Positions 1-64,000 of a stretch of DNA of 64,000 nt are shown here, piece after piece; within the stretch, counting starts at the first letter, position 1; every line of letters starts with the position of its first letter. This DNA is from an uncultured Actinomycetes bacterium. Its GTDB lineage: Bacteria; Actinomycetota; Thermoleophilia; Solirubrobacterales; 70-9. Under the pieces are notes generated by a model. It had not been told where the DNA came from. It saw only the letters and a program-made list of their open reading frames with translations, and did no database searches. Both the position numbers and the translations under genes were made by a program. The stretch is from contig CAWAUA010000002.1 of the NCBI GenBank assembly GCA_963785175.1, forward strand, positions 43,443 to 107,442, read 5' to 3'.

Positions 1-1209
1 CCGCATGCGCGGGGCGCGGAGGGCCTGCAGGAGGCGGTCGGCCGGGCCGAAGCCGATCTCGGGCCGGAGATGCAACTGCTCCACTACCTCAGCGTCCCGC
101 CGGTCGCTGCCCCCGACGTGATCCAGACGCTGCACGCCTGCGGGCTGTCGCAGCGCTCGCGGGTGATCATGGAGAAGCCGTTCGGGACCGACCTCGCCAG
201 CGCCCGCAAGCTGAACGCGATGGTCCACGAGGTGATCGACGAGGACCGGGTCTTCCGCATCGACCACTTTCTCGGCAAAGAGGCGGCCCAGAACATCCTC
301 GCGCTGCGCTTTGCCAACGGCCTCTTCGAGCCGATCTGGAACCGCAGCCACATCGACCACATCCAGATCGACGTGCCGGAGACGCTCGGCGTCGGCTCGC
401 GCGCCGCCTTCTACGAGAAAACCGGTGCCTTCCGCGACATGGTCGTCACCCACCTATTCCAGATCCTCGCCTTCGTCGCGATGGAGCCGCCGACGGCGCT
501 GGCACCGGGGCCGATCACCGACGAGAAGAACAAGGTATTCCGCAGCCTGCAGCCGCTGAAGCCCGAGCTGGTCGTCCGCGGCCAGTACGAGGGCTACCGC
601 GAGGAGCCCGGCGTCGACCCCGAATCCAGCACCGAGACCTTCATCGCCCTGCGCTGCGAACTCGACAACTGGCGCTGGAACGGGGTCCCGTTCTACCTGC
701 GCACCGGCAAGCGGATGGGCGAAAGCGCGCGGATCATCTCGATCGCCTTCCGCGAGCCGCCGCAGGCGATGTTCCCGGAGGACTCGCGGGTCGGCCGCTA
801 CGGCCCCGACCACCTCACCTTCGACCTCGACGAGTCCTCGCGCGTCTCGCTCTCCTTCTACGGCAAGCGGCCGGGGATGGGGATGGTGCTCGACAAGGCG
901 AGCATGCAGTTCTCGCTGGAGGAAACGAGCTACCACGCCGAGACGGTCGAGGCCTACGAGCGGCTGATCCGCGACGCGATGATCGGCGACCGCACGCTGT
1001 TCACCACGGCGGAGGGCATCGAGCGTCTCTGGGACGTCTCCGAACCGCTGCTGCAGAATCCGCCGCCGGTCAAGCCCTACCCGCAGGGCTCCTGGGGCCC
1101 GGCCGAGATCGGCGCCCTGATCGCGCCCCACAGCTGGCGGCTGCCGTTCGCCCGGCGCTGGCGCGAAGCGCCCGGAAACGGCGCCCCGGTCGGGCCGGAG
1201 CGGACCTAA
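1..1209 (+). CDS. zwf: glucose-6-phosphate dehydrogenase (5' end outside window)
   Basis: Frame stays open to nt 1. MEKPFGTDL and RIDHFLGKE strings match G6PD signatures. Track ORF 70..1209. Confidence 0.9.
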   Translation, partial: PHARGAEGLQEAVGRAEADLGPEMQLLHYLSVPPVAAPDVIQTLHACGLSQRSRVIMEKPFGTDLASARKLNAMVHEVIDEDRVFRIDHFLGKEAAQNILALRFANGLFEPIWNRSHIDHIQIDVPETLGVGSRAAFYEKTGAFRDMVVTHLFQILAFVAMEPPTALAPGPITDEKNKVFRSLQPLKPELVVRGQYEGYREEPGVDPESSTETFIALRCELDNWRWNGVPFYLRTGKRMGESARIISIAFREPPQAMFPEDSRVGRYGPDHLTFDLDESSRVSLSFYGKRPGMGMVLDKASMQFSLEETSYHAETVEAYERLIRDAMIGDRTLFTTAEGIERLWDVSEPLLQNPPPVKPYPQGSWGPAEIGALIAPHSWRLPFARRWREAPGNGAPVGPERT

Positions 1210-1838
1210 CCGAGCGCGGCGCGGATCGCGGCGATCGCCTGCTCGTTGTTGCGGAAGTGGACCGCGTTCATCCCGGCCGCTTCGGCGCCCTCGATGTTCG
1301 GCTGCAGGTCGTCGATGAAAAGACATGCCCCGGCCGGCATCCCGATCCGCTCCAGGGTCAGCTCGTGGATCCGCGCTTCCGGCTTGCGGCAGCCGACGAA
1401 GGCCGAGTCGACGATCTCCTCGAAGATCTCGTCGACCGGCAGCATCGCGCGCCAGAGCGGCTCCCACTCGCGCACATTGTTGGTCAGCATCGCCATCTTC
1501 AGCCCCCTCGCCTTCAGCTCCCGCATCAGCGCGATCATCTCCGCGTTCGGTTCGAGCGCGCCCCAGAACTTCTGCCGGAAGTGGTGCATGTGAGGGGGAT
1601 GGCCGAGGATCGGCTCCAGCCCGTCGCTGAGCCGGGCGATGAAGTCGTCCTCGCTGATCTCGCCGCGCTCGAGCTTGAAGAGCGGGATCTCCTCACCCTC
1701 CTCGAGCCCCGCGCGCATGGCTAGGCCAAGTTGTTCGGGAGTGATCCCGCTGTCGTCCTGAAAGGCGGCGAAGGCGGCCAGCAGCGGCGTCGTCAGCACG
1801 CCGCCGAAATCGCAGACGATCGCCTCGATCTCAGTCAT
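1206..1838 (-). CDS. HAD-superfamily hydrolase (IA-like phosphatase)
   Basis: 210-aa ORF with N-terminal IVCDFGGVLT (HAD motif I variant) and C-terminal LFIDD motif. Confidence 0.75.
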   Translation of the reverse strand: MTEIEAIVCDFGGVLTTPLLAAFAAFQDDSGITPEQLGLAMRAGLEEGEEIPLFKLERGEISEDDFIARLSDGLEPILGHPPHMHHFRQKFWGALEPNAEMIALMRELKARGLKMAMLTNNVREWEPLWRAMLPVDEIFEEIVDSAFVGCRKPEARIHELTLERIGMPAGACLFIDDLQPNIEGAEAAGMNAVHFRNNEQAIAAIRAALG

Positions 1839-2226
1839 CGGCGCCGCGGGCGACCTCGTAGGTGCCGAGACCCTCGCGGCCCTCTACCGTCCAGCGGAAG
1901 AAGGCGATCTCGGCGTCGAGGCCGGCGCGAGGCACGCGGACGCTACTGATCAGGGTGCCGGCGCCGCGCAGCGGCCGCATCTCCTCGACGTCGGGCCACA
2001 GCTCCAGCGTCGCCCGGCGCTGGACGCCGTCGGCGCCGTACTCGGTCGAGAGCAGCGATTCCTCGAACTGCAGCGGGGCGCCGTCGGGGTCGCAGAGGAC
2101 GGCGGTGACCTCCTCTTCGCCGTGCGCCTCGGCGCCGGCCGGGAGGCTGGAGCTGAGCGCCAGCAGGCCGCCGTCGGAGAAGACGATCCCGATCGACCGC
2201 CGCACCACTGGGCCGCTCTCGCTCAT
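1831..2226 (-). CDS. hypothetical protein
   Basis: ATG at 2226 (MSESGPVV...) inside the 324-aa track ORF. It overlaps the downstream HAD gene by 8 nt. No recognisable domain. Confidence 0.45.
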   Translation of the reverse strand: MSESGPVVRRSIGIVFSDGGLLALSSSLPAGAEAHGEEEVTAVLCDPDGAPLQFEESLLSTEYGADGVQRRATLELWPDVEEMRPLRGAGTLISSVRVPRAGLDAEIAFFRWTVEGREGLGTYEVARGADD

Positions 2227-2253
2227 GCCCGGCACTCTAGATTGCCGGTCCTC

Positions 2254-2790
2254 ATGGATGAGCTGCGGATCCGAGACGCCGACCCTGCCCGCGACGCGGG
2301 AGACTGCGCGGAGATCTACGCGCCGCACGTCGAGGGCAGCCCCGTCTCCTTCGAGGAGGAGGCGCCGGATGCCGCGGAGATGGCGGCGCGGATCGAGCGC
2401 TACGGCGCCAGTCATGCCTGGCTCGTCGCGGAGCGGGAGGGAGGGGTCGTCGGCTACGCCTACGCAACCGCCTTCAACCAGCGCCCGGCCTACCGCTGGA
2501 GCGCCAGCGTCTCGGTCTACGTCGGCGAGGGCGCCCGCGGCAGCGGCGTCGGCCGCGCCCTCTACGAGGCCCTCCTCGAGCGGCTCCGCGAAAGCGGCTT
2601 CCGCATGGCCTGCGCGGGCATCACCCTGCCCAACGAGGCGAGCGTCGGCCTGCACGAGAGCCTCGGCTTCGAGCAGACCGGCCTCAACCGCGAAATCGGC
2701 TGGAAGCAGGGAGCCTGGCGCGACGTTGGCTGGTTCCAACTGCAGTTGGCGCCCGCGCCTGACGGCCCGCCGCCGGAGCAGCAGGGATAA
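2254..2790 (+). CDS. GNAT N-acetyltransferase, phosphinothricin/MSO acetyltransferase-like
   Basis: Start moved to ATG 2254 (MDELRIRDA). AWLVAEREGGVVGYAYA...RGSGVGRALYEALLERL resembles the PAT-type GNAT acetyl-CoA site. Confidence 0.75.
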   Translation: MDELRIRDADPARDAGDCAEIYAPHVEGSPVSFEEEAPDAAEMAARIERYGASHAWLVAEREGGVVGYAYATAFNQRPAYRWSASVSVYVGEGARGSGVGRALYEALLERLRESGFRMACAGITLPNEASVGLHESLGFEQTGLNREIGWKQGAWRDVGWFQLQLAPAPDGPPPEQQG

Positions 2791-2817
2791 ACTAATCGAT
2801 GCCAATTGGTATTTCTC

Positions 2818-2846
2818 TTGACAAAAGGCGACTTAGGCGCATACTA
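2818..2846 (+). promoter_or_regulatory. sigma70-type promoter candidate (TTGACA-N16/17-CATACT)
   Basis: TTGACA at 2818-2823 and CATACT at 2840-2845, followed by AAAGGAG 8 nt before ATG 2879. Confidence 0.45.
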
Positions 2847-2878
2847 CGACATGTAATCGCCTTTAAAGGAGCTTGGAC

Positions 2879-3313
2879 ATGGCATATGTGATGATGGCTA
2901 TCCCCGCGGAGCTGGTGCCAGTCGTCACCGCCTTCTTGGAACGACAAGAGACGGCTTCGCTGCCCGGAGGGTCCTCCCCCGCTTCCGAGGAGGAGGCGGG
3001 GTTCGTCCATGGCTGGAATCGGTCCCTCGTCCAGCGCGCATACAAGGAAAGCGCCGATCAGATGCGGCACTTGCTGGAGTTTCTGGCTCGGCATCCCAAC
3101 CGGGAGGTTTCCTCCTACGAACTTGCAGATGCGATCGAAGCCAAGTTCGGCTGGAATACCGTCGCCGGCATGCTGGGGGCCTTCGGGCGTCGCTGCGTCA
3201 ACCGCTACGGCCGCCTAGAGCCGATGTGGGACTACCGTTACGATGCCGACGGCCGAATCCTGATCACGCTGCCGATTGGACCCGCCGAAGCGATTCAGAG
3301 CGCCATGCAGTAA
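2879..3313 (+). CDS. hypothetical protein (possible winged-helix segment)
   Basis: Track ORF 2873..3313; ATG 2879 is better spaced from the AAAGGAG site. LLEFLARHPNREVSSYELADAI looks wHTH-like. Local GC is lower. Confidence 0.55.
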   Translation: MAYVMMAIPAELVPVVTAFLERQETASLPGGSSPASEEEAGFVHGWNRSLVQRAYKESADQMRHLLEFLARHPNREVSSYELADAIEAKFGWNTVAGMLGAFGRRCVNRYGRLEPMWDYRYDADGRILITLPIGPAEAIQSAMQ

Positions 3314-3354
3314 TCCCAAAAATTCTAAATCCAATCAAAAATAGAAACTTTTGA

Positions 3355-3366
3355 TAAAATAAAGCG
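3355..3366 (+). promoter_or_regulatory. -10-like TAAAAT placed for a leaderless transcript
   Basis: TAAAAT at 3355-3360 lies 6 nt upstream of ATG 3367, inside an almost pure A/T spacer (3311-3366). Confidence 0.35.
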
Positions 3367-4056
3367 ATGAAAAGGACTGAGCACGAGGGTCTGTTCGAGG
3401 ACTTGAGGCGACTGCGCCGGGCCCAGAGAGAGTCTGCGGGCAACTCGGATATCGCGACCGTCCGCATCCATCTGGAAGAGATGCTGGGCCCTGCGGTCAG
3501 GCTGTCATTTGCGGCTCGCGTCCTCCGCGTCAGCCCTCCCGCGCTGCGACGCTGGGTCGAAAAGGGTGACGTCCCAGCGGTGATCGGGATCGACGGGACC
3601 CGCTTGATTCCCCTCGCTGCCTTACTGGAGTTGAGCGAGACGGTCGAGCAGGAGCGACTTGCAGGCCGCAAGCATGCGCTCGAGGCGGCTGTCCTCGCGA
3701 CCCACCAGCGAGCGCAGCGGATGCCCCGCGATCTCTCCATCCCGCATGGACAGGACGAAGGTGGGCATCGCTCCGCCGATCTCCGCGGTCTTGCCTACCA
3801 CCGGGCGGTCGCCCGTCGCCTGGACAGGTCGATGGCCGACATGGCGCTTGCGTTGGTGCGACATTGGAGGAGCAGAGGGACGATCGACCCTCGCTATGCG
3901 CAGGCTTGGGAAAAGCTCCTCCAGGGCCCGCTTCCAGATATCAGGAAGGTGCTCGAAGATGAAGGGGAAGAGGCCAGGGACCTGCGTCAGAACTCTCCAT
4001 TCGCCGGCGTCCTCAGCGAGGCGGAGCGGGGAATCATCATCGGAGGGATCGAATGA
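3367..4056 (+). CDS. HTH (MerR/excisionase-type) domain protein, candidate antitoxin/regulator
   Basis: LSFAARVLRVSPPALRRWVEKGDVP helix-turn-helix string and a helical C-terminal half. Stop overlaps the next gene's start (ATGA at 4053-4056). Confidence 0.6.
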   Translation: MKRTEHEGLFEDLRRLRRAQRESAGNSDIATVRIHLEEMLGPAVRLSFAARVLRVSPPALRRWVEKGDVPAVIGIDGTRLIPLAALLELSETVEQERLAGRKHALEAAVLATHQRAQRMPRDLSIPHGQDEGGHRSADLRGLAYHRAVARRLDRSMADMALALVRHWRSRGTIDPRYAQAWEKLLQGPLPDIRKVLEDEGEEARDLRQNSPFAGVLSEAERGIIIGGIE

Positions 4057-4589
4057 GGCGGGTCGACCTGGAGCACGTGATCGGTGCGGCCGCCCAAATC
4101 TCCGACGAGGTCGAGTTCGTCGTCATCGGCAGCCAGGCGATCCTCGCCGCCGAGGGGCCGCCGCCGGGCATGTTGCGCTCCATGGAGGCGGACCTGTATC
4201 CCCGCCGCGCCCCGGAGAAGGCGGAGGCGATCGACGGCTCGCTGGGCGACGGCTCGCAGTTCCACCGGACCTACGGCTATTACGCGCACGGGGTGGGACC
4301 GGAGACGGCGAAGGCTCCTGCCGGGTGGGAGGGGCGCCTGGTCGAGATCGAGGTCAAGCCCCGCCCTGGTTCCGAGCAGGGGGCGGTGGCACTCTGCCTC
4401 GAGGCCCACGACCTGGTGCTGGCGAAATGCGCCGCCGGGAGGGATCGCGACTGGGAGTTCGCAGAGGATGCGCTGTCGGCCGGCATCGTCACCCTGCCCG
4501 AGCTGCTCGCCAGGGTCGACGATCTGCCGCTCGAGGAGCAGGCTCGCACCCACGTGCGACGCATGCTAGAGGCGCGTTTGCCGGCCTGA
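4053..4589 (+). CDS. nucleotidyltransferase-fold protein (minimal NTase, DUF6036-like)
   Basis: N-terminal FVVIGSQAIL...SMEADLY fits the hG[GS]-x(n)-[DE]hD Pol-beta NTase pattern. Translationally coupled to the HTH gene. Confidence 0.5.
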   Translation: MRRVDLEHVIGAAAQISDEVEFVVIGSQAILAAEGPPPGMLRSMEADLYPRRAPEKAEAIDGSLGDGSQFHRTYGYYAHGVGPETAKAPAGWEGRLVEIEVKPRPGSEQGAVALCLEAHDLVLAKCAAGRDRDWEFAEDALSAGIVTLPELLARVDDLPLEEQARTHVRRMLEARLPA

Positions 4590-4613
4590 GCGACCCCCGG
4601 CTACCATTCACCA

Positions 4614-4952
4614 ATGAGCGATAACACCGCACCGACCGACGCCGCCAGCGACGAAGCCCTCACCGAGGAGGACGTCTACGAGGCGCTCGAGGAGGTAATC
4701 GATCCCGAGCTCGGCCTCGACTTCGTCTCCCTTGGTCTCGTCTACGACGTCAACATCGAGGGCTCCGAGGTCTACGTCACCTTCACCCTGACGACCCCGG
4801 CCTGCCCGATTGGCCCCCAGGTCTCCGAACAGATGAAGGAGTTCGTAGGCGACCTCCCCGGCGTCGACGCAGTCCATCCCAAGATGGTCTTCGACCCCGC
4901 CTGGAGCCCGGAGCTGATGACCGATGACGCCAAGTTCGCACTCGGGTTCTGA
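4614..4952 (+). CDS. sufT: Fe-S assembly SufT-like / DUF59 (MIP18 family) protein
   Basis: 112 aa. EALEEVIDPELGLDFVSLGLVYDV...TLTTPACP is the typical DUF59 core with its conserved Cys. Confidence 0.8.
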   Translation: MSDNTAPTDAASDEALTEEDVYEALEEVIDPELGLDFVSLGLVYDVNIEGSEVYVTFTLTTPACPIGPQVSEQMKEFVGDLPGVDAVHPKMVFDPAWSPELMTDDAKFALGF

Positions 4953-4998
4953 CGACTGGCGAGTTAGCCTCGCCAGGGGACGGTCAACTCGCCAGTCG
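4953..4998. terminator. hairpin between convergent genes (13-bp stem)
   Basis: CGACTGGCGAGTT (4953-4965) pairs with AACTCGCCAGTCG (4986-4998). The 3' arm overlaps the stop of the GNAT gene. Confidence 0.5.
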
Positions 4999-5508
4999 CA
5001 ATCTGAACAGCAGGTGCGGAAGCCCGGCGTGCTCGACCTCGCCGTCCCGCTTGCATCCGACCTTTTCGGCGACCCGTCGCGAGGCGTGGTTGGCGGGTAG
5101 AACGAGCGCCACGAGCTCCTCGAATTCGAGCTCCCGTGCCCACTCGACCGCCGCCGTGGCCATCTCGGTCGCGTAGCCGTTCCCGTGCAGGGTCGGCTCC
5201 ACGCTCCAGGCGACCTCGATCATCGCCGTCTCGTCAACCGTGGTCCAGTGCAGGCCGCCTCGGCCGGCGAAGGCGCCCGTCCGCTCCTCGAACAGGAGCC
5301 AGGGGCCGAAGCCGTGGTCGACCCAGTGCGCCAGATCACCCTCGGCCAGTTCGTCGAGCGCGCCTGAGTTGAAGGGCGGCAGGGGAGGGGGGCGGAGCCA
5401 GCGCTCGATCCCCGGTTGGGTGAAGTGGGCGTGGTAGAGGGCGCGGTCCTCGGGGGCCGGCCGGCGAAGGAGGAGCCGCTCGGTCTGCCGCTCCCCGGCC
5501 AAGCTCAA
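4984..5508 (-). CDS. GNAT N-acetyltransferase (RimJ/RimL-like)
   Basis: 174 aa. TERLLLRRPAPED N-terminus and GNGYATE acetyl-CoA loop are typical of the RimJ/L subgroup. Confidence 0.7.
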   Translation of the reverse strand: MSLAGERQTERLLLRRPAPEDRALYHAHFTQPGIERWLRPPPLPPFNSGALDELAEGDLAHWVDHGFGPWLLFEERTGAFAGRGGLHWTTVDETAMIEVAWSVEPTLHGNGYATEMATAAVEWARELEFEELVALVLPANHASRRVAEKVGCKRDGEVEHAGLPHLLFRLRLAS

Positions 5509-6026
5509 TCCCGGTCGCTGCGCGGCAGGCGGGGATCGCCGTTGCTCTGCGGCGGCACCTCTTCGGCGCTTCCCTCGAAGTCGTAGTCGCGACTGGGCGG
5601 CGCCCCGTTGCCGTCGCCGGGACTGCCGAACGGACCGAACCCTCCGCCGGAGACCCCGACCACCGCGAAGCGGCCGATCGTCAGTCGTTTCAGGATCCGC
5701 CGCGAGATCGCCCGGGTCGGCGGCAGGAGGAAGAACACCCCGAAGACGTCGGTGATGAAGCCGGGGGTCAGCAGCAGGGTGCCGCCGACGATGACCAGCG
5801 CCCCGTCGGCCACCTCGCGGCCGGGGAAGCGCCGCGCCGCCAGCGCCCCGTTGAACCGCCGCCAGGCGCTCCGGCCCTGGTGTTTGAGCAGCATCGATCC
5901 CAGCACCGCGTCGGCCAGCAGTAGGAGCAGGGTCGGCCAGATGCCGATCAGCTGCCCCACCTGGATGATCACGTAGAGCTCCGCGATCGGGACGACGATG
6001 AAGACGGCGATCAGCAGCAGGGCCAT
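5505..6026 (-). CDS. fxsA: FxsA family membrane protein
   Basis: N-terminal VPIAELYVIIQVGQLIG...LLLADAVLGSMLLKHQG matches the FxsA/UPF0716 pattern. Confidence 0.8.
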   Translation of the reverse strand: MALLLIAVFIVVPIAELYVIIQVGQLIGIWPTLLLLLADAVLGSMLLKHQGRSAWRRFNGALAARRFPGREVADGALVIVGGTLLLTPGFITDVFGVFFLLPPTRAISRRILKRLTIGRFAVVGVSGGGFGPFGSPGDGNGAPPSRDYDFEGSAEEVPPQSNGDPRLPRSDRD

Positions 6027-6087
6027 AGGGAAAGCCTAGGGAGGTGCGAGTGTCGACTTGCTCTTTCTATCCGAGAGGAACTCGACA

Positions 6088-7503
6088 CTAAGCCACTTTG
6101 GCGGCCTTGCCGGCTGCCGCCTCGAGCTCGGCCAGCGATTCCTCGAGCCCGTTGCTGACGACCTCGATGTCCTCCATGCGGTCGTAGTCGGCGAGCAGCC
6201 CGAAGCCGACCTTGCCGTTGTAGCTCATGATCGCCACCGCCAGCGAGTGGTTCTGCGGCAGGAAGGCGACCGGGTAGACCTCCTCCAGCTCCCTCCCCAG
6301 CACGTAGAGCGGCAGCTGCGGTCCCGGGACGTTGGTGACGATCAGGTTGAAGAGGCGGGTGGAGAAGTTGATCCGCGAGGCCTGGGCGAGCAGGGTCGGC
6401 GGCGCGAAGTCGTTGAAGCGGGAGATCACTTCCGCGCCCAGCGCCTGTTTGGAGCGCTTCAGGCCGGCCATCGCGTCGCTGATCGTCCGCAGCCGCCGCA
6501 CCGGGTCCTCGATGTAGACCGGCAGCGGCCCCCGCATCAGCGCGATCCGGTTGCCGAGGTCGCCGCGCTCGTCCTCGCTGCGGATCGACACCGGGACCAG
6601 CGCCCGCATCTCCAGCCCCTCGGTGCGGATCCCACGGGCGTGCAGCCACTTGCGCAGGGCGCCGGTAACGACCGCGAGGACGACGTCGTTGACGGTGCCG
6701 CCGAGGGCGTTTTTGATCCCTTTGAAGGTGTCCAGCTCCGAGCGGGTCCAGACGTAGCGGCGGTGCGGCCCAATCTCCTCGTTCAGCGGCACGTCCGGCG
6801 CCGGGTCGGCGAAGGCGCTGACGATCTCGCCGACCCCCTCCAGCGCCTCGACCGCCCTGCGAGCCGTCGTCTCCGGGTTGCGGACGACGTCGACCGCGCG
6901 CTCGGCGAGCTTCACCGGGGCGGCGACGAGGTCGGCAACCCCGCGCGCCACCAGCTCGGTCGTGCCCGGTTCGGGCTGCGGCACCCAGTCGTCCTGCAGC
7001 TCCGTCGGCGGCGGGTCGCGCTCGAGGTCGAAGAGGACGGTGCCGATGTCGACGCCGGAGACCCCGTCGACCATCGCGTGGTGGGTCTTGGTCATGATCG
7101 CGAAGCGGTTGCGCTCCAGGTTCTGTGCCAGCCACAGCTCCCAGAGCGGCTTCGAGCGGTCGAGCTGCTGGGAGAAGATCCGCCCCGCAAGCTGTTTCAG
7201 CTGCGCTTCGCCGCCCGGTTCGGGCAGCGCGGTGTGGCGGATGTGGTAGGTCAGGTTAAAGTTGACGTCGTCGGCCCAGAGCGGCCGGCCGGCCTCCAGC
7301 GGCGGCACCACCAGCTTCTGGCGGAAGCGCGGCACCAATGGCAGGCGGGTGCGGACGTGCTCGACCAGGTCGGTGTACTTCGGCGGCGGCCCCTCGAAGA
7401 TCAGGATCGCGCCGACGTGCATGTGGCTGCTCGAGCTCTCGTTGGTCAGGAACGAGGCGTCGACGGCGGTGAGTCGGTCGAGGTGGCGTCCGGAGGTGGC
7501 CAT
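6088..7503 (-). CDS. wax ester synthase/diacylglycerol acyltransferase (WS/DGAT)
   Basis: 471 aa with the catalytic [10 protein letters not shown] (HHxxxDG) motif and NVPGP near the C-terminus. Confidence 0.9.
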
Positions 7504-7560
7504 CGGTCAAGGCTACTTATGCCCGAGTTTGCGGGGCTCCAAGCCTTGTACCCTGAAGGA

Positions 7561-8526
7561 ATGCCTGCCACCGTCACCGGCCCGAAACGGGTCCTGCTCG
7601 CTGCGCCGCGCGGCTACTGCGCCGGCGTCGACCGCGCCGTGCAGACGGTCGAGCGCGCGCTCGAGTTCTACGGCGCCCCCGTCTACGTGCGCAAGGAGAT
7701 CGTCCACAACAAGCATGTGGTCGAGGAGCTGGCCGAGCGCGGGGCGATCTTCGTCGAGGAGGAGACCGAGGTGCCCGAGGGCGCGATGGTCGTCTTCTCC
7801 GCCCATGGCGTCGCCCCTAGCGTGCACGAGAACGCCGCCGCCCGCGGGCTGCGGACGATCGACGCGACCTGCCCGCTGGTGACCAAGGTCCACGTCTCCG
7901 CCCGCCGCTTCGCCGCCGAGGGCTACACGATCATCATGATCGGCCACCAGGGCCACGAGGAGGTCGAAGGGACGACCGGCGAGGCGCCCGAGAGCATCGT
8001 CCTGATCGAAACCGCCGACGAAGTCGAGAGCCTCCAGGTTCCCGACCCCGGCAAAGTTGCCTTCATCACCCAGACGACGCTCTCGGTTGACGAGACCGCC
8101 GAGGTGATCGCCGCCCTGCGGGCCAAGTTCCCCAGCATCGTCAGCAGCAAGTCCGACGACATCTGTTACGCGACCACCAACCGGCAGATCGCCGTCAAGC
8201 AACTGGCCCGCGAGTGCGACCTGGTCCTGGTGATCGGCTCGACCAACTCCTCTAACTCCAACCGCCTGGTCGAGGTCGCCCGCGAACACGGCGCCGCCTC
8301 TCACTTGATCGACAACCACTCCCAGGTCGAGGAGCAGTGGCTGGAGGGAGTCGAGACGGTCGGCATCACCTCCGGCGCCTCCGCCCCCGAGGAGCTGGTC
8401 GAGAGCCTCGTCACTCTCTTCCGCGATCGCGGCGCCGACGACGTCTCCGAGCTGCGGACCGTCCACGAGGACGTCCGCTTCATGCTCCCGAAGGAGATCC
8501 GCGACGAGGTTGCCGCCCGCGCCTGA
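7561..8526 (+). CDS. ispH: 4-hydroxy-3-methylbut-2-enyl diphosphate reductase
   Basis: Only the last 321 codons of the 822-aa track ORF look real. MPATV...[15 protein letters not shown]...HNKHVV is IspH/LytB. Confidence 0.92.
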
Positions 8527-8530
8527 CGAC

Positions 8531-8568
8531 TGGTGAGTTATGGGCGCTATAGCGCCCATAACTCACCA
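8531..8568. terminator. perfect 38-bp palindrome, bidirectional terminator candidate
   Basis: TGGTGAGTTATGGGCGCTA / TAGCGCCCATAACTCACCA between convergent ispH and the VOC gene. Confidence 0.65.
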
Positions 8569-8573
8569 ACTGC

Positions 8574-8933
8574 TCACTCGTACGGCGCGTAGCGGTTGTG
8601 CAGCATCAGGTCGTTGCCGTCGGGATCGGTGAAGAGCGCCATGTGGCAGACACCGGTGTCGAAGGTCTCGCCGTTGAACTCGACGCCTTTGGCCTCCAGC
8701 TCGGCACGGGCGGCTGCGACGTCTTCGACGTGGAGCGCCGGGTGCGCGTTTTTCTGCGGCGCGAACTCCATCCCCATTTTGGCCGGTTCCCAGATGCCGA
8801 AGCAGGTGTCGCCCGCCCAGCACTCGAAGCGGCCGTTCTCGTCGGGCCTCAGGCCCAGGGTCTCGATATAGAAGGTGCGGCTGCGCTCGGCGTCGGTTGA
8901 CGGGACGCCGATGAAGTCGGTCTTGGTGATCAT
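8574..8933 (-). CDS. VOC/glyoxalase-family protein
   Basis: Start moved to ATG 8933 (MITKTDFIGVPSTD), preceded by GGAGAA. Glyoxalase-like beta-alpha-beta repeats. Confidence 0.75.
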   Translation of the reverse strand: MITKTDFIGVPSTDAERSRTFYIETLGLRPDENGRFECWAGDTCFGIWEPAKMGMEFAPQKNAHPALHVEDVAAARAELEAKGVEFNGETFDTGVCHMALFTDPDGNDLMLHNRYAPYE

Positions 8934-8967
8934 GGGGTTCTCCTTTGGTTCGCGGCGAAGCCGCGCT

Positions 8968-9789
8968 TTACGGTACGCCGGCGGCAAAGCTGAGCGACCA
9001 GACCCTTATACCCGGGGCGGGGCGGAGTATCAGGCTGTGGGCCTCGTGGTTCGGGTGTTCGGCGAGGGCGCGCAGGCCGGGCACGGGATCTGAGGGGAGC
9101 GTGGTCCACTCGCCGTCGATCTCGACCGCGATCTCGCCCTCGCCCTCGACCGTCGCGAAGGCGCCGCCGGCCTGGTAGTCGAGCGCCAGGTCCTCACCGT
9201 CCTCGCCGGCCACCCAGGGCCGCTCGTAGGTGCCGCCGGGAAAGAACTCGGGGGTGGGAGGGATGACTCGGGCGCCTGGCCCGTCGGTCGCCCGCAGCGG
9301 CGCCATCGGCTCGGGCAGATCCTGCAGCGCATCCATCTCCCGCAGCTCGGCCTGGATCGCTTCCTCGGTCGCCCGGTATTCGCCCTCGCCGAAGTGGGCC
9401 CAGGCGAGCGAGCCGCCGAGGCTCCAGAGGAAGAGGCTCGGCCAGCCGTCGCAGCCGTAGGCACTCCAGAGCTCGTGGTCGGCATCGATCGCGACCGGGA
9501 TCTCGACCCCGAGGCGCGCGAGGCCCGCGGCCACCTGCTCAGGCTCGGCGGCGAAGGGGAAGCGCGGCGCCTGCACCCCGATCACGCTCAGGCCCGCCTC
9601 GCGGTAGCGGCGCTGCCACTCGGCCAGGTAGGGGAGGGTGCGGACGCTGTTCAGCTGCGCGTATTCAACGAAGTGGACCAACGCCGGGCCACCGGCCGTA
9701 AGGGCCGGCATCGACTCGGGTTCGGCTCCGACCCAGGCGAGGCCGGGGGGGAGGTCGGGGGCGGCGATGTTGTCGCGTCCGGGAAGCAT
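8968..9789 (-). CDS. thioredoxin-fold protein, DipZ C-terminal-like, lacking CxxC
   Basis: LVHFVEYAQLNSVRTLPYL resembles the redoxin active-site region, but the two Cys positions read Q and S. Confidence 0.55.
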   Translation of the reverse strand: MLPGRDNIAAPDLPPGLAWVGAEPESMPALTAGGPALVHFVEYAQLNSVRTLPYLAEWQRRYREAGLSVIGVQAPRFPFAAEPEQVAAGLARLGVEIPVAIDADHELWSAYGCDGWPSLFLWSLGGSLAWAHFGEGEYRATEEAIQAELREMDALQDLPEPMAPLRATDGPGARVIPPTPEFFPGGTYERPWVAGEDGEDLALDYQAGGAFATVEGEGEIAVEIDGEWTTLPSDPVPGLRALAEHPNHEAHSLILRPAPGIRVWSLSFAAGVP

Positions 9790-9825
9790 TTAGGGGAGCT
9801 TGAGGCGGGACAGTATCCTGGCCGC

Positions 9826-10077
9826 GTGTCCGGGCTCCTCACATTCCTGCTGCCGGCGCTGCCGCTGCTGGCCCTGTTGATGACGCTGCTGCTCGGCCAC
9901 TACCCCGGCTGCGAGGCGATCGTCCGCCTCTCCGAGCGGGTGGCGCGGCGCTCCGAGGCGAGCCAAGGCATGCCCCGGAGGGACTCGCAGCCGAAGCCTC
10001 CGCGCTCGTTTGCTCCCGCCGGCGGCCTCCTGATCGCCCTCAGCCTCGCCCAGCGCCCGCCTCCCCTCGCGCTCTAG
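9826..10077 (+). CDS. small hydrophobic hypothetical protein
   Basis: GTG 9826; VSGLLTFLLPALPLLALLMTLLLG is a TM-like start. Weak support. Confidence 0.3.
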   Translation: MSGLLTFLLPALPLLALLMTLLLGHYPGCEAIVRLSERVARRSEASQGMPRRDSQPKPPRSFAPAGGLLIALSLAQRPPPLAL

Positions 10078-10166
10078 CCCAACCAGAGCGGTTGCGTGGT
10101 TCCATTCGGACGCACAGAGACCGAAAGGAACCACGCGACGAGATTGTGCGAGCAAAGGAGCACGAA

Positions 10167-10544
10167 ATGAATACGAGAACCGCACTAGTCGGCGCCGGCC
10201 TGGTCATAGCGGCCGTCGTCCTCTTCATCGTCCTCGGTGGCGGCGGCAGCGACTCCAGCAGCACCAGCGACGCCGGCAAGGTGCCGACCGTCGTCGTTGA
10301 CAAGGAAGGACACCCGGTCGGAGGCATCCAGGAACTCGTCTACAAGAAGGGCGACCAGATCCACTTCAAGGTCGAAGTCCCGTTCGAAGAAGAGGTCCAC
10401 CTCCACGGATACGACGTGGCGAAGGAGGTTCCGAAGGGCGGCGGCACCGTCACCTACGACCTCCCGGCAACCATCGAAGGGGTATTCGAGGCAGAGCTCG
10501 AGGGTCACAAGGAACAGATCATCGAACTCAAAGTCGAACCGTGA
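10167..10544 (+). CDS. membrane-anchored cupredoxin-like small protein
   Basis: ATG 10167 with AAGGAG 7 nt upstream. N-terminal TM, then a beta-rich domain with HLHGYD. Confidence 0.55.
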   Translation: MNTRTALVGAGLVIAAVVLFIVLGGGGSDSSSTSDAGKVPTVVVDKEGHPVGGIQELVYKKGDQIHFKVEVPFEEEVHLHGYDVAKEVPKGGGTVTYDLPATIEGVFEAELEGHKEQIIELKVEP

Positions 10545-11935
10545 GCTTCATCCCTTTCGCCCACGCGCTGGCATCCAGGCAGGACCTTCCGGTCCCTGCC
10601 TGGCTGTTCGCGTGGGCGGCCTCGATCGTCCTCATCGTCTCGTTCTTCGCGCTCTCCGCCGCCTGGCGCGAGCCGAAGTTCGAGGACGAACAGAGGCGAC
10701 CGTTCGGCGACCGGCTCTCGCAGGCGCTGCTGAGCCTCCCGGTCCAGGCCCTCTGCGGCGCGATCGGGGTCTTCCTCCTCGGCTTCGCGATCTACGCCGG
10801 CCTGCGCGGCACCGAAGCCCCCGACCGCAACTTCGCTCTCACCTTCTTCTACGTCACCTCCTGGCTGGGCTTTCCCTTCTTCTCGGCGATCTTCGGCAAC
10901 CTCTTCCGGCCCTTCAGCCCTTGGCGGGCGATCGGCCGCACGGTCGGCGGCGCCTTTGAGGCGATCGCCGGTGAGGCTCCCGCGCACCTGCGCTATCCCG
11001 AGCGGCTCGGCCGCTGGCCGGCGGCGATTGGCCTGCTCGCCGTCGTCTGGCTCGAGGTCGTCTACGGCGGTGGCGCCGGCGTCGCCGTCGGCCTCTCGCC
11101 CGAACCCGTCGCCATCGCCGCCCTCCTCTACAGCGCCTACACGTTGGCGATGATGGCCGCCTTCGGGGTCGAGACCTGGTGCCAGCGTGGCGAGATCTTC
11201 TCCGTCTATTTCGGGATGTTCGGCCGGCTGGGGATCTTCGGCAGCGACGACTCGGGAAGGCTGGTCCGCCGGCGGCCCTTCTCCGCGGCGACGAGCTGGG
11301 CAGTCATCCCGGGCTCGGCGGCCGTCGTCCTCGCCTCGATTGCTAGCACCAGCTTCGACGGCGCCAAAGACGGCGCCTACCAAGACCTGATCGAAAGGGT
11401 GACCGGTTGGTTCGCGGAAGCCGGCACCTCCCTCGCCGCGGTCCGGGCCACCGACACGATCTTTCTGCTGCTTACCTTCGCCGGGGTCGGGTTGATCTAC
11501 CTGCTCGGCGTGCGCGGAATGCGCACCGTCCCCGGCGCCCCCTCCTTCGCCAAGCTCCGCGTCGGTTTCTCCCACACCTTGATCCCGATCGCCCTCGCCT
11601 ACCTTGTCGCGCACTACTTCAGCCTCTTCGTCTTCCAGGAGCAGGCCCAGTTCGCCTACCTGCTCTCGGACCCCCTAGGCACGGGGCACACCGACCTCTT
11701 CGGCACCGCAGGCGCCGGTGTCGACTACAACGTCCTCAGCGCCAACGCGATCTGGTACGTCCAGGTCGGCGCCCTCGTCATCGGCCACGTGATCGGCTTG
11801 ATGCTCGCCCACGACCGCGCCCTCGTCTACTGGCCCGACTACCGCAAGGCCACCGCCTCCCAGTACTGGATGCTCGCAGTAATGGTCGCCTTCACCTGCT
11901 TCGGCCTCTACCTACTCTCGGTAGCCAACGGGTAA
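10541..11935 (+). CDS. polytopic membrane protein, unknown function
   Basis: 464 aa with many hydrophobic segments. GTG overlaps the stop of the upstream gene (GTGA). Confidence 0.65.
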   Translation: MSFIPFAHALASRQDLPVPAWLFAWAASIVLIVSFFALSAAWREPKFEDEQRRPFGDRLSQALLSLPVQALCGAIGVFLLGFAIYAGLRGTEAPDRNFALTFFYVTSWLGFPFFSAIFGNLFRPFSPWRAIGRTVGGAFEAIAGEAPAHLRYPERLGRWPAAIGLLAVVWLEVVYGGGAGVAVGLSPEPVAIAALLYSAYTLAMMAAFGVETWCQRGEIFSVYFGMFGRLGIFGSDDSGRLVRRRPFSAATSWAVIPGSAAVVLASIASTSFDGAKDGAYQDLIERVTGWFAEAGTSLAAVRATDTIFLLLTFAGVGLIYLLGVRGMRTVPGAPSFAKLRVGFSHTLIPIALAYLVAHYFSLFVFQEQAQFAYLLSDPLGTGHTDLFGTAGAGVDYNVLSANAIWYVQVGALVIGHVIGLMLAHDRALVYWPDYRKATASQYWMLAVMVAFTCFGLYLLSVANG

Positions 11936-11946
11936 AAGCAGCCGAG

Positions 11947-12078
11947 ATGCTCCCCCTAGCCCACGTAGGCCACTACCTATGGATCCTCTACGTTTTGCCT
12001 GTGATGATCGTGGTAGTGGGAATAGCGAAAACTGCGATTTCAGAGCGCCGCAGGGGCCGTGGGGCGGGCCGACGGTGA
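11947..12078 (+). CDS. small membrane protein (43 aa)
   Basis: MLPLAHVGHYLWILYVLPVMIVVVGIA then a basic tail. Its end overlaps the next gene's GTG. Confidence 0.3.
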   Translation: MLPLAHVGHYLWILYVLPVMIVVVGIAKTAISERRRGRGAGRR

Positions 12079-13073
12079 ACCCGCCGTTGCGCTTCGCCGT
12101 CGCTGCGGCATGCTTGCTTACGGCGCTCAGCCTGTCCACCGGGGCTGCTTCCGGGGAAATCTCCTTCGGCGAAGGCTGCGAGTACGTCGAGGCGGGGCCG
12201 CCTGGCCCGAAGGGAAACCGGCTGCTGGTGGTTGGATACGGCGAACCCCAGCTGCGTCGCAGCGGCGATGCCCTGGTTGTGCGCGAAGGTCCGATCGGCT
12301 GCGGCCGGACGCGGGTCCCGGTTGACTCGGTCGATCGTGTTGTGATCAAGGCCGAAGGCGGAAACGTCGCCATCGACGAGCGCGGCGGGCGCTTCGGTCC
12401 GGGCGCGACTCCTGAGAGGAGTGGTGCGGAGATCGAGATCGATGTAAGCGAAGTAGATGTTTTTAGCCTGTACCGCGGCCCTCGTGACAGCGTGACCCGG
12501 ATCGGGGTGGGTGCCGATGACACCGTCGCCTTCAACTTGAACCCCGCGGGTGACGGCCGCCGGGGCGATGCCGACGTGTTGATGTCGAAAGCCGAACTGC
12601 GGAGGTTCAAGGTGTTCGCTGAAGGGGGAGACGACTTGATCGACGCCCGGCGGCTGACCGGGATCCCCGACAACCACATCGGGTTTCCGGTCATCCGCCT
12701 CAACGGCGGACCCGGACGAGACGGGCTCCTCGGAGGCCGCGAGGCAGAGGGGTTGTACGACGGCCCCGGAGACGACCTCATCCGCGCAGGCGGGGGCGAC
12801 GACCAGGTCGAGTTCGGCCCCGGACACGACACCGTCTACGGGGGCAGGGGGGACGACGGGCTCGTTTATACCTCGCCGCTTGAAGTCGCTGGTGGACACC
12901 GCGACGCGGCGGACCGGCTCTTCGCGGGTCCCGGCGCCGACGTGATCCAGGACGACAACGGGTTCCCGGACGTGATCCGTTGCGGCCCCGGCAGCGATCT
13001 CCTCGACGCTCACGGCCGCGATCGTGGCCGTGACTGCGAGAAGGTCCGCCACGGGCGTGGCGACCTGATCTAG
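12075..13073 (+). CDS. secreted calcium-binding (RTX-type GGxGxD repeat) protein
   Basis: Signal-like AAACLLTALSLSTGAASG. C-terminal repeats GGPGRDGL, GPGDDLI, GGGDDQV, GRGDDGL. Confidence 0.65.
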   Translation: MNPPLRFAVAAACLLTALSLSTGAASGEISFGEGCEYVEAGPPGPKGNRLLVVGYGEPQLRRSGDALVVREGPIGCGRTRVPVDSVDRVVIKAEGGNVAIDERGGRFGPGATPERSGAEIEIDVSEVDVFSLYRGPRDSVTRIGVGADDTVAFNLNPAGDGRRGDADVLMSKAELRRFKVFAEGGDDLIDARRLTGIPDNHIGFPVIRLNGGPGRDGLLGGREAEGLYDGPGDDLIRAGGGDDQVEFGPGHDTVYGGRGDDGLVYTSPLEVAGGHRDAADRLFAGPGADVIQDDNGFPDVIRCGPGSDLLDAHGRDRGRDCEKVRHGRGDLI

Positions 13074-13079
13074 GAGGAG

Positions 13080-14240
13080 CTAGAGAATCTCGGCGAGGCG
13101 AGTCTCAAGTGCCTCGGAGATGCTGTCCCGCACCGTCCCCTCAGCCAACCGTTCAACCAGGGACTCGAGAAAGCCTTCGATGATCAAAGCCTTGGCCGCC
13201 TCGTCATCGAGGCCGCGGGAGGTGAGGTAGAAGAGCTGCTCCTTGTCAACCTGAGCGATCGCCGCGGCGTGGGTGCAGCGGACGTCGTCGGCGAGGATCT
13301 CGAGGCCCGGGATCGCGTCGGCGTGGGCCTCGGGGGAGAGCAGCAGGTTGCGGCTCTCCTGGAAGGCGTCGGTCTGCTGGGCGCCGGGATCGACCTTGAT
13401 CATCCCGCGCCAGACCGCCGTCGAGCCGGCGGCGAGGACGCCGCGGAAAGCGAGGTCGGAGTTGGTGTTCGGCGCCGCGTGCTCCTGCAGGGTGTCGAAG
13501 TCGAGGTGCTGGCCGGGGCCGCCGGCGTAGCCGCCGGTAACGCGGGCCTCGGAGCCCGGTCCGGCGAGCTTGGTCTCCATCCGCACCTTGCCGCGGGCCG
13601 AGCCGAAGCCGAGGGCGGCCCAGTCGAGGCGGCCGTCGCGCTGCACCTCGGCGCGCTGGGTGGCGAAGATCCAGGCCCGCTCGGAGATGTCCTGGGTGTT
13701 GACGTAGCGCAGGGTCGCGGCCTGGCCGAGGGCCAACTCGACCACGGTGTTCAGTACCGCGTCGATGTCGTCCGAAGGCGAAGACCAGTGCTCCCAGACC
13801 TCCGCTTCGGCGCCCTCCTCGAGCACGATCAGCGTCCGCCAGTTGATCGCCGAGCCCGTCGCGTCGACAGGCAGCTCGATCTGGATCGGCTCGTTCAGTC
13901 GCACGCCTTTGGGGACATGGATCAGCACGCCGTCGCGCCAGCTCGCCTCGTTGCGGGCGACGAACGGGTCTTCGACCGGCACCAGTGAGCCGAGCCGCTC
14001 GTGCAGCAGATCGCCGTGGCTGCCGAGCGCCTCGCTCAGCGGCAGGACGGTCGCAGCCTCGGCCCCGGAGACCACCGGCGACGCGCTCGCCTCCTCGTAG
14101 GCCTCCAGGTCGAGCCCGGAGAGGTCGGTGAATTCCCAGCCCTTCGCCTTCTGGTCGGGAAGGGGGAGCTCCTGCGCGAGAGAGGCGCCCTTCCGGCGCC
14201 TCTCCTCTAGCCAGGCCGGTTGCGTCGCGAGCTCAGCCAA
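13080..14240 (-). CDS. sufD: Fe-S cluster assembly protein SufD
   Basis: 386 aa. The C-terminal [37 protein letters not shown] block is typical of SufD. Confidence 0.9.
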
Positions 14241-15666
14241 TTGAGCCCTCCATTTGAAGCTCTATGAGCCGGTTGAGCTCGACCGCGTACTCCATCGGCA
14301 GCTCCTTGGTCACCGGCTCGATGAAGCCGTTGACGATCATCTTCGAGGCCTCCTCCTCGTCGAGCCCGCGGCTCTGCAGGTAGAAGAGCTGCTCGTCGCC
14401 GATTTTGGAGACGGTCGCCTCGTGGCCGATGTCGGCGTCGTTCTCGTCGATCCGGATCGTCGGGTAGGTGTCCGAGCGCGAGTCCTCGTCGAGGAGCAGC
14501 GCGTCGCAGACCACCTTCGAGCGCGATTCGCTCGCCCCGTCGGCGACTTCGAGCAGGCCGCGGTAGGTCGCCCGGCCGCCGTCTTTGGAGATCGACTTGG
14601 AGAAGATCGAGGACGAGGTCCGCGGCGCCGCATGGATGATCTTGCCGCCGGCGTCCTGATGCTGGCCCTCACCGGCAAAGGCGATCGAGAGGATCTCGCC
14701 GTGGGCTTCGGGCCCGAGCAGGTAGATCGACGGGTACTTCATCGTCAGTTTCGAGCCGAGGTTGCAGTCGACCCACTCCATCGTCGCCTTCTCGTGCGCG
14801 ACCGCGCGCTTGGTGACGAGGTTGAAGACGTTCTGCGACCAGTTCTGGACGGTCGTGTAACGAACTCGCGAGCTCTTGTTGGCGACGATCTCGACCACGG
14901 CCGAGTGCAGCGAGTCGCTGGAGTAGACCGGCGCCGTGCATCCCTCGATGTAGTGGACATCGGCGCCCTCCTCGCAGATGATCAGCGTGCGCTCGAACTG
15001 GCCCATGTTCTCGGTGTTGATCCGGAAGTAGGCCTGCAGCGGCATCTCGACTTTGACCCCGGCAGGGACGTAGACGAACGAGCCGCCCGACCAGACCGCG
15101 CTGTTCAGCGCCGCCAGTTTGTTGTCGTTCGGCGGGATGATCGTCGCCCAGTGCTCGCGCACCAGGTCCTCGTGCTCACGCAGGGCGGTGTCCATGTCGG
15201 TGAAGATCACGCCCTGGGCCTCGAGCTTCTCGTTCACCTGGTGGTAGACGACCTCGGACTCGTACTGGGCGCCGACGCCGGAGAGGAATTTGCGCTCGGC
15301 CTCGGGGATCCCGAGGCGGTCGAAGGTGTTTTTGATGTCCTCGGGGACCTCGCTCCAGTCGCGGCTGTTCTTCTCCGAGGCGCGGACGAAGTAGTGGATG
15401 TCGTCGAAGTCGATCTGGTCGAGGTCGCCGCCCCATTGCGGAGTCGGGCGGCTTTCGAAGTGCTCCAGCGCCTTCAGCCGGAAGTCACGCATCCACTTCG
15501 GCTCTTCCTTGAAGTCGGAGATCGTTTCGACGACCTCGCGGGAGAGGCCCTTCGGGGCTTTGTAGGCGTAGCCGGACTCCGAGTCGTGGAAGCCGAACTT
15601 CTCTTTGTAGTCGGCGTTGATGCCGGCCAGCTCGCGTTTCTCGGCGAGTACCTCGGGCGTTGCCAT
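14233..15666 (-). CDS. sufB: Fe-S cluster assembly protein SufB
   Basis: 477 aa. [25 protein letters not shown] and overall length match SufB. Confidence 0.95.
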
Positions 15667-15667
15667 T

Positions 15668-15997
15668 TCAGTCGACCTCCAGAGTGATGGTGTCGTCCTC
15701 GATCGCTACCGGGAACGTTTGTACCGGCTGGAAAGCTGGGAGCGTCTTCGGCCTACCGGTGCTGAGGTCGAAGAGGGAACCGTGGCGGGGGCACTCGACC
15801 GTGCAGGTGGCCGGGTCGAACTCACCCTCGGCCAGCGGCCCGTTGTCGTGCGAGCAGCGGTCCTCGATCGCGTAAAGCGTGCCGTCGCAGTTGAAGACCC
15901 CGATCTTCTGACCGTCGTGCTCGACCAGGCGCATCTCCCCGGGCGACAGCTCGGTCGCCGGGCAGACGGGGATCTTGGTTCCAGCGGTGTCGGTCAA
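15668..15997 (-). CDS. Rieske (2Fe-2S) ferredoxin
   Basis: CSHDNGPL and CPRHGSLF Rieske ligand boxes. Stop is 1 nt before the sufB start. Confidence 0.85.
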
Positions 15998-16233
15998 GAG
16001 AGGGGTGCTCCAGTCGCCGCGATGCGGCAGTGGCTAGTGCGGATCGAGACTTAATCCTACTTACAAGGTCGGATTTTAGCGGGACGCCCCGACCGGCAGG
16101 GGGGCGTCTGACTTCAGGGCCCGTATACGAGGGCCGAAGTCAGACACGTCCTGGGCTTTCACAAGGAAGCGATGAGTTCGTGACGGAACTGTGGTCTTAT
16201 CTGCAGCAGACCCTTCGAAGAGAGGAACGAGAG

Positions 16234-17016
16234 ATGAGCGAGAGGACCAGCTACGCACCGGGGACGCCCTGCTGGGTGGACCTGGCGACGCCGGACTTGG
16301 ATGCGGCGGAGAAGTTCTACGGCCCGCTGCTGGGCTGGGAGATTCCCGAGCTGCCGAACTCGGCCGAAATGGGCGGCTACCGGCGGGCGAAAAAGAACGG
16401 CAAGGATGTCGCCGGGGCGATGCCGCTGATGCAGGAGGGACAGCCGCCAGCCTGGAGCACCTACATCGCGGTCGCCGATGCAGACGCCACCGCGGCGGCC
16501 GTGAAGGAGGCCGGGGGGTCGGTGATCTCCGAGCCGATGGACGTGATGGGCCTCGGGCGGATGGCGGTCTTCGCCGACCCGGAGGGCGGTGTCTTCGGGA
16601 TCTGGCAGCCGGGGACGTTCGCCGGCGCCGAGCTGGTCAACGAGCCGGGGGCGTTCTCCTGGAACGAGCTCAACACCGGCAGCGCCGAGGCGGCGAAGAG
16701 CTTCTACGGCAGCGTCTTCGGCTGGGAGTTCGAAGACCGGGAGAGCGAGAACGCCGACAGCTACGTGATCTGCATGGTCGACGGCGACCGCGTCGCCGGG
16801 ATGCTGGAGATGTCCGGCCGGGTCCCCAGCGAGGTGCCGCCGCACTGGAACACCTACTTCACCGTCGAGGACACCGAGGCGGCGATCGAGCAGGTCAAGG
16901 CGGGTGGCGGCGACAATGTCATGGGCCCGATGGACGTCGAGGTCGGCCGCATCGCGGTCGTCCACGACCCCTGGGGCGCGATCTTCTCCGTGATCCGCCT
17001 GAACGAGACCGCCTAG
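16234..17016 (+). CDS. two-domain VOC/glyoxalase-family protein
   Basis: Start at ATG 16234 (MSERTSYAPGTPCWVDL). Two repeats with the pattern ...FYG..FGWE.... Confidence 0.75.
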   Translation: MSERTSYAPGTPCWVDLATPDLDAAEKFYGPLLGWEIPELPNSAEMGGYRRAKKNGKDVAGAMPLMQEGQPPAWSTYIAVADADATAAAVKEAGGSVISEPMDVMGLGRMAVFADPEGGVFGIWQPGTFAGAELVNEPGAFSWNELNTGSAEAAKSFYGSVFGWEFEDRESENADSYVICMVDGDRVAGMLEMSGRVPSEVPPHWNTYFTVEDTEAAIEQVKAGGGDNVMGPMDVEVGRIAVVHDPWGAIFSVIRLNETA

Positions 17017-17023
17017 GCTTCAC

Positions 17024-17068
17024 CGAGTCCGCAAAAAAGCATCTTCAAGTTGCTTTTTTGCGGACTCG
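17024..17068. terminator. 18-bp-stem bidirectional terminator with A/T tracts
   Basis: CGAGTCCGCAAAAAAGCA (17024-17041) pairs with TGCTTTTTTGCGGACTCG (17051-17068) between convergent genes. Confidence 0.8.
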
Positions 17069-17506
17069 CTAAATCTGGCGGAGGTCGGCGACCGCTTCCG
17101 AGGGGTCGCCGGTCTCGCCCTCGTCCTCCCATTCGGCCGACTGCCCGAGGGAGGCGCTCTTGACGATCTTCAGGCCCAGCATCGCGCACTTCATCCGGGT
17201 CGCAGAGATCTCGATCCCGAGCAACTCGAGGACGAAGTCTTTCGGCAGCTTCAGCAGCTCGTCGCGACTCATCCCGACCAGCTCGTCGGTCAGCAGCGAG
17301 GTGGCAGCGGTGGAGATCGCGCAGCCTTTGCCCTCGAAGGCGATCGCCGCGACTTTTTCGTCCGCGTCGAGTTTGATCGTCACGTGCTGCTCATCTCCGC
17401 AAAACGGATTGGTGTCCTCGAACTCGAGATCGGGTTGCTCGACGCGGCCGAAGTTGTGCGGCCGCTTGTAGTGCTCGAGGATCTGGTCGCGGTAGAGCTC
17501 GTCCAT
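17069..17506 (-). CDS. sufU: SufU/IscU-type Fe-S scaffold / sulfur acceptor
   Basis: ILEHYKRPHNFG, NPFCGDE, GKGCAIS and RMKCAML conserved Cys blocks. Confidence 0.9.
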   Translation of the reverse strand: MDELYRDQILEHYKRPHNFGRVEQPDLEFEDTNPFCGDEQHVTIKLDADEKVAAIAFEGKGCAISTAATSLLTDELVGMSRDELLKLPKDFVLELLGIEISATRMKCAMLGLKIVKSASLGQSAEWEDEGETGDPSEAVADLRQI

Positions 17507-17548
17507 GCTTCGAGGCTAGCGAAGCGGCCAACGGGGAAGGGGTAGAGG

Positions 17549-18391
17549 ATGAGGATTGTCGCGTCGATACTGATTGCAGCCGCACTGCTCCTTGCCGCCG
17601 GATCGGCGCGGGCGGAAACCACGCTCTACGTCGGCGACACGAAGGACTACGCAATCGCCTTCAAAAGCGAAGAAGCGCGACTCTTCGTCATCGAGCTCGC
17701 CGGCACGACCAGCTGCTACTACACCGAACCATTCGAAGCACTTGGCTCGGGCGGCTTCAGTGCCTTCGCGGCGCCGACGTTGTTGACCAGCGAAGGGGAA
17801 GGCCCGCGTGCATACGGCTCCGGCCGCGGCTCTTCCCGGGTCCGGGGGAAACTCGAGGGCGAAGTGGTGCGCGGCGATTTCGAATACTCGGAAAGCGAAC
17901 TCAGCTACCACTGCGACACCGGCTTCACGCCGAAGCCGTTCGAGGCTCCACGCTACGAACCTGTCGGAAGCGGAGGGGCTCCGGTGAGCGGCGAAAGGCC
18001 CGTCTACTACGGGAGCGACGCCTCGACCGAGGTCTTCCTGCGCGTGATCAACGGGCAGGCGGGCGGAATCCGGGGAACCTTTGTGCCGCGGTGTCGGGTC
18101 GCCAGGTCGACGAAGGTTCCCCCCAGGCGCACGCTCTTCGACGGTCCCTCCGCCTTCACCAAGCTGGGCGAGGACGGCAGCTTCGAGACGAAAGACGTTG
18201 AAGAAGGGTGGCTGCGCTCCGGGGCTCACTACAAGGAAAAGATTTCGCTCACCGGGACCGTTGCGGAGGATGCAGTCGCCGGTACCTACCTTCGCATCCG
18301 CAGGACGAAGTCCAAGGGGAAGCCGGTTCGCCGGTGCGTAAACGGCCCCCTCACCTTCCGCGCGGTTCGCTACCTGCCGGCGGTCGGCTAG
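17549..18391 (+). CDS. secreted hypothetical protein
   Basis: Clear signal peptide MRIVASILIAAALLLAAGSARAE. No recognisable domain. Opposite strand to the suf genes. Confidence 0.6.
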   Translation: MRIVASILIAAALLLAAGSARAETTLYVGDTKDYAIAFKSEEARLFVIELAGTTSCYYTEPFEALGSGGFSAFAAPTLLTSEGEGPRAYGSGRGSSRVRGKLEGEVVRGDFEYSESELSYHCDTGFTPKPFEAPRYEPVGSGGAPVSGERPVYYGSDASTEVFLRVINGQAGGIRGTFVPRCRVARSTKVPPRRTLFDGPSAFTKLGEDGSFETKDVEEGWLRSGAHYKEKISLTGTVAEDAVAGTYLRIRRTKSKGKPVRRCVNGPLTFRAVRYLPAVG

Positions 18392-19656
18392 AGCCCGAAG
18401 ACCCGGCGCGCATCTTCGAGCCCGTCGACCAGGCGGTCGATCTCCTCGGTCGTCGTGTAGACGCCGAAGCTGGCGCGGGCGGTGGCGGCGATCTCCAGCC
18501 GGTCCATCAGCACCTGGGCGCAGTGGTGGCCGGCGCGGACGGCGACGCCGTGGCGGTCGAGGATCTCGGAGACGTCGTGGGCGTGGATGCCCTCGATCTC
18601 GAAGGAGACCGGGCCGAGGCGGCCCTCGCCGCGGGGCGGGCCGAAGACGCGCAGGCCCGGCACCTCGGCGACTCGCTCGAGCGCGTGGTCGGCGATCTGC
18701 TCCTCGTGCTCGCGCACCGCATCCATCCCGACCATGTCGAGCCAGCGGAAGGCGGATGCCATCCCGATCGCCTGGGCGATCGCCGGCGTCCCCGCCTCGA
18801 AGCGCGCCGGCGGGTCGGCGTAGGTCGTGCCCTCGCGGGTCACCTTGCGGATCATCGAGCCGCCGCCGAGGAAGGGCGGCATCTCGCGCAGCAGGTCCAG
18901 CCTGGTCCAGAGGACGCCGATCCCCGTCGGCGCATAGAGCTTGTGGCCGGTGATCGCGTAGAAGTCGGCGCCTAGATCGGCCATATCGAGTGGCATCTTC
19001 GGCGCCGACTGAGCGCCGTCGACCAGCAGCTTGGCGCCGGCGGCGTGACTCAGCCGGGCGATCTCGGCGATCGGGTTCTCGGTTCCCAGGACGTTGGAGA
19101 CGTGGGCGACGGCGACCAGCTTCGGGCCGCGCTCCAGCAGCGTCGCGAAGGCGTCCATGTCGAGCAGGCCCTCGTCGTCGATCGGCGCCCACTCGATCTC
19201 GGCCCCGACCCGCTCGGCCAGCTGCTGCCAGGGGACGATGTTCGAGTGGTGCTCCATCTCGGTCAGCACGATGCGGTCGCCCGCCCCGACGTTGGCGTCA
19301 CCCCAGGCGCGCGCCACCAGGTTGATCGCCTCGGTCGCGTTGCGGACGAAGACGACCTCGCGCCGGTCGGCGGCGCCGATGTGGTCGGCGACCGTGGCCC
19401 GCGCCCCCTCGTAGGCTTCGGTCGCCTCGGCCGAGAGGGTGTGGGAGCCGCGGTGGACGTTGGAGTGGTGGCGCCGCTCGTAGCGATCGACCGCCTGGAT
19501 CGAGGCCAGCACCCGCTGGGAGCTGGCGCCGCTGTCGAGGTAGGCGACCGGCTGGCCGTTGACCTCGCGCTCCAGTGCCGGGAAGGCGGCCCGGATCTTC
19601 TCGATGGAGAACGGCGCCACCGTTGCTGCGGGGCTCTTGGCGCTCACCGGCTCCAT
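18388..19656 (-). CDS. sufS: cysteine desulfurase SufS
   Basis: Start moved to ATG 19656, 10 nt after the sufC stop. Class-V aminotransferase strings, TGHKLYAPTGIG (PLP Lys) and RAGHHCAQ. Confidence 0.9.
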   Translation of the reverse strand: MEPVSAKSPAATVAPFSIEKIRAAFPALEREVNGQPVAYLDSGASSQRVLASIQAVDRYERRHHSNVHRGSHTLSAEATEAYEGARATVADHIGAADRREVVFVRNATEAINLVARAWGDANVGAGDRIVLTEMEHHSNIVPWQQLAERVGAEIEWAPIDDEGLLDMDAFATLLERGPKLVAVAHVSNVLGTENPIAEIARLSHAAGAKLLVDGAQSAPKMPLDMADLGADFYAITGHKLYAPTGIGVLWTRLDLLREMPPFLGGGSMIRKVTREGTTYADPPARFEAGTPAIAQAIGMASAFRWLDMVGMDAVREHEEQIADHALERVAEVPGLRVFGPPRGEGRLGPVSFEIEGIHAHDVSEILDRHGVAVRAGHHCAQVLMDRLEIAATARASFGVYTTTEEIDRLVDGLEDARRVFGL

Positions 19657-19666
19657 TTCGACGAGG

Positions 19667-20437
<771 letters not shown>

Positions 20438-20470
20438 TTTCGCTCCGTTTCTGGGGGTTAATCGAAGTTC

Positions 20471-20944
20471 TTACGCGGCGCTGCCGATGACGGCGGCGCG
20501 CTTGGGGGCACTGTGGTCGGAGAACTCGACCAGCTCGGCCAGCGTGGTGCCGGCCAGCGCCTTGGTGACGCCGCCCTGCACCCGCATCCACAGCAGCTTC
20601 GTCGAACAGGCCTGGTCGCCGTCTGACTCGTGCGAGCAAAGGACTTTGCCTTCGGGGGCGTCGTGGAAGCACTCCATCGGCGCGATCTGCCCTTCCAGCG
20701 CCTCGACCACCGCGTCCATCCTGATCTCCGCCGCCGGCTTCGCCAGGCGGTAGCCACCGTGGGCACCGCGGGTGGAGGTGACCAAGCCGGCCTTGCGCAG
20801 TTTCGCCACCAGGTGCTCCAGATAGGAGAGCGGCAGGTTCTCCGCTTCGGCGACGGAGCCCAGGCTGACGGGCTGCGAGCCGGGCTGGCGGCCCAGCTCG
20901 ACCATCAGGCGAACTCCGTACTCGGCTTTGGTCGAGAACAGCAT
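20471..20944 (-). CDS. Rrf2-family transcriptional regulator (IscR/SufR-like role)
   Basis: MLFSTKAEYGVRLMVEL...GAHGGYRLAKP Rrf2 HTH, plus three Cys (MECF, VLCSH, QACST) that could bind a cluster. Confidence 0.85.
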   Translation of the reverse strand: MLFSTKAEYGVRLMVELGRQPGSQPVSLGSVAEAENLPLSYLEHLVAKLRKAGLVTSTRGAHGGYRLAKPAAEIRMDAVVEALEGQIAPMECFHDAPEGKVLCSHESDGDQACSTKLLWMRVQGGVTKALAGTTLAELVEFSDHSAPKRAAVIGSAA

Positions 20945-20972
20945 CTGACCTAAATCCTACTGAAGCGGTCGG

Positions 20973-21602
20973 TTATGGCTCGATCAGCCCACGGCGGATC
21001 GCGTAGCGGACCAGCTCGACCCGGTCGCGCATGCCGAGCTTTCGCATCGCGTTGGCGCGGTGGTTCTCGACCGTCTTCTCGGAGAGGTGGAGGACCTCGG
21101 CGATCTGTTTCGTCGTGTGCGCCTCGGCGACCAGCTTGACGATCTCCTCCTCGCGCGGGGTCAGCTCCTCTTCGCCGCTGGAGCCGCGCTCGAGCACGTC
21201 CTTGATTAGCGTCCGCTGCGCCTCGGGGGTGAGGAACGGCTCGCCGCGCTCGACCGCCCGGATCGCCGCCAGCAGGTCGGTGTCGGCCTGCGCCTTCAGC
21301 ACGTAGCCGGAGGCGCCGGCTTTCAGCGCCTCGAACAGGTACCGCTCGTCGTCGTGCATCGAGAGGATCAGGACCGAGACCTCGGGCGCCTGTTTCTTGA
21401 TCTCCCGCGTCGCCTGCAGCCCGGTCAGCTTCGGCATTTTCACGTCGAGGATCGCCAGGTCAGGCCGCTCCCTAACGGCAAGGTCGCGGGCCTCGGCCCC
21501 GTCCCCGGCCTCGGCAACGACCTCGATGTCGGGTTGCCGCTCCAGCAGCAGTCGCAACCCTGAGCGGACGATCCCATGGTCATCGGCAATCAGCACTCTC
21601 AT
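20973..21602 (-). CDS. NarL/LuxR-family response regulator
   Basis: MRVLIADDH receiver, DLAILDVKMP phosphoacceptor region and a C-terminal LuxR HTH (LTPREEEIVKLVAEAHTTKQIA). Confidence 0.9.
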   Translation of the reverse strand: MRVLIADDHGIVRSGLRLLLERQPDIEVVAEAGDGAEARDLAVRERPDLAILDVKMPKLTGLQATREIKKQAPEVSVLILSMHDDERYLFEALKAGASGYVLKAQADTDLLAAIRAVERGEPFLTPEAQRTLIKDVLERGSSGEEELTPREEEIVKLVAEAHTTKQIAEVLHLSEKTVENHRANAMRKLGMRDRVELVRYAIRRGLIEP

Positions 21603-22467
21603 CGCGCCGAGTCTCCCGGCACGCCGAGTCGGACGGTGGTGCCGGCGTCGGGGCGGGACTCGATCGTCAGCTCGCCGCCGACCAGCAGAGCTCGCTCGCG
21701 CATGCCGCCGATCCCGAGGCCGCTCTCGGACTCGTCGAAGGCGAAGCCGCGGCCGTCGTCGGCGACCTCGAGGGCGACGCCGCCGTCCTTGTCGCGCCGC
21801 AGCAGCACTACGACCCGCTTCGCGCCGCTGTGGCGGGCGGCGTTGTTGAGCGCCTCCTGGGCGACCCGGTAGACGACCAGCTGGGCGTCGTCGCCGAGGT
21901 CGGAGAAGTCGCCGTCGACTTCGAGCTTCGCCTCGATCTCGCCGCGGGCGAGCTGCTCGACCTGGCCGCCGATCGCCGCCGCCAGGCCGAGGTCGTCGAG
22001 GGCAGTCGGCCGCAGTTGGCGGGCGAGAGAAAGGAGCTCGGTCATCGCCTGGTTGGCCAGCGCTTTGGTCTCGGCGATTTCGGCTTCGAGCTCCGGCGGC
22101 GCCGCCTCGCGCGCGGCCTCCAGCCGCAGCAGCAGCCCGGTCAGTGACTGGTTCACCTCGTCGTGGAGGTCGCGCGCCACCCGCGCCCGCTCCTCCTCCT
22201 GTGCGTGCAATGCGGCCGAGCCCGCCCGCCGCCGCTCGGCCTCAAGCCGCCGCATCATCCGCAGGAAGGCGAGCTCGATCCGCTCCACCTCCTCGGTCTC
22301 GCCGACCCCGTCGATCGAGACGGGGAGGTGGAGCCGGGGGAGGAAAGGTCGACCTTCTCCATCGCCTCGATCAGGTCCTCGAGCGGCCGCAGCCGCCGCC
22401 GCTCCCGGGTCAGGGCCAGGGACAGCGCGACGACGACCAGCACGAGCCCGATCACCAGCAAGGTCAT
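21599..22467 (-). pseudogene. HisKA_3-type sensor histidine kinase with an apparent 1-nt deletion (frameshift)
   Basis: TM+linker in one frame (track ORF 22255..22467, MTLLVIGLVLVVVAL...EAMEKVDLSS). The rest (LHLPVSIDG...LHDEVNQSL H-box, ATPase) is in the frame of track ORF 21599..22729. The junction is a G5 run at 22336-22340. Confidence 0.75.
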
Positions 22468-22580
22468 GGCGCAAGCCTAGGGGTCTTCCCCGAGCCGGTA
22501 GGGGGATTCCACCTATAGGCGAATCCGCGCTTTCGCCGCATACTTCTCCGACACCCTCGACTCTCAGGAGCGACCACTCG

Positions 22581-23441
22581 ATGACCACCACCAAGCAATC
22601 CACCTGGGGCGCGACCCTGCGGACCACGATCCTGATGGCCTCGCTCGGCGGTCTGCTCGTCGTGATCGGCGCCCTGATCGGCGGCCCCAGCACCGCCGGC
22701 CTCTTCCTTCTCATGGCCCTGGCGATCAACTTCTTCGCCTATTTCTTCAGCGACAAAATGGCGCTGAAAATGAGCCGGGCGCAGCCGATCGAGGAGTCGG
22801 AGGCGCCGCGGCTCTACCAGATCGTCCGCGAACTGACGACGCGTGCCGGCCTGCCGATGCCGCGCCTCTACATGATCCCCCAGGACCAGCCGAACGCCTT
22901 CGCCACCGGCCGCAACCCGAAGCACTCTGCCGTGGCGGTAACCCGCGGGATCACCAAGCTGCTCTCCGAGGACGAGCTGCGCGGCGTCCTCGCCCACGAG
23001 CTCACCCACATCCGCAACCGCGACATCCTGATCCAGTCGGTCGCCTCGGCGATCGGCGCCGCGATCACCTATCTCGCCTACATGCTGATGTGGTTCGGCA
23101 ACGACGACAACTCGCCGCTGAGCCTCGTCTCCGCGCTGGCGATGGTCATCCTCGCTCCGATCGCGGCGAGCATCATCCAGCTCTCGATCTCGCGCCAGCG
23201 CGAGTACGCGGCCGACGCCGGCGGGGCGGAAATCTGCGGCAACCCCGAGTCGCTGGCAAGCGCGTTGCTCCGCCTCGAGCAGGGAGCGGACGCGATGCCG
23301 ATGCAGGTCAACCAGGCGGCCGAGCCCCTCTACATCGTCCGTCCCTTCAAGGGCAAGGGTATCGCCGGCCTCTTCTCGACCCACCCGCCGATCGAGGAGC
23401 GGGTCCGCCGCCTTCGCCAGATGCGCCCCAGCTTCGACTGA
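22581..23441 (+). CDS. htpX: M48-family zinc protease HtpX
   Basis: Start at ATG 22581. HELTHIRNRD (HExxH), four TM segments and a C-terminal STHPPIEERV. Confidence 0.92.
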   Translation: MTTTKQSTWGATLRTTILMASLGGLLVVIGALIGGPSTAGLFLLMALAINFFAYFFSDKMALKMSRAQPIEESEAPRLYQIVRELTTRAGLPMPRLYMIPQDQPNAFATGRNPKHSAVAVTRGITKLLSEDELRGVLAHELTHIRNRDILIQSVASAIGAAITYLAYMLMWFGNDDNSPLSLVSALAMVILAPIAASIIQLSISRQREYAADAGGAEICGNPESLASALLRLEQGADAMPMQVNQAAEPLYIVRPFKGKGIAGLFSTHPPIEERVRRLRQMRPSFD

Positions 23442-23461
23442 CAGCGCACCTTCCCAGCAGC

Positions 23462-23497
23462 AAAACGGCCCCGGAACCCTTATCCGGGGCCGTTTTT
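23462..23497 (+). terminator. intrinsic terminator of htpX
   Basis: AAAACGGCCCCGG (23462-23474) pairs with CCGGGGCCGTTTT (23484-23496), followed by a T tract. Confidence 0.8.
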
Positions 23498-23503
23498 GTG
23501 CGG

Positions 23504-23511
23504 TCAGCGGA
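23504..23511. repeat. left copy of 8-bp target-site duplication TCAGCGGA
   Basis: Identical 8-mer in direct orientation at 28279-28286, immediately outside the terminal inverted repeats. Confidence 0.85.
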
Positions 23512-23531
23512 GGCACTGGGTCAGTTTGAAA
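23512..23531. repeat. left terminal inverted repeat (IRL)
   Basis: GGCACTGGGTCAGTTTGAAA is the exact reverse complement of 28259-28278. The tip fits GGnnnTG. Confidence 0.9.
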
Positions 23532-23642
23532 TGAAGCCCATAAGAGCTTGATTCCGCGCTACCGTCGCCGCCGCAATCGAGAAAGTGGCCCCGGCGAGCG
23601 GTGGAACGCCCCCGGGGCCGTGACAAAGGAGTGTGACCTCCC

Positions 23643-23903
23643 TTGCACGACAAGGCTACGTCAGCGACTACTGAAGGCGACTATGAGGAGGCCGTGCTGC
23701 GGCACGTCCTCAACTGGCAACCGACGATCCTGCGGCTCTGCGACCTGATCCGCGAACTCGCCAGAGACCCCCGCGAGTTCGCCCACCAAGACGCGGTAAG
23801 CGAAGCGGTGCGCGATCTGACGAAAGTCGGCCTGCTCCACCGCCAAGGCGAGTGCGTGCTGCCGACCCCGGCAGCCGTCTATGTCCGGGGGTGGGAGCTT
23901 TGA
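23643..23903 (+). CDS. small winged-helix-like protein (paralogue of 24125..24376)
   Basis: TTG start 12 nt after AAGGAG. LIRELARD...AVRDLTKVGLLHRQGECVLPT parallels ELAREIGG...LELITLGLLESHGSAVRPT in the second copy. Confidence 0.5.
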   Translation: MHDKATSATTEGDYEEAVLRHVLNWQPTILRLCDLIRELARDPREFAHQDAVSEAVRDLTKVGLLHRQGECVLPTPAAVYVRGWEL

Positions 23904-24121
23904 CCACGCAGGCCGTAGCGGCGCAGTTCGGTCGCAACCTCGCCGAGGCTCGCGGCTGGGAGGGGCTTTCTCAGACGCAGCTCGCCCAGCGCATCGCAAA
24001 GAGCCAGGCCGATGTGGCGCGCTGGGAGCTTGGCGAGCGGTGTCCCCGGCTGGATTACGTCGTGAAGCTTGCCGATGCGGTCGGGGTCCAGGTCCGGGAT
24101 CTGCTCTACGGGATCGAGTAG
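23900..24121 (+). CDS. XRE-family HTH transcriptional regulator
   Basis: TTG 23900 overlaps the upstream stop. LSQTQLAQRIAKSQADVARWELGERCPRLDYVVKLADAVGV is a classic Cro/CI-type HTH. Confidence 0.7.
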   Translation: MTTQAVAAQFGRNLAEARGWEGLSQTQLAQRIAKSQADVARWELGERCPRLDYVVKLADAVGVQVRDLLYGIE

Positions 24122-24124
24122 GCG

Positions 24125-24376
24125 ATGGCTCCGAGCGACAAGCGCAAACACTGGCCTGCCCATCGGATTCCCCTCCAGCGTCCGGTAATGGCCTTGGCGC
24201 TGGAGGTCTATCCGCACTGGCGAACGATCCCCGAACTGGCGCGCGAGATCGGCGGCAGCGGGGCGCTCACGCGCGCCACGCTGGAGTTGATCACCCTCGG
24301 CCTGCTCGAAAGCCACGGCTCGGCTGTCCGGCCAACCAAGGCTGTGGCCCACATGGAGCGCCTGAAGCTGCCGTAG
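24125..24376 (+). CDS. small winged-helix-like protein
   Basis: 83 aa with a wHTH-like TIPELAREIGGSGALTRATLELITLGLLESHG. Starts 3 nt after the XRE stop. Confidence 0.55.
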   Translation: MAPSDKRKHWPAHRIPLQRPVMALALEVYPHWRTIPELAREIGGSGALTRATLELITLGLLESHGSAVRPTKAVAHMERLKLP

Positions 24377-24386
24377 GCTCTGAGCA

Positions 24387-24608
24387 ATGGCGAAGCAGTC
24401 AAAGAAGCCCGCCGATCTCAACCGCCTTGCCGCCGCCATCGTTGGCGAGGCGACCGATGAGACGCCGCAGAAGCCGGAGAGCCAGCAGGCGCGCGCTGGA
24501 CGCGCTGGCGGCCAGAAGGGCGGGAAGGTTCGCGCCTCCAGAATGAGCGCCGAGGAACGCTCAGAGTCAGCGAGAAGGGCCGCTAAGGCGCGCTGGAAAG
24601 CCAAATAA
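24387..24608 (+). CDS. small basic protein, unknown function
   Basis: 73 aa, Lys/Arg-rich, ending GGKVRASRMSAEERSESARRAAKARWKAK. Confidence 0.5.
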   Translation: MAKQSKKPADLNRLAAAIVGEATDETPQKPESQQARAGRAGGQKGGKVRASRMSAEERSESARRAAKARWKAK

Positions 24609-24616
24609 GGGCCTGC

Positions 24617-24646
24617 TTGACCCTGTTATAAAAATGGTGTTATATT
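24617..24646 (+). promoter_or_regulatory. sigma70-type promoter, leaderless configuration
   Basis: TTGACC (24617-24622), 18-nt spacer, TATATT (24641-24646), and ATG 24653 only 6 nt downstream. Confidence 0.55.
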
Positions 24647-24652
24647 TTCGGC

Positions 24653-25240
24653 ATGGTCATCACCAAGCGCCACATCGACATTTTCGTCCCTGTCGCCGCT
24701 GGCATCGTCGCGTCTGACGCTAGGGCGATAGAGCGAGTCGAGGAGCGGAAGGGAATCTATGCCGGTCTCGATCCCCAGCCTGCTGCAGTCGCCAGGGCTA
24801 GCGAAAGGCGAGCACTCGTAGCCACGGACATGCGGCGCGATATCGCGCCCGAAGCTGGCTGGACGTTGATCGAAGACAACCTTGCCAATGGCGCATACGA
24901 GTGGCAGGGGCCTCGGGGGGAGTTCATCCGCCTTTCGAAGACCACCCCGGAATCCCGCAAGCTCGAGGCAGCGAAGTCCTTCCAGGGCATTCAGGAGGAG
25001 TTGATCGTGCCCCCGCCGCCGCCAGCTGGTCTGCGCGAAGAAATCCTGATCCGCCTGATGGGCGACCCGCTCAAAGACCCGACCGTTGACATCGTCTGCG
25101 TGGGCAGGAAAGGCGTTCGGTCTGCGGCGGTTTCGCTGGCAGCCATTGCGAAGGCGCAAACCGAGCGATTCCCCGGCAAAGCGCCAGTCAAAACGAGCGT
25201 CACGTTGCCGGGAACCCGCCGCGCCACCGAAACGGGGTAG
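24653..25240 (+). CDS. hypothetical protein (195 aa), no recognisable domain
   Basis: Clean ORF 4 nt upstream of the XRE-ImmA gene. Contains a PPPPP linker. I recognise no motif. Confidence 0.6.
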   Translation: MVITKRHIDIFVPVAAGIVASDARAIERVEERKGIYAGLDPQPAAVARASERRALVATDMRRDIAPEAGWTLIEDNLANGAYEWQGPRGEFIRLSKTTPESRKLEAAKSFQGIQEELIVPPPPPAGLREEILIRLMGDPLKDPTVDIVCVGRKGVRSAAVSLAAIAKAQTERFPGKAPVKTSVTLPGTRRATETG

Positions 25241-25244
25241 TCAC

Positions 25245-26351
25245 ATGCCCGACAGCTTCAACCCATACGCCGTGACCCTTGCGCGGCGCGCTAAGGGCAT
25301 GATGCAGGTGGACCTTGCGAATGCTCTTGGCGTAACGCAGGCTTCCGTGTCCCACTGGGAGAGAGGTCTTCGAGTGCCTGAGCCTGAGGTCTTGAACCGC
25401 CTCGCGGCCGAGCTGGATGTTCTGCCTCTCACTCTTACCGATGAGTCGATCGCTACGACCTCGCCCATGTTCAGGGCGACCGGCGTCAACAAAAAAAAGG
25501 ACGAGCGAAAGATCGAAGGCCGTACCGAGCTTGCACGGGTAGCGGCCGCTCGGATTCTGGAAGAAGTCGACGTTGCCCCCACCCTTGCTTGGCCGTCTGA
25601 GGAAGATCCTCTCGGCGACGATCCCGAAGAGGCCGCTGCCGCACTGCGGCGCGTCTGGCGAATCCCGAGTGGTCCGGTCGCGGACCTCACGACCTATATC
25701 GAGTCGGCTGGCGCGGTCATCCTGCGGGTGAACTTTGGCCATCCCAAAGTCGAAGCTGCATACGCCCACCCTCGCCGAGAGGCTAAGCGGTGGATTCTCA
25801 TGAACACCTTCATGACCGATGCCGCGCGATATCGCCTCAGCCTCGCGCACGAGCTTGGTCATGCCGCGCTACATCATTGGGACGCCTTCAACGTTCCGGA
25901 TGAGCGTGGTCGGGAGGTGCAGGCGTACCGGTTCGCACTCTCGCTGATGGTTCCTGCGGAGGATTTCATCCTCGACATCGCCCATACCCGTCGCAAGTGG
26001 GATGACTTTCTGCGACTACGGGATAAGTGGGGGATCTCTGCCGCCGCGCTGGCACGGCGGGCGCATGACCTCAAGCTTCTGAATGCCTCCGCCTACAAAT
26101 CAATCAACATCGAGCGCCGTTCACGCGGCCACTGGAAACACGAGCCGGGGGGAGAACAGTCAGTCGAGCAGCCCAGCATTTTCCCTGAAGCGGTCTCTGT
26201 TTTGCGGGGCCAGGCGGGATGGACCGATAAGCAGTTCTCGGAGGTCGCCGGCCTGCCGCTTAAACAGTTGGCCGACCTCCTCCCCGAAAACTTCACGGCC
26301 GAGGCCGAGGCTGAGCCGCCGCGTCGGGTGACGCTGCGCGTCGTCAGATAG
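25245..26351 (+). CDS. fused XRE HTH / ImmA-IrrE (COG2856, DUF955) zinc metallopeptidase
   Basis: N-terminal MMQVDLANALGVTQASVSHWERG HTH, central LSLAHELGHAALHH (HExxH) and downstream LSLMVPAEDF, typical of ImmA/IrrE. Confidence 0.8.
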   Translation: MPDSFNPYAVTLARRAKGMMQVDLANALGVTQASVSHWERGLRVPEPEVLNRLAAELDVLPLTLTDESIATTSPMFRATGVNKKKDERKIEGRTELARVAAARILEEVDVAPTLAWPSEEDPLGDDPEEAAAALRRVWRIPSGPVADLTTYIESAGAVILRVNFGHPKVEAAYAHPRREAKRWILMNTFMTDAARYRLSLAHELGHAALHHWDAFNVPDERGREVQAYRFALSLMVPAEDFILDIAHTRRKWDDFLRLRDKWGISAAALARRAHDLKLLNASAYKSINIERRSRGHWKHEPGGEQSVEQPSIFPEAVSVLRGQAGWTDKQFSEVAGLPLKQLADLLPENFTAEAEAEPPRRVTLRVVR

Positions 26352-26423
26352 ATCGTCGGTATTGATTCTGCCCGGTAGGTCCATCCTGTTTTTCCGTCTG
26401 ATCGCTTACGCATAATGGTCAGA

Positions 26424-27260
26424 ATGAACAGGCTGAGCACCGAGAAGCGGGCGCAGATCATCGGCTGCCTAGTTGAGGGCAACAGCATCCGCGCCACCGT
26501 CCGAATGACCGGCGCGGCCAAGAACACCATCGTCAAGCTCCTGGCCGACCTTGGCGAAGCCTGTGCTGAGTATCAGGACGGTGTCTTCCAAGACCTCCCC
26601 TGCTCGGTGGTGGAGGCTGACGAGATCTGGAGCTACTGCTACGCGAAGGCCAAGAACGTGCCCGAGCAGTTCAAAGGGACGCCGGGCTACGGCGACGTAT
26701 GGACCTTCACGGCGATCTGCGCGGATACCAAGCTGGTCCCCTCTTGGCTGGTCGGCGAGCGCACCAAATACGACGCGACCTACTTCCTCGAAGACCTGGC
26801 GAGCCGGATGGCCGGTCGCATCCAGCTATCGACGGACGGGCACTCGATGTATGAATCGTCGGTGCGGCAGGCGTTCGGCGTCGATGTTGATTGGGCCGTG
26901 ATCCAGAAGAACTACGCCTCAGACCCGAGCCAAGGTGGCAAATACAGCCCTCCTGTCTGCACCGGGACCAAGCGGCGGGCTATGAAGGGAGATCCCGACC
27001 CCGACCGGATCTCAACCAGCTACGTGGAGCGCCAGAACTTGACCATGCGAATCGGGATGCGGCGCTTCACTCGGCTGACGAACGGATTCTCGAAAAAGGT
27101 TGAGAACTTGTCGCATGCCGTCTCCCTCCACTTCATGCACTACAACTTTGCCCGGCCTCACAGGACGCTGAAGGAGCGCTACCCGCGCACGCCTGCGATG
27201 GCGGCGGGGGTCACCGATCACATCTGGTCGCTGGAGGAGATCGCGGCCTTGCTCGATTGA
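26424..27260 (+). CDS. IS1-family-like DDE transposase (single ORF)
   Basis: MNRLSTEKRAQIIGCLVEGNSIRATVRMTG HTH. DDE candidates are in VEADEIWSY, LSTDGHSMY and SYVERQNLTMR. Track start is 26415; ATG 26424 sits 7 nt after CATAAT. Confidence 0.85.
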   Translation: MNRLSTEKRAQIIGCLVEGNSIRATVRMTGAAKNTIVKLLADLGEACAEYQDGVFQDLPCSVVEADEIWSYCYAKAKNVPEQFKGTPGYGDVWTFTAICADTKLVPSWLVGERTKYDATYFLEDLASRMAGRIQLSTDGHSMYESSVRQAFGVDVDWAVIQKNYASDPSQGGKYSPPVCTGTKRRAMKGDPDPDRISTSYVERQNLTMRIGMRRFTRLTNGFSKKVENLSHAVSLHFMHYNFARPHRTLKERYPRTPAMAAGVTDHIWSLEEIAALLD

Positions 27261-27319
27261 TGAATGCCTTGCGCGTATCAAGGCAGATATCGTCTTGTGC
27301 CTAGCTCGGGAGGGCACTG

Positions 27320-28045
27320 GTGCTGTTCTTTATTGATGAGTCCTGGCAAAAAGTCGCTGGTCGAGAAATCGGTGCCCTCGGTGGGGTAGTGATCCCCGAG
27401 CCTCGATACAACAACTTTTGTCGTGAAGTTTTCGCCTTTAAGCGCGATGTTCTCGGTGCGACAGAGCTAATGGACAGCGAGCTGAAGGGCAATTCGTGCT
27501 TTGCCAAGAGCGCATTTCGGAAGCGAGATGCAACGGGGCGATCCAGGCTGCTCGAAAGCGCAGACAAGATGATCAAGTCCATCCAGACGCACAAAGGGAA
27601 AGTCTTCCTGATTTGGACCCACGATCCCACGCTATCTCTGCTCAACAATCCCAACTCCCGCGAACTGTCAAAGCCCTATAAGCAGCTTCTTTTTGACATG
27701 CGCGCATGGATGCGGGCCGAGGCTCCGAAAAACCGCGGAGCGCTGACCTTCGATCAGCGTCAGCATCGAGACGATGAGGCTGCCGCGTGCGCCATAAGCA
27801 ATTACCTCTTCCGCGCGCGCGGCGATTGGGCTAAGAGGTTCACGCAGATACCTAACTTCACGGCAAGCTCGATTAGCCCTGGACTCCAAGCCGCAGACCT
27901 AATGGTCTATCTGGGTCCCCACCTTGCCGATTCGACTGAGCGACCAGAGCTAGCGCCCTATGTTGAGCAAATGAAGGACATGGCATATGAGTTTCGAAGC
28001 GGCCGACAGCAACGCCGCCACAGGAGCGTGCGTCGAGTCGGCTGA
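27320..28045 (+). CDS. DUF3800-like protein
   Basis: GTG start. The N-terminal LFFIDESW matches the (Y/F)IDESG signature I associate with DUF3800. 241 aa. Confidence 0.55.
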   Translation: MLFFIDESWQKVAGREIGALGGVVIPEPRYNNFCREVFAFKRDVLGATELMDSELKGNSCFAKSAFRKRDATGRSRLLESADKMIKSIQTHKGKVFLIWTHDPTLSLLNNPNSRELSKPYKQLLFDMRAWMRAEAPKNRGALTFDQRQHRDDEAAACAISNYLFRARGDWAKRFTQIPNFTASSISPGLQAADLMVYLGPHLADSTERPELAPYVEQMKDMAYEFRSGRQQRRHRSVRRVG

Positions 28046-28258
28046 AGAGGAAAGGGGCCGGCGAGCTGAAGCTCTATGACGCCGTTAAGAGCGGCGTACC
28101 GACCCCTTGTGGTACGGCAAGATATCACTGGAGTTGATTCCGCGTATTAACGCGATGACCCTTGAGATGAGCCCCTGCAAATCGGCCTTTTATCGCTTCC
28201 GGGGTCCCTTCTCGGGGATCAATCGGGCGGGAGTTTCCCATTAGCTCAAGAGCCAAGT

Positions 28259-28278
28259 TTTCAAACTGACCCAGTGCC
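28259..28278. repeat. right terminal inverted repeat (IRR)
   Basis: TTTCAAACTGACCCAGTGCC is the exact reverse complement of IRL. Confidence 0.9.
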
Positions 28279-28286
28279 TCAGCGGA
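28279..28286. repeat. right copy of 8-bp target-site duplication TCAGCGGA
   Basis: Direct repeat of 23504-23511. Confidence 0.85.
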
Positions 28287-28289
28287 CTC

Positions 28290-28312
28290 TCGCTATACTT
28301 TTTGAAGTAAAG
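28290..28312 (+). promoter_or_regulatory. conserved 23-nt motif copy A (TCGCTATACTTTTTGAAGTAAAG) upstream of the moeZ-like gene
   Basis: 21/23 identical to 32369-32391 upstream of cysM. Contains the -10-like TATACT. Confidence 0.55.
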
Positions 28313-28339
28313 CTGATCCGGATTAGGGGATTTCGAGCC

Positions 28340-29515
28340 ATGGCCATCGACACGACGCGCGTTCAGACGATCGAGGAGATCGAACCTTTTGAGGCTGCCG
28401 AGGAGATCAACGGCGGCGACGTCGTCCTGATCGACACGCGCGAGCCGCACGAGTACCAGGAGGCCCACCTCGAGGGCGGCAAGCTGGTGCCGCCGGGGCT
28501 GCTCGGCGACGAAATCGCCACTGCGGCGCCCGACAAGTCGGCCCGCACGATCCTCTACTGCCGCTCCGGCAACCGCTCGGCGATCGCCGCCGCGCAGCTG
28601 CAGCGGCTGGGCTATGAGAACGTCGCCTCGATGAGCGGCGGCATCCTTCTTTGGCAGGAGCAGGGGCTGCCGGTCGTCGCCGCGCATGGGATGACCCCCG
28701 AGCAGCGCGAGCGCTACTCGCGCCACACGCTGCTGCCCGAGGTTGGGGTCGACGGCCAGGTGAAGCTGCTGAACGCGAAGGTGCTGCTGCTCGGCGCCGG
28801 CGGGCTCGGCGCCCCGACCGCGCTCTATCTCGCCGCCGCCGGCGTCGGGACGATCGGCCTCGTCGACGACGACGTGGTCGACGCCTCCAACCTGCAGCGC
28901 CAGGTGATCCACAACACCGAGCGGATCGGGATGGCGAAGACCGCCTCGGCCCGGATCTTCATCGAAGGGCTGAACCCCGACGTCAACGTCGTCGAGCACA
29001 ACGGCCGCCTCGACGCGAGCAACATCCTCGAGGTGATGGAGGACTACGACATCGTCGTCGACGGCGCCGACAACTTCCCCACCCGCTACCTGCTGAACGA
29101 CGCCTCGGTGCGGCTGCGCAAGCCGGTCGTCTCCGCCTCGATCCTCGGCTTCGACGGCCAGATCTCGACCTTCGTTCCCTTCGAGGGGCCCTGCTACCGC
29201 TGCCTCTACCCGACCCCGCCGCCGGCCGAGCTGGCGCCGAGCTGCTCCGCCAACGGAGTGCTCGGGGTGATGGCCGGGACGATGGGCACGCTGCAGGCCA
29301 ACGAGGTGATCAAGCTGATCCTCGGCGCCGGCAACCCGCTGATCGGCCGCCTGCTTCTCTACGAGGCGCTCGGCACCACCTTTACCGAGTTGAAGGTCCG
29401 CCGCGACCCCGACTGCCCGATCTGCGGCGAGAACGCCGAGGAGATCCCGGAGTCGGAGATGGGGCAGTTCCCCGACTACGAGCAGTTCTGCGCCGGAGCC
29501 GGCGGCGACCGCTAA
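28340..29515 (+). CDS. moeZ: rhodanese-ThiF/MoeB fusion, sulfur-carrier adenylyltransferase/sulfurtransferase (MoeZ-like)
   Basis: N-terminal rhodanese with YCRSGNRS active loop, then ThiF GAGGLG nucleotide loop and CYRC...CPIC zinc pairs. Confidence 0.85.
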   Translation: MAIDTTRVQTIEEIEPFEAAEEINGGDVVLIDTREPHEYQEAHLEGGKLVPPGLLGDEIATAAPDKSARTILYCRSGNRSAIAAAQLQRLGYENVASMSGGILLWQEQGLPVVAAHGMTPEQRERYSRHTLLPEVGVDGQVKLLNAKVLLLGAGGLGAPTALYLAAAGVGTIGLVDDDVVDASNLQRQVIHNTERIGMAKTASARIFIEGLNPDVNVVEHNGRLDASNILEVMEDYDIVVDGADNFPTRYLLNDASVRLRKPVVSASILGFDGQISTFVPFEGPCYRCLYPTPPPAELAPSCSANGVLGVMAGTMGTLQANEVIKLILGAGNPLIGRLLLYEALGTTFTELKVRRDPDCPICGENAEEIPESEMGQFPDYEQFCAGAGGDR

Positions 29516-29628
29516 GCCGCGAATACCGGCGCATCTCGGCGTCCTCGGTCGGTCGTGTGCAGAGCACACTTCCCTCCCTGCGTCCTTGAGCTGCTTGATC
29601 TTCGCGGCTTAGTAGGATCACCGATCTC

Positions 29629-29907
29629 ATGGCAACCGTTCGCATCCCACCGGTCCTGCGCCCGAAAACGGGTGGGCAGGCCGAGGTCGAGGCCGCCGGC
29701 TCCGACGTCGGCGAGGTTCTGCGGGCGCTGACCGCCGAGTTCCCCGACACCGGGGCGCAGCTCTTCGGCGAGGACGGCGAGCTCAACCGCTACGTCAACG
29801 TCTATCTCAACGACGAGGACGTGCGAGTTTTGGACGGGCTCGGAACCGCCGTAAAAGACGGCGACAACGTAGTCATCCTGCCGGCGATGGCCGGCGGCGC
29901 CGCTTAG
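29629..29907 (+). CDS. cysO: MoaD/ThiS-family sulfur carrier protein (CysO-like) with GG-AA C-terminus
   Basis: 92 aa with a beta-grasp pattern (VRIPPVLR...VNVYLNDEDV...DGDNVVILPAMAGGAA). Confidence 0.8.
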   Translation: MATVRIPPVLRPKTGGQAEVEAAGSDVGEVLRALTAEFPDTGAQLFGEDGELNRYVNVYLNDEDVRVLDGLGTAVKDGDNVVILPAMAGGAA

Positions 29908-29911
29908 TTCT

Positions 29912-30676
29912 TCAGCGGTCCAGGACCAAGCCGAGGAACTGCTTGGTCCGCTCCTCGCGGGGGTTCTCCAAGACCTCGATCGGCTTGCCCTGCTCGACGA
30001 TCACGCCGCCGTCCATGAAGACGACCTGGTCGCCGACCTCTTTGGCGAAGCCGATCTCGTGGGTGACGACGAGCATCGTCATCCCTTCCGAGGCGAGTTC
30101 GCGGATCGTGTCGAGCACCTCTTTGACCAGCTCGGGATCCAGCGCGCTGGTCACCTCGTCGAAGAGCATCACGTGCGGTTCCATCGCCAGCGCCCTGGCG
30201 ATCGCGACCCGCTGCTGCTGACCGCCGGATAACCGTTCGGGGTACTGGGCGAGTTTGTCGGCAAGGCCGACGCGCTCCAGCAGCGCCGTGCCTTTCTCCC
30301 GGGCCTCACCCTTCGAGCGGCCGAGCACCCTTTCCGGTGCCATCGTCACGTTTTCCAGCACGCTCTTGTGCGGGAAGAGGTTGAACTGCTGGAAGACCAT
30401 CCCGACCCGCTGGCGGACGAAGTCGAGGTTCCAGCTCTGCTCGCCGGTACCCGAGCCGGGTCCCCTGCAGATGTCCTGACCCTCGAGCAGGATCTCGCCT
30501 TCCTCCGGTGGCTCGAGCAGGTTGACGCAGCGCAGCAGCGTGCTCTTGCCCGACCCGCTGGGCCCGAGGATGCAGATGACTTCGCCTTTCTGCACGTCGA
30601 GGTCGATCCCCTTCAGGACCTCGAGGCTGCCGAAGCGCTTGCAGACCCCGCGCAGCTTCAGCATCGGCTCGGCCAC
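29912..30676 (-). CDS. polar amino acid ABC transporter ATP-binding protein
   Basis: GPSGSGKST Walker [16 protein letters not shown] signature and [11 protein letters not shown] Walker B. Confidence 0.9.
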
Positions 30677-30679
30677 GGC

Positions 30680-31423
30680 TCAGGCCACCTCGATGTGCGA
30701 TCCGCGGGTGACTTTCAGCTGCTGGCGGGCGATCAGTTTGTCGACCACCCGGGCCAGGGGCAGGATGATGATCACGAAGAAGATCGCGGTCAGCGTCAGC
30801 GAGGAGCTGTTCAGTCGTTCGGAGAGCACTTCGCGGCTGACCAGCACCGACTCGCTCAGCGCGATCACGCTGACCAGGGTCGTGTCCTTGAGCAGAGAGA
30901 TGAGTTCGTTCAGCATCGGCGCCGGGATCTTGGTCACCCCCTGCGGCACGACGACGTAGCGCATCGCCTGGAAGTGGCTCATGCCAAGCGAGCGGGCCGC
31001 CTCCATCTGGCCGCGGGGCACCGCTTCGATCCCGGCCCGGTAGACCTCTGCCGAGAACGCCCCGTAGACGATCACCAGGGCGGCGACGCCGTACCAGAAC
31101 GGGTCGGGCCGGCCGAACCAGTGGGGGATGCGGACTTCCTGCGGGAGGAAGCTGAGAAACGGGACCCCGCCGGAGATCATCAGGATGATGATCAGGATCG
31201 GCACCGCGCGGAAGAAGTCGATGTAGGCGATCGTCAGGAACCGGATCGGCATCAGTTTCTTCCCCGGCAGCTGTCGCAGCAGCGCCAGGAACAGGCCAAG
31301 GGCGAGCGCCAGCACAGCCGCCACCGCGAAGACGAGGAGGTTCTGCAGGAAGCCGACGAGTACTTCTCCGAAGTGTTCCCGCATCACGTCGAAGTTGAAG
31401 TACTGGTTGAAGAACTGACTCAT
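30680..31423 (-). CDS. amino acid ABC transporter permease
   Basis: 247 aa, multi-TM, with the EAA-like loop EAARSLGMSHFQAMRYVVVPQ. Confidence 0.85.
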   Translation of the reverse strand: MSQFFNQYFNFDVMREHFGEVLVGFLQNLLVFAVAAVLALALGLFLALLRQLPGKKLMPIRFLTIAYIDFFRAVPILIIILMISGGVPFLSFLPQEVRIPHWFGRPDPFWYGVAALVIVYGAFSAEVYRAGIEAVPRGQMEAARSLGMSHFQAMRYVVVPQGVTKIPAPMLNELISLLKDTTLVSVIALSESVLVSREVLSERLNSSSLTLTAIFFVIIILPLARVVDKLIARQQLKVTRGSHIEVA

Positions 31424-31498
31424 GGCATCAGTTTCCCGCTTGGGCCTGCGAACGCAAAGGGGGCGCCGTCGTCGGCGCCCCCTCGCTCAAGGTCGGGT

Positions 31499-32308
31499 CT
31501 AGCCGAGGAACTGCTTCGGCGGTTCGAGGTGAAACCACTTTTCGTAGATCGTTTTGTAGGTGCCGTCGGAGATCACTTCCGCCAGACCTTCGTTGACTTC
31601 CTTCAGCAGCTCCGTGTTGTCCTTGGCGAGCGCGATTCCGTAGCTTTCTTCGGTCGGGACTTTTTCGGAGATTTCGACGCCGCCTTCTTCTTCGATCGCG
31701 TTCTGCGCCACCGGTGCGTCGATGATCACGGCTTCGACCGTGCCCGCCTTGAGGGCGTTGATCGCATCAGGACCTTCGGGATAGGGACGGAGTTCGCCGG
31801 CATTGGCTTTTTCCTTGCCGAGTTCGAGCCCCGTGGTGCCCTGCTGGGCGCCGACGGTCTTGCCTTCGAGATCTTCGATGCCGCCCACGTCGCTGCCTTC
31901 TTTGACCAGGATCGCCTGTTCGGAGAGGTAGTAGGGATCGGAGAAGGCGACTTCCTTTTCGCGTTCTTCGGTGATCGTTGCCGCGGAGGCCACGGCTTCG
32001 AACTTGCCCTGGGCGACGTCGCGGAAGATCGTTTCGAACGAGGTGTCCTGGAATTCCGGCGAGCGGCCGATCTTTTCGCCGATCGCTTCCATCAGTTCGA
32101 TGTCGAAGCCGGTGTAGTCACCCGGTTTCCCCTGCTCGAACGGCGGATAGGGGATGTCGGAGCCGACGGTCAGGGGTTCGCCGCCGCTTCCACCGCTGCT
32201 GCTGGTGGCGCCGGTGGTGTCGCTGCTGCTGCCGCAGCCCACCACGACCAGCGAGGTGATTGCCAGAAGGAAGACCGCGAATATGGCGGTCAGCCGGGTC
32301 GATCTCAT
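31499..32308 (-). CDS. amino acid ABC transporter substrate-binding lipoprotein
   Basis: Lipobox LVVVGCGSS and family-3 SBP strings (GFDIELMEAIG, VEAVIIDAP). Confidence 0.85.
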   Translation of the reverse strand: MRSTRLTAIFAVFLLAITSLVVVGCGSSSDTTGATSSSGGSGGEPLTVGSDIPYPPFEQGKPGDYTGFDIELMEAIGEKIGRSPEFQDTSFETIFRDVAQGKFEAVASAATITEEREKEVAFSDPYYLSEQAILVKEGSDVGGIEDLEGKTVGAQQGTTGLELGKEKANAGELRPYPEGPDAINALKAGTVEAVIIDAPVAQNAIEEEGGVEISEKVPTEESYGIALAKDNTELLKEVNEGLAEVISDGTYKTIYEKWFHLEPPKQFLG

Positions 32309-32368
32309 CGAAATCCTCCGTTCGAGTTGGACAGGCCGGAATAGGTATACAGGCTGGGCCTTATTCCG

Positions 32369-32391
32369 TCGCTACACTTTCTGAAGTAAAG
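32369..32391 (+). promoter_or_regulatory. conserved 23-nt motif copy B (TCGCTACACTTTCTGAAGTAAAG) upstream of cysM
   Basis: 21/23 identical to 28290-28312. Ends 9 nt before ATG 32401. Confidence 0.55.
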
Positions 32392-32400
32392 GGTCGGCCG

Positions 32401-33367
32401 ATGGCGCACGAGCAACTACTCAACAAACCCTGTGGAGGTCGCTTCGGCAACATCGTCGAGTCGATCGGCAACACCCCGTTGGTGGAGCTGCCGCGTTTCT
32501 CGCCGAAGCCGGGCGTCCGCATCTACGCCAAGCTCGAGGGGCACAACCCGACCGGCTCGGTCAAGGACCGCGTCGCCAAATCGATGATCGAGGCGGCCGA
32601 GGCCGAGGGCGCGATCGAGCCCGGGCAGACGATCCTCGAACCGACCTCGGGCAACACCGGCATCGCCCTGGCGATGATCTGCCGCCGCAAGGGATACCCG
32701 CTGAAGGTGGTGATGCCCGACAACGTCACCGAGGAGCGGACCCAGCTGCTGCGCATGTACGGGGCGGAGATCGTCTACTCCGAGGGCGCCAAGGGCTCCA
32801 ACGGCGCGGTCGAGGTGGCGCTGGAGATGTCGCAGGACCCGAGCTTCTACATGCCCTACCAGTACGGCAACGAGGCCAACCCGCTCGCCCACTACAACGG
32901 CACCGCAGTCGAGATCCTCGAAGAGCTCGACGAGGTGACCGCCTTCGTCGGCGGCCTCGGCACCGGCGGCACCCTGATGGGCAACGGCCGTCGCTTTAAG
33001 GAGGTCAACCCGGAGACGCTGATCGTCGCCGCCGAGCCCAAACAGGGGGAGCTGGTCCAGGGCCTGCGCTCGCTCGACGACGGCTTCATCCCACCGATCA
33101 TCGACATCTCCCTGTTCGACCGGAAGATCATGGTCGACAACCGCGACGCGATCGTTTGGACCAAGAAACTGCTCGAGGAGGAGGGCGTCTTCGCCGGCGT
33201 CTCGGCCGGCGCGATCGCCGCGATCGCCCACCGCATCGGCGGCGAGCTCGACGTCCGGCAACGTCGTCTTCCTGATCCCCGACGACGGCTGGAAGTATCT
33301 CTCCTCGGGCGTCTACACCAAGCCGATCGAGGAGATCGAAAACTTGGATACCACCGTCTGGTGGTAG
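32401..33367 (+). pseudogene. cysM: CysM-type cysteine synthase with an apparent 1-nt insertion near the 3' end
   Basis: PLP Lys block NPTGSVKDR and TSGNTG loop. After ...GGELDV (about 33255) the conserved tail GNVVFLIPDDGWKYLSSGVYT...TTVWW continues in the +1 frame, ending at TAG 33365-33367. Confidence 0.8.
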
Positions 33368-33382
33368 GTCGGCCTTAGGGTC

Positions 33383-33787
33383 TTGGCTATGAAGATCTCC
33401 CAGGCCCTGATCGACGAGATGGTCGCGCACGCGCGCGAGGATCTGCCGAACGAGTGCTGCGGGATGATCGGCGGCCGCGACGGCGAGGCGAGCACCGTGG
33501 TCCGAGTCGAGAACTCCGCCGCCAGCCCTCTGCGCTACGAGATGGACCCGCAGGCGCAGTTCGACGCGCTGAAAGCGATCGAAGGCACCGGCGATGAGCT
33601 GATCGGGATCTACCACTCCCACACCCGCAGTGCCGCATATCCCTCGCAGACCGATGTCAACCAGGCCGTCGCCTGGCCCGAACAGATCTACGTGATCGTC
33701 TCGCTGGAGCACGATGACGCCCCGGACGTGAAGGCCTACGACCTGGCGGACCTGAAGATCGCCGATGTCGAGCTCGACGTCACATAA
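33383..33787 (+). CDS. mec: JAMM/MPN+ metalloprotease (Mec-like)
   Basis: ECCGMIGG and the JAMM motif HSHTRSAAYPSQTD (HxHx7Sx2D). Alternative ATG at 33389. Confidence 0.88.
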   Translation: MAMKISQALIDEMVAHAREDLPNECCGMIGGRDGEASTVVRVENSAASPLRYEMDPQAQFDALKAIEGTGDELIGIYHSHTRSAAYPSQTDVNQAVAWPEQIYVIVSLEHDDAPDVKAYDLADLKIADVELDVT

Positions 33788-34250
33788 ACCCCGCTCCCGC
33801 GAGCACGAGCGTGGCGCCCAGGGCGGCGGCGGTAGCGGCTCGGGTGGCGACGACAGCGGTGGTGGAGGTGGCGGCGGCGGAGGTGGCGACCTCGTCAAGG
33901 TGGCTTTCGCCCGCAACCAGGCAGAGGCGGAGATGTTGCAGGGGCTGCTGTCCGAGGCCAGCATCCCGAGCGTTTTGAAGCGCAGCTTCGGCTTCGACAA
34001 TCCCGACTTCCTCTCCAGCGGGCCCCGCGACGTGATGGTCAACGCCGGCGACGCCCAGCGGGCCACCGACCTCCTCGCCGAAACGATGATCGAGGACGAG
34101 GGCGACGAGGTCGCCGAGCTGGAAGGCGAACGGCGCCTCGCCCGGGGCGAAACCGGAGGTCCCTCGCCCGGCCGCCTCGCATTCTGGATCCTCGCCGTCG
34201 CCGCGGGCGGGTTCCTCCTGCTGTGGCTGCTCTACGAACTCACCTACTAG
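33765..34250 (+). CDS. DUF2007-like domain protein with Gly-rich N-terminus and C-terminal TM
   Basis: DLVKVAFARNQAEAEMLQGLLSEASIPS parallels the next gene. The N-terminal run is GGGGSGSGGDDSGGGGGGGGGG. Start uncertain (23-nt overlap with mec). Confidence 0.5.
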   Translation: MSSSTSHKPRSREHERGAQGGGGSGSGGDDSGGGGGGGGGGDLVKVAFARNQAEAEMLQGLLSEASIPSVLKRSFGFDNPDFLSSGPRDVMVNAGDAQRATDLLAETMIEDEGDEVAELEGERRLARGETGGPSPGRLAFWILAVAAGGFLLLWLLYELTY

Positions 34251-34258
34251 GAGGATCG

Positions 34259-34657
34259 ATGGGAGATCTGGTCGAGGTTGCCTTCGTGGGCGACGAGTTC
34301 GAGGCGGAGATGATCCGTGCCCTGCTCGAGGAAAATGGGATCCCAAGCATCCACCAGCGGGTGACCCCCGCCGGGCCACAGTTGGGCTATGGCCTGATGA
34401 ACCCCGGCGGCGGGGCTCACCGGGTGATGGTGCATCCCGAGCGGGCGGATCGAGCGCGGACCTTGATCGAAGCGACGACGGCCGAATCCCTTCCCGAACC
34501 GGTCAACGCCGAATATCTCGAAGACGCCCAGGGCGGGCACAAGCCACGCAACTACGGGGTGATCGGCGGTTACGCGCGGGCGACGTTCTGGTCGCTTCTA
34601 GCGATGGCCGCGTTCTTCGGCGTCTGGTGGCTGCTCCGCGCGCTCGGGCTCACCTGA
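34259..34657 (+). CDS. DUF2007-like domain protein with C-terminal TM (tandem paralogue)
   Basis: ATG 34259 follows AGGAGGA. MGDLVEVAFVGDEFEAEMIRALLEENGIPS, with C-terminal FWSLLAMAAFFGVWWLL. Confidence 0.6.
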   Translation: MGDLVEVAFVGDEFEAEMIRALLEENGIPSIHQRVTPAGPQLGYGLMNPGGGAHRVMVHPERADRARTLIEATTAESLPEPVNAEYLEDAQGGHKPRNYGVIGGYARATFWSLLAMAAFFGVWWLLRALGLT

Positions 34658-35411
34658 CCGCGACCGGGCCGCGGACCATCTCACGCAGGTAGTCGCGCCA
34701 GGCGTCTTCGATCTCGCGGAAGCGGGCGTCGAAGGCGTCTTCGAGTTGGACCTCGGGGCCCTGGGGGAGGAGTTTGGCGACGAGGCGCTCGCAGGCCTCG
34801 GGGCCGCGCTCGTTCTCGAGCAGGTCGAAGATCGTGCCGCCGAGGATCACCGCGTCGCGGCGCGAGGGCGGGAAGGAGGGACGGGAGCTCTCGCGCAGGC
34901 GGCGGATCACGGCGGCGCGGTAGAGGCCGACCTGGCGGGAGAAGTATTGGGCGCCGCCTTCGACCAGCCAGGCCCAGCGCAGGTAGCGGGCGAAGCGGCG
35001 CGGCGTCCAGGAGGGGGGGAGGGCGGTGTTGTTGTCGGCGATCACCATCTGCGCGTAGAGCCGCTCGGCGGTGCCGCGCAGGGCTTCGTAGGAGTCGTCC
35101 CCCGCGGCGCGGCGCTCCATGTGGAAGTCGTTGAGGACGTGCAGCTCGGTAGACATCGGCCAGCCGGCGAGATAGCGACGACCGGCCGGCGCCGATGCCC
35201 AGCGGGCGGCGGGGAGAAAGGGATGGGCGGCGGTCAGCCAGAGCGGGTTGGTGTGGACGACGATCGTCGCCTCCTCCGGCACTGTCTCGAAGCGGTCTTC
35301 GAGCCGCAGTCGCAGTTCCTCCAGCCGGTCGAGCGTGCGCTCGGCGAAGGCGGAATCGTCGGAGTCGTGCCGCGCAGTGAAGCTCAGGCTCTCAGTCTCG
35401 ACCCAACTCAT
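34650..35411 (-). CDS. hypothetical protein
   Basis: 253-aa ORF with coding-like composition. No domain recognised. Confidence 0.55.
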   Translation of the reverse strand: MSWVETESLSFTARHDSDDSAFAERTLDRLEELRLRLEDRFETVPEEATIVVHTNPLWLTAAHPFLPAARWASAPAGRRYLAGWPMSTELHVLNDFHMERRAAGDDSYEALRGTAERLYAQMVIADNNTALPPSWTPRRFARYLRWAWLVEGGAQYFSRQVGLYRAAVIRRLRESSRPSFPPSRRDAVILGGTIFDLLENERGPEACERLVAKLLPQGPEVQLEDAFDARFREIEDAWRDYLREMVRGPVAVR

Positions 35412-35441
35412 CGAGGCGAGGGTAGCGAGAGGAGAAGTTGG

Positions 35442-36071
35442 CTAAACGAGCGCAGGTTCGGCTGCGCCGGCGCGCGAGCGTATCTCTTCGCGGGCGCGGT
35501 CGAACTCTTCATCGGCCATCACCGGGGTGCCCTCGAAGGGCAGTTCGCGGTCGATCTCGACCCAGGAGCGGCAGCCGTGGTACTCATCGCGGACGCGCAC
35601 CGTGACCGGGCGCGGGATCCGATGGACCCGCAGCAGCAGGACGTGGAGGGGGTGACGGTGCTTCCAGGTCAGCCGCTTTTCGGCGTAGTCCGGGGTCCAG
35701 ATGTAATAAGGCGAGAGCGCGTCGAGGCTGCGACGGTCGTTGATCGTCACGTGGTCGACGACTTCGGCCCAGGCGCGCAGGCGGACGCGGTCGGGCTGGG
35801 GGATGCCGCCGTCCTGGAGCAGCGCTTTCGGCGGCGGCTCTTCGTCGGGCCAGACACCCTCCTCGAGCGCGCGGCGCAGCTCCGGGTGGTGCGATTCGCG
35901 GACCAGGTTGTTCTGCTGGTGGTCGAAGGTCGGGTAGAGGAAGAACCGCTCGTGCTCGAGCTCGAAGTGCTTGTTCTCCTCGCGGATGCCTCCCTTACGC
36001 AGGGTCAGTAGCTGCTCGCCCTCAGAGAGAGCGCGGACCGTTACGGCCCATTCCTTTAGAGCGATCGGCAT
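35442..36071 (-). CDS. DUF1802-like protein
   Basis: Start moved to ATG 36071 (MPIALKEWAVTVRALSEGEQLLTLRKGGI...FFLYPT), which matches my recollection of DUF1802. Confidence 0.55.
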   Translation of the reverse strand: MPIALKEWAVTVRALSEGEQLLTLRKGGIREENKHFELEHERFFLYPTFDHQQNNLVRESHHPELRRALEEGVWPDEEPPPKALLQDGGIPQPDRVRLRAWAEVVDHVTINDRRSLDALSPYYIWTPDYAEKRLTWKHRHPLHVLLLRVHRIPRPVTVRVRDEYHGCRSWVEIDRELPFEGTPVMADEEFDRAREEIRSRAGAAEPALV

Positions 36072-36226
36072 TGAAGTATCCCAGCGAAGATTCGTTGATT
36101 CCAGAGTGGGGTGAGCGCGTGTGGACTGGGCCTGCTTAGGGCCAATTGCGCTCACCCAGAGGCGCGCATTCTAGAGGAGTGCTGCGAAAACTCAACTAAA
36201 AAACCGCGAAATTTGCGAAATGTGAC

Positions 36227-37732
36227 CTACCTCCACCCGCCGCCGCCCGGAGTTTCGAGCCTCAGACGGTCGCCGGGAGCCAGATCCCCGGCCGCCTTGC
36301 CGGGCAGTGGCGATCCGTTCAGGAGGTTGACCCCGGTGGCCCCGTCTTCGCCTTCGCCGGCGCCGCGTGGGCGGTGGCGGCGGCGCTCGGTGATCAGGCT
36401 GAAGCGCATCGGCGCCAGCGCTTCGATCTCGCGGACAATCCCGTCGCCGCCGCGGTGGGTGCCCGCGCCGCCGCTGCCGGCGCGCAGCGCGAGCTGCCGG
36501 ACCCGCAGTGGGAATTCGGTCTCCAGCGCCTCGGTCGGGGTGTTGAGGGTGTTCGACATCGCGACGTGGATCGCGCTGGGGCCGTCGGCGTCGGAGCAGG
36601 CACCCTGGCCGCCGCCGAGCGTCTCGTAGTAGGTGAAGCCCTCGCCCGCGAGGGTCAGGTTGTTCATCGTCCCCTGGCCCTGCGCCGGGCCCGGCCGCGC
36701 CTGCGAGAGGGCGGCGAGGACGAGGTCGGCGACGCGGCTCGAGGTCTCGACGTTGCCGGCGGCGACCGCGGCGGGGTAGCGGGCGTTGAGGAGCGAGCCG
36801 GCAGGGGCGATGACCTCGATCGGCCGGTGGGCGCCGGCTGAAGGCGGGGCGTCGGGGTCGGTGAGGACGCGGACGGCGAAGAAGGCTGCCGATTTCGTCA
36901 CCGAGAGGGGGCAGTTGAGGTTGCCGTCGACCTGCTCCTCGCTGCCGCTGAAATCGAGGCGCAGCGTGTCGCCGGCGACCCTCGCCTCCAGCCGCAGGTG
37001 CAGGTCGCGCTCGGAGCCGTTCCAGTCGGCCTCGAGCACGTCCTCGGCGCGGTAGCTGCCGTCGGGGAGATCGGCGAGGGCGGCGCGGGTGCGGCGCTCG
37101 GTGTAGGCGAGGATCTCGCTCATCCCGGCGCGCAGCGCCTCCGTCCCCAGGCGCTTGCGCAGCTCCTCGAGGCGGTGGGTGCCGACCCGGTTCGCCGCCT
37201 GCTGCGCGCGCAGGTCGGCGAGCCGCTGGCGCGGCGAGCGCATTTGTGCCGCGAGCCGCTCGAGCGTTTCGGGAGTGGCGACGGTCGGCGGGATCACCAC
37301 GCCCTCTTCCTCCAGCGTGCGCGAGAATGCAGGCATCGACCCCGGCGTCGGGCCGCCGACGTCGGCGTGGTGGGCGCGGGCGGCGGCGAAGCCGAGCAGC
37401 TCGTCGGCGGCGAAGACGGGAGAGACGAGGGTGATGTCCGGCAGGTGGGTGCCGCCGCGGTAGGGGTCGTTGAGGATCCAGTCGCGGCCGGGCCGCTGCT
37501 CCTCGCCGATCACGGCGGCGACCGCGTCGGGCATCGAGCCGAGGTGGACCGGGATGTGCTCGGCCTGCATCACCAGCTCGCCGGCGGCATCGAAGAGCGC
37601 GGTCGAGCAGTCGTGACGCTCCTTGATGTTGGCCGAGTAGGCGGAGCGGATCAGCGTCGCCCCCATCTCATCGCAGGCGGCGCGCAGCCCGCCGACTAGG
37701 ACCTGGAGCGCGATCGGATCGAGTCCACTCAT
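36227..37732 (-). CDS. hydantoinase B/oxoprolinase family protein
   Basis: Start at ATG 37732 overlaps the hyuA stop (ATGA). [13 protein letters not shown] and [12 protein letters not shown] are HyuB signatures. Confidence 0.88.
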
Positions 37733-39738
37733 TCGTCTGCTCCTTTTCGTTGCCGTGGACCGGAAAGGAACAGGGCAATGATGGTGCCGTGGTCGTCTAC
37801 CCGCGTTTGCCAGCCGGGCGGGACGACGAAGGTCGCCTCCGGGAGCTCGAAGACGACCGGCCCGTCGGACTCGCTGCCGGCGGCGGGCTCGCCACGGAGA
37901 ACCGGCGTCTCGACCCACTCGCCGTCGAAGTAGACGCGCCGCGAGCTGCGCTCGAGGGCTTCCTCGCCGGCCGCGACCGGCCGCGGTGCCGGGCCGGGAA
38001 CGACCAGCGCTAGGTCGATGTCGACGAGAACGACTTCGCCATCGGGGTCGCGGTGGCCGTAGCGCTCTTCGTGGGCGCGTTCGAATCCGCTCGCCAGGTC
38101 GGCCGGATCGGGATCGATTGGTCCCGGCACCGGCAGCTCGAAGGCCTGGCCGGCGTAGCGGAGCTTGTAGGTCACCTGCGCCTCGGCCTCTTCGAGCCCG
38201 GCGCCGATCTCCTCGATCATCGCCGCGACTTCGGCCGCGATCCGTTCGGCGCTGAGATCCGTACCGCTCAGCATCACCGTCCGCGCCGTGTCGCGGCGGC
38301 GCTCGGAGGCGCAGAGGCCGAGGGCGGAGAGGACGCCGCCGGCGCGGGGGCAGAGGATCGTCTCGATTCCCAGCTCGGCGGCGATCGCCGCCGCGTGCAT
38401 CGGGCCGGCGCCGCCGAAGGGGAGCAGCGCGAAGCGGCGCGGGTCGACGCCGCGCTCGACGGTGACCACCCGCAGCGCTCGCACCATCTCCTGGTTGGCG
38501 ACGCGGAGGATCCCGGCGGCGGTCTCGAGCGGGTCGAGGCCGAGGGAGCGGGCCAGCTTGCCGATCGCCCGCTCGGCGGCCTCGGCGTCGAGGCCGACCC
38601 CGCCGGCAAGCTGCGAGTCGCCGGCGAGGTGGCCGAGCAGGAGGTTGGCGTCGGTGACCGTCGGCTCGTTGCCGCCGCGGCCGTAACAGGCCGCTCCGGG
38701 ATCGGCGCCGGCCGACTGCGGCCCGACCCGCAGCGCCCCGCCGGCGTCGCGCCAGCCGATCGAGCCGCCGCCGGCACCCACCGTGTGGACGTCGACCATC
38801 GGCAGCTGGATCGGGCGGCCGCCGATCTCGCGTGAGTCGGTGCGCCGCACCTGACCGCCCTCGACGACGCAGACGTCGCAGGAGGTGCCTCCCATGTCGA
38901 AGCCGAGCGCGTCGCCGTCGCCGCTCAGCTCGGCGAGGAGGCCAGCGCCGACCGCGCCCCCGGCCGGGCCGGAGAGGACACTCCAGGCGCCCGCCCGCGC
39001 CGCCTCCTCGGCCGGGGCGACGCCGCCGGAGGAGCGCATCACCAGCGGCTGCGGCAGTCCGGCCGCCGTCGATGCCTCGCCGAGCTCGCCCAGATAGCGG
39101 CCGAGCAGCGGGCTGAGGTAGGCGTCGATCACCGTCGTCGAGCAGCGCTCGTACTCGCGGAAGCGGGGCAGGACCTCGTGCGAGGCGGAGACGTGGACGT
39201 TCGGGAGCCGGCGACGCAGGTGTTCGGCGAGTCGCTGCTCGTGGTTCGGGTCGAGGTAGGAGAAGAGCAGACAGATCGCAACCGCTTCGGCGCCACTCGC
39301 CTCGATTGCCGCGGCGAGCCGCTCGGGCTCGGCGTCTTCGAGCGGTTCGACGACTCCCTCCGGGCCGACCCGCTCGCGCGCCTCGAAGCGCAGCTCCCGC
39401 TCGACCAGCGGCGCCGGCTTCGGAGCGCAGAGGCGGTAGAGCTGCGGTCGGTCCTGGCGGCCGATCTCGAGCAGGTCGCCGAAGCCGCGGGTGGCGATCA
39501 GCGCCGTCCGCGCCCCGCTTTCCTCGAGCAGGGCGTTGGTGCCGACCGTCATCCCGTGGGCGAAGGCCTCGACCTCGGCGGCAGCGGCGCCGGCGCGCTC
39601 CAGCACTGCCGCGACCGCCTGCATCACCCCGGCCGACTCTTCGCGCGGCGTCGTCGGCACCTTGGCGGTGTGGACGTCACCGCCGTCGAGCAGAACCGCG
39701 TCGGTGAAGGTCCCGCCGACGTCTACGCCGAGCAACAT
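37729..39738 (-). CDS. hydantoinase A/oxoprolinase family protein
   Basis: MLLGVDVGGTFTDAVL N-terminus, length 669 aa and GFDMGGTSCDV. Confidence 0.9.
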   Translation of the reverse strand: MLLGVDVGGTFTDAVLLDGGDVHTAKVPTTPREESAGVMQAVAAVLERAGAAAAEVEAFAHGMTVGTNALLEESGARTALIATRGFGDLLEIGRQDRPQLYRLCAPKPAPLVERELRFEARERVGPEGVVEPLEDAEPERLAAAIEASGAEAVAICLLFSYLDPNHEQRLAEHLRRRLPNVHVSASHEVLPRFREYERCSTTVIDAYLSPLLGRYLGELGEASTAAGLPQPLVMRSSGGVAPAEEAARAGAWSVLSGPAGGAVGAGLLAELSGDGDALGFDMGGTSCDVCVVEGGQVRRTDSREIGGRPIQLPMVDVHTVGAGGGSIGWRDAGGALRVGPQSAGADPGAACYGRGGNEPTVTDANLLLGHLAGDSQLAGGVGLDAEAAERAIGKLARSLGLDPLETAAGILRVANQEMVRALRVVTVERGVDPRRFALLPFGGAGPMHAAAIAAELGIETILCPRAGGVLSALGLCASERRRDTARTVMLSGTDLSAERIAAEVAAMIEEIGAGLEEAEAQVTYKLRYAGQAFELPVPGPIDPDPADLASGFERAHEERYGHRDPDGEVVLVDIDLALVVPGPAPRPVAAGEEALERSSRRVYFDGEWVETPVLRGEPAAGSESDGPVVFELPEATFVVPPGWQTRVDDHGTIIALFLSGPRQRKGADE

Positions 39739-39748
39739 GTGCTCGACG

Positions 39749-41194
39749 CTACCGCCACTCCTCTTGACGGACGTTTCCGTCGGCAGAGACGACGAAATGA
39801 ATCCCGTCCAAGGCCGGATCGGTCTCGGGGCAGTCGCGGCGCAGGTGGCCGCCGCGGGACTCGCGGCGGGCGAGGGCGCTGGCGCCGATCGCCCGGGCCA
39901 GCGGATAGGGGTTGGAGATCAGCCGGGCGAGGTCGTCGGGGTTGCGGGTCGGGCCGGCGTAGCGCCAGACCGAGTCGCGGGTCTCGTCAGTGGGCGGCTC
40001 GAAGCGCCGCGCCGGCGGTGCCGGACGCGGACCACCCGCCTCCTCCGCGATCGCCGCCGAGGCGGCCCGCTCGCCGAAGACGAAGCACTCGCTGAGCGAG
40101 TTGGAGGCGAGCCGGTTGGCCCCGTGCAGCCCCGTGCAGGAGCACTCGCCGACGGCGTAGAGGCCGGGCAGGGAGGAGCGGCAATCGACGTCCACCGCGA
40201 CGCCGCCCATCGTGTAGTGGGCGGCGGGGGCGACGGGCACCGGTTCGGCCCGCGGGTCGAGCCCGGCTTTGGCCAGCGAGGCGAAGACGTTGGGGAAGCG
40301 GGCCGGGTCGATCTCGCGCAGGTCGAGGCCGACCGCGGTCGATCCCTCGCTGCGCATCTGTTCGAGGATCGCCGCCGTGACTTCGTCGCGCGGCGCCAGC
40401 TCCTCGGTGAAGCGCTCGCCGTCGGCGCCAAGCAGCTTCGCGCCCTCGCCGCGGATCGCCTCGGTGATCAGGTCGCCGTCGTGCGGCATCCCCGGCAGCG
40501 CCAGCGCGGTCGGGTGGAACTGGCAGAACTCGAGGTCGGCGAGCTCGGCGCCGGCCAGCGAGGCGAGCACCGGGCCGGCGCCGATCGCGCCGCGCGGGTT
40601 GGTCGTCCGCCGCCACAGCGCCGCGGCGCCGCCGGTCGCGAGGATCGTCGCCGGCGCCGCGACCGTTCCCTCGCTGGTGATCACCCCATGGCAGCGCTCG
40701 CCGTCGCTCCACAGCGCCAGCGCCGAGGTCCGCTCCAGCACCTCGATCCGGTCCTCGGCGGCGACCATCGCCGCCAGCTTCGAGGTCAGCTCGTAGCCGG
40801 TCTGGCTGCCGCCGGCGTGGACGATGCGGCGGTGGGCGTGGCCGCCCTCGAGCCCGAGCGTCAGCCGTCCCTCCTGGTCGAGGTCGAAGACGACGCCGCG
40901 GTCGATCAGCTCGCGGACCATCGCCGGCGCCTCCTCGACCAGTACCCGGACCGCCTCGGTGCGGCAGAGGCCGCGGCCGGCGGCGATCGTGTCGGCGGCG
41001 TGCAGGTCGGGCGAGTCCGCGGGTTCCAGCGCCGCCGCCAAGCCGCCCTGGGCCCAGTAGCTGGCGCTCTGGGAGAGCGGCGTGCGCGATACGAGGACGG
41101 TGCTCGCCCCCAGCTCGGCGGCCCGCAGCGCGCTCCAGAGACCGGCGGCGCCGCCGCCGACGACGGCGACGTCGAACTCACCGACTGCGGCTAT
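39749..41194 (-). CDS. nadB: L-aspartate oxidase, start codon non-canonical or disrupted
   Basis: FAD loop FDVAVVGGGAAGL (from 41176), HYTMGG and RLASNSL. The first canonical in-frame start is TTG 41041, downstream of the FAD loop. ATA 41194 overlaps the upstream TAG stop. Confidence 0.8.
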   Translation of the reverse strand: MAAVGEFDVAVVGGGAAGLWSALRAAELGASTVLVSRTPLSQSASYWAQGGLAAALEPADSPDLHAADTIAAGRGLCRTEAVRVLVEEAPAMVRELIDRGVVFDLDQEGRLTLGLEGGHAHRRIVHAGGSQTGYELTSKLAAMVAAEDRIEVLERTSALALWSDGERCHGVITSEGTVAAPATILATGGAAALWRRTTNPRGAIGAGPVLASLAGAELADLEFCQFHPTALALPGMPHDGDLITEAIRGEGAKLLGADGERFTEELAPRDEVTAAILEQMRSEGSTAVGLDLREIDPARFPNVFASLAKAGLDPRAEPVPVAPAAHYTMGGVAVDVDCRSSLPGLYAVGECSCTGLHGANRLASNSLSECFVFGERAASAAIAEEAGGPRPAPPARRFEPPTDETRDSVWRYAGPTRNPDDLARLISNPYPLARAIGASALARRESRGGHLRRDCPETDPALDGIHFVVSADGNVRQEEWR

Positions 41195-41562
41195 CGGCCT
41201 TCAGCCTCTCGCCTGATCGAGTCGAGTTGCGACTGCAGCCAGCGCGCCGCGCTCTCGCGGGCGCGGGCCAGCTCGTCGGCGACCGATTCCTCGGCAGCGG
41301 CGGCCCGCTGCTCGGCGGCCTCGACGCGCTTCTCGGCCTCCTCGACCTGGGACTCGATCTCGCCCAGCCGCTCCTCGGCACCCGTCAGCGCCTGCTCCTT
41401 CTCCTTGCGCTCGCGCTCGAGGTCGGCTTCCAGCGCCTGGACCTCTTCTTCGGCCCGCTTCTCGGCCTCCGCGGCCAGCCTTGCGGCCTCCTCCAGCCGC
41501 TGCTCGGCCTCGCGGATCTGGCTCTCAACGCCCTCGCCGGTCGCACCCGTTTCAGCGTTCAC
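41191..41562 (-). CDS. coiled-coil protein, unknown function
   Basis: GTG 41562. Charged heptad-like AEQRLEEAARLAAEAEKRAEEEVQALEADLERERKEKEQ. Confidence 0.45.
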   Translation of the reverse strand: MNAETGATGEGVESQIREAEQRLEEAARLAAEAEKRAEEEVQALEADLERERKEKEQALTGAEERLGEIESQVEEAEKRVEAAEQRAAAAEESVADELARARESAARWLQSQLDSIRREAEGR

Positions 41563-41567
41563 GTGAC

Positions 41568-42530
41568 TCAATCTATTACCGCCCCGGCGCCCGCGTCTTC
41601 CAACACCGCGCGATAGGCCACGATTACCCGCTCCGCCATCCCGGCGGCTGAGAGGGTCGCCGCGCGGGAGGCGCCGGCGACGCGCGGGTCCTCTGCCTGC
41701 AGGTGGCGCCGCGCGACCGTCGCCCAGGCAGCGGCGTCGAAGGGCGCGCAGAGGCAGCCCTCGATCCCGCCTAGGGCGTAGGGGGCGATGCCGACGTTGG
41801 TCGAGAGGACGGGGACGTCGCAGGCGAGTGCCTCGACCGTCGCCATCCCGAAGCCCTCGTAATCGGAGGTCACGAGCACGGCGTTGGCGGCGTTGATCCA
41901 AAGTGGCATCTGCTCCGGGTCGATCGAGCCGCCGGTGAGCAGGTCGGCTCCGCAGGCGGCTGCCACCTCGGCGGCGCGGTCATGGCGCTTCTCGGGCCGG
42001 TTCGGGTTGGCGGGGAAGAAGAGGTAGGAGCGGTCGGGGTCGAGCCCAAGCTCGCGCCGCGCCTGCGCCCGGGGCATCGCCTCGAAGCGCCGTAGATCGG
42101 GGCCGCAGGGGAGCACCGCCGAGCCCGGCACCGCGGGCAGTCCCGGCCGCCCGTCCTCGGGCTCGAACAGCGCCCGCGAGACCCCGGCGACCAGGTCGAC
42201 ACGCCAGGCCAGCCGCCGCGAGAGGGGGCCGACGATGTGGTGGCGGACGTCGGTGCCGTGGAAGGTGACGATCAGGGGATCGGCGCCGGCGAGCTGCGCC
42301 ACCCAGCCGGCGAGCCCGTAGTGGGCGTGGACGAGGTCGAAGCGCTCGCGCCGCAGCAGCGAGCGCAGGCGCCGGGTCGCCGGGATGTACTCGTTGCGAC
42401 CGCGGGCGAATTCGAAGACGTCGACATCGATGCCGTGCCGGCGGATCTCGTCGACCTGGTCGCGGACCCAGCGCCCGCGCTGCGGGGCCGAGGGGTCGGG
42501 CATAAAGTTGGTGACGACGAGGACCCGCAC
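41568..42530 (-). CDS. glycosyltransferase family 1 (GT4-type)
   Basis: GTG 42530 (VRVLVVTNF). The C-terminal EGFGMATVEALACDVPV is the GT1 E-x7-E region. Confidence 0.8.
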   Translation of the reverse strand: MRVLVVTNFMPDPSAPQRGRWVRDQVDEIRRHGIDVDVFEFARGRNEYIPATRRLRSLLRRERFDLVHAHYGLAGWVAQLAGADPLIVTFHGTDVRHHIVGPLSRRLAWRVDLVAGVSRALFEPEDGRPGLPAVPGSAVLPCGPDLRRFEAMPRAQARRELGLDPDRSYLFFPANPNRPEKRHDRAAEVAAACGADLLTGGSIDPEQMPLWINAANAVLVTSDYEGFGMATVEALACDVPVLSTNVGIAPYALGGIEGCLCAPFDAAAWATVARRHLQAEDPRVAGASRAATLSAAGMAERVIVAYRAVLEDAGAGAVID

Positions 42531-42535
42531 CGGCG

Positions 42536-43651
42536 TCAGGGTAACCGCGGCGGAGGTAGCCGATAGGTGGCCGGCGTCTTCGAGAGCTTGATCGGGTTGC
42601 GGGGGAGGCGGACCGGCGGGCCATCCTCGCCGGGGATCTCGACGATCGGGTCGAGGCCGATCTGGGCGGCGAACTCGAAGGCGGCGCCGACGTCGTTGAC
42701 CTCGCCCGCAGGTACCCGCTGCGCCCGCAGCAGCTCGACCCACTCCGCTGCCGTCTTGCCCGCGAATGCCTCCTCGAGCAGCGCCCGCAGCTCGTCGCGG
42801 TGCTCGACCCGCGCCGGGTTGGTCGCGAAGCGCGCGTCGTCGGCGAGGGTGTCGTCCCCGAGCACCGCGCAGAGGGCAATGAACTGGCGGTCGTTGCCGA
42901 CTGCGAGGACGATCTCACCCTCACCGCAGCGCAGCAGTTCGTAGGGGGCGATGCTGGGGTGGCGGTTGCCCATCCGGCCGGGCACAACCCCGGCGACGGT
43001 GTAGGCGGAGCTCTGGTTGACGAGCGCGGCCAGCAGCGTCGAGAGCAGGTCGACCTCGACCAGCTGTCCCTCGCCGCTCTCGCGGCGATGCTCGAGCGCG
43101 GCGAGGATTCCGACCGCCGCGTAGAGGCCGGCGATCACGTCGACGAGGGCGACCCCGACCTTCAGCGGCTCGCCGTCGGGCTCGCCGGTGACGCTCATCA
43201 GGCCGCCCAGGGCCTGGACCAGGAGGTCGTATCCCGGCAGCTCGGCGCCGGCGCCGCTGCCGCCGAAGCCGGTGATCGAACAGAAGACGAGCCGCGGGTT
43301 CTCCCGCACCAGCTCCTCGTAGCCGAGGCCGAGCTCCGCCATCAGCCCGGGGCGGAAGTTCTCGACGACGACGTCGGCAGCGAGGGCGAGGCGGCGGGCC
43401 TCGGCCAGGTCCTCGGGGCCGCGGAGGTCGAGGGCGACGCTGCGCTTGTTGCGGTTGACCGCCTGGAAGTAGGTCGCCTCGCCGGCGGCGTCGTGGGGCG
43501 GCCCCCAGGAGCGGGTGTCGTCGCCGCTCCCCGGCCGCTCGACCTTGGTCACCTCGGCGCCGAGGTCGGCCAGGGTCATCGTCGCCAGCGGGCCGGCGAG
43601 GACGCGCGAGAAGTCGAGGATCCGCAATCGCCCTAGCGCCGAGTCGGCCAT
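42536..43651 (-). CDS. CaiB/BaiF family III CoA-transferase
   Basis: LRILDFSRVLAGPLATMTLADLGAEVTKVERP N-terminus is typical of family III CoA transferases. Confidence 0.88.
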   Translation of the reverse strand: MADSALGRLRILDFSRVLAGPLATMTLADLGAEVTKVERPGSGDDTRSWGPPHDAAGEATYFQAVNRNKRSVALDLRGPEDLAEARRLALAADVVVENFRPGLMAELGLGYEELVRENPRLVFCSITGFGGSGAGAELPGYDLLVQALGGLMSVTGEPDGEPLKVGVALVDVIAGLYAAVGILAALEHRRESGEGQLVEVDLLSTLLAALVNQSSAYTVAGVVPGRMGNRHPSIAPYELLRCGEGEIVLAVGNDRQFIALCAVLGDDTLADDARFATNPARVEHRDELRALLEEAFAGKTAAEWVELLRAQRVPAGEVNDVGAAFEFAAQIGLDPIVEIPGEDGPPVRLPRNPIKLSKTPATYRLPPPRLP

Positions 43652-43695
43652 TAGGTCACGATCCTAGGGACCCGCCACCGACGCCAAGGACGCTC

Positions 43696-44886
43696 ATGTC
43701 ATCGACCACTACCGCCGCGCCGCCGATCCGCCCCAGCGACTACCTCGCCCTCGACGCTCTGCTTTCGGACGAGGAGCGCGACATCCGCGACACGGTCCGC
43801 GCCTTCGTCCGCGACAAGGTGGTGCCGAACGTCGGTGACTGGTTCGAGCAGGCGACGGTTCCGCTCGACGAGCTGGCGCCGGAACTGGGCAAGCTCGGCG
43901 TCCTCGGGATGCACCTCGAGGGCTACGGGTGCGCCGGCGCCTCGGCGACCGGCTACGGGCTCGCCTGCATGGAGCTGGAGGCGGGTGACAGCGGCATCCG
44001 CAGCCTCGTCTCGGTCCAGGGCTCGCTGGCGATGTACGCGATCTGGCGCTGGGGCTCGGAGGAGCAGAAGCAGGAGTGGCTGCCGCGGATGGCTGCCGGC
44101 GAGGCGCTCGGCTGCTTCGGCCTGACCGAGCCCGACGCCGGCTCGGACCCCGGCTCGATGCGGACGCGGGCGCGGCGCGACGGCAGCGATTGGATCCTGC
44201 ACGGGCAGAAGATGTGGATAACCAACGGCTCGGCCTCCGAGGTGGCGGTCGTCTGGGCGCATACCGACGAGGGGGTCCGCGGCTTCCTGGTTCCGAAAGG
44301 GACCAAGGGGTTCACCACCCAGGACATCCACAAGAAGCTCTCCTTGCGGGCCTCGGTCACCTCGGAGCTGCTGCTCGACGACGTGCGGCTGCCGGCCGAC
44401 GCGGTGCTGCCGGAGGTGAGCTCGCTGAAAGGTCCGCTCTCCTGCCTCAACGAGGCCCGCTACGGGATCGTCTGGGGGGCAGCCGGGGCAGGGCGCTCTT
44501 GCTACGAAGCGGCGCTGGAGTACGCGCTCGAGCGGACGCAGTTCGACCGCCCGATCGCCTCCTTCCAGATCCAGCAGCAGAAGCTGGCCGAGATGGTGCT
44601 GGAGGTGAACCGGGCGACGCTGGTGGCGATGCACCTGGGGCGGATGAAGGACGCCGGCATGCTGCGGCCCGAGCACGTCAGCCTCGGTAAGCTCGGCAAC
44701 GTCAACGGGGCGCTGGAGGTGGCGCGCAGCGCCCGCCAGGTGCTCGGCGCCAACGGGGTCACGCTCGAGTATCCGGTGATCCGCCACATGAACAACCTCG
44801 AGTCGGTGGTCACCTACGAGGGGACCGCCGACGTCCACGCGCTGGTGATCGGCGGTGCGGTGACGGGGATCCAGGCGTTTCGTTAG
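43696..44886 (+). CDS. acyl-CoA dehydrogenase, glutaryl-CoA dehydrogenase-like
   Basis: GCFGLTEPDAGSDP and QKMWITNG. The C-terminal TYEGTADVHALV matches the GCDH subgroup. Confidence 0.85.
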   Translation: MSSTTTAAPPIRPSDYLALDALLSDEERDIRDTVRAFVRDKVVPNVGDWFEQATVPLDELAPELGKLGVLGMHLEGYGCAGASATGYGLACMELEAGDSGIRSLVSVQGSLAMYAIWRWGSEEQKQEWLPRMAAGEALGCFGLTEPDAGSDPGSMRTRARRDGSDWILHGQKMWITNGSASEVAVVWAHTDEGVRGFLVPKGTKGFTTQDIHKKLSLRASVTSELLLDDVRLPADAVLPEVSSLKGPLSCLNEARYGIVWGAAGAGRSCYEAALEYALERTQFDRPIASFQIQQQKLAEMVLEVNRATLVAMHLGRMKDAGMLRPEHVSLGKLGNVNGALEVARSARQVLGANGVTLEYPVIRHMNNLESVVTYEGTADVHALVIGGAVTGIQAFR

Positions 44887-44966
44887 CGGCCGCGTTTCTC
44901 CCCAACGGGTCTTGGGTATTTGACCGTTCGGCGATAAGCGAACGGCACCCGAGGTGGGAGGAAGAG

Positions 44967-45599
44967 ATGGGGGAGACCGGCAGTCCGTCGTTGGTCTTGG
45001 TCGAGCAGCACGAGGTTCTGCGGGACGGTCTCGCGGTGCTGCTCGAGCAGCGTGGGTTCGAGGTGCGCGGCTGTGCGACAACGGCGGCGAGTGGCGAGGA
45101 GGTGATCGCCGAGCGCCATCCCGATGTCGCTGTGGTCGGCGTCGACCTGCCCGACGAGCGCGGCACCGAGCTGGTGCGGCGGATGAGCGATCACCCGCCC
45201 TGCCCGAAGTTCCTCATCTACACCGGCCTCGAAGACCCCGACCTGCTGGAGGCCGCCTACCGCAGCGGTGCCCGCGGCCTCGTCGCCAAGCCGGCGACGT
45301 TCGAGGAACTCGTCGACGCCCTCCAGGAGGTCGGGCGCGGTGGCCGCTACTTCGACCGCAGCTTCGTCCAAGAGGACGGCGACGGAGCATCGGAGGAGAA
45401 GGCATTGAGCCGGCGAGAGGCCGAGGTCCTCACCTTCCTCGCCGAAGGGATGACCGGAGAGCAGATCGCCCGCCGCCTCGTCCTCTCGCCGGAGACCGTC
45501 CGCACCCACGTCCGCAACGCGATGGAACGTCTCGACGCCCGGACCCGGACCGAGGCCGTAGTCAAGGCCCTCGACCGCGGCGAGATCCAGAGGAGCTGA
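44967..45599 (+). CDS. LuxR-family response regulator with atypical acidic pocket
   Basis: Receiver reads LVLVEQHE where DD is usual. The phosphoacceptor-like region is VVGVDLPD. C-terminal LuxR HTH (LSRREAEVLTFLAEGMTGEQIA). No kinase is adjacent. Confidence 0.8.
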   Translation: MGETGSPSLVLVEQHEVLRDGLAVLLEQRGFEVRGCATTAASGEEVIAERHPDVAVVGVDLPDERGTELVRRMSDHPPCPKFLIYTGLEDPDLLEAAYRSGARGLVAKPATFEELVDALQEVGRGGRYFDRSFVQEDGDGASEEKALSRREAEVLTFLAEGMTGEQIARRLVLSPETVRTHVRNAMERLDARTRTEAVVKALDRGEIQRS

Positions 45600-45706
45600 A
45601 GTCACGAAGCCGTCGCGGAGACGCGCGGCAGTTGGCGCTCCCGCGTCTTGTTCCGTGCGCCCGACCGTCTGAGCATCCCGTCTCCTACTAACGAAGGGAG
45701 GCAACG

Positions 45707-45952
45707 ATGGTCTACGCGCTGATGGGTTTCTTCCACGCCAGGGTGTCGCGGCGGGTCTGGGAGATCCGGCGGCTGGCGGGGGAGACGGGGCAGGGGACGG
45801 TCGAGTACGTCGGCTTGATCCTGCTCGTCTCGCTGCTGATGGTCGGGATGGTCGCGGCGATGAAAGGTTTCAACGGCAAACAGGGAACCGAGCTCGCCGA
45901 CGTGATCGTCAACAAGATCAAGGAGGCGGTCGACAAGGTCGCCTTCAAATAG
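45707..45952 (+). CDS. Flp/Fap-type (type IVb, Tad) prepilin-like protein
   Basis: GQGTVEYVGLILLVSLLMVG matches the Flp G/xxxxEY processing motif followed by a hydrophobic helix. Confidence 0.6.
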   Translation: MVYALMGFFHARVSRRVWEIRRLAGETGQGTVEYVGLILLVSLLMVGMVAAMKGFNGKQGTELADVIVNKIKEAVDKVAFK

Positions 45953-45958
45953 GACCCG

Positions 45959-45995
45959 TGGCGCTTTTGTCTCCCATGAGGGGACAAAAGCGCCA
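45959..45995 (+). terminator. hairpin terminator after the flp-like gene
   Basis: TGGCGCTTTTGTC (45959-45971) pairs with GACAAAAGCGCCA (45983-45995). Confidence 0.6.
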
Positions 45996-46011
45996 TTCCC
46001 ATTCGTCGCTC

Positions 46012-46740
46012 TTACAGCAGTTCCCTGATCGCTTCGTCGAAGACCGTGGGTTCTTCAAGCGAGAAGTGGCGAAGGGGGCGGGCTTGTCCCCCCGTCGGCC
46101 CGATCAGAAACGACGGCGTGCTGCGCCCAGGTAATTCCTTGTGCCAGGCCAGCAGTTCATCGGCTCCGATCTTCCGAGCCCAGTGATCGGATTCGCGTTC
46201 TTCTGCCCACTGCCACAGGTCGACCCCCGCCTGTTCGGCGATTCCTTCGAGGAAGTCATCGTCCGCGTAGCGGCTGAACTCGGGGCGTTGTTCGCGGTAG
46301 AAGAGGTTGACGAAGGTCCACATCTTTCCCTGCTGTCCAGCCGCCAATGCCGCAATGTGCTGATGGAAGAATTCCGAGGAACTGGGCGTGTCGGTCTCTG
46401 TCGAGCGATAGACGATGCGCAGCTTGCCGCCGCGGACCCAATGGCGGATCAGGAAGGGAAGGGCTCCCAGCATCACCTGCCGCGACTGCGAGCACTGGAG
46501 GTCGCCGAAGAACTGAAGCGTGACCGGTGCCTTGGGATCCCCCAGGGCAGCCCCGCGCTGGGGGATGCCGGCCAGCAGATTTTCGGTCCGGCTGATCGCG
46601 GCCTCTTCAGTGGCAGAGAACGATTTGCTCTCGGCCACCGACGGTCCACCGCTGGTAGCCACGATCACCGCAATGACAGCCACGGGCACCGCCAGCGCAA
46701 GGGGGAGATAGCTCAGCTTGTCTTCCCTCAACCCTTGCAT
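46012..46740 (-). CDS. DsbA-family thioredoxin-fold protein with CxxS active site
   Basis: Start at ATG 46740, N-terminal TM anchor, then VTLQFFGDLQCSQSRQ where DsbA-like proteins carry CxxC. Confidence 0.65.
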   Translation of the reverse strand: MQGLREDKLSYLPLALAVPVAVIAVIVATSGGPSVAESKSFSATEEAAISRTENLLAGIPQRGAALGDPKAPVTLQFFGDLQCSQSRQVMLGALPFLIRHWVRGGKLRIVYRSTETDTPSSSEFFHQHIAALAAGQQGKMWTFVNLFYREQRPEFSRYADDDFLEGIAEQAGVDLWQWAEERESDHWARKIGADELLAWHKELPGRSTPSFLIGPTGGQARPLRHFSLEEPTVFDEAIRELL

Positions 46741-46808
46741 TCCAAAAAAGGTATGGCATAGTACCCCAATGGTCAAGGATTCAAACCCATTCGACACAGG
46801 TTGATCGA

Positions 46809-49800
46809 ATGACCCTCCGGGCCAGAGCACTTGCTGTCTGCCTCTTGGCCTTCCTCGTCCCGGCTCTGCTCGCCACCACCTACAGCTTCGCCTGCCCGAG
46901 CCAGCCGCCGGTCCCACCGCCGAATAAATACGGCGGACCCCCACCTCCCCCACCAATCAGCGGCGGCGGCGGAATTCCAGTCGGCCCAACGTTTCCGAAT
47001 CCATCCGCCCCAAACATGCCGAACTGCTTCAAGGCCAAGCCGGTCAACTGCGCCAGCGGCAACCAGACCGAGGGACAGACCGATTTTGCTTTGGGCGGCC
47101 GCGGGCCCGCCCTTGCCATCACCCGCTCCTACAACTCCCAAGCCGCCGCCGAAGCCGAAGAAGCAGGTCCCTGGGGCTACGGCTGGTCTGGCCCTTACAG
47201 CGCCCATTTGGAATTCAACGAAGAATCCGGCGTGGTCACCGTCGTCCAGGAAAACGGCGCCACCGCGGCCTTCGTCCTCTATGAAAGCGAATACATCCCC
47301 GGTGAATGGATCCAGGCCACCCTGGTCAAGGAAATCGTCGAAGGCAAAGAAATCTACGTCTTCACCCTTCCCACCCAGGAAGAGCTCAAGTTCAACTCCG
47401 AAGGCAAGCTGACCGAGGTCAGGGATCGCAACGGCAACGCGATCACGCTCAGCTACGAATCCGGCAAGTTGACCAAAGTCAAAGACGCCGCCGGGCGGGA
47501 ACTGATCTTCGCCTATACGGGCGCCCAGGTGACGAGCGTCGAAGATCCGATGGGCCACAAATACAAATACACCTACGAATCAGGCAACCTCGCCTCGGTG
47601 ACGATGCCCGGTGAAGAAACCGCACGCTGGAAATTCAAATATGACGCCTCCCATCAGCTGACCGAAATGACCGACGGGCGCGGTGGCGCGACCAAAACCG
47701 AATACGACGGACAGAATCGGGTCATCAAACAGACCGACGCGGCAGAACGGGTGACCAAATTCGAATACGGCGAATCCGAAGGCTACACGACGACGACGAT
47801 CACCGAGCCGAACGGATCGACGACCTTCGAGATGTTCAACGAAGCAGGCGAGCCGCTGGAAGTGATCAAGGCCACAGGCACCGGCCTCGAAAAGAAAACC
47901 ACCAACGAATACGACGAAGCCTACGAGCTCGTCAAAACGACCGATGCTCTCGGCCACTCAACCACCTTCGAATACAGCGCCGCCGGGGACCTAACGCTCG
48001 AGAAAGACGCCGAAGGCAACGAATCGACACGGACCTACAACGCAGACCACGAGATCGAAACCGAAACCACGCCGAAGGGCGAGAAAACCACCTACATACG
48101 CGGCGCCCATGGCAACGTGGAAGCGATCGAACGCCCCGCACCGGGGGGAACGACCCAGAAAACGAGCTTCAAATACGCCGAAAACAGCGACCTGGAATCA
48201 GAGACCGACCCGCTCGGCCGCGAAACCAAATTCGAATATGACGCCTACGGCAATAAGAAAGCCGAAACCGACCCCGAAGGGAACAAGACGACCTGGACCT
48301 ACGACAAAGACGGCCACGCGATCACCGCAGTCAGCCCGCGGGGCAACGAAGAAGGCGCCAAAGCCGAAGAATTCGAAACCAAAACGGAACTCGACGCCCA
48401 GGGTCGCCCGATCAAGGTCACCGATCCGCTCGGCCATGAAACCAAATCCGCCTACGACAAAAATGGCAACCTCGAATCGTTGACCGACGCCCTTGGACAT
48501 ACGACCAAATACACCTACGACGCTGAGAACGAGCAGACCAAAGTCGAATTGGCAAACGGAAACACCACCGAAACCGCCTACGACAGCATGGGTCAGGTCA
48601 AAAGCCGCACGACCGGCAACGGCTACACCACCAAATACGAACACAACGCGCTCGGGCAGGGGACCGAAACGATCGATCCGCTGGAACGTAAAACCGTCGG
48701 CAATTACGACGCAGCCGGCAACCTAAAAGAAACCGAAGACGCGCTCGGCCGCACGGTCGCTTACAGCTACGACGCCGCCAACCGGCCCAAAGAAGTCAAC
48801 TACTCCGAAGAAGCCACCCACGACGTCACCTACGAATACGACAAAGATGGCAACGTGACGAAAATGGTCGATGGGACGGGGACGACGACCAGGGAATATG
48901 ACCAGCTCGGCCGGCTGACGGAAGTTAAAAACGGGGCCAAAGAAGTCGTCAAATACAAATACGACCTCGGCAATCAGCAGAGTGAAATCACCTATCCCAA
49001 CGGCGAAACGGTCAAACGCGAATTCGACAAAGATGGGCGCTTGAAGAAGATCACCGACTGGCTCGGTAAGGAAACTACGTTCACCTACAACCGCGACTCG
49101 CAACTGAAAGCGACGACCTTCCCTGCCGAAACCACCAACGTCGACGAATATGCCTACGACAAAGCGGGCCAACTTACGGAAATCTCGATGAAGAAGAAAG
49201 CCGAAGTCTTGGCCTCGATGTCCTACACCCGCGACAAAATCGGGCAGATCGAAAAAGCCGTCGAGACCGCCTTCCCCAAAGTTCCCGAATACAAATACGA
49301 ATATGACGCTGCCAACCGCCTGACCAAAAGCAACGGCACGCTGTTCGGATATGACAAAGCCAACAACGTGACCAAAATCGCCCCGGCGACCTACACCTAT
49401 GACAAAGCCGACCAGATCGCCACGGCAAGCACCGGGACCTTCGAATACAACAAAATCGGTCAGCGGATCAAAGAAACGCCTACCGGCGGATCGGCCACCA
49501 CTTTTTCCTATGATCAGGCCGGGAACCTGGTCGAAAGCAAAGGCCCGGAAATCGAAAACACCTTCCAATACGACGGCACTGGGCTGCGAACGAAGGAAAC
49601 CAAAAACGCCACCACTTATCCGATGGCATGGGATCCGACGCCGGAACTTCCGCTCTTGCTTCGCGCAGGAAACGACTACTTCATCTATGGTCCGGACGGC
49701 CTCCCGCTCGAGCAGATCACCTCGGGCTCGACGACCTATCTGCACCACGACCAACTGGGGTCGACCCGTCTCCTGACGGGCTCGACGGGAACCGTGACGG

Positions 49801-50546
49801 GCACTTACCGGTATGGCCCCAGTGGGGCGTTCACGGAACACACCGGAACCGGCAGCACCCTGATGGGGTTCGCCGGACAGCGCCGGATGCGCACGGAAAA
49901 TCAGCTGATCTATTTGCGGGCCCGGACCTACGATCCGGTGACGGCTCAGTTCCTCAGCGTGGATCCGGCGGTGGCGTCGACGGGAGAAACCTACGGCTAT
50001 GCAGGGGGCAACCCTGTCAATGCAAGCGATCCGAGTGGCCTATGGGTTGCTGGCATCTGTGGCTCGGTGAGTGGGATAGGTATTGTCGGCGCTACGGCAT
50101 GCGTTGAGATGGATGGCCGCAATATTGGCATAACCGGTTTTTCTAACGGAGTCAGTATGTGGAGCAACGTGCACGAGTGGCTTGAAGGGCTTTGTGATAT
50201 TGCCAATACTTGGAAGGCTGCTGGCCAAGTGGGGGCTTTGAGTAGTGTGAGTGGGTTGGCGACCGTATTTAAGAAACTCTTCGGGTTCGACGGAGGCACG
50301 ATGTGGAGCAGCGCGCAATCAATAGATGAATTGAACGGCTCATTTAGTTCAACGCTTACTTCATCTACGATTGGGTGGGTCCATGGGTCTAAGCGCAGCT
50401 TTCGTAACAGTAAGGGTGTTAACGGTACGATATTGTTGGGTGGAGAGAACTCCATTCCATGGCTAGACATTTTTCACACGACCAGCGAGCCGATCACTAT
50501 GTACTCCAAGTCCATGCGGGATCCACTTCTTCGCAATTTGCCCTGA
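46809..50546 (+). CDS. secreted RHS/YD-repeat protein with polymorphic C-terminal toxin module
   Basis: Signal peptide MTLRARALAVCLLAFLVPALLA and dozens of YD repeats (xYxYDxxGNL). The core ends GGNPVNASDPSGL at 50042. A 167-aa tail follows (50043-50543). Confidence 0.9.
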   Translation: MTLRARALAVCLLAFLVPALLATTYSFACPSQPPVPPPNKYGGPPPPPPISGGGGIPVGPTFPNPSAPNMPNCFKAKPVNCASGNQTEGQTDFALGGRGPALAITRSYNSQAAAEAEEAGPWGYGWSGPYSAHLEFNEESGVVTVVQENGATAAFVLYESEYIPGEWIQATLVKEIVEGKEIYVFTLPTQEELKFNSEGKLTEVRDRNGNAITLSYESGKLTKVKDAAGRELIFAYTGAQVTSVEDPMGHKYKYTYESGNLASVTMPGEETARWKFKYDASHQLTEMTDGRGGATKTEYDGQNRVIKQTDAAERVTKFEYGESEGYTTTTITEPNGSTTFEMFNEAGEPLEVIKATGTGLEKKTTNEYDEAYELVKTTDALGHSTTFEYSAAGDLTLEKDAEGNESTRTYNADHEIETETTPKGEKTTYIRGAHGNVEAIERPAPGGTTQKTSFKYAENSDLESETDPLGRETKFEYDAYGNKKAETDPEGNKTTWTYDKDGHAITAVSPRGNEEGAKAEEFETKTELDAQGRPIKVTDPLGHETKSAYDKNGNLESLTDALGHTTKYTYDAENEQTKVELANGNTTETAYDSMGQVKSRTTGNGYTTKYEHNALGQGTETIDPLERKTVGNYDAAGNLKETEDALGRTVAYSYDAANRPKEVNYSEEATHDVTYEYDKDGNVTKMVDGTGTTTREYDQLGRLTEVKNGAKEVVKYKYDLGNQQSEITYPNGETVKREFDKDGRLKKITDWLGKETTFTYNRDSQLKATTFPAETTNVDEYAYDKAGQLTEISMKKKAEVLASMSYTRDKIGQIEKAVETAFPKVPEYKYEYDAANRLTKSNGTLFGYDKANNVTKIAPATYTYDKADQIATASTGTFEYNKIGQRIKETPTGGSATTFSYDQAGNLVESKGPEIENTFQYDGTGLRTKETKNATTYPMAWDPTPELPLLLRAGNDYFIYGPDGLPLEQITSGSTTYLHHDQLGSTRLLTGSTGTVTGTYRYGPSGAFTEHTGTGSTLMGFAGQRRMRTENQLIYLRARTYDPVTAQFLSVDPAVASTGETYGYAGGNPVNASDPSGLWVAGICGSVSGIGIVGATACVEMDGRNIGITGFSNGVSMWSNVHEWLEGLCDIANTWKAAGQVGALSSVSGLATVFKKLFGFDGGTMWSSAQSIDELNGSFSSTLTSSTIGWVHGSKRSFRNSKGVNGTILLGGENSIPWLDIFHTTSEPITMYSKSMRDPLLRNLP

Positions 50547-50691
50547 GGTCCAGGCAGCGATCAGTCTAAGATCTACGGCAGGGTGGGTGGTCTAATGATG
50601 GAGGTAGCGGTAGATATCCGCTGACTAGAATTTCTGGATCAACAAGAGCACCACTCGCCGCTTGGTTGCCTCCGCATGAGAGACTCGCGCG

Positions 50692-51414
50692 ATGCCAGCT
50701 TCACGTAGTTACGACAGGGCGCCGGCCGACATCCGGCCGGTGACGATCGACGCCGGGTTCGTGGGCAGCGCCGACGGTTCGGCGCTGATCTCGATCGGCA
50801 AAACCAGGGTGATCTGCACCGCCTCGATCCAGGAGCAGGTGCCGCGCTGGATGGCGGGCAAGGGGAAAGGCTGGGTGACGGCCGAGTACGCGATGCTGCC
50901 GGCCTCGACCGGGGACCGCAAGCAGCGGGACATCTCGAAGGGCAAGCAGGACGGCCGCGGGGTCGAGATCCAGCGCCTGATCGGCCGCTCGCTGCGGGTC
51001 GTTGTCGACTTCAAGGCGATGGGCGAGCGCAGCGTCTACGTCGACTGCGACGTGCTCGAAGCCGACGGCGGCACCCGCTGCGCGGCGATCACCGGCGGCT
51101 TCGTAGCCCTGCGCCAGGCTTTCCAGAAGCTGGTCGACAAGAAAGCCCTCGACGCGCTGCCGCTGACCGGCTCGATTGCCGCGGTCAGCGTCGGCATGGT
51201 CAACGGCCGAGCCCTCTGCGACCTCGACTACGGCGAGGACTCCAACGCCGAAGTCGACGCCAACGTGGTGATGACCGGCGATGGCGGCCTGGTCGAGGTG
51301 CAGGCGACGGCGGAGCGGACGCCGCTCTCGCGGGCCTCGCTCGACGAGCTGCTCGGCCTCGCCGAGCTGGGGATCGGGCGCCTGCGGGAGGTGCAGGAGC
51401 GCGTCGCTTCGTGA
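50692..51414 (+). CDS. rph: ribonuclease PH
   Basis: ADGSALISIGKTRVICTAS and GWVTAEYAMLPAST, length 240 aa. Confidence 0.93.
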   Translation: MPASRSYDRAPADIRPVTIDAGFVGSADGSALISIGKTRVICTASIQEQVPRWMAGKGKGWVTAEYAMLPASTGDRKQRDISKGKQDGRGVEIQRLIGRSLRVVVDFKAMGERSVYVDCDVLEADGGTRCAAITGGFVALRQAFQKLVDKKALDALPLTGSIAAVSVGMVNGRALCDLDYGEDSNAEVDANVVMTGDGGLVEVQATAERTPLSRASLDELLGLAELGIGRLREVQERVAS

Positions 51415-52037
51415 AGCCTCGCGAAGTGACGGCGAAACAGGTGTTTGTTCTGGCCACCCGCAACCAGCACAAGGTGCGGGAGATGGCCGAGCTGCTGCCG
51501 GGAGTCGAGCTGCGCCCGCTCCCTGACGAGATCGCCTCGCCGCCGGAGACCGGCGAGAGCTTCGAGGCCAACGCGCTGATCAAGGCGCGCTCCGCCCACG
51601 CCGCCAGCGGCGAGGCGACGATCGCCGACGACTCCGGGATCGAAGCGGCGGACCTCGGCGGCGCCCCCGGGATTTTCTCCGCCCGCTATGCCGGTGAGGG
51701 TGCAAGCGACGAGACCAACCTCGAGAAGCTGCTGCGCGAAGTCGACGCCGCCGGGGGCGAGCGCCGTACCGCCTACGTCTGCGCGCTGGCGCTGGTCGAC
51801 GAGCAGGGCCACGAGTACGTTTTCGAGGCGCGCTGCGAGGGGACGCTGTTACGGGAGGGCCGCGGCAGCGGCGGCTTCGGCTACGACCCCGCCTTCGTCC
51901 CCGACGAGACCGGCCACAGCGACCAGCGCACGATGAGCGAGCTCAGCCCCGAGGAGAAGAACGCGATCAGCCACCGCGGCAAGGCCGTGCGGATGCTGGC
52001 GCGCCACCTCGGTCTGGAGGCCGGGGCGGGGCCATGA
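51411..52037 (+). CDS. rdgB: non-canonical purine NTP pyrophosphatase (RdgB/HAM1)
   Basis: ATRNQHKVREM, DDSGIEAADLGGAPGIFSARY, GGFGYDPAF and ISHRGKA. Confidence 0.9.
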   Translation: MKPREVTAKQVFVLATRNQHKVREMAELLPGVELRPLPDEIASPPETGESFEANALIKARSAHAASGEATIADDSGIEAADLGGAPGIFSARYAGEGASDETNLEKLLREVDAAGGERRTAYVCALALVDEQGHEYVFEARCEGTLLREGRGSGGFGYDPAFVPDETGHSDQRTMSELSPEEKNAISHRGKAVRMLARHLGLEAGAGP

Positions 52038-52936
52038 TCCGCACCAAAAGCGGCGCCGCTGCGCTCTCGATCGCCTCCAACTCGATCTTGATCGCGCTGA
52101 AGCTGGCCGCCGGCGCGATCACCGGCTCGATCGCGATCATCACCGAGGCGATCCACTCGCTGATCGACCTCGTCGCCTCGGTGATCGCCTTCATCTCCGT
52201 CCGCAAAGCCGACGAGCCCGCCGACGAGGAGCATCCCTACGGCCACGAGAAGGTCGAGAACCTCGCCGCCAACTTCGAGGGCGTCCTGATCCTGATCGGC
52301 GCGGCGCTGATCGTCTACGAGGCGACGCACCGCCTCGTGGTCGGCTCCTCGGTCGAATCCCTCGGCGTCGGCATCGCCGTGATGGGCTTCTCGGTCCTCG
52401 CTAACCTCGTCGTCTCCGGCGTTCTCTACCGCCAGGCGCGGGTCCACGAATCGCCGGCCCTGGAAGGCGACGCTGCCCACCTTCGCGCCGACGCTCTGAC
52501 CTCGGCCGGCGTGCTCGTCGGCCTCGCCCTGGTCCAGATCACCGGCGTCGCCGCCTTCGACTCGATCACCGCCCTGATCGTCGCCGCGGCGATCGTCTCG
52601 GCCGGGATCAACATCATCCGCCGCTCCTCCGGCGCGCTCGTCGACGAGGTCCTGCCCGACGCGGAGATGGACCGGATCGAGCAGGCGATCGCCGCCGCCC
52701 GCACCCCCGAGGTGGCCGGGTACCACAAGCTCCGCGCCCGCCGGGCCGGCCGCCGCCGCCACATCGACTTCCACGTCCAGTACCGCTCCGGGACCAGCCT
52801 CGAGCGCGCCCACGAGCTCGCCCACCAGATGCGGGACTCGATCGAGGCCGAGATCTCCGAGGCCGAGGTCCTGATCCACGTCGAGCCCGAGACCTCTTAC
52901 CGCGAGCGCGAAGGCGGCCCCTACCGCTCTGGCTGA
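52034..52936 (+). CDS. cation diffusion facilitator (CDF) family transporter
   Basis: ITEAIHSLIDLVAS and HPYGHEKVE motifs, six TM segments and a cytosolic C-terminal domain. Confidence 0.88.
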   Translation: MIRTKSGAAALSIASNSILIALKLAAGAITGSIAIITEAIHSLIDLVASVIAFISVRKADEPADEEHPYGHEKVENLAANFEGVLILIGAALIVYEATHRLVVGSSVESLGVGIAVMGFSVLANLVVSGVLYRQARVHESPALEGDAAHLRADALTSAGVLVGLALVQITGVAAFDSITALIVAAAIVSAGINIIRRSSGALVDEVLPDAEMDRIEQAIAAARTPEVAGYHKLRARRAGRRRHIDFHVQYRSGTSLERAHELAHQMRDSIEAEISEAEVLIHVEPETSYREREGGPYRSG

Positions 52937-52944
52937 GCGAGGGG

Positions 52945-53115
52945 CTACGGAGGCGGCAGCAGGTTGACGCTCGCCGCCAGCCCGATCGCGACCAGGGTGA
53001 TCGCGTAGCCGGTGTAGCCGCTGAAGGCGAAGAGGATCGCGGCGATCGCGCAGATGGCGACGGTGGTGATCCAGGATGCTCGGGCAAGGGTCACGGTCGG
53101 TATCTTCGCCGACAT
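52945..53115 (-). CDS. possible small two-TM membrane protein (56 aa)
   Basis: MSAKIPTVTLARASWITTVAICAIAAILFAFSGYTGYAITLVAIGLAASV. Support is only hydrophobicity and position. Confidence 0.3.
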   Translation of the reverse strand: MSAKIPTVTLARASWITTVAICAIAAILFAFSGYTGYAITLVAIGLAASVNLLPPP

Positions 53116-53521
53116 GCCTGACGCTGCCGCAGCCGCCCCTCCAACCGGGGAGTCCGCGGAGGCCGCGCTGGAGTTTCTCGCCGAGATGTCCCCCGACCTG
53201 CGCGGCGCGGCGATCCTCGGCCCCGACGGCCAGGCGCTGGCCGCGACCGAGGGAGATCCCGAGCGCTGGCGCGACGACGCCGCGGCGCTGTTCGCGGCCG
53301 CCGACGAGGCCGAGGGGGCCCCGGTCGAGCAGATCCACATCGCGACCGAGCAGGGCGAGGTCTTCGCGATCCGCAACGCGGGCCTGGCGGCGATCTCCGT
53401 CACCGACCGCTTCGCCCTCGCCTCGCTGATGCTCTTCGACCTGCGCTCGGCCCTGCGCCAGCTCGCGACTCCGAGCTTCGGGGGGTCAGAACCCCCCAAA
53501 TCTCGGAGCGGGGAGGACTGA
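53114..53521 (+). CDS. roadblock/LC7-like domain protein
   Basis: ATG 53114. LRGAAILGPDGQALAAT...GEVFAIRNAGLAAISVTD resembles Robl/MglB-type domains. Confidence 0.45.
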   Translation: MPDAAAAAPPTGESAEAALEFLAEMSPDLRGAAILGPDGQALAATEGDPERWRDDAAALFAAADEAEGAPVEQIHIATEQGEVFAIRNAGLAAISVTDRFALASLMLFDLRSALRQLATPSFGGSEPPKSRSGED

Positions 53522-53745
53522 TGCCCCCCAAGCCCCACCGGATCCTCCTCGACCGCGTCTCCGTCTACGCCGACGAAGCCGCCGCCTTCATGCGCCGCCG
53601 CCGCGTCGCCCGCCGCCCCTTCGCCCGCCTTTACTACCAGCACGGACGCAGCGCCGACCACGCCCAGGACTCGCGCAGCGGCGCCGAGCTGTTCGTCGCC
53701 GCCGGGCGGCTGATCGAGGTCGCGGGAAAGAAGCCGAAGCGATGA
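53521..53745 (+). CDS. small basic hypothetical protein
   Basis: 74 aa, coupled on both sides (its ATG overlaps the upstream stop, and its stop overlaps the tldD ATG). Confidence 0.4.
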   Translation: MPPKPHRILLDRVSVYADEAAAFMRRRRVARRPFARLYYQHGRSADHAQDSRSGAELFVAAGRLIEVAGKKPKR

Positions 53746-55127
53746 GCGGGTTGATCGACCAGACGCTGGCCGAGAGGGCAATTGCCCGGGCCCTGGCCAA
53801 CGGCGGTCGCTTCGCCGAGGTCTTCGCCGAACGCCGCCGCGGCCAGACGCTGGCAATCGACGAGCGGCGGATCGAGTCGGTCCAGTCCGGTGCTGAGGAG
53901 GGCGCAGGCGTCCGCGTCGTCGACGGCAACACCACCTACTTCGCCCACGTCGACGGCCTCGACCCTGCCGATGTCGAACGCGCTGCCGACGAAGCCGCCG
54001 CCGCACTTGGTTCCGCGCGCCGGGAGCCGCGACCGCTGCAGGCACGGGAGACACCGCCGCTGCCGATCGAGAATCGCCCCGAAGACGTCCCGGCCGAGCG
54101 CAAGGCCGAGCTGCTGCGCGAGCTCGACGAGCGGGCCCGCGCCAAGGGCGCCGGGATCGCCCAGCTGAACGCCTCCTACGCGGAGGCGCGCCGCGAGGTC
54201 GCGATCGCCAACTCCGACGGCCTCTTCACCGGCGACGACCGCACCCGGGTCCGGATCGGCGTCCAGGCGGTCGCCCGCCGCGACGCCACCGTCGAGACCG
54301 GCGCCGAGACCCTCGGCGCCCACCGCGGCTTCGAGCTGCTCGAAGACGACCCGGGCCAGATCGCCGAGCAGGCCGCGACCAAGGCGCTGACGCTGCTGGA
54401 CGCGATCCCGGCTCCGTCGGGCTCGATGCCGGTCGTCGTCGGCGGCGGTTTCGGCGGCGTCCTCTTCCACGAGATGACCGGCCACGGGCTCGAGGCCGAC
54501 CACATCCAGAAGGGCGCCAGCGTCTACGTTGGCAAGCTCGGCGAGCAGGTCGCCGCGCCGCTGCTGAATGCCTATGACGACGGTCGCCTGCCGGGCGAGT
54601 GGGGGAGCGACGCGATCGACGACGAGGGGCAGCCGACGCAGAAGACCCAGGTGATCGAGGCCGGGCGTCTGACCTCCTATCTCTATGACCACCTGACCGC
54701 CGAGCGCGACGGCGCCACCTCGACCGGCAACGGCCGCCGCGAGAGCTTCCGCGACCTGCCGATCCCGCGGATGACCAACACCTACATCGCCCCGGGCGAC
54801 GCCACCCCGGAGGGGCTGATCGCGGGCGTTCCCCACGGCTTCTACGCGGTCTCCTTCGGAGGCGGCCAGGTCGACCCCGCCACCGGCGACTTCGTCTTCG
54901 GCGTCTCCGAGGGCTACCTGATCGAGGACGGCAAGGTGACCAGCCCCTGCCGCGGCGCCACCCTGATCGGCAACTGCCTCGATGCCCTCGCGGCGATCGA
55001 CGCGGTCGGCGACGACTTCTTCATGAAGACGGGGATGTGCGGCAAGGGGGGCCAGAAAGTCCCGGTCGGAACCGGCCAGGGCCACGTCCGGGTGCGGGCG
55101 ATGACGGTCGGCGGGACCGAGCGGTGA
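53742..55127 (+). CDS. tldD: metalloprotease TldD
   Basis: 461 aa. GGGFGGVLFHEMTGHGLEAD (HExxxH) and the C-terminal GMCGKGGQ motif. Confidence 0.92.
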   Translation: MSGLIDQTLAERAIARALANGGRFAEVFAERRRGQTLAIDERRIESVQSGAEEGAGVRVVDGNTTYFAHVDGLDPADVERAADEAAAALGSARREPRPLQARETPPLPIENRPEDVPAERKAELLRELDERARAKGAGIAQLNASYAEARREVAIANSDGLFTGDDRTRVRIGVQAVARRDATVETGAETLGAHRGFELLEDDPGQIAEQAATKALTLLDAIPAPSGSMPVVVGGGFGGVLFHEMTGHGLEADHIQKGASVYVGKLGEQVAAPLLNAYDDGRLPGEWGSDAIDDEGQPTQKTQVIEAGRLTSYLYDHLTAERDGATSTGNGRRESFRDLPIPRMTNTYIAPGDATPEGLIAGVPHGFYAVSFGGGQVDPATGDFVFGVSEGYLIEDGKVTSPCRGATLIGNCLDALAAIDAVGDDFFMKTGMCGKGGQKVPVGTGQGHVRVRAMTVGGTER

Positions 55128-56476
55128 GCGACCTCAGCGCGGTCGCCCGCCGCGCGGTCGAGGCCGCGACCGGCGCCGGGGCAAGCGACGCCGAGGCCTA
55201 CGTCTCCCGCGATGCCGGCCGCGAGGTTCGCGTCCACGGCGGCGAGGTCGAGAGTCTCACTGCGGCGACGCAGACGGGGGTGGGAATCCGCGCCTGGAGC
55301 GGACACCGGGTCGGCTACGCCTACGGCACCGACCTCTCCGAGGGTGGGGTGGAGGCGATTGCGGGAAGGGCCGCGGAAGCGGCCGCGGTCGCCGACGCAG
55401 ACGAGTTCGCGGCGCCGCCGGCTCCCGCCGAGGTGGAGGCGCTGCCGGGATTGAGCGACCCTTCGATCGCCGAATGGGAGACGCCGCGGGTAGTCGACCT
55501 GGCGCTCGCCGTCGAGCGCACCGCGCTGGAGTCCGACGCCCGCCTGGTCGGGGTCGAGGTCGCCGTCTACGCCGATTCTGACGAGCAGGTGGCGATCGCC
55601 TCCTCTGCCGGAGTCGCCGGGGAGTACGAGTCCTCCAGCTGTTACGCCTACCTCTCGGCGCTGGCCGAAGGGGAAGGCGCGCGCGAGACCGGCCTCGGCT
55701 TCGGGCTCGCCCGCGGCCCGCACGGACTCGATCCCGAGGCGATCGGCGCCGAGGCCGCGGCGCGGGCGCTGGCCATGATCGGCGCCGGCAAGCCCGCCTC
55801 GCGCTCCTGCCCCGTCGTCCTCGACGAGACCGTTGCCGCCAGCTTCGCCGGCCTGATCGGCGGTGGCCTCGGCGCCAAAGCCGTGCAGCGTGGGCGCTCT
55901 CCTTTCGCCGGTCGCCTCGGCGAGGTCGTCGCGAGCGAGGCCTTCGCCCTCCACGACGACGGCCGCGACCCGCAGGGCCCGGTTTCGGGACCGTTCGACG
56001 CCGAGGGGGTGCCGCGCCGGCGCACCGCGCTGATCGAGGGTGGCCGGCTCGGCTCCTACCTCTACGACACCTACAGCGCCAATCGCGAGGGGGTCGCCTC
56101 GACCGGCTCGGCCTCGCGCCAGGGCTACCGCTCGCTGCCCTCGGTCTCGCCCTCGAACCTCGCGGTCGCCCCGGGCGAGCTCTCCTTCGAGGCGCTGCTG
56201 GCTGCGGCGGGGGACGGCGTCTACGTCACCGACGTCGCCGGCCTGCACTCGGGCGTCAACCCTGTTACCGGCGTTTTCTCGGTCGGCGCCTCGGGCCGGA
56301 TCATCCGCGACGGAGCGCTCGCCGAGCCCGTCCGGGAGTTCACGATCGCCGGCGAGCTGGTGGCGATGTTGGGTGCCGTCAGCGCCGCCGGAGCGGAGAC
56401 CCGCTGGGTTCCATTCGGCGGCTCGGTCAGCACCCCGCCGCTGCTGGTCGCCGACATGGCGATCAGCGGTTCGTGA
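55124..56476 (+). CDS. pmbA: TldE/PmbA protease partner
   Basis: GTG 55124 overlaps the tldD stop. PmbA_TldD family strings (VNPVTGVFSVGASG, FGGSVSTPPLLVADMAISG). Confidence 0.88.
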   Translation: MSDLSAVARRAVEAATGAGASDAEAYVSRDAGREVRVHGGEVESLTAATQTGVGIRAWSGHRVGYAYGTDLSEGGVEAIAGRAAEAAAVADADEFAAPPAPAEVEALPGLSDPSIAEWETPRVVDLALAVERTALESDARLVGVEVAVYADSDEQVAIASSAGVAGEYESSSCYAYLSALAEGEGARETGLGFGLARGPHGLDPEAIGAEAAARALAMIGAGKPASRSCPVVLDETVAASFAGLIGGGLGAKAVQRGRSPFAGRLGEVVASEAFALHDDGRDPQGPVSGPFDAEGVPRRRTALIEGGRLGSYLYDTYSANREGVASTGSASRQGYRSLPSVSPSNLAVAPGELSFEALLAAAGDGVYVTDVAGLHSGVNPVTGVFSVGASGRIIRDGALAEPVREFTIAGELVAMLGAVSAAGAETRWVPFGGSVSTPPLLVADMAISGS

Positions 56477-56480
56477 CGTT

Positions 56481-56642
56481 AGGGGCTGTCCGGAAACCCG
56501 CGCGTTCGGCTGGCGAGTGCCGGACCAAGCGGGGGTAGGACGCAGGGAGGCCGAATGGCACCGCCATTTGGCCGACTGAGGACGCCGCCCCGCGCAGTGT
56601 CCGGTGCCGCCAGACGGGCGTGGGGGTTTGTGGGCAGCCCCT
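56481..56642 (+). other. 162-nt rod-like imperfect palindrome / candidate structured RNA
   Basis: AGGGGCTG (56481-88) pairs with CAGCCCCT (56635-42), AAACCC with GGGTTT, CCGGAC with GTCCGG and GCGGGG with CCCCGC. The apical hairpin is 56549-56573. Confidence 0.4.
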
Positions 56643-56721
56643 CTGCTCTATAGCGCGAGTTCTTACGCCGTAGCCGCTGTTAGATTGCGCCGATCTTCAA
56701 ACCCCGAGGAGGATTAACGAC

Positions 56722-57003
56722 GTGACCAAGGCTGAGTTTCTGGATCAACTTGCAGGCGACGAGCGGCTCGGCAGCAAAAAAGCTGCCAGCGATGCGCTCG
56801 ACGCAGTTCTTGAGGCAATCACCGGTGCCCTGAGCAAGGGCGAGGAGGTCGCCTTCACCGGCTTCGGCAAATTCCACGTCGCCGAGCGCGGCCCGCGGCA
56901 GGGTGTCAACCCGCGCACCGGCGAAAGGATCACCATCCCGGGCGGCAAGGTTCCCCGCTTCTCCGCCGGCTCGGCCCTGAAGACCAAAGTCAAGGGCGGC
57001 TGA
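56722..57003 (+). CDS. hup: HU-family DNA-binding protein
   Basis: GTG start after [45 protein letters not shown] is the HU arm motif. Confidence 0.93.
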   Translation: MTKAEFLDQLAGDERLGSKKAASDALDAVLEAITGALSKGEEVAFTGFGKFHVAERGPRQGVNPRTGERITIPGGKVPRFSAGSALKTKVKGG

Positions 57004-57007
57004 TTCG

Positions 57008-57895
57008 CTGACTGGCTTTTCCGATCGGCTCGCGGCGCTCGTCGAAGAGCGCCGCAGCCAGATCTGCCTCGGCCTCGACCCCGACCCGGCCAAGCTGGCC
57101 GGGGAGGGGGCGAGCGCAGGCGATCCCGAGGCGCCGGCCGCAGAGCTGGCAGCCGCCGCGGTCGCCGAGCACTGCCGCGACCTGATCGACCGGGCCGGCC
57201 CCTCCTGCGTCGCGGTGAAGCCGCAGCTGGCCTGCTTCGAGCGGCTCGGCGCGCCCGGTTGGTCGGCGCTGGAAGAGGTATGCGCCGCGGCCAAGGAAGC
57301 CGGCCTGCTGGTCGTCGCCGACGGCAAGCGGGGTGACGTTCCGGTCACCGCCAGCGCCTACGCGCAGGCGCTGGTCGGAGAGACGCCGACCCCCTGGGGC
57401 CCCGTGCAGGGTCTCGGCGCCGATGCCTTCACCGCCAACCCCCTGCTCGGGCGCGACGCGCTCGAGCCGCTGGTCGCCGCTGCGGCCGAGACTGGAGCCG
57501 GGATCTTCGCCCTCGTCCGCACCAGCAACCCGGGCGCCGCTGACATCCAGGACCTGCCCGCGCCGCAGGCGCCGCTGCATGAGCGCCTCGCCTCAATCGT
57601 CGCCGAGCTCGCCGAGCGCCTGCCGGGCGAGTCCGGGCTGAGCGGCATGGGCGCGGTCATCGGTGCCACCGAGCCGCGTCACTTCGCCCGCATGCGCGAG
57701 CTGATGCCGCGGGCGATCTTCCTCATCCCCGGCGTCGGCGCCCAGGGGGGTAAGCCGGAGCTGCTCGGCGCCGCTTTCTCGGCCGGCCGAGCCGCCGGTC
57801 TCGTCGCCGCCTCCCGCGGCATCGCCGCCGACCCCGACCCGGCCGCCGCCGCCGAGCGTCTGCGAGTGGCGGTTTGGGACATATCGACCGCCTGA
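57008..57895 (+). CDS. pyrF: orotidine 5'-phosphate decarboxylase (type 2), apparent CTG start
   Basis: The conserved N-terminus TGFSDRLAALVEERRSQICLGLDP lies upstream of the first canonical start (GTG 57215). The only start-like codon is CTG 57008, 4 nt after the hup stop. Confidence 0.8.
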   Translation: MTGFSDRLAALVEERRSQICLGLDPDPAKLAGEGASAGDPEAPAAELAAAAVAEHCRDLIDRAGPSCVAVKPQLACFERLGAPGWSALEEVCAAAKEAGLLVVADGKRGDVPVTASAYAQALVGETPTPWGPVQGLGADAFTANPLLGRDALEPLVAAAAETGAGIFALVRTSNPGAADIQDLPAPQAPLHERLASIVAELAERLPGESGLSGMGAVIGATEPRHFARMRELMPRAIFLIPGVGAQGGKPELLGAAFSAGRAAGLVAASRGIAADPDPAAAAERLRVAVWDISTA

Positions 57896-57952
57896 GAACG
57901 CCCGACGCGATTACGATCAGCCGGCCCCCACCGATCCGCCCTTCCCCGTCCA

Positions 57953-58264
57953 ATGGAAAAACGCTCCAGCGCCGCCACCCGCATCGCCGCCCTTCTGGCT
58001 CTCGTGGTGGCCGTCCTCGTCGTGGTCATCGTCGCCACCAGCGCGATGAACGGGGACTCCTCCTCGACCAAGCACCACGGCAAGCAGCAGACGCAGAAGG
58101 AAACGAAGCACCGGACCAAGGCCGCGACCTACACCGTCGAATCGGGCGACACCCTGACTGCGATCGCCCACAAGACCGGGGTTCCGGTCGCCGAGATCCT
58201 GGCGCTGAACCCCGAAGTCGACCCCCAGATCCTGATCGCCGGGCAGACGCTGAAGCTCAAGTGA
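57953..58264 (+). CDS. LysM domain membrane-anchored protein
   Basis: TM anchor, then YTVESGDTLTAIAHKTGVPVAEILALNPEV...GQTLKL LysM motif. Confidence 0.85.
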   Translation: MEKRSSAATRIAALLALVVAVLVVVIVATSAMNGDSSSTKHHGKQQTQKETKHRTKAATYTVESGDTLTAIAHKTGVPVAEILALNPEVDPQILIAGQTLKLK

Positions 58265-59496
58265 GCGGCCGCCGCCGAGGCGCCATCCTGCTGGCAGCGG
58301 TGCTGGCCTTCCTGTCGCTGCCCGCCGCCGCATCGGCGGCGCCGACGCAGCCCCAGGCCCAAGCGCAGCAGCCAGGGCCGCAGCTGGCGGCGCGGGCGTG
58401 GGGAGTGATCGACGCCCGCACCGGCGACGTCCTCACCTCCCACGCCGGCAACCGGGAGCTGCCGATCGCCAGCACCACCAAGCTGATGACCGCCTACGTG
58501 GCGATGCGCGAGATGCCGCTCGACCGGATCGTTCGCGCCCGGCCCTACAGCGCTGAATACGGCGAGTCGCTTATGGGGCTGCGGGTGGGGGAGCGGATCA
58601 GCGTTCGCGATCTCCTCTACGGCTTGATCCTGCGCAGCGGCAACGACGCCGCCCACACGCTGGCGATCGCCGCCGCCGGGTCAGAACAGCGCTTCGTCGC
58701 CGAGATGAACCGCTACGCCGCGGCGCTGGGGCTCTCCCACACGCACTACGCCAACCCGGTCGGGCTCGACGAGAAGGGCAACTACTCAAGCGCCTTCGAC
58801 CTGATGGCGCTGACCCGGCACCTGCTGGACGAACCGGCCTTCGCCAAGATCGCCGACTCGCGCAGCGCCGTGCTGCGCAGCGTCCACCCGCAGCGGCGGA
58901 TCGCGACGATCAACGAACTGCTGTTGAGGGCGCCCTGGGTGACGGGAGTGAAGACCGGGCACACCTTCGGCGCCCTCTACGTCCTCGTCGGCTCCGGCCA
59001 GCGCCGCGGCGCCAGCCTGATCTCGGCCGTGGTCGGCACCTGGACCGACGAAGAACGCTTCGACGACAGCCTCGCGCTGCTCGAATGGGGTTTCTCTCAG
59101 TACCGCCAACGGCTCCCGGTCCGGCGCGAGCAGAACCTGGCCGAACCGGAGATCCGCTACTCCGGCGGCAGGCTGCCGCTGCGGGCCGAACACTCGCTCG
59201 AGGTCGGGATCCGCCGCGGCCAGCAGCTCGACCTGCGGGTGCAAGCTCCGCAGGAGGTCGAGGGACCGCTGCAGCGGGGCGCCAAGCTGGGCCGGGCGAG
59301 TGTCTTCGTCGACGCTCGCAAGGTTGGGTCAGTGGCCCTGGAGGCCAGCCGCCAGGTCCCGCAGGCCAGCCTCTTCGACCGCGCCCGGGCGACCGTCGCG
59401 GACAACTTGCTCCCTATCGGAATCGCGGCGTTCGTGATACTCATGATCGCCGTAATGCTGCTGCGCCGGCTGGCCCGCAGAAACAAAGGGAGCTGA
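58261..59496 (+). CDS. D-alanyl-D-alanine carboxypeptidase (S11 family)
   Basis: GTG 58261 overlaps the upstream stop. Signal peptide, ASTTKLMTA (SxxK), SGNDAA (SxN) and KTGHT (KTG). Confidence 0.88.
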   Translation: MSGRRRGAILLAAVLAFLSLPAAASAAPTQPQAQAQQPGPQLAARAWGVIDARTGDVLTSHAGNRELPIASTTKLMTAYVAMREMPLDRIVRARPYSAEYGESLMGLRVGERISVRDLLYGLILRSGNDAAHTLAIAAAGSEQRFVAEMNRYAAALGLSHTHYANPVGLDEKGNYSSAFDLMALTRHLLDEPAFAKIADSRSAVLRSVHPQRRIATINELLLRAPWVTGVKTGHTFGALYVLVGSGQRRGASLISAVVGTWTDEERFDDSLALLEWGFSQYRQRLPVRREQNLAEPEIRYSGGRLPLRAEHSLEVGIRRGQQLDLRVQAPQEVEGPLQRGAKLGRASVFVDARKVGSVALEASRQVPQASLFDRARATVADNLLPIGIAAFVILMIAVMLLRRLARRNKGS

Positions 59497-59512
59497 TTCG
59501 GGTGAAGCCCAA

Positions 59513-60469
59513 GTGATCCTCACGGTGACCTTGAACGCGGCGATCGATCGCACGGTCGCTGTTCCCAGTTTCCGCCTCGGGCGACGCCACCGCGCGGTCG
59601 AGAGCCGCACCGTCGCCGGCGGCAAGGGGATCAACGTCGCCCGCGCCCTGAGCCTGCTCGGCCGCCCCGTGATCGCGACCGGCTTCGTCGGCGGCCCGAC
59701 CGGGACCCGCGTGTTGGAAGGTCTGCACGAGGAATCGGTGTTGACCGACTTCACCCGGATCGCCGCCGAGACTCGGATCAACCTGGCGGTGATCGACCCC
59801 ACCTCCGGCGACCAGACCGAGATCAACGAGCGCGGGCCGGCGGTCAGCCCCGAGGAGGTCAAGAAGCTCTTCGACCGGATCTCCTACCTGGCGAGCGGAG
59901 CGCAGATCTGCGTCCTCGCCGGCTCGGTCCCTCCGGGCGCCGGCGACGACCTCTACGCCCGGCTGATCGACGACCTCTCGCGGCGCGGCGTCCCGGTCGT
60001 CCTCGACGCCGAGGGTGAGGCGATGCTGGCGGGGGTGAGGGCGGGGGCCTCGATGGTCACCCCGAACGAGACCGAGGCCGAGGAGCTGGTCGGGCAGGAG
60101 TTCGCCGATCGCTCCGACCTCGCCCAGGGCCTGCTGGACCTGGTCCGCCTGGGGGCGAGCGAGGCGGCGATTACCCGCCCCGAAGGCTGCGTCGCGGCGG
60201 TCGGGGAGGGCAGCTCGCGGCGGCTGTTCGAGGTCCACACCGAGCCGCTGGAGCCGGTTTCCACGGTCGGCTCCGGGGACGCCTTCCTCGCCGGCTACGT
60301 CGCCGCCCGCTATGAGGGTCGCTCGCCGGAGGACTGCCTCGCCTATGGGGTGGCCTGCGGGGCGGAGTCGACCCAGCACTTCGGCGCCGGCACCGTCGAC
60401 CGCAACCAGGTCGAGCGACTGCTCGGCGAGGTCTCGGTGCACGATTTGGAGGTCCCCGCAGAAGTGTAG
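59513..60469 (+). CDS. 1-phosphofructokinase-family (PfkB) sugar kinase
   Basis: ILTVTLNAAIDRT N-terminus, GGKGINVA and the C-terminal VSTVGSGDAFLAG ATP-binding motif. Confidence 0.85.
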   Translation: MILTVTLNAAIDRTVAVPSFRLGRRHRAVESRTVAGGKGINVARALSLLGRPVIATGFVGGPTGTRVLEGLHEESVLTDFTRIAAETRINLAVIDPTSGDQTEINERGPAVSPEEVKKLFDRISYLASGAQICVLAGSVPPGAGDDLYARLIDDLSRRGVPVVLDAEGEAMLAGVRAGASMVTPNETEAEELVGQEFADRSDLAQGLLDLVRLGASEAAITRPEGCVAAVGEGSSRRLFEVHTEPLEPVSTVGSGDAFLAGYVAARYEGRSPEDCLAYGVACGAESTQHFGAGTVDRNQVERLLGEVSVHDLEVPAEV

Positions 60470-60505
60470 GCTGGCTAGTTCAACGCCAGCCCTTGGAGGA
60501 CTAAC

Positions 60506-61711
60506 TTGGAAATCGAAATCGGCCGCGGCAAGAAGGGTCGCCGCGCTTACGGATTCGACGATATTGCGATCGTTCCTTCCCGCAGGACGCGCGACCCCGA
60601 CGACATCGACATCAGCTGGACCCTCGGCCCCTATCGCTTCGAGCTGCCCCTGGTCGCCTCGGCGATGGACGGGGTCGTGAGCCCGGACACCGCCGTGCTG
60701 GTCAACGAGCTGGGCGGCCTCGGAGTTCTGAACCTGGAGGGGATCTGGGCCCGCTTCGAGGATGCCGAGGAGCGGCTCGAGCAGATTGCCGCCGCGCCCA
60801 AGCACGTGGCCACCCGGCTGATGCAGGAGATCTACGCTGAGCCGGTCAAGTCCGAGCTGATCGGCAAGCGGGTGGCCGAAATCAAGGCCCGCGGCGCCGT
60901 CGTCTGCGCCTCGCTGACGCCGCAGAAGGTGCGCGAGCACTACGAGGTGGCGGTCGAGGCCGGCCTCGACATTCTCGTCATCCAGGGCACGGTGATCTCG
61001 GCCGAACACGTCTCGACCACGGTCGAGCCGCTGAACCTGAAGGAGTTCATCGCCGAGGTCCCGGTCCCGACCGTGGTCGGCGGCTGCGCCTCCTACTCGA
61101 CCGGCCTGCACCTGATGCGGACTGGCGCGGTCGGCGTCCTCGTCGGCGTCGGTCCCGGCGCCGCCTGCACCACCCGCGGCGTGCTCGGCATCGGCGTCCC
61201 GCAGGCGACCGCAATCGCCGACGTCGCCGCTGCCCGCTCGCAGCACATGCTGGAGACCGGCGAGTACGTCAACGTGATCGCCGACGGCGGCATGCGCACC
61301 GGCGGCGACATCTCCAAGGCGATCGCCTGCGGTGCCGACTCGGTGATGGTCGGTTCCCCGCTGGCCCGCGCCAAAGAGGCTCCCGGCCGCGGCTTCCACT
61401 GGGGGATGGCGACGTTCCACTCCTCGCTGCCGCGCGGCACCCGGGTCTCGACCAAGCAGGACGGGACGATGGAGGAGATTGTCCTCGGCCCCGCCCAGGA
61501 GAACGACGGCACCTTCAACCTGATGGGGGCGCTGAAAACCTCGATGGCCACTTGTGGCTACGAGGACATTCGCTCTTTCCAGCGGGCCGAGGTGATGGTT
61601 GCTCCTGCCTTGATGAGCGAGGGGAAGAAGTTGCAGAATGAGCAGTCGGTTGGCATGGGCTCGAATGGGCGGGCTGCTGTGTCTACTGGGGTTGCCGTTT
61701 CGGATGACTAG
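60506..61711 (+). CDS. GuaB3-type IMP dehydrogenase-related protein
   Basis: [17 protein letters not shown], a TIM-barrel IMPDH core without a CBS pair, and [23 protein letters not shown]. Confidence 0.85.
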
Positions 61712-61823
61712 TGGGACGGGGGCGTCTCGGCCGGCGGGTCCTGTCTCCGATATTGGGCTCTCCCTTTCGGGAGAGTCCTCAATATCGTCGCCACCCGCCG
61801 GAGAGGCGGCTGCGGTCGAGGAG

Positions 61824-63347
61824 GTGCTTGTCCTTGATTTCGGGGGGCAGTATTCGCAGTTGATTGCTCGTCGGATTCGGGAATGTGGCGTGTTTGCTGA
61901 GCTCTTGCCGGCTAGTACCTCTGTGGAGAAGATTCGGGCGCGGAAGCCGAAAGCTTTGATCCTCTCTGGTGGGCCGGCTTCGGTTTATGAGTCGGGGGCG
62001 CCTGAGTTTCCTACTCAGCTGCTTGACCTTGGGATTCCGATGCTGGGGATCTGTTACGGGATGCAGGCGATGGTTTTGGCGCTTGGCGGCAAGGTGGAGT
62101 CGGCGGAGACGGGGGAGTTTGGGCGTACTGATCTTGTCTTGCGGGATGGGGGCGGTCGGCTGCTTGGTGGGCTGCCCGAGGAGCAGAGTTGTTGGATGAG
62201 TCATCGCGATGCCGTCTTCGAGGCGCCGGATGGGTTTACGGCGTTGGCCTCGAGTCCCAGTTCGCCGGTTGCCGCCTGCGAGTTCCCCGATCGCGGTCTC
62301 TACGGGATCCAGTTCCATCCCGAGGTCGTCCACACGCCCTATGGGACCGAGATCCTCACCCGCTTCCTCCGCGACGTCGCCGGCTGCGAGGAGCAGTGGT
62401 CGCCGCAGTCGGTGATCGCCGAGCAGGTGGAGAAGATCCAGGCCCAGGTGGGAGAGGGGAAGGTGATCTGCGGCCTCTCCGGCGGGGTCGACTCCTCGGT
62501 CGCGGCGATGCTCGTCTACAAGGCGGTCGGCGACAAGCTGACCTGCGTCTTCGTCGACCACGGGCTGATGCGGATGAACGAGGCCGAGCAGGTGGTCGAG
62601 GCCTTCGGTCAGTTCGGGATCCCGCTCGTCCACGTCGACGCCGAAGAACGCTTCCTCGCCAAGCTGGCGGGCAAAGACGACCCGGAGGAGAAGCGGAAGA
62701 TCATCGGCGCCGAGTTCATCCGCGTCTTCGAGGAGGAGGCGGACAAGCTCGAGGACGTCAGCTATCTGGTCCAGGGCACGCTCTACTCGGACGTGATCGA
62801 GTCGGGCGGCTCCGACCACGCGGCGACGATCAAGTCCCACCACAACGTCGGCGGCCTTCCCGACGACCTCGAGTTCGAGCTGGTCGAGCCGCTGCGGATG
62901 CTGTTTAAGGACGAGGTGCGCGCGGTCGGCGCCGAGCTCGGTCTGCCGGAGCGGATGGTTTGGCGCCAGCCCTTCCCGGGCCCCGGCCTCGGGATCCGGA
63001 TCGTCGGCGGCGAGGTCAACAAAGAGCGCCTCGACATCCTCCGCGCGGCCGACGCGATCCTGCAGGAGGAGATCCGCTCGGCCGAGCTCTACCGTCAGCT
63101 CTGGCAATCCTTTTGCGTGCTCCCGGTGGTCCGCTCGGTGGGAGTCCAGGGGGACGGCCGCACCTACGCCTACCCGATCGTGATCCGCGCCGTCACCTCC
63201 GACGACGCAATGACCGCCGACTGGGCCCGCCTCCCCTACGACCTGCTGGAGCGGGTCTCGAATCGCATCATCAACGAGATCCGCGACGTAAACCGCGTCG
63301 CCCTAGACATCTCCTCAAAGCCCCCGGCCACGATCGAGTGGGAGTAG
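61824..63347 (+). CDS. guaA: glutamine-hydrolysing GMP synthase
   Basis: [37 protein letters not shown]-loop and the C-terminal KPPATIEWE. Start GTG 61824 is chosen by homology-like N-terminus and is uncertain. Confidence 0.9.
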
Positions 63348-63354
63348 CGCCCCG

Positions 63355-63945
63355 CTACGCAGCCTCCAAGGAGCCGGCGGTCTCGAAGGATGCCATCCCG
63401 ACCACGGTCGAGACCACACCCTCGCCGCCCTTCTCGCTGAGCCGGTCCTGGCTGCGCACGTGTGCGGCGAGCATCAGTTTCGTCGCCTCTTCGAGGATCG
63501 AGACCACCTCTTTCCAGCCCTCCTCGTCGAGCGAGAGCGGCATCCAGCGGAAGACGGTGTCGTCGCGACCGTCGAGGGTGCCTGCTTCGAGCGCGGCGAT
63601 CGCCTTGTCGAGGAAGGTCTGCAGGGTCGCGGCCGAGACCCCACCCCGCATCGAGTGCGGCACTTTCCGCCAGGGCGGGCCGCCCATGAAGGCACCGGGG
63701 GTCGCCTTGTAGAAGTGCTCGGTGGCGCCGCGGCGCTGGGCGGTGTCGACGAGTTCCAGTGCTCCGTAGCGGTCCAAGGCACGCGTGTGGTACGCGACGT
63801 CGCTGAGGCTGGTCTCAAGCTGGCTGGCCAGCACGTTCGGGCTCGCCACGTGATCCGTCAACAACTCCAGGATCTGAATTCGCAGTGGGTGTGCGAGGGA
63901 CCGTACGAGCCGCTGGTCGATGGCTTCGGGGAATGGCTCCTTCAT
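63355..63945 (-). CDS. ArsR-type winged-helix transcriptional regulator
   Basis: LVRSLAHPLRIQILELLTDHVASPNVLASQLETSLSDVAYHTRAL is an ArsR/SmtB-like HTH. 196 aa. Confidence 0.65.
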   Translation of the reverse strand: MKEPFPEAIDQRLVRSLAHPLRIQILELLTDHVASPNVLASQLETSLSDVAYHTRALDRYGALELVDTAQRRGATEHFYKATPGAFMGGPPWRKVPHSMRGGVSAATLQTFLDKAIAALEAGTLDGRDDTVFRWMPLSLDEEGWKEVVSILEEATKLMLAAHVRSQDRLSEKGGEGVVSTVVGMASFETAGSLEAA

Positions 63946-64000
63946 GATTCTCTCCTTGGGCGCTGAGTGGGGGGCGGTACTGCCTCGTTCGTCATCTACT

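What the first reader, a model, noticed from the sequence alone, without database searches (positions are those of the whole stretch)
23504..28286. 4.77-kb IS1-type transposon with passenger genes: perfect 20-bp terminal inverted repeats plus 8-bp target-site duplication
Seen: GGCACTGGGTCAGTTTGAAA (23512-23531) is the exact reverse complement of 28259-28278. Immediately outside both ends is the same 8-mer TCAGCGGA in direct orientation (23504-23511 and 28279-28286). With roughly 4e9 position pairs in 64 kb and 4^20 possible 20-mers, about 0.004 such inverted repeats are expected by chance, before counting the flanking direct repeat. Removing the element and one TCAGCGGA copy joins the htpX terminator cleanly to the moeZ upstream region. 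The interior is visibly less GC-rich than the flanks. It holds one DDE transposase (26424..27260, IS1-like) in the middle, with 2.9 kb of cargo on its left and 1 kb on its right. Established, from my recollection of the ISfinder family summaries: IS1-family ends read GGnnnTG and make 8-9-bp duplications, and the ISMhu11 subgroup can reach about 4.6 kb with passenger genes. The tip here, GGCACTG, fits that. Inference: this is a recent insertion of a cargo-carrying IS1-family element. The cargo is entirely regulators and unknowns (two wHTH paralogues, XRE, a small basic protein, a 195-aa unknown, an XRE-ImmA/IrrE fusion, DUF3800-like), not the usual resistance or metabolic genes. It is therefore a candidate self-regulated or conflict-system-carrying transposon that I do not recognise as described.
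Basis: partly seen in the sequence, partly recalled or inferred. Interest (0 to 1): 0.85.

Follow-up and report, generated by a model that had tools for sequence, protein, structure and literature searches.

The report
Site-specific IS1-like transposon carrying defence cargo
This is a real 4.77-kb jumping gene of the IS1 family, one of a large and apparently undescribed group that lands at a fixed spot next to a thiol/sulfur-gene control motif and carries interchangeable toxin-antitoxin and defence-type genes.

Summary
In detail: there are perfect 20-bp inverted repeats (23512-23531 / 28259-28278) and an 8-bp duplication, TCAGCGGA. A related genome has the empty htpX-moeZ site.

The transposase aligns to E. 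coli IS1 InsAB' with an intact DDE triad. It lacks the IS1 zinc finger.

I delimited 73 relatives, almost all in Solirubrobacterales MAGs. They share the 18-bp end GGYRSTGGGTCAGTTTGA, and 62 of the 75 IR pairs first delimited have perfect 8-bp duplications. The same end occurs on a Mesorhizobium plasmid.

The conserved core is the transposase plus a roughly 73-aa basic protein, usually with an XRE protein and a putative wHTH protein. Two slots hold very variable cargo: methylase-nuclease fusions, SDH proteases, RosmerTA-like pairs, Fic, STAND, NYN and DUF433/DUF5615.

In the window, the cargo is a RosmerTA-like pair (a 195-aa unknown plus an RmrA-like HTH-ImmA protein) and a DUF3800 RNase-H-like protein.

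Unexpectedly, about 70-85% of elements sit exactly 14 nt from a motif, CTAYACTTTNTGAAGT. This motif precedes moeZ, cysM, trxA, iscA-like and HxlR genes. Elements occur in either orientation.

Cargo function, recency of the insertion and the targeting mechanism are inferred, not shown.

The parts
23504..23511 (.). Left copy of the 8-bp target-site duplication, TCAGCGGA
   Evidence: Aligns to the single 8-bp stretch of the empty site in L001.
23512..23531 (+). Left terminal inverted repeat (20 bp). The family-conserved core is the first 18 bp, GGYRSTGGGTCAGTTTGA.
23532..23642 (+). Conserved left subterminal leader. About 140 bp of the left end is alignable across the family, and it probably holds the promoter of the left module.
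   Evidence: The right end conserves only the inverted repeat.
23643..23903 (+). 86-aa protein, a paralogue of the 83-aa protein and a putative wHTH. It is an extra copy, present in about 16 of 75 elements.
   Evidence: No Pfam, NCBIfam or PADLOC hit.
23891..24121 (+). XRE-type HTH protein of the conserved left module. The start is uncertain: GTG 23891 or TTG 23900.
   Evidence: HTH_3 2.5e-11. Present in 60 of 75 elements. The JGI gene call in L001 is 76 aa.
24125..24376 (+). 83-aa putative wHTH protein of the conserved left module
   Evidence: Present in 65 of 75 elements. Only weak MarR/ArsR/Crp profile matches. The single-sequence AF2 model is poor (pLDDT 53).
24387..24608 (+). 73-aa basic protein (KKPADLN...GGxKGGKxRA...ARW). 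It is the most conserved accessory gene and is shared with alphaproteobacterial relatives.
   Evidence: Present in 69 of 75 elements. It is 50% identical to the Mesorhizobium loti protein annotated 'histone H1' and 38% to an Acidiphilium 76-aa protein (annotated CDS 231 nt), both next to IS1-like transposases. Alignment. 1037 homologues, all unnamed.
24617..24646 (+). Sigma-70-like promoter, TTGACC-18-TATATT with an extended TG, at the start of the left cargo cassette
   Evidence: A consensus match only.
24653..25240 (+). 195-aa protein of unknown fold, a candidate RmrT-type toxin or effector (left cargo slot)
   Evidence: Only 18 homologues. In all three contexts examined (98%, 91% and 44% identical homologues) it was followed by an HTH+M78 gene and then the IS1-like transposase gene. 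AF2 pLDDT 73, no PDB fold match.
25245..26351 (+). RmrA-like protein: an XRE HTH fused to an ImmA/IrrE Zn-peptidase (left cargo slot)
   Evidence: HTH_3 and Peptidase_M78. PADLOC RmrA 1.1e-50 over the full length. NCBIfam spr1629 repressor/antitoxin 2e-25, below its cut-off.
26377..26428 (+). Conserved region upstream of the transposase gene: CATAAT at 26411-26416, and an IR-like GGTCAGAATGAA at 26417-26428 overlapping the start codon
   Evidence: Consensus of 75 elements. The homology block starts about 27 bp before the gene.
26424..27260 (+). IS1-family DDE transposase, a single ORF of 278 aa (281 aa if it starts at 26415). It has an N-terminal HTH and no zinc finger.
27320..28045 (+). DUF3800 protein (RNase-H-like; DE motif in FIDES, QxxD motif in QAAD), in the right cargo slot
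   Evidence: PF12686 27.9 bits against a cut-off of 21. Motifs read from the translation against the description in PMC7736814. Unique among the 75 elements.
28046..28258 (+). Non-coding right-hand stretch of the cargo slot
   Evidence: No Rfam match. RNA fold z-score -0.37.
28259..28278 (-). Right terminal inverted repeat
28279..28286 (.). Right copy of the 8-bp target-site duplication, TCAGCGGA
28290..28310 (+). Target-associated host motif, TCGCTATACTTTTTGAAGTAA, upstream of moeZ. The core CTATACT starts 14 nt from the element end.

Best explanation
The 4,767-bp segment 23512-28278 is an intact cargo-carrying transposon of the IS1 family. It inserted between the htpX terminator and the moeZ promoter region and duplicated 8 bp.

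Shown:
- It has terminal inverted repeats, a duplication and a matching empty site.
- It encodes a DDE transposase homologous to IS1 InsAB'.
- It belongs to a family of hundreds of elements with the same 18-bp ends and 8-bp duplications.
- The family has a conserved core and two hypervariable cargo slots.
- Most family members lie exactly 14 nt (the 8-bp duplication plus 6 bp) from a conserved quasi-palindromic motif. This motif precedes thiol/sulfur genes (moeZ, cysM-like, trxA, iscA-like, HxlR), and elements occur in either orientation.

Inferred:
- The transposase binds the 18-bp ends through its N-terminal HTH and makes an 8-bp staggered cut at a fixed distance from the motif.
- An IR-like site overlapping the transposase gene's own start codon lets the protein repress itself, as InsA does in IS1.
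- The ~73-aa basic protein is a DNA-binding cofactor. It is the only accessory gene conserved from Actinomycetota to Alphaproteobacteria.
- The XRE and putative wHTH proteins regulate the left operon.
- The window's cargo is a RosmerTA-type toxin-antitoxin or abortive-infection pair (195-aa effector plus RmrA-like HTH-Zn-peptidase, with its own promoter) and a DUF3800 nuclease-like gene.
- Such cargo stabilises the element by addiction, pays its way by phage defence, or both.
For: Ends, duplication and chance level.

Empty site in L001.

L001's own element: IR GGTAGTGGGTCAGTTTGA and duplication TCGGGCCA.

IS1 homology: the DDE residues align, Pfam DDE_Tnp_IS1 is above its cut-off, and relatives are named IS1 family transposase.

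Family: 544 relatives among GTDB species representatives, of which 80 loci were fetched. The inverted repeat is conserved. Of 75 delimited elements, 62 have a perfect 8-bp duplication, each one different, and sizes run 2.3-8.0 kb with a median of 4.0 kb.

Core versus cargo.

Cargo families. Of 73 elements, 54 carry at least one recurrent cargo cluster, mostly defence- or TA-type.

RmrA-like match. RosmerTA is defined as a Zn-peptidase antitoxin plus a variable toxin.

The 195-aa/RmrA-like pair is conserved, and in all three contexts examined it lies immediately upstream of the IS1-like transposase gene.

Cross-phylum core: the Mesorhizobium loti plasmid element has the identical 18-bp inverted repeat, the duplication CGCTGGTG and a homologue of the basic protein.

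Target motif: in 62 of 176 element ends the motif is at offset 14 and nowhere else, and about 75 of about 88 elements match if variant motifs are included. Either element end can face the motif (31 right, 29 left). The motif's downstream genes are identified. The window holds a second, unoccupied motif at 32371, which is the very site occupied in L001. The moeZ site is occupied independently, in the opposite orientation, in L103 and L100.

The transposase is under purifying selection: dN/dS 0.10-0.16.
Against: No second copy of this exact element and no same-species empty site was found, so current mobility and recency are unproven.

The NCBIfam IS1 model scores below its cut-off (49.8 against 100), and the IS1 zinc finger is absent.

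The 195-aa protein matches no RmrT model, no Pfam family and no solved fold, so calling it a toxin rests on gene order alone.

The SDH-protease cargo and many singleton cargo genes have no defence annotation, and 19 of 73 elements have no recognised cargo family.

The identity of the motif (operator or promoter) and the factor that reads it are not established. Small elements without detectable wHTH or XRE genes still sit at the motif, so those proteins are not the target selector.
Confidence: 0.8

Rival explanations
1. The element is a self-regulated transposon. On this view the XRE-ImmA protein and its partner are not a defence or TA module. They are a stress-sensing switch for the element's own transposase, in the way ImmR/ImmA control ICEBs1.
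For: The ImmA family is named after an ICE anti-repressor. In every context of the 195-aa family the HTH-M78 gene lies immediately upstream of the transposase gene. The element also encodes a separate XRE protein that could be a protease substrate.
Against: Only 11 of 73 elements carry an RmrA-like gene, and it can sit in either orientation, so it is not part of the transposition core. The cassette has its own promoter-like site. The transposase gene has its own conserved upstream region in all elements. The full-length match is to RmrA models.
Confidence: 0.15
2. The element is an old, fixed resident, effectively domesticated and no longer mobile. On this view the transposase is kept for another role and the slots act as a chromosomal hotspot for defence genes.
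For: Copy number is low, mostly one or two per genome. There is no second copy of this element. Transposase dN/dS is 0.10-0.16 between copies at the same site in different species. Copies at the same site with the same duplication carry different cargo (L020/L050 and L043/L060).
Against: At least five different gene neighbourhoods are occupied, in both orientations. The moeZ site is occupied in opposite orientations in the window and in L103/L100 but is empty in L001, which needs repeated transposition. Inverted repeats and duplications are intact nearly everywhere. Because the target position is fixed, a shared duplication does not prove shared ancestry. The transposase of L020/L050 is more diverged (82%) than their flanks (88-93%).
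Confidence: 0.15
3. A plain ~1-kb IS1-like insertion sequence landed inside a pre-existing gene cluster, and the 4.77-kb boundaries are coincidental or composite.
For: The transposase gene is internal and has sharp homology boundaries.
Against: There is no inverted repeat next to the transposase gene apart from a partial IR-like site at its start. The whole 4.77 kb is absent from the empty site. The same outer ends bound every relative, whatever its cargo.
Confidence: 0.02

Closest known systems
IS1 (E. coli IS1A, InsA/InsAB')
   Same: The DDE transposase is homologous from the HTH to the C-terminus, with an aligned D, D, E. The ends start GGnnnTG (IS1A: GGTGATG / GGTAATG). The duplication is 8-9 bp. 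There is a likely self-binding site at the transposase promoter (inference).
   Different: It is a single ORF with no -1 frameshift. It has no N-terminal zinc finger and carries a ~33-aa insertion between the second D and the E. It is 4.8 kb against 768 bp. It has a conserved accessory module and two cargo slots. Its target position is precise, whereas IS1 has only a loose preference (my recollection).
IS1-family single-ORF / ISMhu11 subgroup and 'tIS' (IS with passenger genes), ISfinder classification
   Same: From my recollection of the ISfinder tables, this subgroup has a single-ORF IS1-type transposase, reaches about 4.6 kb and carries passenger genes. The term tIS is confirmed in PMC7986276.
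   Different: I had no reference sequence or description, and 'ISMhu11' occurs in no paper of the library. The conserved basic protein, the defence-type cargo and the target motif are not part of what I recall for that subgroup.
Tn7-like transposons
   Same: They insert site-specifically next to a conserved host sequence at a fixed distance. Their cargo is rich in defence systems (PMC8649781 abstract).
   Different: The machinery is unrelated. There is no TnsA/B/C/D or TniQ here, only one small DDE transposase. The elements are 10-fold smaller. Orientation relative to the target is random here, whereas Tn7 is orientation-specific (recollection).
RosmerTA (RmrT/RmrA) toxin-antitoxin defence systems
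   Same: Both are two-gene pairs in which an HTH + ImmA-type Zn-peptidase antitoxin accompanies an unrelated, variable partner. Several different partner families are seen next to the RmrA-like genes in this transposon family.
   Different: The 195-aa partner matches no RmrT model. Neither toxicity nor defence has been tested.
Tn3-family transposons with embedded toxin-antitoxin pairs
   Same: TA modules sit next to the transposition genes and are proposed to be part of the transposition module (PMC7157771 title).
   Different: The transposase family and size are different. Here the TA or defence module is one of many interchangeable cargos.

Membership tests
IS1 family | DDE transposase homologous to IS1 InsAB' with a conserved catalytic D, D, E | tested here: met
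   hhalign of the 22-sequence family profile against InsAB' gives probability 96%, E 3.8e-9 and 35% identity over 162 columns. D69, D141 and E205 align to the IS1 motifs DEQW, TDG and ERxN, and all three are invariant.
IS1 family | Curated HMM thresholds | tested here: inconclusive
   Pfam DDE_Tnp_IS1 scores 28.0 bits against a cut-off of 24.1, but only over profile positions 83-125. NCBIfam transpos_IS1 scores 49.8 bits against a cut-off of 100. Sources name the relatives 'IS1 family transposase'.
IS1 family | Terminal inverted repeats beginning GGnnnTG | tested here: met
   The window has GGCACTG and the family has GGYRSTG. IS1A has GGTGATG / GGTAATG. The general rule is from my recollection of ISfinder.
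IS1 family | 8-9-bp target-site duplication | tested here: met
   It is 8 bp in the window and in 62 of 75 relatives.
IS1 family (classical) | InsA zinc finger and a programmed -1 frameshift between two ORFs | tested here: not met
   The alignment starts at InsA residue 54, after the CxxC...CxxC motif, and the gene is one uninterrupted ORF. This is compatible with the single-ORF subgroups (recollection).
ISMhu11 subgroup of IS1 | Sequence relationship to ISMhu11 and its relatives | not testable with these tools
IS1595 family | IS1595-type transposase with an N-terminal zinc ribbon | tested here: not met
   NCBIfam transpos_IS1595 scores 18.5 bits against a cut-off of 75, weaker than IS1. No zinc ribbon is present.
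RosmerTA | Antitoxin with an HTH and an ImmA/IrrE Zn-peptidase domain | tested here: met
   HTH_3 9.5e-13 and Peptidase_M78 4.2e-14. Fourteen PADLOC RmrA models match, the best at 1.1e-50 over residues 4-355.
RosmerTA | Adjacent co-transcribed toxin gene | tested here: inconclusive
   The 195-aa gene ends 4 nt before the RmrA-like gene, and the pairing is conserved down to 44% identity. There is no RmrT model hit and no fold match.
RosmerTA | Toxicity neutralised by the antitoxin, and anti-phage activity | not testable with these tools
   This needs an experiment.
DUF3800 (PF12686) | Pfam model above its cut-off, with an N-terminal DE motif and a C-terminal QxxD motif | tested here: met
   27.9 bits against a cut-off of 21. 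FIDES and QAAD are present in the translation. The motifs are as described in PMC7736814.
Tn7-like transposons | TnsA/TnsB/TnsC core and a TnsD/TniQ target selector | tested here: not met
   No such domains occur in any of the eight proteins. The resemblance is functional only.

The most novel reading that the evidence does not exclude
This is an undescribed, cross-phylum subgroup of IS1 in which a minimal DDE transposase, together with a conserved ~73-aa basic protein, homes to a fixed position 6 bp from the operator or promoter motif of a thiol-stress/sulfur regulon. On this reading the regulon's handful of motif copies act as landing pads for small, interchangeable defence and toxin-antitoxin cassettes. 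It would be a miniature, single-transposase analogue of Tn7-type site-specific defence carriers.
Probability: 0.4. Interest if true: 0.8.

Novelty: new variant of a known kind. Interest (0 to 1): 0.66.

Why it matters
IS1 is one of the oldest textbook insertion sequences and is thought of as a minimal element with little target choice. This family shows three things.

1. An IS1-type transposase can carry 2-7 kb of cargo.
2. It keeps a conserved accessory module across phyla.
3. It inserts with base-pair precision beside a specific host regulatory motif.

That gives a compact natural system, with one small transposase and 18-bp ends, for studying how a DDE enzyme acquires sequence-specific targeting. 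It could also serve as a site-specific insertion tool for high-GC Actinomycetota.

The two cargo slots work as a discovery resource. In the 73 elements surveyed, recognisable defence or TA modules (methylase-nuclease fusions, RosmerTA-like pairs, Fic, STAND, NYN, HEC-04-like ATPases) sit beside many unannotated genes. The unannotated ones include the 195-aa protein, the SDH-protease pair and 89 singleton ORF clusters, and they are candidates for new conflict systems.

Every insertion sits just upstream of thiol/sulfur genes, so the family may also change the expression of that regulon.

Tried and rejected
- Exact look-ups of the window's transposase, MoeZ and ThiS in the contig collection found nothing on record. 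The source genome is not there, so no same-strain empty site could be obtained.
- A metagenome scan for the reconstructed 26-nt empty site gave 0 hits.
- A metagenome scan for the exact 20-bp inverted repeat gave 8 contigs. None is the same element. One (L100) is another occupancy of the moeZ site, in the opposite orientation.
- An Rfam scan of 23300-28500 looked for a DUF3800-associated RNA or other RNA. It returned only one chance-level hit. The 213-nt stretch after the DUF3800 gene folds no better than shuffles.
- The AF2 model of the 195-aa protein has pLDDT 73, and a Foldseek search against the PDB found no match below E 0.1.
The profile search against PDB sequences gave only weak MarR/ArsR/Crp hits.
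- I tested the idea that the element's putative wHTH proteins mimic the host HxlR regulator and select the target. It is not supported: hhalign gives probability 4%, and elements lacking detectable wHTH or XRE genes still sit at the motif.
- I first read the same-duplication pairs (L020/L050 and L043/L060) as proof of cargo replacement in situ. I withdrew that, because a fixed target position makes independent insertions give the same duplication.
- A tblastn search of the phage collection with the basic protein found no match.
- Literature searches for ISMhu11, and for IS1 with defence cargo, found no description of this family. Two attempts to open the ISfinder review papers failed.

Full report
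**1. The observation**

The 20-mer GGCACTGGGTCAGTTTGAAA lies at 23512-23531, and its exact reverse complement lies at 28259-28278. With up to three mismatches these are the only two matches in the window, and none occurred in 100 shuffles.

TCAGCGGA abuts both ends in direct orientation. The 8-mer occurs four times in the window, about as often as expected, so it is the position that counts.

The segment is 61.5% GC against 65-69% in the flanks, and the right-hand part is 55.9%.

All eight genes are on the + strand with short gaps. The Pfam and NCBIfam results are as follows.
- An XRE HTH protein is confirmed.
- An HTH_3 + Peptidase_M78 fusion is confirmed.
- The transposase scores above the Pfam DDE_Tnp_IS1 cut-off but below the NCBIfam IS1 cut-off.
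- A DUF3800 protein is confirmed.
- Four proteins have no family hit.

**2. It is a transposon with a matching empty site**

A 94%-identical transposase (P0003) lies on JGI metagenome contigs L001-L010. L001 comes from a related genome and also holds thiS-moeZ-htpX with nothing between moeZ and htpX. The window's left and right flanks both align to that intergenic region and overlap by exactly the 8 bp of the duplication.

L001's own element lies elsewhere, between a PALP gene and an ABC-transporter operon. It is 4,011 bp long, ends in GGTAGTGGGTCAGTTTGA on both sides and is flanked by the 8-bp duplication TCGGGCCA.

**3. IS1 membership**

I rebuilt E. coli IS1A InsAB' from NC_000913 and compared it with a 22-sequence profile of the transposase family. 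hhalign gives probability 96%, E 3.8e-9 and 35% identity over 162 columns.

The motifs align as follows: VEADEIW to AEMDEQW, LSTDGHSMYES to WMTDGWPLYES, and YVERQNL to RIERHNL. D69, D141 and E205 are invariant.

The alignment begins after the InsA zinc finger, which this protein lacks, and there is a ~33-aa insertion before the E. The gene is a single ORF. The IS1595 model is a much weaker match.

The ends fit the IS1 form GGnnnTG, as IS1A itself shows. ISMhu11-subgroup membership could not be tested.

**4. A large family**

A scan of one genome per GTDB species found 544 relatives. The best 80 loci (75-94% identity) are almost all Solirubrobacterales/Thermoleophilia MAGs.

The 18-bp end GGYRSTGGGTCAGTTTGA is present on both sides of the transposase gene in nearly all of them. 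Of 75 delimited elements, 62 have a perfect 8-bp duplication, different at each site. Sizes run from 2.3 to 8.0 kb with a median of 4.0 kb.

The protein database holds more than 8,000 homologues.

The family reaches other phyla. Transposases about 50% identical lie on alphaproteobacterial plasmids.
- The Mesorhizobium loti p_1 element is 3,370 bp long. It has the identical 18-bp end and the duplication CGCTGGTG.
- The Acidiphilium element ends in GGTAGTGTCTCAGTTTGA.

**5. Core and cargo**

tblastn of the window's proteins against 75 elements gave these counts.

| Protein | Elements with a match (of 75) |
|---|---|
| Transposase | 75 |
| 73-aa basic protein | 69 |
| 83-aa putative wHTH | 65 |
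| XRE | 60 |
| 86-aa paralogue | 16 |
| HTH-M78 | 12 |
| 195-aa protein | 2 |
| DUF3800 | 1 (the window only) |

The usual order is IR, wHTH, XRE, basic protein, [slot 1], transposase, [slot 2], IR.

DNA homology to other elements stops at the stop codon of the basic protein. It resumes about 27 bp before the transposase gene and stops again at its stop codon. The left 140 bp is conserved, whereas the right end keeps only the inverted repeat.

The basic protein is also found in the Mesorhizobium element (annotated 'histone H1', 50% identity) and in the Acidiphilium element (38% identity). It is therefore the one accessory gene that travels with the transposase across phyla. It has 1,037 detectable homologues, none of them named, and its alignment is.

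Upstream of the transposase gene all elements share about 40 bp. This includes CATAAT and GGTCAGTATGAA, a near copy of the inner half of the inverted repeat that overlaps the start codon. I read this as a self-repression site by analogy with InsA, which is an inference.

**6. What the cargo is**

The slots of 73 elements yielded 217 ORFs, which fall into 121 clusters, 89 of them singletons. Some short ORFs may be spurious, because I called genes with a simple GC3 rule.

The recurrent families are listed below.

| Cargo family | Elements |
|---|---|
| N6_N4_Mtase, 11 of them fused to Mrr_cat | 12 |
| SDH-type ClpP-like protease with a small partner | 12 (also in Acidiphilium) |
| RmrA-like HTH-M78, with at least three different partner families | 11 |
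| Fic/DOC | 6-7 |
| NYN | 5-6 |
| P63C with a Cro-like HTH | 5 |
| STAND/NACHT NTPases | 5 |
| DUF433 + DUF5615 | 4 |
| AAA_21/AAA_15 ATPases matching PADLOC HEC-04 | 3 |

Of the 73 elements, 54 carry at least one of these.

**7. The window's cargo**

The protein at 25245-26351 matches fourteen PADLOC RmrA models, the best at 1.1e-50 over residues 4-355. RosmerTA is defined as a Zn-peptidase antitoxin paired with a toxin of variable family, and it has been validated as a TA and as an anti-phage system.

The 195-aa gene ends 4 nt before the RmrA-like gene and is preceded by TTGACC-18-TATATT. It has only 18 homologues. In the contexts I fetched (98%, 91% and 44% identity) it was followed each time by a 365-368-aa HTH-M78 gene and then the IS1-like transposase. 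In L016 the pair is inverted as a unit.

Its AF2 model (pLDDT 73) matches no solved fold. Calling it a toxin is therefore an inference from gene order.

The DUF3800 protein has the DE and QxxD motifs described for this RNase-H2-like family, which serves as the effector of type VII retrons. DUF3800 genes are known to be accompanied by structured RNAs, but I found none here.

**8. Site-specific insertion (not in the finding)**

I reconstructed 65 empty sites. These show a conserved motif, (C)GCTAYACTTTNTGAAGTRA, on one side of most insertions. Of 176 element ends with enough flank, 62 have the motif, always with its CTAYACT starting exactly 14 nt from the element end, which is the 8-bp duplication plus 6 bp.

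Two relaxations raise the share to about 75 of about 88 elements:
- relaxing the motif to CTAYA-N7-AAGT;
- adding the variant CTTCAGTAAGTGAAG, which is found at the same offset.

Either end of the element can face the motif (31 right, 29 left).

The motif is rare. The window has two copies against 0 in shuffles.
- One is at 28292, next to the element and 47 nt before moeZ.
- The other, at 32371, is unoccupied and lies 30 nt before the PALP (cysM-like) gene. It is the very site occupied in L001.

Genes downstream of the motif in all loci are MoeZ (ThiF + Rhodanese), PALP, thioredoxin, an IscA-type Fe-S protein, a TrxB-like reductase and an HxlR-family regulator. I infer that the motif is the promoter or operator of a thiol/sulfur regulon, possibly an HxlR-type operator. 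That inference is untested.

The moeZ site is occupied in the opposite orientation in L103, by a related element with the same 195-aa/RmrA-like cargo and the duplication GTCATCGC. It is also occupied in metagenome contig L100. It is therefore a recurrent hotspot.

Small elements without detectable wHTH or XRE genes still sit at the motif. The putative wHTH profile is unrelated to HxlR. The target reader is therefore more likely the transposase, the basic protein or a host factor.

**9. Age and turnover**

L020/L050 and L043/L060 have syntenic flanks, the same duplication and different cargo. Because the target position is fixed, this could mean cargo replacement in situ or independent insertions at the same pad, and I cannot tell which. 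For L020/L050 the transposase is more diverged (82%) than the flanks (88-93%).

Transposase dN/dS between these copies is 0.10-0.16 at dS 0.63-0.74, so the gene is kept functional.

For the window's copy, neither a twin nor a same-species empty site was found. 'Recent' therefore remains unproven.

**10. Verdict**

The element is a bona fide IS1-family cargo transposon.

It is not a one-off. It belongs to a large, apparently undescribed subgroup with a conserved basic-protein partner, two slots of defence and TA-type cargo, and base-pair-precise targeting beside a thiol-regulon motif.

I found no description of this family in the searchable literature, but ISfinder itself could not be consulted.

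Noticed in passing
window 32369-32391: A second, unoccupied copy of the target motif (CGCTACACTTTCTGAAGTAAAGG) lies 30 nt upstream of a PALP/cysM-like gene (32401-33378). It is the orthologue of the site occupied by the element in L001.
   Followed up: yes
L016:9801-10585; L029; L032; L034; L052; L062; L085: Several loci hold extra inverted-repeat copies. These include a ~785-bp IR-bounded, MITE-like unit directly abutting the full element in L016, two elements side by side in L029, and doubled right ends in L032 and L034. Doubled ends could be a route for capturing new cargo.
   Followed up: no
L102:1747-5871: A contig carries the closest relative of the window's cargo (98% identical 195-aa protein). 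It has an IS1595-family transposase gene where the left module should be, and no left inverted repeat was found. A methylase-Mrr fusion gene and a trxB-like gene with a variant motif lie upstream. It looks like an element disrupted by another IS.
   Followed up: no
L093:5889-6727 (Acidiphilium multivorum plasmid): A RES toxin / Xre-type (MbcA/ParS) antitoxin pair lies immediately outside the right inverted repeat of the IS1-like element. It is adjacent to the element, not inside it.
   Followed up: partly
L001:6542-7642; L093:3755-4893: An SDH-type ClpP-like serine protease with a small (56-68 aa) downstream ORF recurs antisense, just upstream of the transposase gene, in 12 Solirubrobacterales elements and in the Acidiphilium plasmid. 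It has no PADLOC hit and may be an unrecognised conflict or maintenance module.
   Followed up: partly
L039 and L048, upstream of the HxlR-family gene: Two motif variants sit side by side upstream of an HxlR regulator gene: CTTCAGTAAGTRAAGC, then GCTACACTTGSTGAAGC. Eight elements are inserted 14 nt from the first variant. This suggests the motif family is the operator set of that regulator.
   Followed up: partly
window 20973-22729 (- strand): A HisKA_3-type sensor kinase and a LuxR-type response regulator lie next to htpX. They are syntenic with L001 and unrelated to the element.
   Followed up: no
OY969581.1 (L053 and L076); CAWBIJ01 (L084 and L089): Single genomes can hold two family members with different cargo. 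For L053 and L076 the two copies lie at different motif sites (a CTATACT-type site, and a CTACACT-type site upstream of an IscA-like gene).
   Followed up: partly

Follow-up and report, generated by a model that had tools for sequence, protein, structure and literature searches.

A predicted RHS toxin tail family without an adjacent immunity gene in uncultured Solirubrobacterales

Introduction

Toxin–immunity pairs define polymorphic toxin systems. The described system closest to the locus analyzed here is the WapA type of Rhs polymorphic toxin, which is Sec-dependent and is exemplified by Bacillus subtilis WapA. Proteins of this type (e.g., Streptococcus suis WapA; PMC12704120) begin with a signal peptide in place of a PAAR, VgrG, or LXG trafficking domain. 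They consist of a DUF6531 plug, a shell of YD repeats, and an Rhs-associated core that ends in DPxGL, and they carry a polymorphic C-terminal cargo that is exchanged by recombination at the core junction; the plug at the N-terminus is formed by DUF6531, and the analogue in Gram-positive bacteria is the Sec-dependent WapA (PMC10684867, PMC12704120). In Pseudomonas aeruginosa Tse5, an Rhs shell surrounds a small (about 16 kDa), non-enzymatic, membrane-active C-terminal (CT) domain; Tse5 and other Rhs proteins have an aspartyl autoprotease (motif DPXGX18-19DPXG) that cleaves after Leu, and Tse5, whose PAAR-like N-terminus serves for its delivery by the T6SS, has a cognate immunity protein, Tsi5 (PMC10684867). 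Finally, toxin modules on polymorphic-toxin scaffolds may lack a cognate immunity gene (Zhang et al., 2012; PMC3482391); such toxins are described mainly from intracellular pathogens and symbionts and are read as weapons used outside intraspecific conflict (PMC3482391).

Here we describe an RHS protein encoded in a 64-kb window (the whole stretch of DNA that was analyzed) from an uncultured Solirubrobacterales bacterium. It has the WapA-type features listed above; it differs from that type in that a downstream immunity gene and orphan CT/immunity cassettes are both absent, we detected no cell-wall-binding domain, and its cargo has no recognizable enzymatic fold, whereas the tails of WapA are either nucleases or enzymes that act in the periplasm. 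The neighbors also differ, that is, srtB and secF-like genes for S. suis WapA (PMC12704120) and an upstream monothiol DsbA-like gene here. The protein shares with Tse5 the DUF6531 plug, an aspartyl autoprotease that would release the CT, and, by analogy, a small, non-enzymatic cargo that may be membrane-active; however, the Tse5 CT is predicted to be helical, whereas the tail described here is predicted to be β-rich, bears a pair of conserved Cys residues, and lacks an immunity partner. The locus resembles the immunity-less toxins in the absence of a cognate immunity gene, but the host belongs to a free-living soil actinobacterial lineage, and a single shell clade carries tails both with and without immunity genes.

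Results

The RHS/YD-shell protein (1245 aa; 46809–50546, + strand) was identified from its ORF and domain profile matches. Its N-terminus is a signal-peptide-like segment that ends in an invariant pair, A28-C29, and is followed by a Pro-rich linker (shell alignment A3, 34 homologues). The DUF6531 plug occupies residues 77–155 (PF20148, E = 4.5e-16), the YD (RHS) repeats form 18 stretches (PF05593, E = 4.8e-95; TIGR01643, E = 8e-64), and the Rhs-associated core (TIGR03696, residues 1002–1078) terminates in DPSGL. Using the sequence, alignment A3, and the published motif, we located the C-terminal autoprotease/cleavage motif, D1052-P-A-V-x18-D1074-P-S-G-L1078, at 49962–50042 (+ strand); D1052, P1053, D1074, and G1077 are invariant in A3, and cleavage is predicted between L1078 and W1079. 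No part of the shell is missing: the plug, the YD repeats, and the DPAV-x18-DPSGL of the core are all present. We predict that the protein is a WapA-like RHS polymorphic toxin exported by Sec. Homologues of the shell number 4481, and it is 68–92% identical to the 120 Solirubrobacterales RHS proteins among the matches listed.

The RHS gene is located in an inserted block of 4.66 kb (45996–50653) that also contains the divergently transcribed gene for a DsbA-like protein (Trx4; Pfam Thioredoxin_4) and just 107 nt beyond the RHS stop codon. In two comparison loci (L037 and L010) the block is absent, and the hairpin of the Flp-like gene is joined directly to the upstream region of rph. An imperfect repeat lies on either side of the block (AAGCGCCA at 45988–45995 and GAGCACCA at 50646–50653), and the low-GC interval of the window coincides with the block. 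As judged from the comparison of these loci, Trx4 and RHS travel together as a block of two genes. The 64-kb window contains no tRNA and no second copy of RHS, the tail, or Trx4.

The 167-aa tail that follows DPSGL is intact (50043–50543, with the stop codon ending at 50546), as described in the original prediction, and it is indeed markedly AT-richer than its surroundings: its G+C content is 0.508 and its GC3 is 0.554, vs ~70% and ~0.92 in the flanks. GC3 is 0.73 in the RHS shell and 0.90–0.94 in rph, rdgB, and the acyl-CoA dehydrogenase gene. In comparisons with the three closest shells, nucleotide identity is 0.80–0.98 over 47000–50000 and falls to ~0.4 at ~50040; also, shells that are 68–92% identical carry many unrelated tail classes. 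The similarities of shells and homologous tails are incongruent, that is, P0005 has a shell that is 88% identical to that of the window RHS protein and a tail that is only 31% identical, and P0068 has a shell that is 71% identical and a tail that is 48% identical; this incongruence supports a tail swap. On the evidence of these alignments, recombination has replaced the tail, with the DPSGL junction as the exact point of exchange; the earlier proposal of a swapped-in module agrees with both the identity cliff at ~50040 and a tail GC3 that is low relative to shell and host.

We assign the tail (cargo domain and stop codon, 50043–50546, + strand) to a family, A2, based on its alignment (A2), AlphaFold modeling, and hhalign. 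The tail has no match in Pfam, NCBIfam, or PADLOC; its sole PHROGs match (E = 0.097) and sole PDB sequence match (a Kelch-like protein, E = 0.011) are not credible. With respect to these annotation libraries, the tail is unrecognized, as originally stated; however, it is not an orphan, a status that we rejected when the shell search returned RHS proteins with homologous tails. BLASTP identifies at least 12 distinct homologous tails, 24–48% identical to the window tail, on closely related RHS shells from uncultured Solirubrobacterales, so the proposed search for the tail on other RHS shells was successful; e.g., the tail of P0068 aligns end to end with the window tail (residues 1–163). Profile comparisons (hhalign) place the A2 family within a superfamily of at least 58 tails (58 of the 166 distinct tails sampled) that are borne on one highly conserved shell with predicted Sec export. 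With these numbers of relatives, 'novel' in the sense of an orphan does not apply. The tail is, on this sequence evidence, an unannotated, recombined-in RHS C-terminal module of a real family that has so far been found only in soil Solirubrobacterales.

The apparent orphan status was an artefact of the clustering and indexing of databases. A word-indexed search of large protein collections with the tail gave no match, and an exhaustive phmmer search of 1.84 billion representatives matched only P0003 and two WD40 proteins (P0001 and P0002); the WD40 proteins match only tail residues 12–40 through a repeated β-hairpin motif (ATACVEMDGRNIGITG vs AVACAEIDGRPVAVTG), which we do not consider homology. 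Degenerate-pattern scans of GTDB genomes and JGI metagenomes returned no new relatives of the tail, and tblastn of plasmids returned none. Clustering at 50% identity hides families of polymorphic-toxin tails because the conserved shell folds all of the variants into one representative.

The superfamily shares an N-terminal GxC...C hairpin and the motif SNAxSxxDLxGxF, and this core motif is kept in five subfamilies. The residues conserved in A2 (G4, C6, C20, D24, G29, W46, G85, S89-x-A91-x-S93, L97, G99, F101, and F120) are nearly all Gly, Cys, and aromatic, with one Asp and two Ser; the alignment contains no conserved His, Glu, Lys, or Arg. Every tail in the family has exactly three Cys residues, hence an odd one, and all of the tail classes on Trx4-linked shells begin with Cys-rich motifs. 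Single-sequence AlphaFold gave an unusable model (pLDDT 34); with the family alignment, we obtained a model of moderate confidence (pLDDT 72.9, pTM 0.67; pLDDT below 55 for residues 40–80) that contains β strands at residues 2–10, 16–23, 28–34, 83–89, 99–121, and 127–158 and a helical insert at 37–80. The family is predicted to fold as a small β-barrel or sandwich that carries a variable helical insert, and not as a transmembrane helix. Using Foldseek, we found no structural neighbor of the model at E ≤ 0.001, although the best matches are small 8-stranded barrels; a BFVD fold search with the model was uninformative.

The 145-nt spacer that separates the RHS stop codon from the start codon of rph (50547–50691) was scanned for ORFs, promoters and terminators, and Rfam families. 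Its first 107 nt belong to the inserted block, and the ancestral upstream region of rph begins at ~50654. As the original prediction had it, the spacer has no usable ORF: no ORF within it reaches 30 aa, and the only ones of at least 20 aa that touch the spacer are a 36-aa ORF leaving the 3′ end of the tail and ORFs of 21 and 25 aa entering rph. We found no Rfam family and no promoter or terminator consensus in it.

The downstream immunity gene that was reported missing from the window is missing family-wide, with sister tails as positive controls. The nine independent A2-family loci have no downstream ORF in common (most of the comparison loci are from metagenome bins, so a missing gene may occasionally be an assembly effect, but this is unlikely for nine independent loci). 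Among 45 A2 locus pairs, the single pair with a common downstream ORF (L002 and L003) is identical in sequence; for other tail families, 6/28, 3/3, and 2/3 pairs share a downstream ORF, and these genes typically start 3–12 nt before the RHS stop codon. A + strand ORF of at least 60 aa that starts between −30 and +120 nt of the stop codon is present in two of the 14 loci from A2 and its closest sister family (fam0) vs 32 of the 47 loci with unrelated tails. That is, 12 of the 14 loci have no adjacent immunity gene, whereas unrelated tails on related shells keep theirs; these ORF-based screens covered loci of 10–17 kb and the 64-kb window and would miss proteins under 50–60 aa. We also considered whether an immunity gene is present in an overlooked frame, and the candidate was a 157-aa antisense ORF opposite the tail (49997–50470, − strand); this was rejected because it is not conserved (the antisense ORFs are at most 79 aa in six of eight homologous loci and 116–135 aa in L002 and L007), and its Pro-rich composition is expected opposite Gly codons. 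By these locus comparisons, an adjacent immunity gene is absent throughout the tail family, whereas sister tails on related shells have one.

Trx4 is encoded upstream of and divergently from RHS (46012–46740, − strand; PF13462, E = 1.4e-8); its start codon was selected by homology to called homologues of ~245 aa. The protein has an N-terminal hydrophobic anchor and, from its profile match, a thioredoxin fold, but it lacks the DsbA-type CxxC active site, with a monothiol C-S-Q-S in place of the expected CxxC. The CxxS form is found in 26 of 32 homologues; the other two that bear the Cys have Ala or Val at the fourth position, and four distant homologues have DxxS. Trx4 is the only ORF family common to at least four of the nine A2 loci within ~5 kb: it adjoins RHS in eight of them, and it is absent at L024 and at four fam0 loci (L026, L030, L038, and L064). 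The identities among homologues are 36–79% for Trx4 vs 48–90% for the shell, so Trx4 is the faster evolving. Trx4 is also located alongside unrelated tails that have their own downstream gene (L011 and L012), and the regression coefficient of Trx4 identity on same-tail status is −0.047. Because Trx4 does not co-vary with tail type, its assignment as a tail-specific immunity protein was rejected.

Discussion

The explanation that we favor, with a probability of about one half, is that the tail is an encapsulated, non-enzymatic, extracellularly acting cargo of the RHS toxin to which the producer is intrinsically insensitive. After export, the shell would cleave itself after L1078 and later release a domain stapled by a C6–C20 disulfide; the domain would then act outside the cytoplasm, where it may bind or permeabilize a component of the envelope or membrane of some other organism. 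The conserved Cys residues and the predicted Sec export are what point to the disulfide and to an extracellular site of action. The producer would not need cognate immunity if the target is missing or inaccessible in it; the original prediction listed this as one of its options, and it is the reading that we favor. An insensitive producer would imply a weapon aimed outside its own kind, e.g., at Gram-negative bacteria, fungi, or protists in soil.

The original prediction had proposed a possible membrane-targeting domain with glycine-zipper-like segments; in a helical, membrane-inserting form of this model, the tail would be a pore former that, like the Tse5 CT, depolarizes target cells. In the window copy the first 19–21 tail residues are uncharged and give a 19-residue hydropathy peak (mean Kyte-Doolittle 1.69), two small-x3-small runs are present (residues 3–11 and 60–68), and Rhs-delivered pore formers such as Tse5 are known (PMC10684867). 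However, the tail contains no GxxxGxxxG, its nine occurrences of [GAS]x3[GAS]x3[GAS] are at chance (5.5 ± 2.4 in shuffles, P = 0.11), and the hydropathy peak is peculiar to the window copy: the mean over the first 21 residues is 0.6–1.35 in homologues, some of which have K, R, or N there (K, K, N, and R in P0007), and the second run aligns with charged, amphipathic sequence. Residues 2–34 are modeled with the family alignment as three β strands (block pLDDT 68–87), and Tse5 itself has a cognate immunity gene, tsi5 (PMC10684867). We therefore consider a zipper-type pore former very improbable. The same model gives a slim chance to a distant relationship with the Vap proteins of Prescottella (Rhodococcus) equi (PDB 4cv7, 5aeo, and 4csb), whose fold is an eight-stranded double Greek-key β-barrel; the tail might then neutralize or permeabilize membranes of eukaryotic hosts or predators. 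Like the Vap proteins, the tail is modeled as a small actinobacterial β-barrel with one helical element and no enzymatic site; Vap proteins are its best, though non-significant, structural neighbors: among the compact Foldseek matches, VapB, VapG (two chains), and VapD take the top four places (probability 0.97–0.51, E = 0.011–0.35), with target-normalized TM-scores of 0.43–0.50 to a model of moderate confidence. Both are secreted (for the tail, by prediction), and a eukaryotic target would fit the absence of immunity. On the other hand, no match reaches the E-value threshold, the TM-scores are below 0.5 (query-normalized 0.33–0.37, rmsd 6.3–6.8 Å), and none of the 11 members matches any of the Vap-family Pfam models at E ≤ 1 (Pfam yielded just three matches, to unrelated DUFs). 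Vap proteins are also stand-alone secreted proteins, not Rhs cargo, and have neither the conserved Cys pair nor the helical hairpin insert. Profile comparison led us to reject membership in the Vap family: when the tail family is compared with a VapA/C/D/E/G/H alignment, hhalign gives a probability of 0.4%.

A conventional antibacterial toxin could be countered in trans, either by an unlinked immunity gene or by Trx4 as a generic protector, and the sole conserved neighbor at eight of the nine loci, its rapid evolution, the odd Cys of every family tail, and the Cys-rich starts of the other tail classes are all consistent with the latter. We nevertheless regard protection in trans as unlikely: the identity of Trx4 does not follow tail family, Trx4 accompanies tails that have their own downstream gene and is missing at L024 and the four fam0 loci, and a tail that is exchanged by recombination would leave an unlinked immunity gene behind. 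A particular form of this idea is a long shot, namely, that the membrane-anchored CxxS protein captures the unpaired third Cys (or the Cys-rich start of other tails) as a mixed disulfide and holds or neutralizes the cargo on the producer surface until release, with self-protection or cargo handling independent of tail-specific immunity proteins; if so, Trx4 would take the place of cognate immunity in a generic, redox-based way. Alternatively, the cargo may be non-toxic or decayed, that is, it may serve in binding or adhesion, or it may be a relic for which immunity is no longer required, as could be expected from the absence of both a catalytic signature and an immunity gene and from the low GC3 of a tail at the end of an inserted block. 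This is improbable: the tail has an intact reading frame and can be aligned end to end with that of P0068, and the conservation of 15 positions in a family with just 26–49% identity to the window tail, together with a core motif in five subfamilies, indicates purifying selection. Furthermore, the same shells bear other tails that do have canonical immunity partners, which makes the platform a toxin-delivery device.

The contrast on related shells between the A2 and fam0 tails and unrelated tails that keep their immunity genes, in the Solirubrobacterales, an abundant but uncultured order of soil actinobacteria, provides a clean comparative system for learning when a delivered toxin needs immunity. 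The tail family points to a predicted non-enzymatic β-barrel cargo with a target that is possibly outside the Gram-positive bacteria; such a cargo would be a candidate antifungal, anti-protist, or anti-Gram-negative protein.

Architecture of the RHS protein

The RHS gene (46809..50546, + strand) is an ORF that encodes 1245 residues. Its N-terminus, read directly off the sequence, is a signal-peptide-like segment (MTLRARALAVCLLAFLVPALLATTYSFA followed by C), after which come a Pro/Gly-rich linker, a DUF6531 domain match (residues 77–155), RHS repeats (18 matches) and an Rhs-associated core (TIGR03696, residues 1002–1078) that ends in DPSGL; residues 1079–1245 (window 50043–50543, stop codon ending at 50546) are the tail, that is, the C-terminal cargo. 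In Rhs proteins DUF6531 forms the N-terminal plug of the cage (PMC10684867, PMC12704120), and in the WapA-type, Sec-dependent layout of Gram-positive bacteria a signal peptide takes the place of a PAAR or LXG domain (PMC12704120); the window's RHS likewise has a signal-peptide-like N-terminus in place of these domains. The core carries D1052-P-A-V-x18-D1074-P-S-G-L, in which D1052, D1074 and G1077 are invariant in 34 homologues; as judged by sequence, this segment corresponds to DPXGX18DPXG, the aspartyl-autoprotease motif of Tse5 and other Rhs proteins, with cleavage after Leu (PMC10684867).

In the same 34 homologues A28-C29, directly behind the hydrophobic core of the signal peptide, and C81 are invariant, and C73 is nearly so. 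C29 may be acylated as in lipoproteins, although its context (SFA at −3 to −1, consensus LA before Cys) is not a classical lipobox.

The tail belongs to a superfamily

The tail, which the original prediction called unrecognised, has no match in Pfam, NCBIfam or PADLOC; its sole PHROGs match and its sole PDB sequence match were judged not credible. A word-indexed search with the tail alone gave zero matches, and exhaustive phmmer against 1.84 billion cluster representatives gave one real relative, P0003, a 150-aa fragment on a 1-kb JGI contig that is 30% identical to the window's tail (two WD40 proteins were rejected, their match being confined to one hairpin-like motif). With the shell (residues 1–1078) as query, 4481 RHS proteins were collected; the best 120 are 68–92% identical and all about 1.2–1.4 kb, and many are named Solirubrobacterales. 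We cut the tails at the core junction and compared them all against all. Among those from the best 120 of the 4481 matches, together with P0003, we recognised ten homologues of the window's tail: P0068 (48% identity along its full length), P0050, P0008, P0047, P0005, P0007, P0074, P0009, P0069 and P0003; further copies occur in two GTDB loci (L024 and L033). These relatives escaped the tail-only searches because proteins with 70–90% identical shells merge into a few representatives when a database is clustered at 50% identity. The tail's orphan look in the 50%-identity representative library and the word-indexed search is thus a database artefact, and of the predicted novelty an unannotated family stands but an orphan does not. 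The window's own protein is absent from all collections searched.

By profile comparison (hhalign), the window's family is linked to four other tail families on the same shells, that is, fam0 (probability 97%), famIV (95%), famL54 (95%) and famV (83%), and with them makes up a superfamily; two control families of the CxCPPPC type score 0.1–0.3%. The superfamily accounts for 58/166 distinct tails sampled and the window's family for 12/166. The 11-member tail profile has no match in Pfam or PDB sequences, and in the best 120 of the 4481 shell matches all precomputed Pfam domains lie within the shell.

In the family alignment, G4, C20, G29, W46, G85, S89, A91, S93, G99 and F120 are invariant and V2, C6, D24, L97 and F101 nearly so; conservation thus falls on glycines, cysteines and aromatic residues, together with one Asp and two Ser, and no His, Glu, Lys or Arg is conserved across the alignment. 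As a sequence pattern, this argues against a nuclease, deaminase or ADP-ribosyltransferase. Among polymorphic toxins, cargo without catalytic activity is an established class (PMC3482391).

Each full-length family tail has exactly three cysteines, two of them fixed (at 6 and about 19–24) and the third variable (about 152 in most; C51 in the window; 54 in P0069; 122–127 in P0009 and P0007). Of the sampled tails, 66/166 (about 40%; e.g., tails in the P0010–P0123 set and loci L009, L011–L013, L015 and L019–L023) begin with CxCPPPC or CGCPPPPC and a Pro-rich linker, past which lie diverse domains, often Gly/Ala-rich and hydrophobic; from sequence, this start has the look of a separate 'pre-toxin' linker class. 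In two such loci (L011 and L012), downstream genes overlap the stop or follow closely.

Predicted fold of the tail

AlphaFold on the 11-sequence alignment gave a tail model with pLDDT 72.9 and pTM 0.67. The model has N-terminal strands (residues 2–10, 16–23 and 28–34), two helices of low confidence (37–59 and 65–80; scores of 52–54 for residues 41–60 and 45–47 for 61–80) and C-terminal strands (83–89, 99–121 and 127–158; ten-residue blocks mostly 84–95). C6 and C20 lie on adjacent strands, a modelled placement that is consistent with a hairpin disulfide. Foldseek against the PDB gave no match at E ≤ 0.001, and a BFVD fold search gave nothing. Among compact Foldseek hits, three 8-stranded barrels from Prescottella equi, VapB, VapG and VapD, score best (E 0.011–0.35; probability up to 0.97; TM 0.33–0.37 by query length and 0.43–0.50 by target length); GFP-like barrels, with very poor rmsd, rank next.

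No shared immunity gene follows the family's tails

As predicted, no immunity ORF lies between the RHS stop and rph, the RNase_PH gene that starts at 50692: the spacer (50547–50691) has no ORF of at least 30 aa, a promoter/terminator consensus scan of it was negative and it has no Rfam match. We then screened nine independent loci of the window's family for ORFs of at least 50 aa on both strands that start within 1.2–1.6 kb past the stop; no downstream ORF is common to these loci, except in L002 and L003, which are identical in sequence. The screen does recover immunity-like genes elsewhere in the data set, where downstream ORFs, typically with a start 3–12 nt ahead of the RHS stop codon, are common to loci with other tail families (L011 and L078; L012, L046 and L053; L044, L063 and L086; L060 and L083). 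A + strand ORF of at least 60 aa that starts −30 to +120 nt from the stop is found in 2/14 loci of the window's family and its closest sister family, in contrast to 32/47 loci with unrelated tails. Within about 5 kb on each side, the only ORF family in at least 4/9 loci is the Thioredoxin_4 gene (upstream, 8/9).

The 64-kb window has no second copy of the tail, RHS or Trx4. Most of the tail is overlapped by a 157-aa antisense ORF (49997–50470, − strand), which is Pro-rich, opposite Gly codons, not conserved in homologous loci and probably spurious.

The Trx4 partner

Trx4 (46012–46740, − strand), the divergent upstream gene, encodes a membrane-anchored Thioredoxin_4 protein of DsbA-like fold, with the hydrophobic anchor at its N-terminus. 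Its motif is CSQS where CxxC is expected. The second Cys is missing in 28/28 Cys-bearing homologues beside related RHS genes (CxxS in 26/28; Ala or Val at the fourth position in 2/28), and four distant homologues have DxxS. Trx4 changes more quickly than the shell does. Its homologues are 36–79% identical to the copy in the window, and this identity correlates only weakly with shell identity (r = 0.42).

A mobile two-gene block

The tail is AT-richer, as predicted, than the surrounding host genes (G+C 0.508 vs about 0.70; GC3 0.554 vs 0.88–0.95); the corresponding values are 0.56 and 0.73 for the RHS shell and 0.63 and 0.75 for Trx4. Against the three closest shells (L089, L008 and L035), nucleotide identity is 0.80–0.98 from ~47000 to ~50000 and falls at the DPSGL junction, near 50040, to about 0.4. 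Shell and tail similarities are incongruent: P0005 is 88% identical in the shell and 31% in the tail, and P0068 71% and 48%. The shell DNA (47000–50000) is about 85–95% identical across these genomes despite unrelated flanking genes, with the adjacent Trx4 less conserved (60–80%), and its GC3 is 0.73 vs about 0.92 for the genome's genes; this pattern points to the shell having recently spread horizontally or been homogenised.

Upstream lie an 81-aa ORF (45707–45952, + strand) and, 3′ of it, a perfect-looking bidirectional terminator hairpin (45957–45995). The ORF has no Pfam match; its G/TVEYVGLILLV motif resembles Flp-type pilin prepeptides. In L037 (10120–10310) and L010 (11310–11510), the Flp-like homologue and hairpin are joined straight to the rph upstream region, so that relative to these loci window 45996–50653 is an inserted 4.66-kb block (Trx4 on the − strand, RHS on the + strand and 107 nt) flanked by an imperfect 8-nt repeat (AAGCGCCA and GAGCACCA). 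In L037, L010 and L002 the Trx4-RHS pair instead lies across the Flp-like gene, on its opposite side, with the Flp-like homologue downstream of RHS at 7350–7544 in L002 and 9943–10208 in L037. The pair is also found in unrelated contexts (L005, L007, L008 and L089), often beside tRNA, toxin-antitoxin or defence genes. Block content and varied contexts imply that the moving unit is two genes, with no room for an immunity gene.

In several genomes tRNA genes (Arg, Met, Val) adjoin the module (L007 2363–2437; L064 5637–5710; L089 4613–4686; L014 5126–5199; L033 10029–10100; L035 10302–10373), and L001 has a tRNA-Val-like remnant at about 840–890. Frequent neighbours are HEPN/NTase, DUF433/DUF5615, MazE/PIN, Fic, AbiTii and DUF4365 genes; the tRNA and defence-type neighbours suggest that variable islands house the module.

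Proposed function and alternatives

As the most likely mechanism, we propose that the RHS protein would be exported by Sec, may (speculatively) be lipid-anchored via C29, and would fold as a cage that encloses the tail. Self-cleavage after L1078, for which the motif is present, would release a small, disulfide-stapled, non-enzymatic β-barrel whose target, reached from outside, would be a component of another organism's envelope or membrane. The producer would need no immunity protein if the target is lacking or inaccessible in it, as missing immunity proteins are read for host-directed polymorphic toxins (PMC3482391).

A rival is a helical glycine-zipper pore, built on the original prediction's glycine-zipper-like segments. 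The first 19 tail residues have a hydropathy of 1.69, a value peculiar to the window's copy, and [GAS]x3[GAS]x3[GAS] occurs 9 times vs 5.5 ± 2.4 in composition-preserving shuffles; this is P = 0.11, GxxxGxxxG is absent from the window's tail and the supposed membrane-inserting segment, with residues 2–34 modelled as strands, would form β strands, so the zipper did not hold up. A Vap-like barrel is another rival, but when a Vap alignment built from pVAPA1037 was compared with the tail family, the profile probability was 0.4%; family membership was therefore rejected, and the likeness is a weak fold-level lead. Protection might also come in trans or generically from Trx4. As a tail-specific immunity protein Trx4 was rejected: its identity is no higher for loci with the same tail family (coefficient −0.047), and it also occurs beside unrelated tails with their own downstream gene (L011 and L012). 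Trx4 may have a more general part in the folding, retention or release of cargo that bears cysteines. The cargo could, finally, be non-toxic.

The architecture, a WapA-like RHS polymorphic toxin, is of a known kind. What is new is an unannotated tail family and superfamily that lack significant sequence or structural relatives, the family-wide lack of adjacent immunity genes, unlike sister tails, and the two-gene Trx4(CxxS)-RHS module; full-text literature searches gave no paper with a mention of RHS genes from Solirubrobacterales or of a DsbA-like gene adjoining an RHS gene. Because C-terminal domains of unknown kind are common in polymorphic toxins, the surprise for a specialist is only moderate; the parts most worth experiments are the immunity-less superfamily and its monothiol partner.
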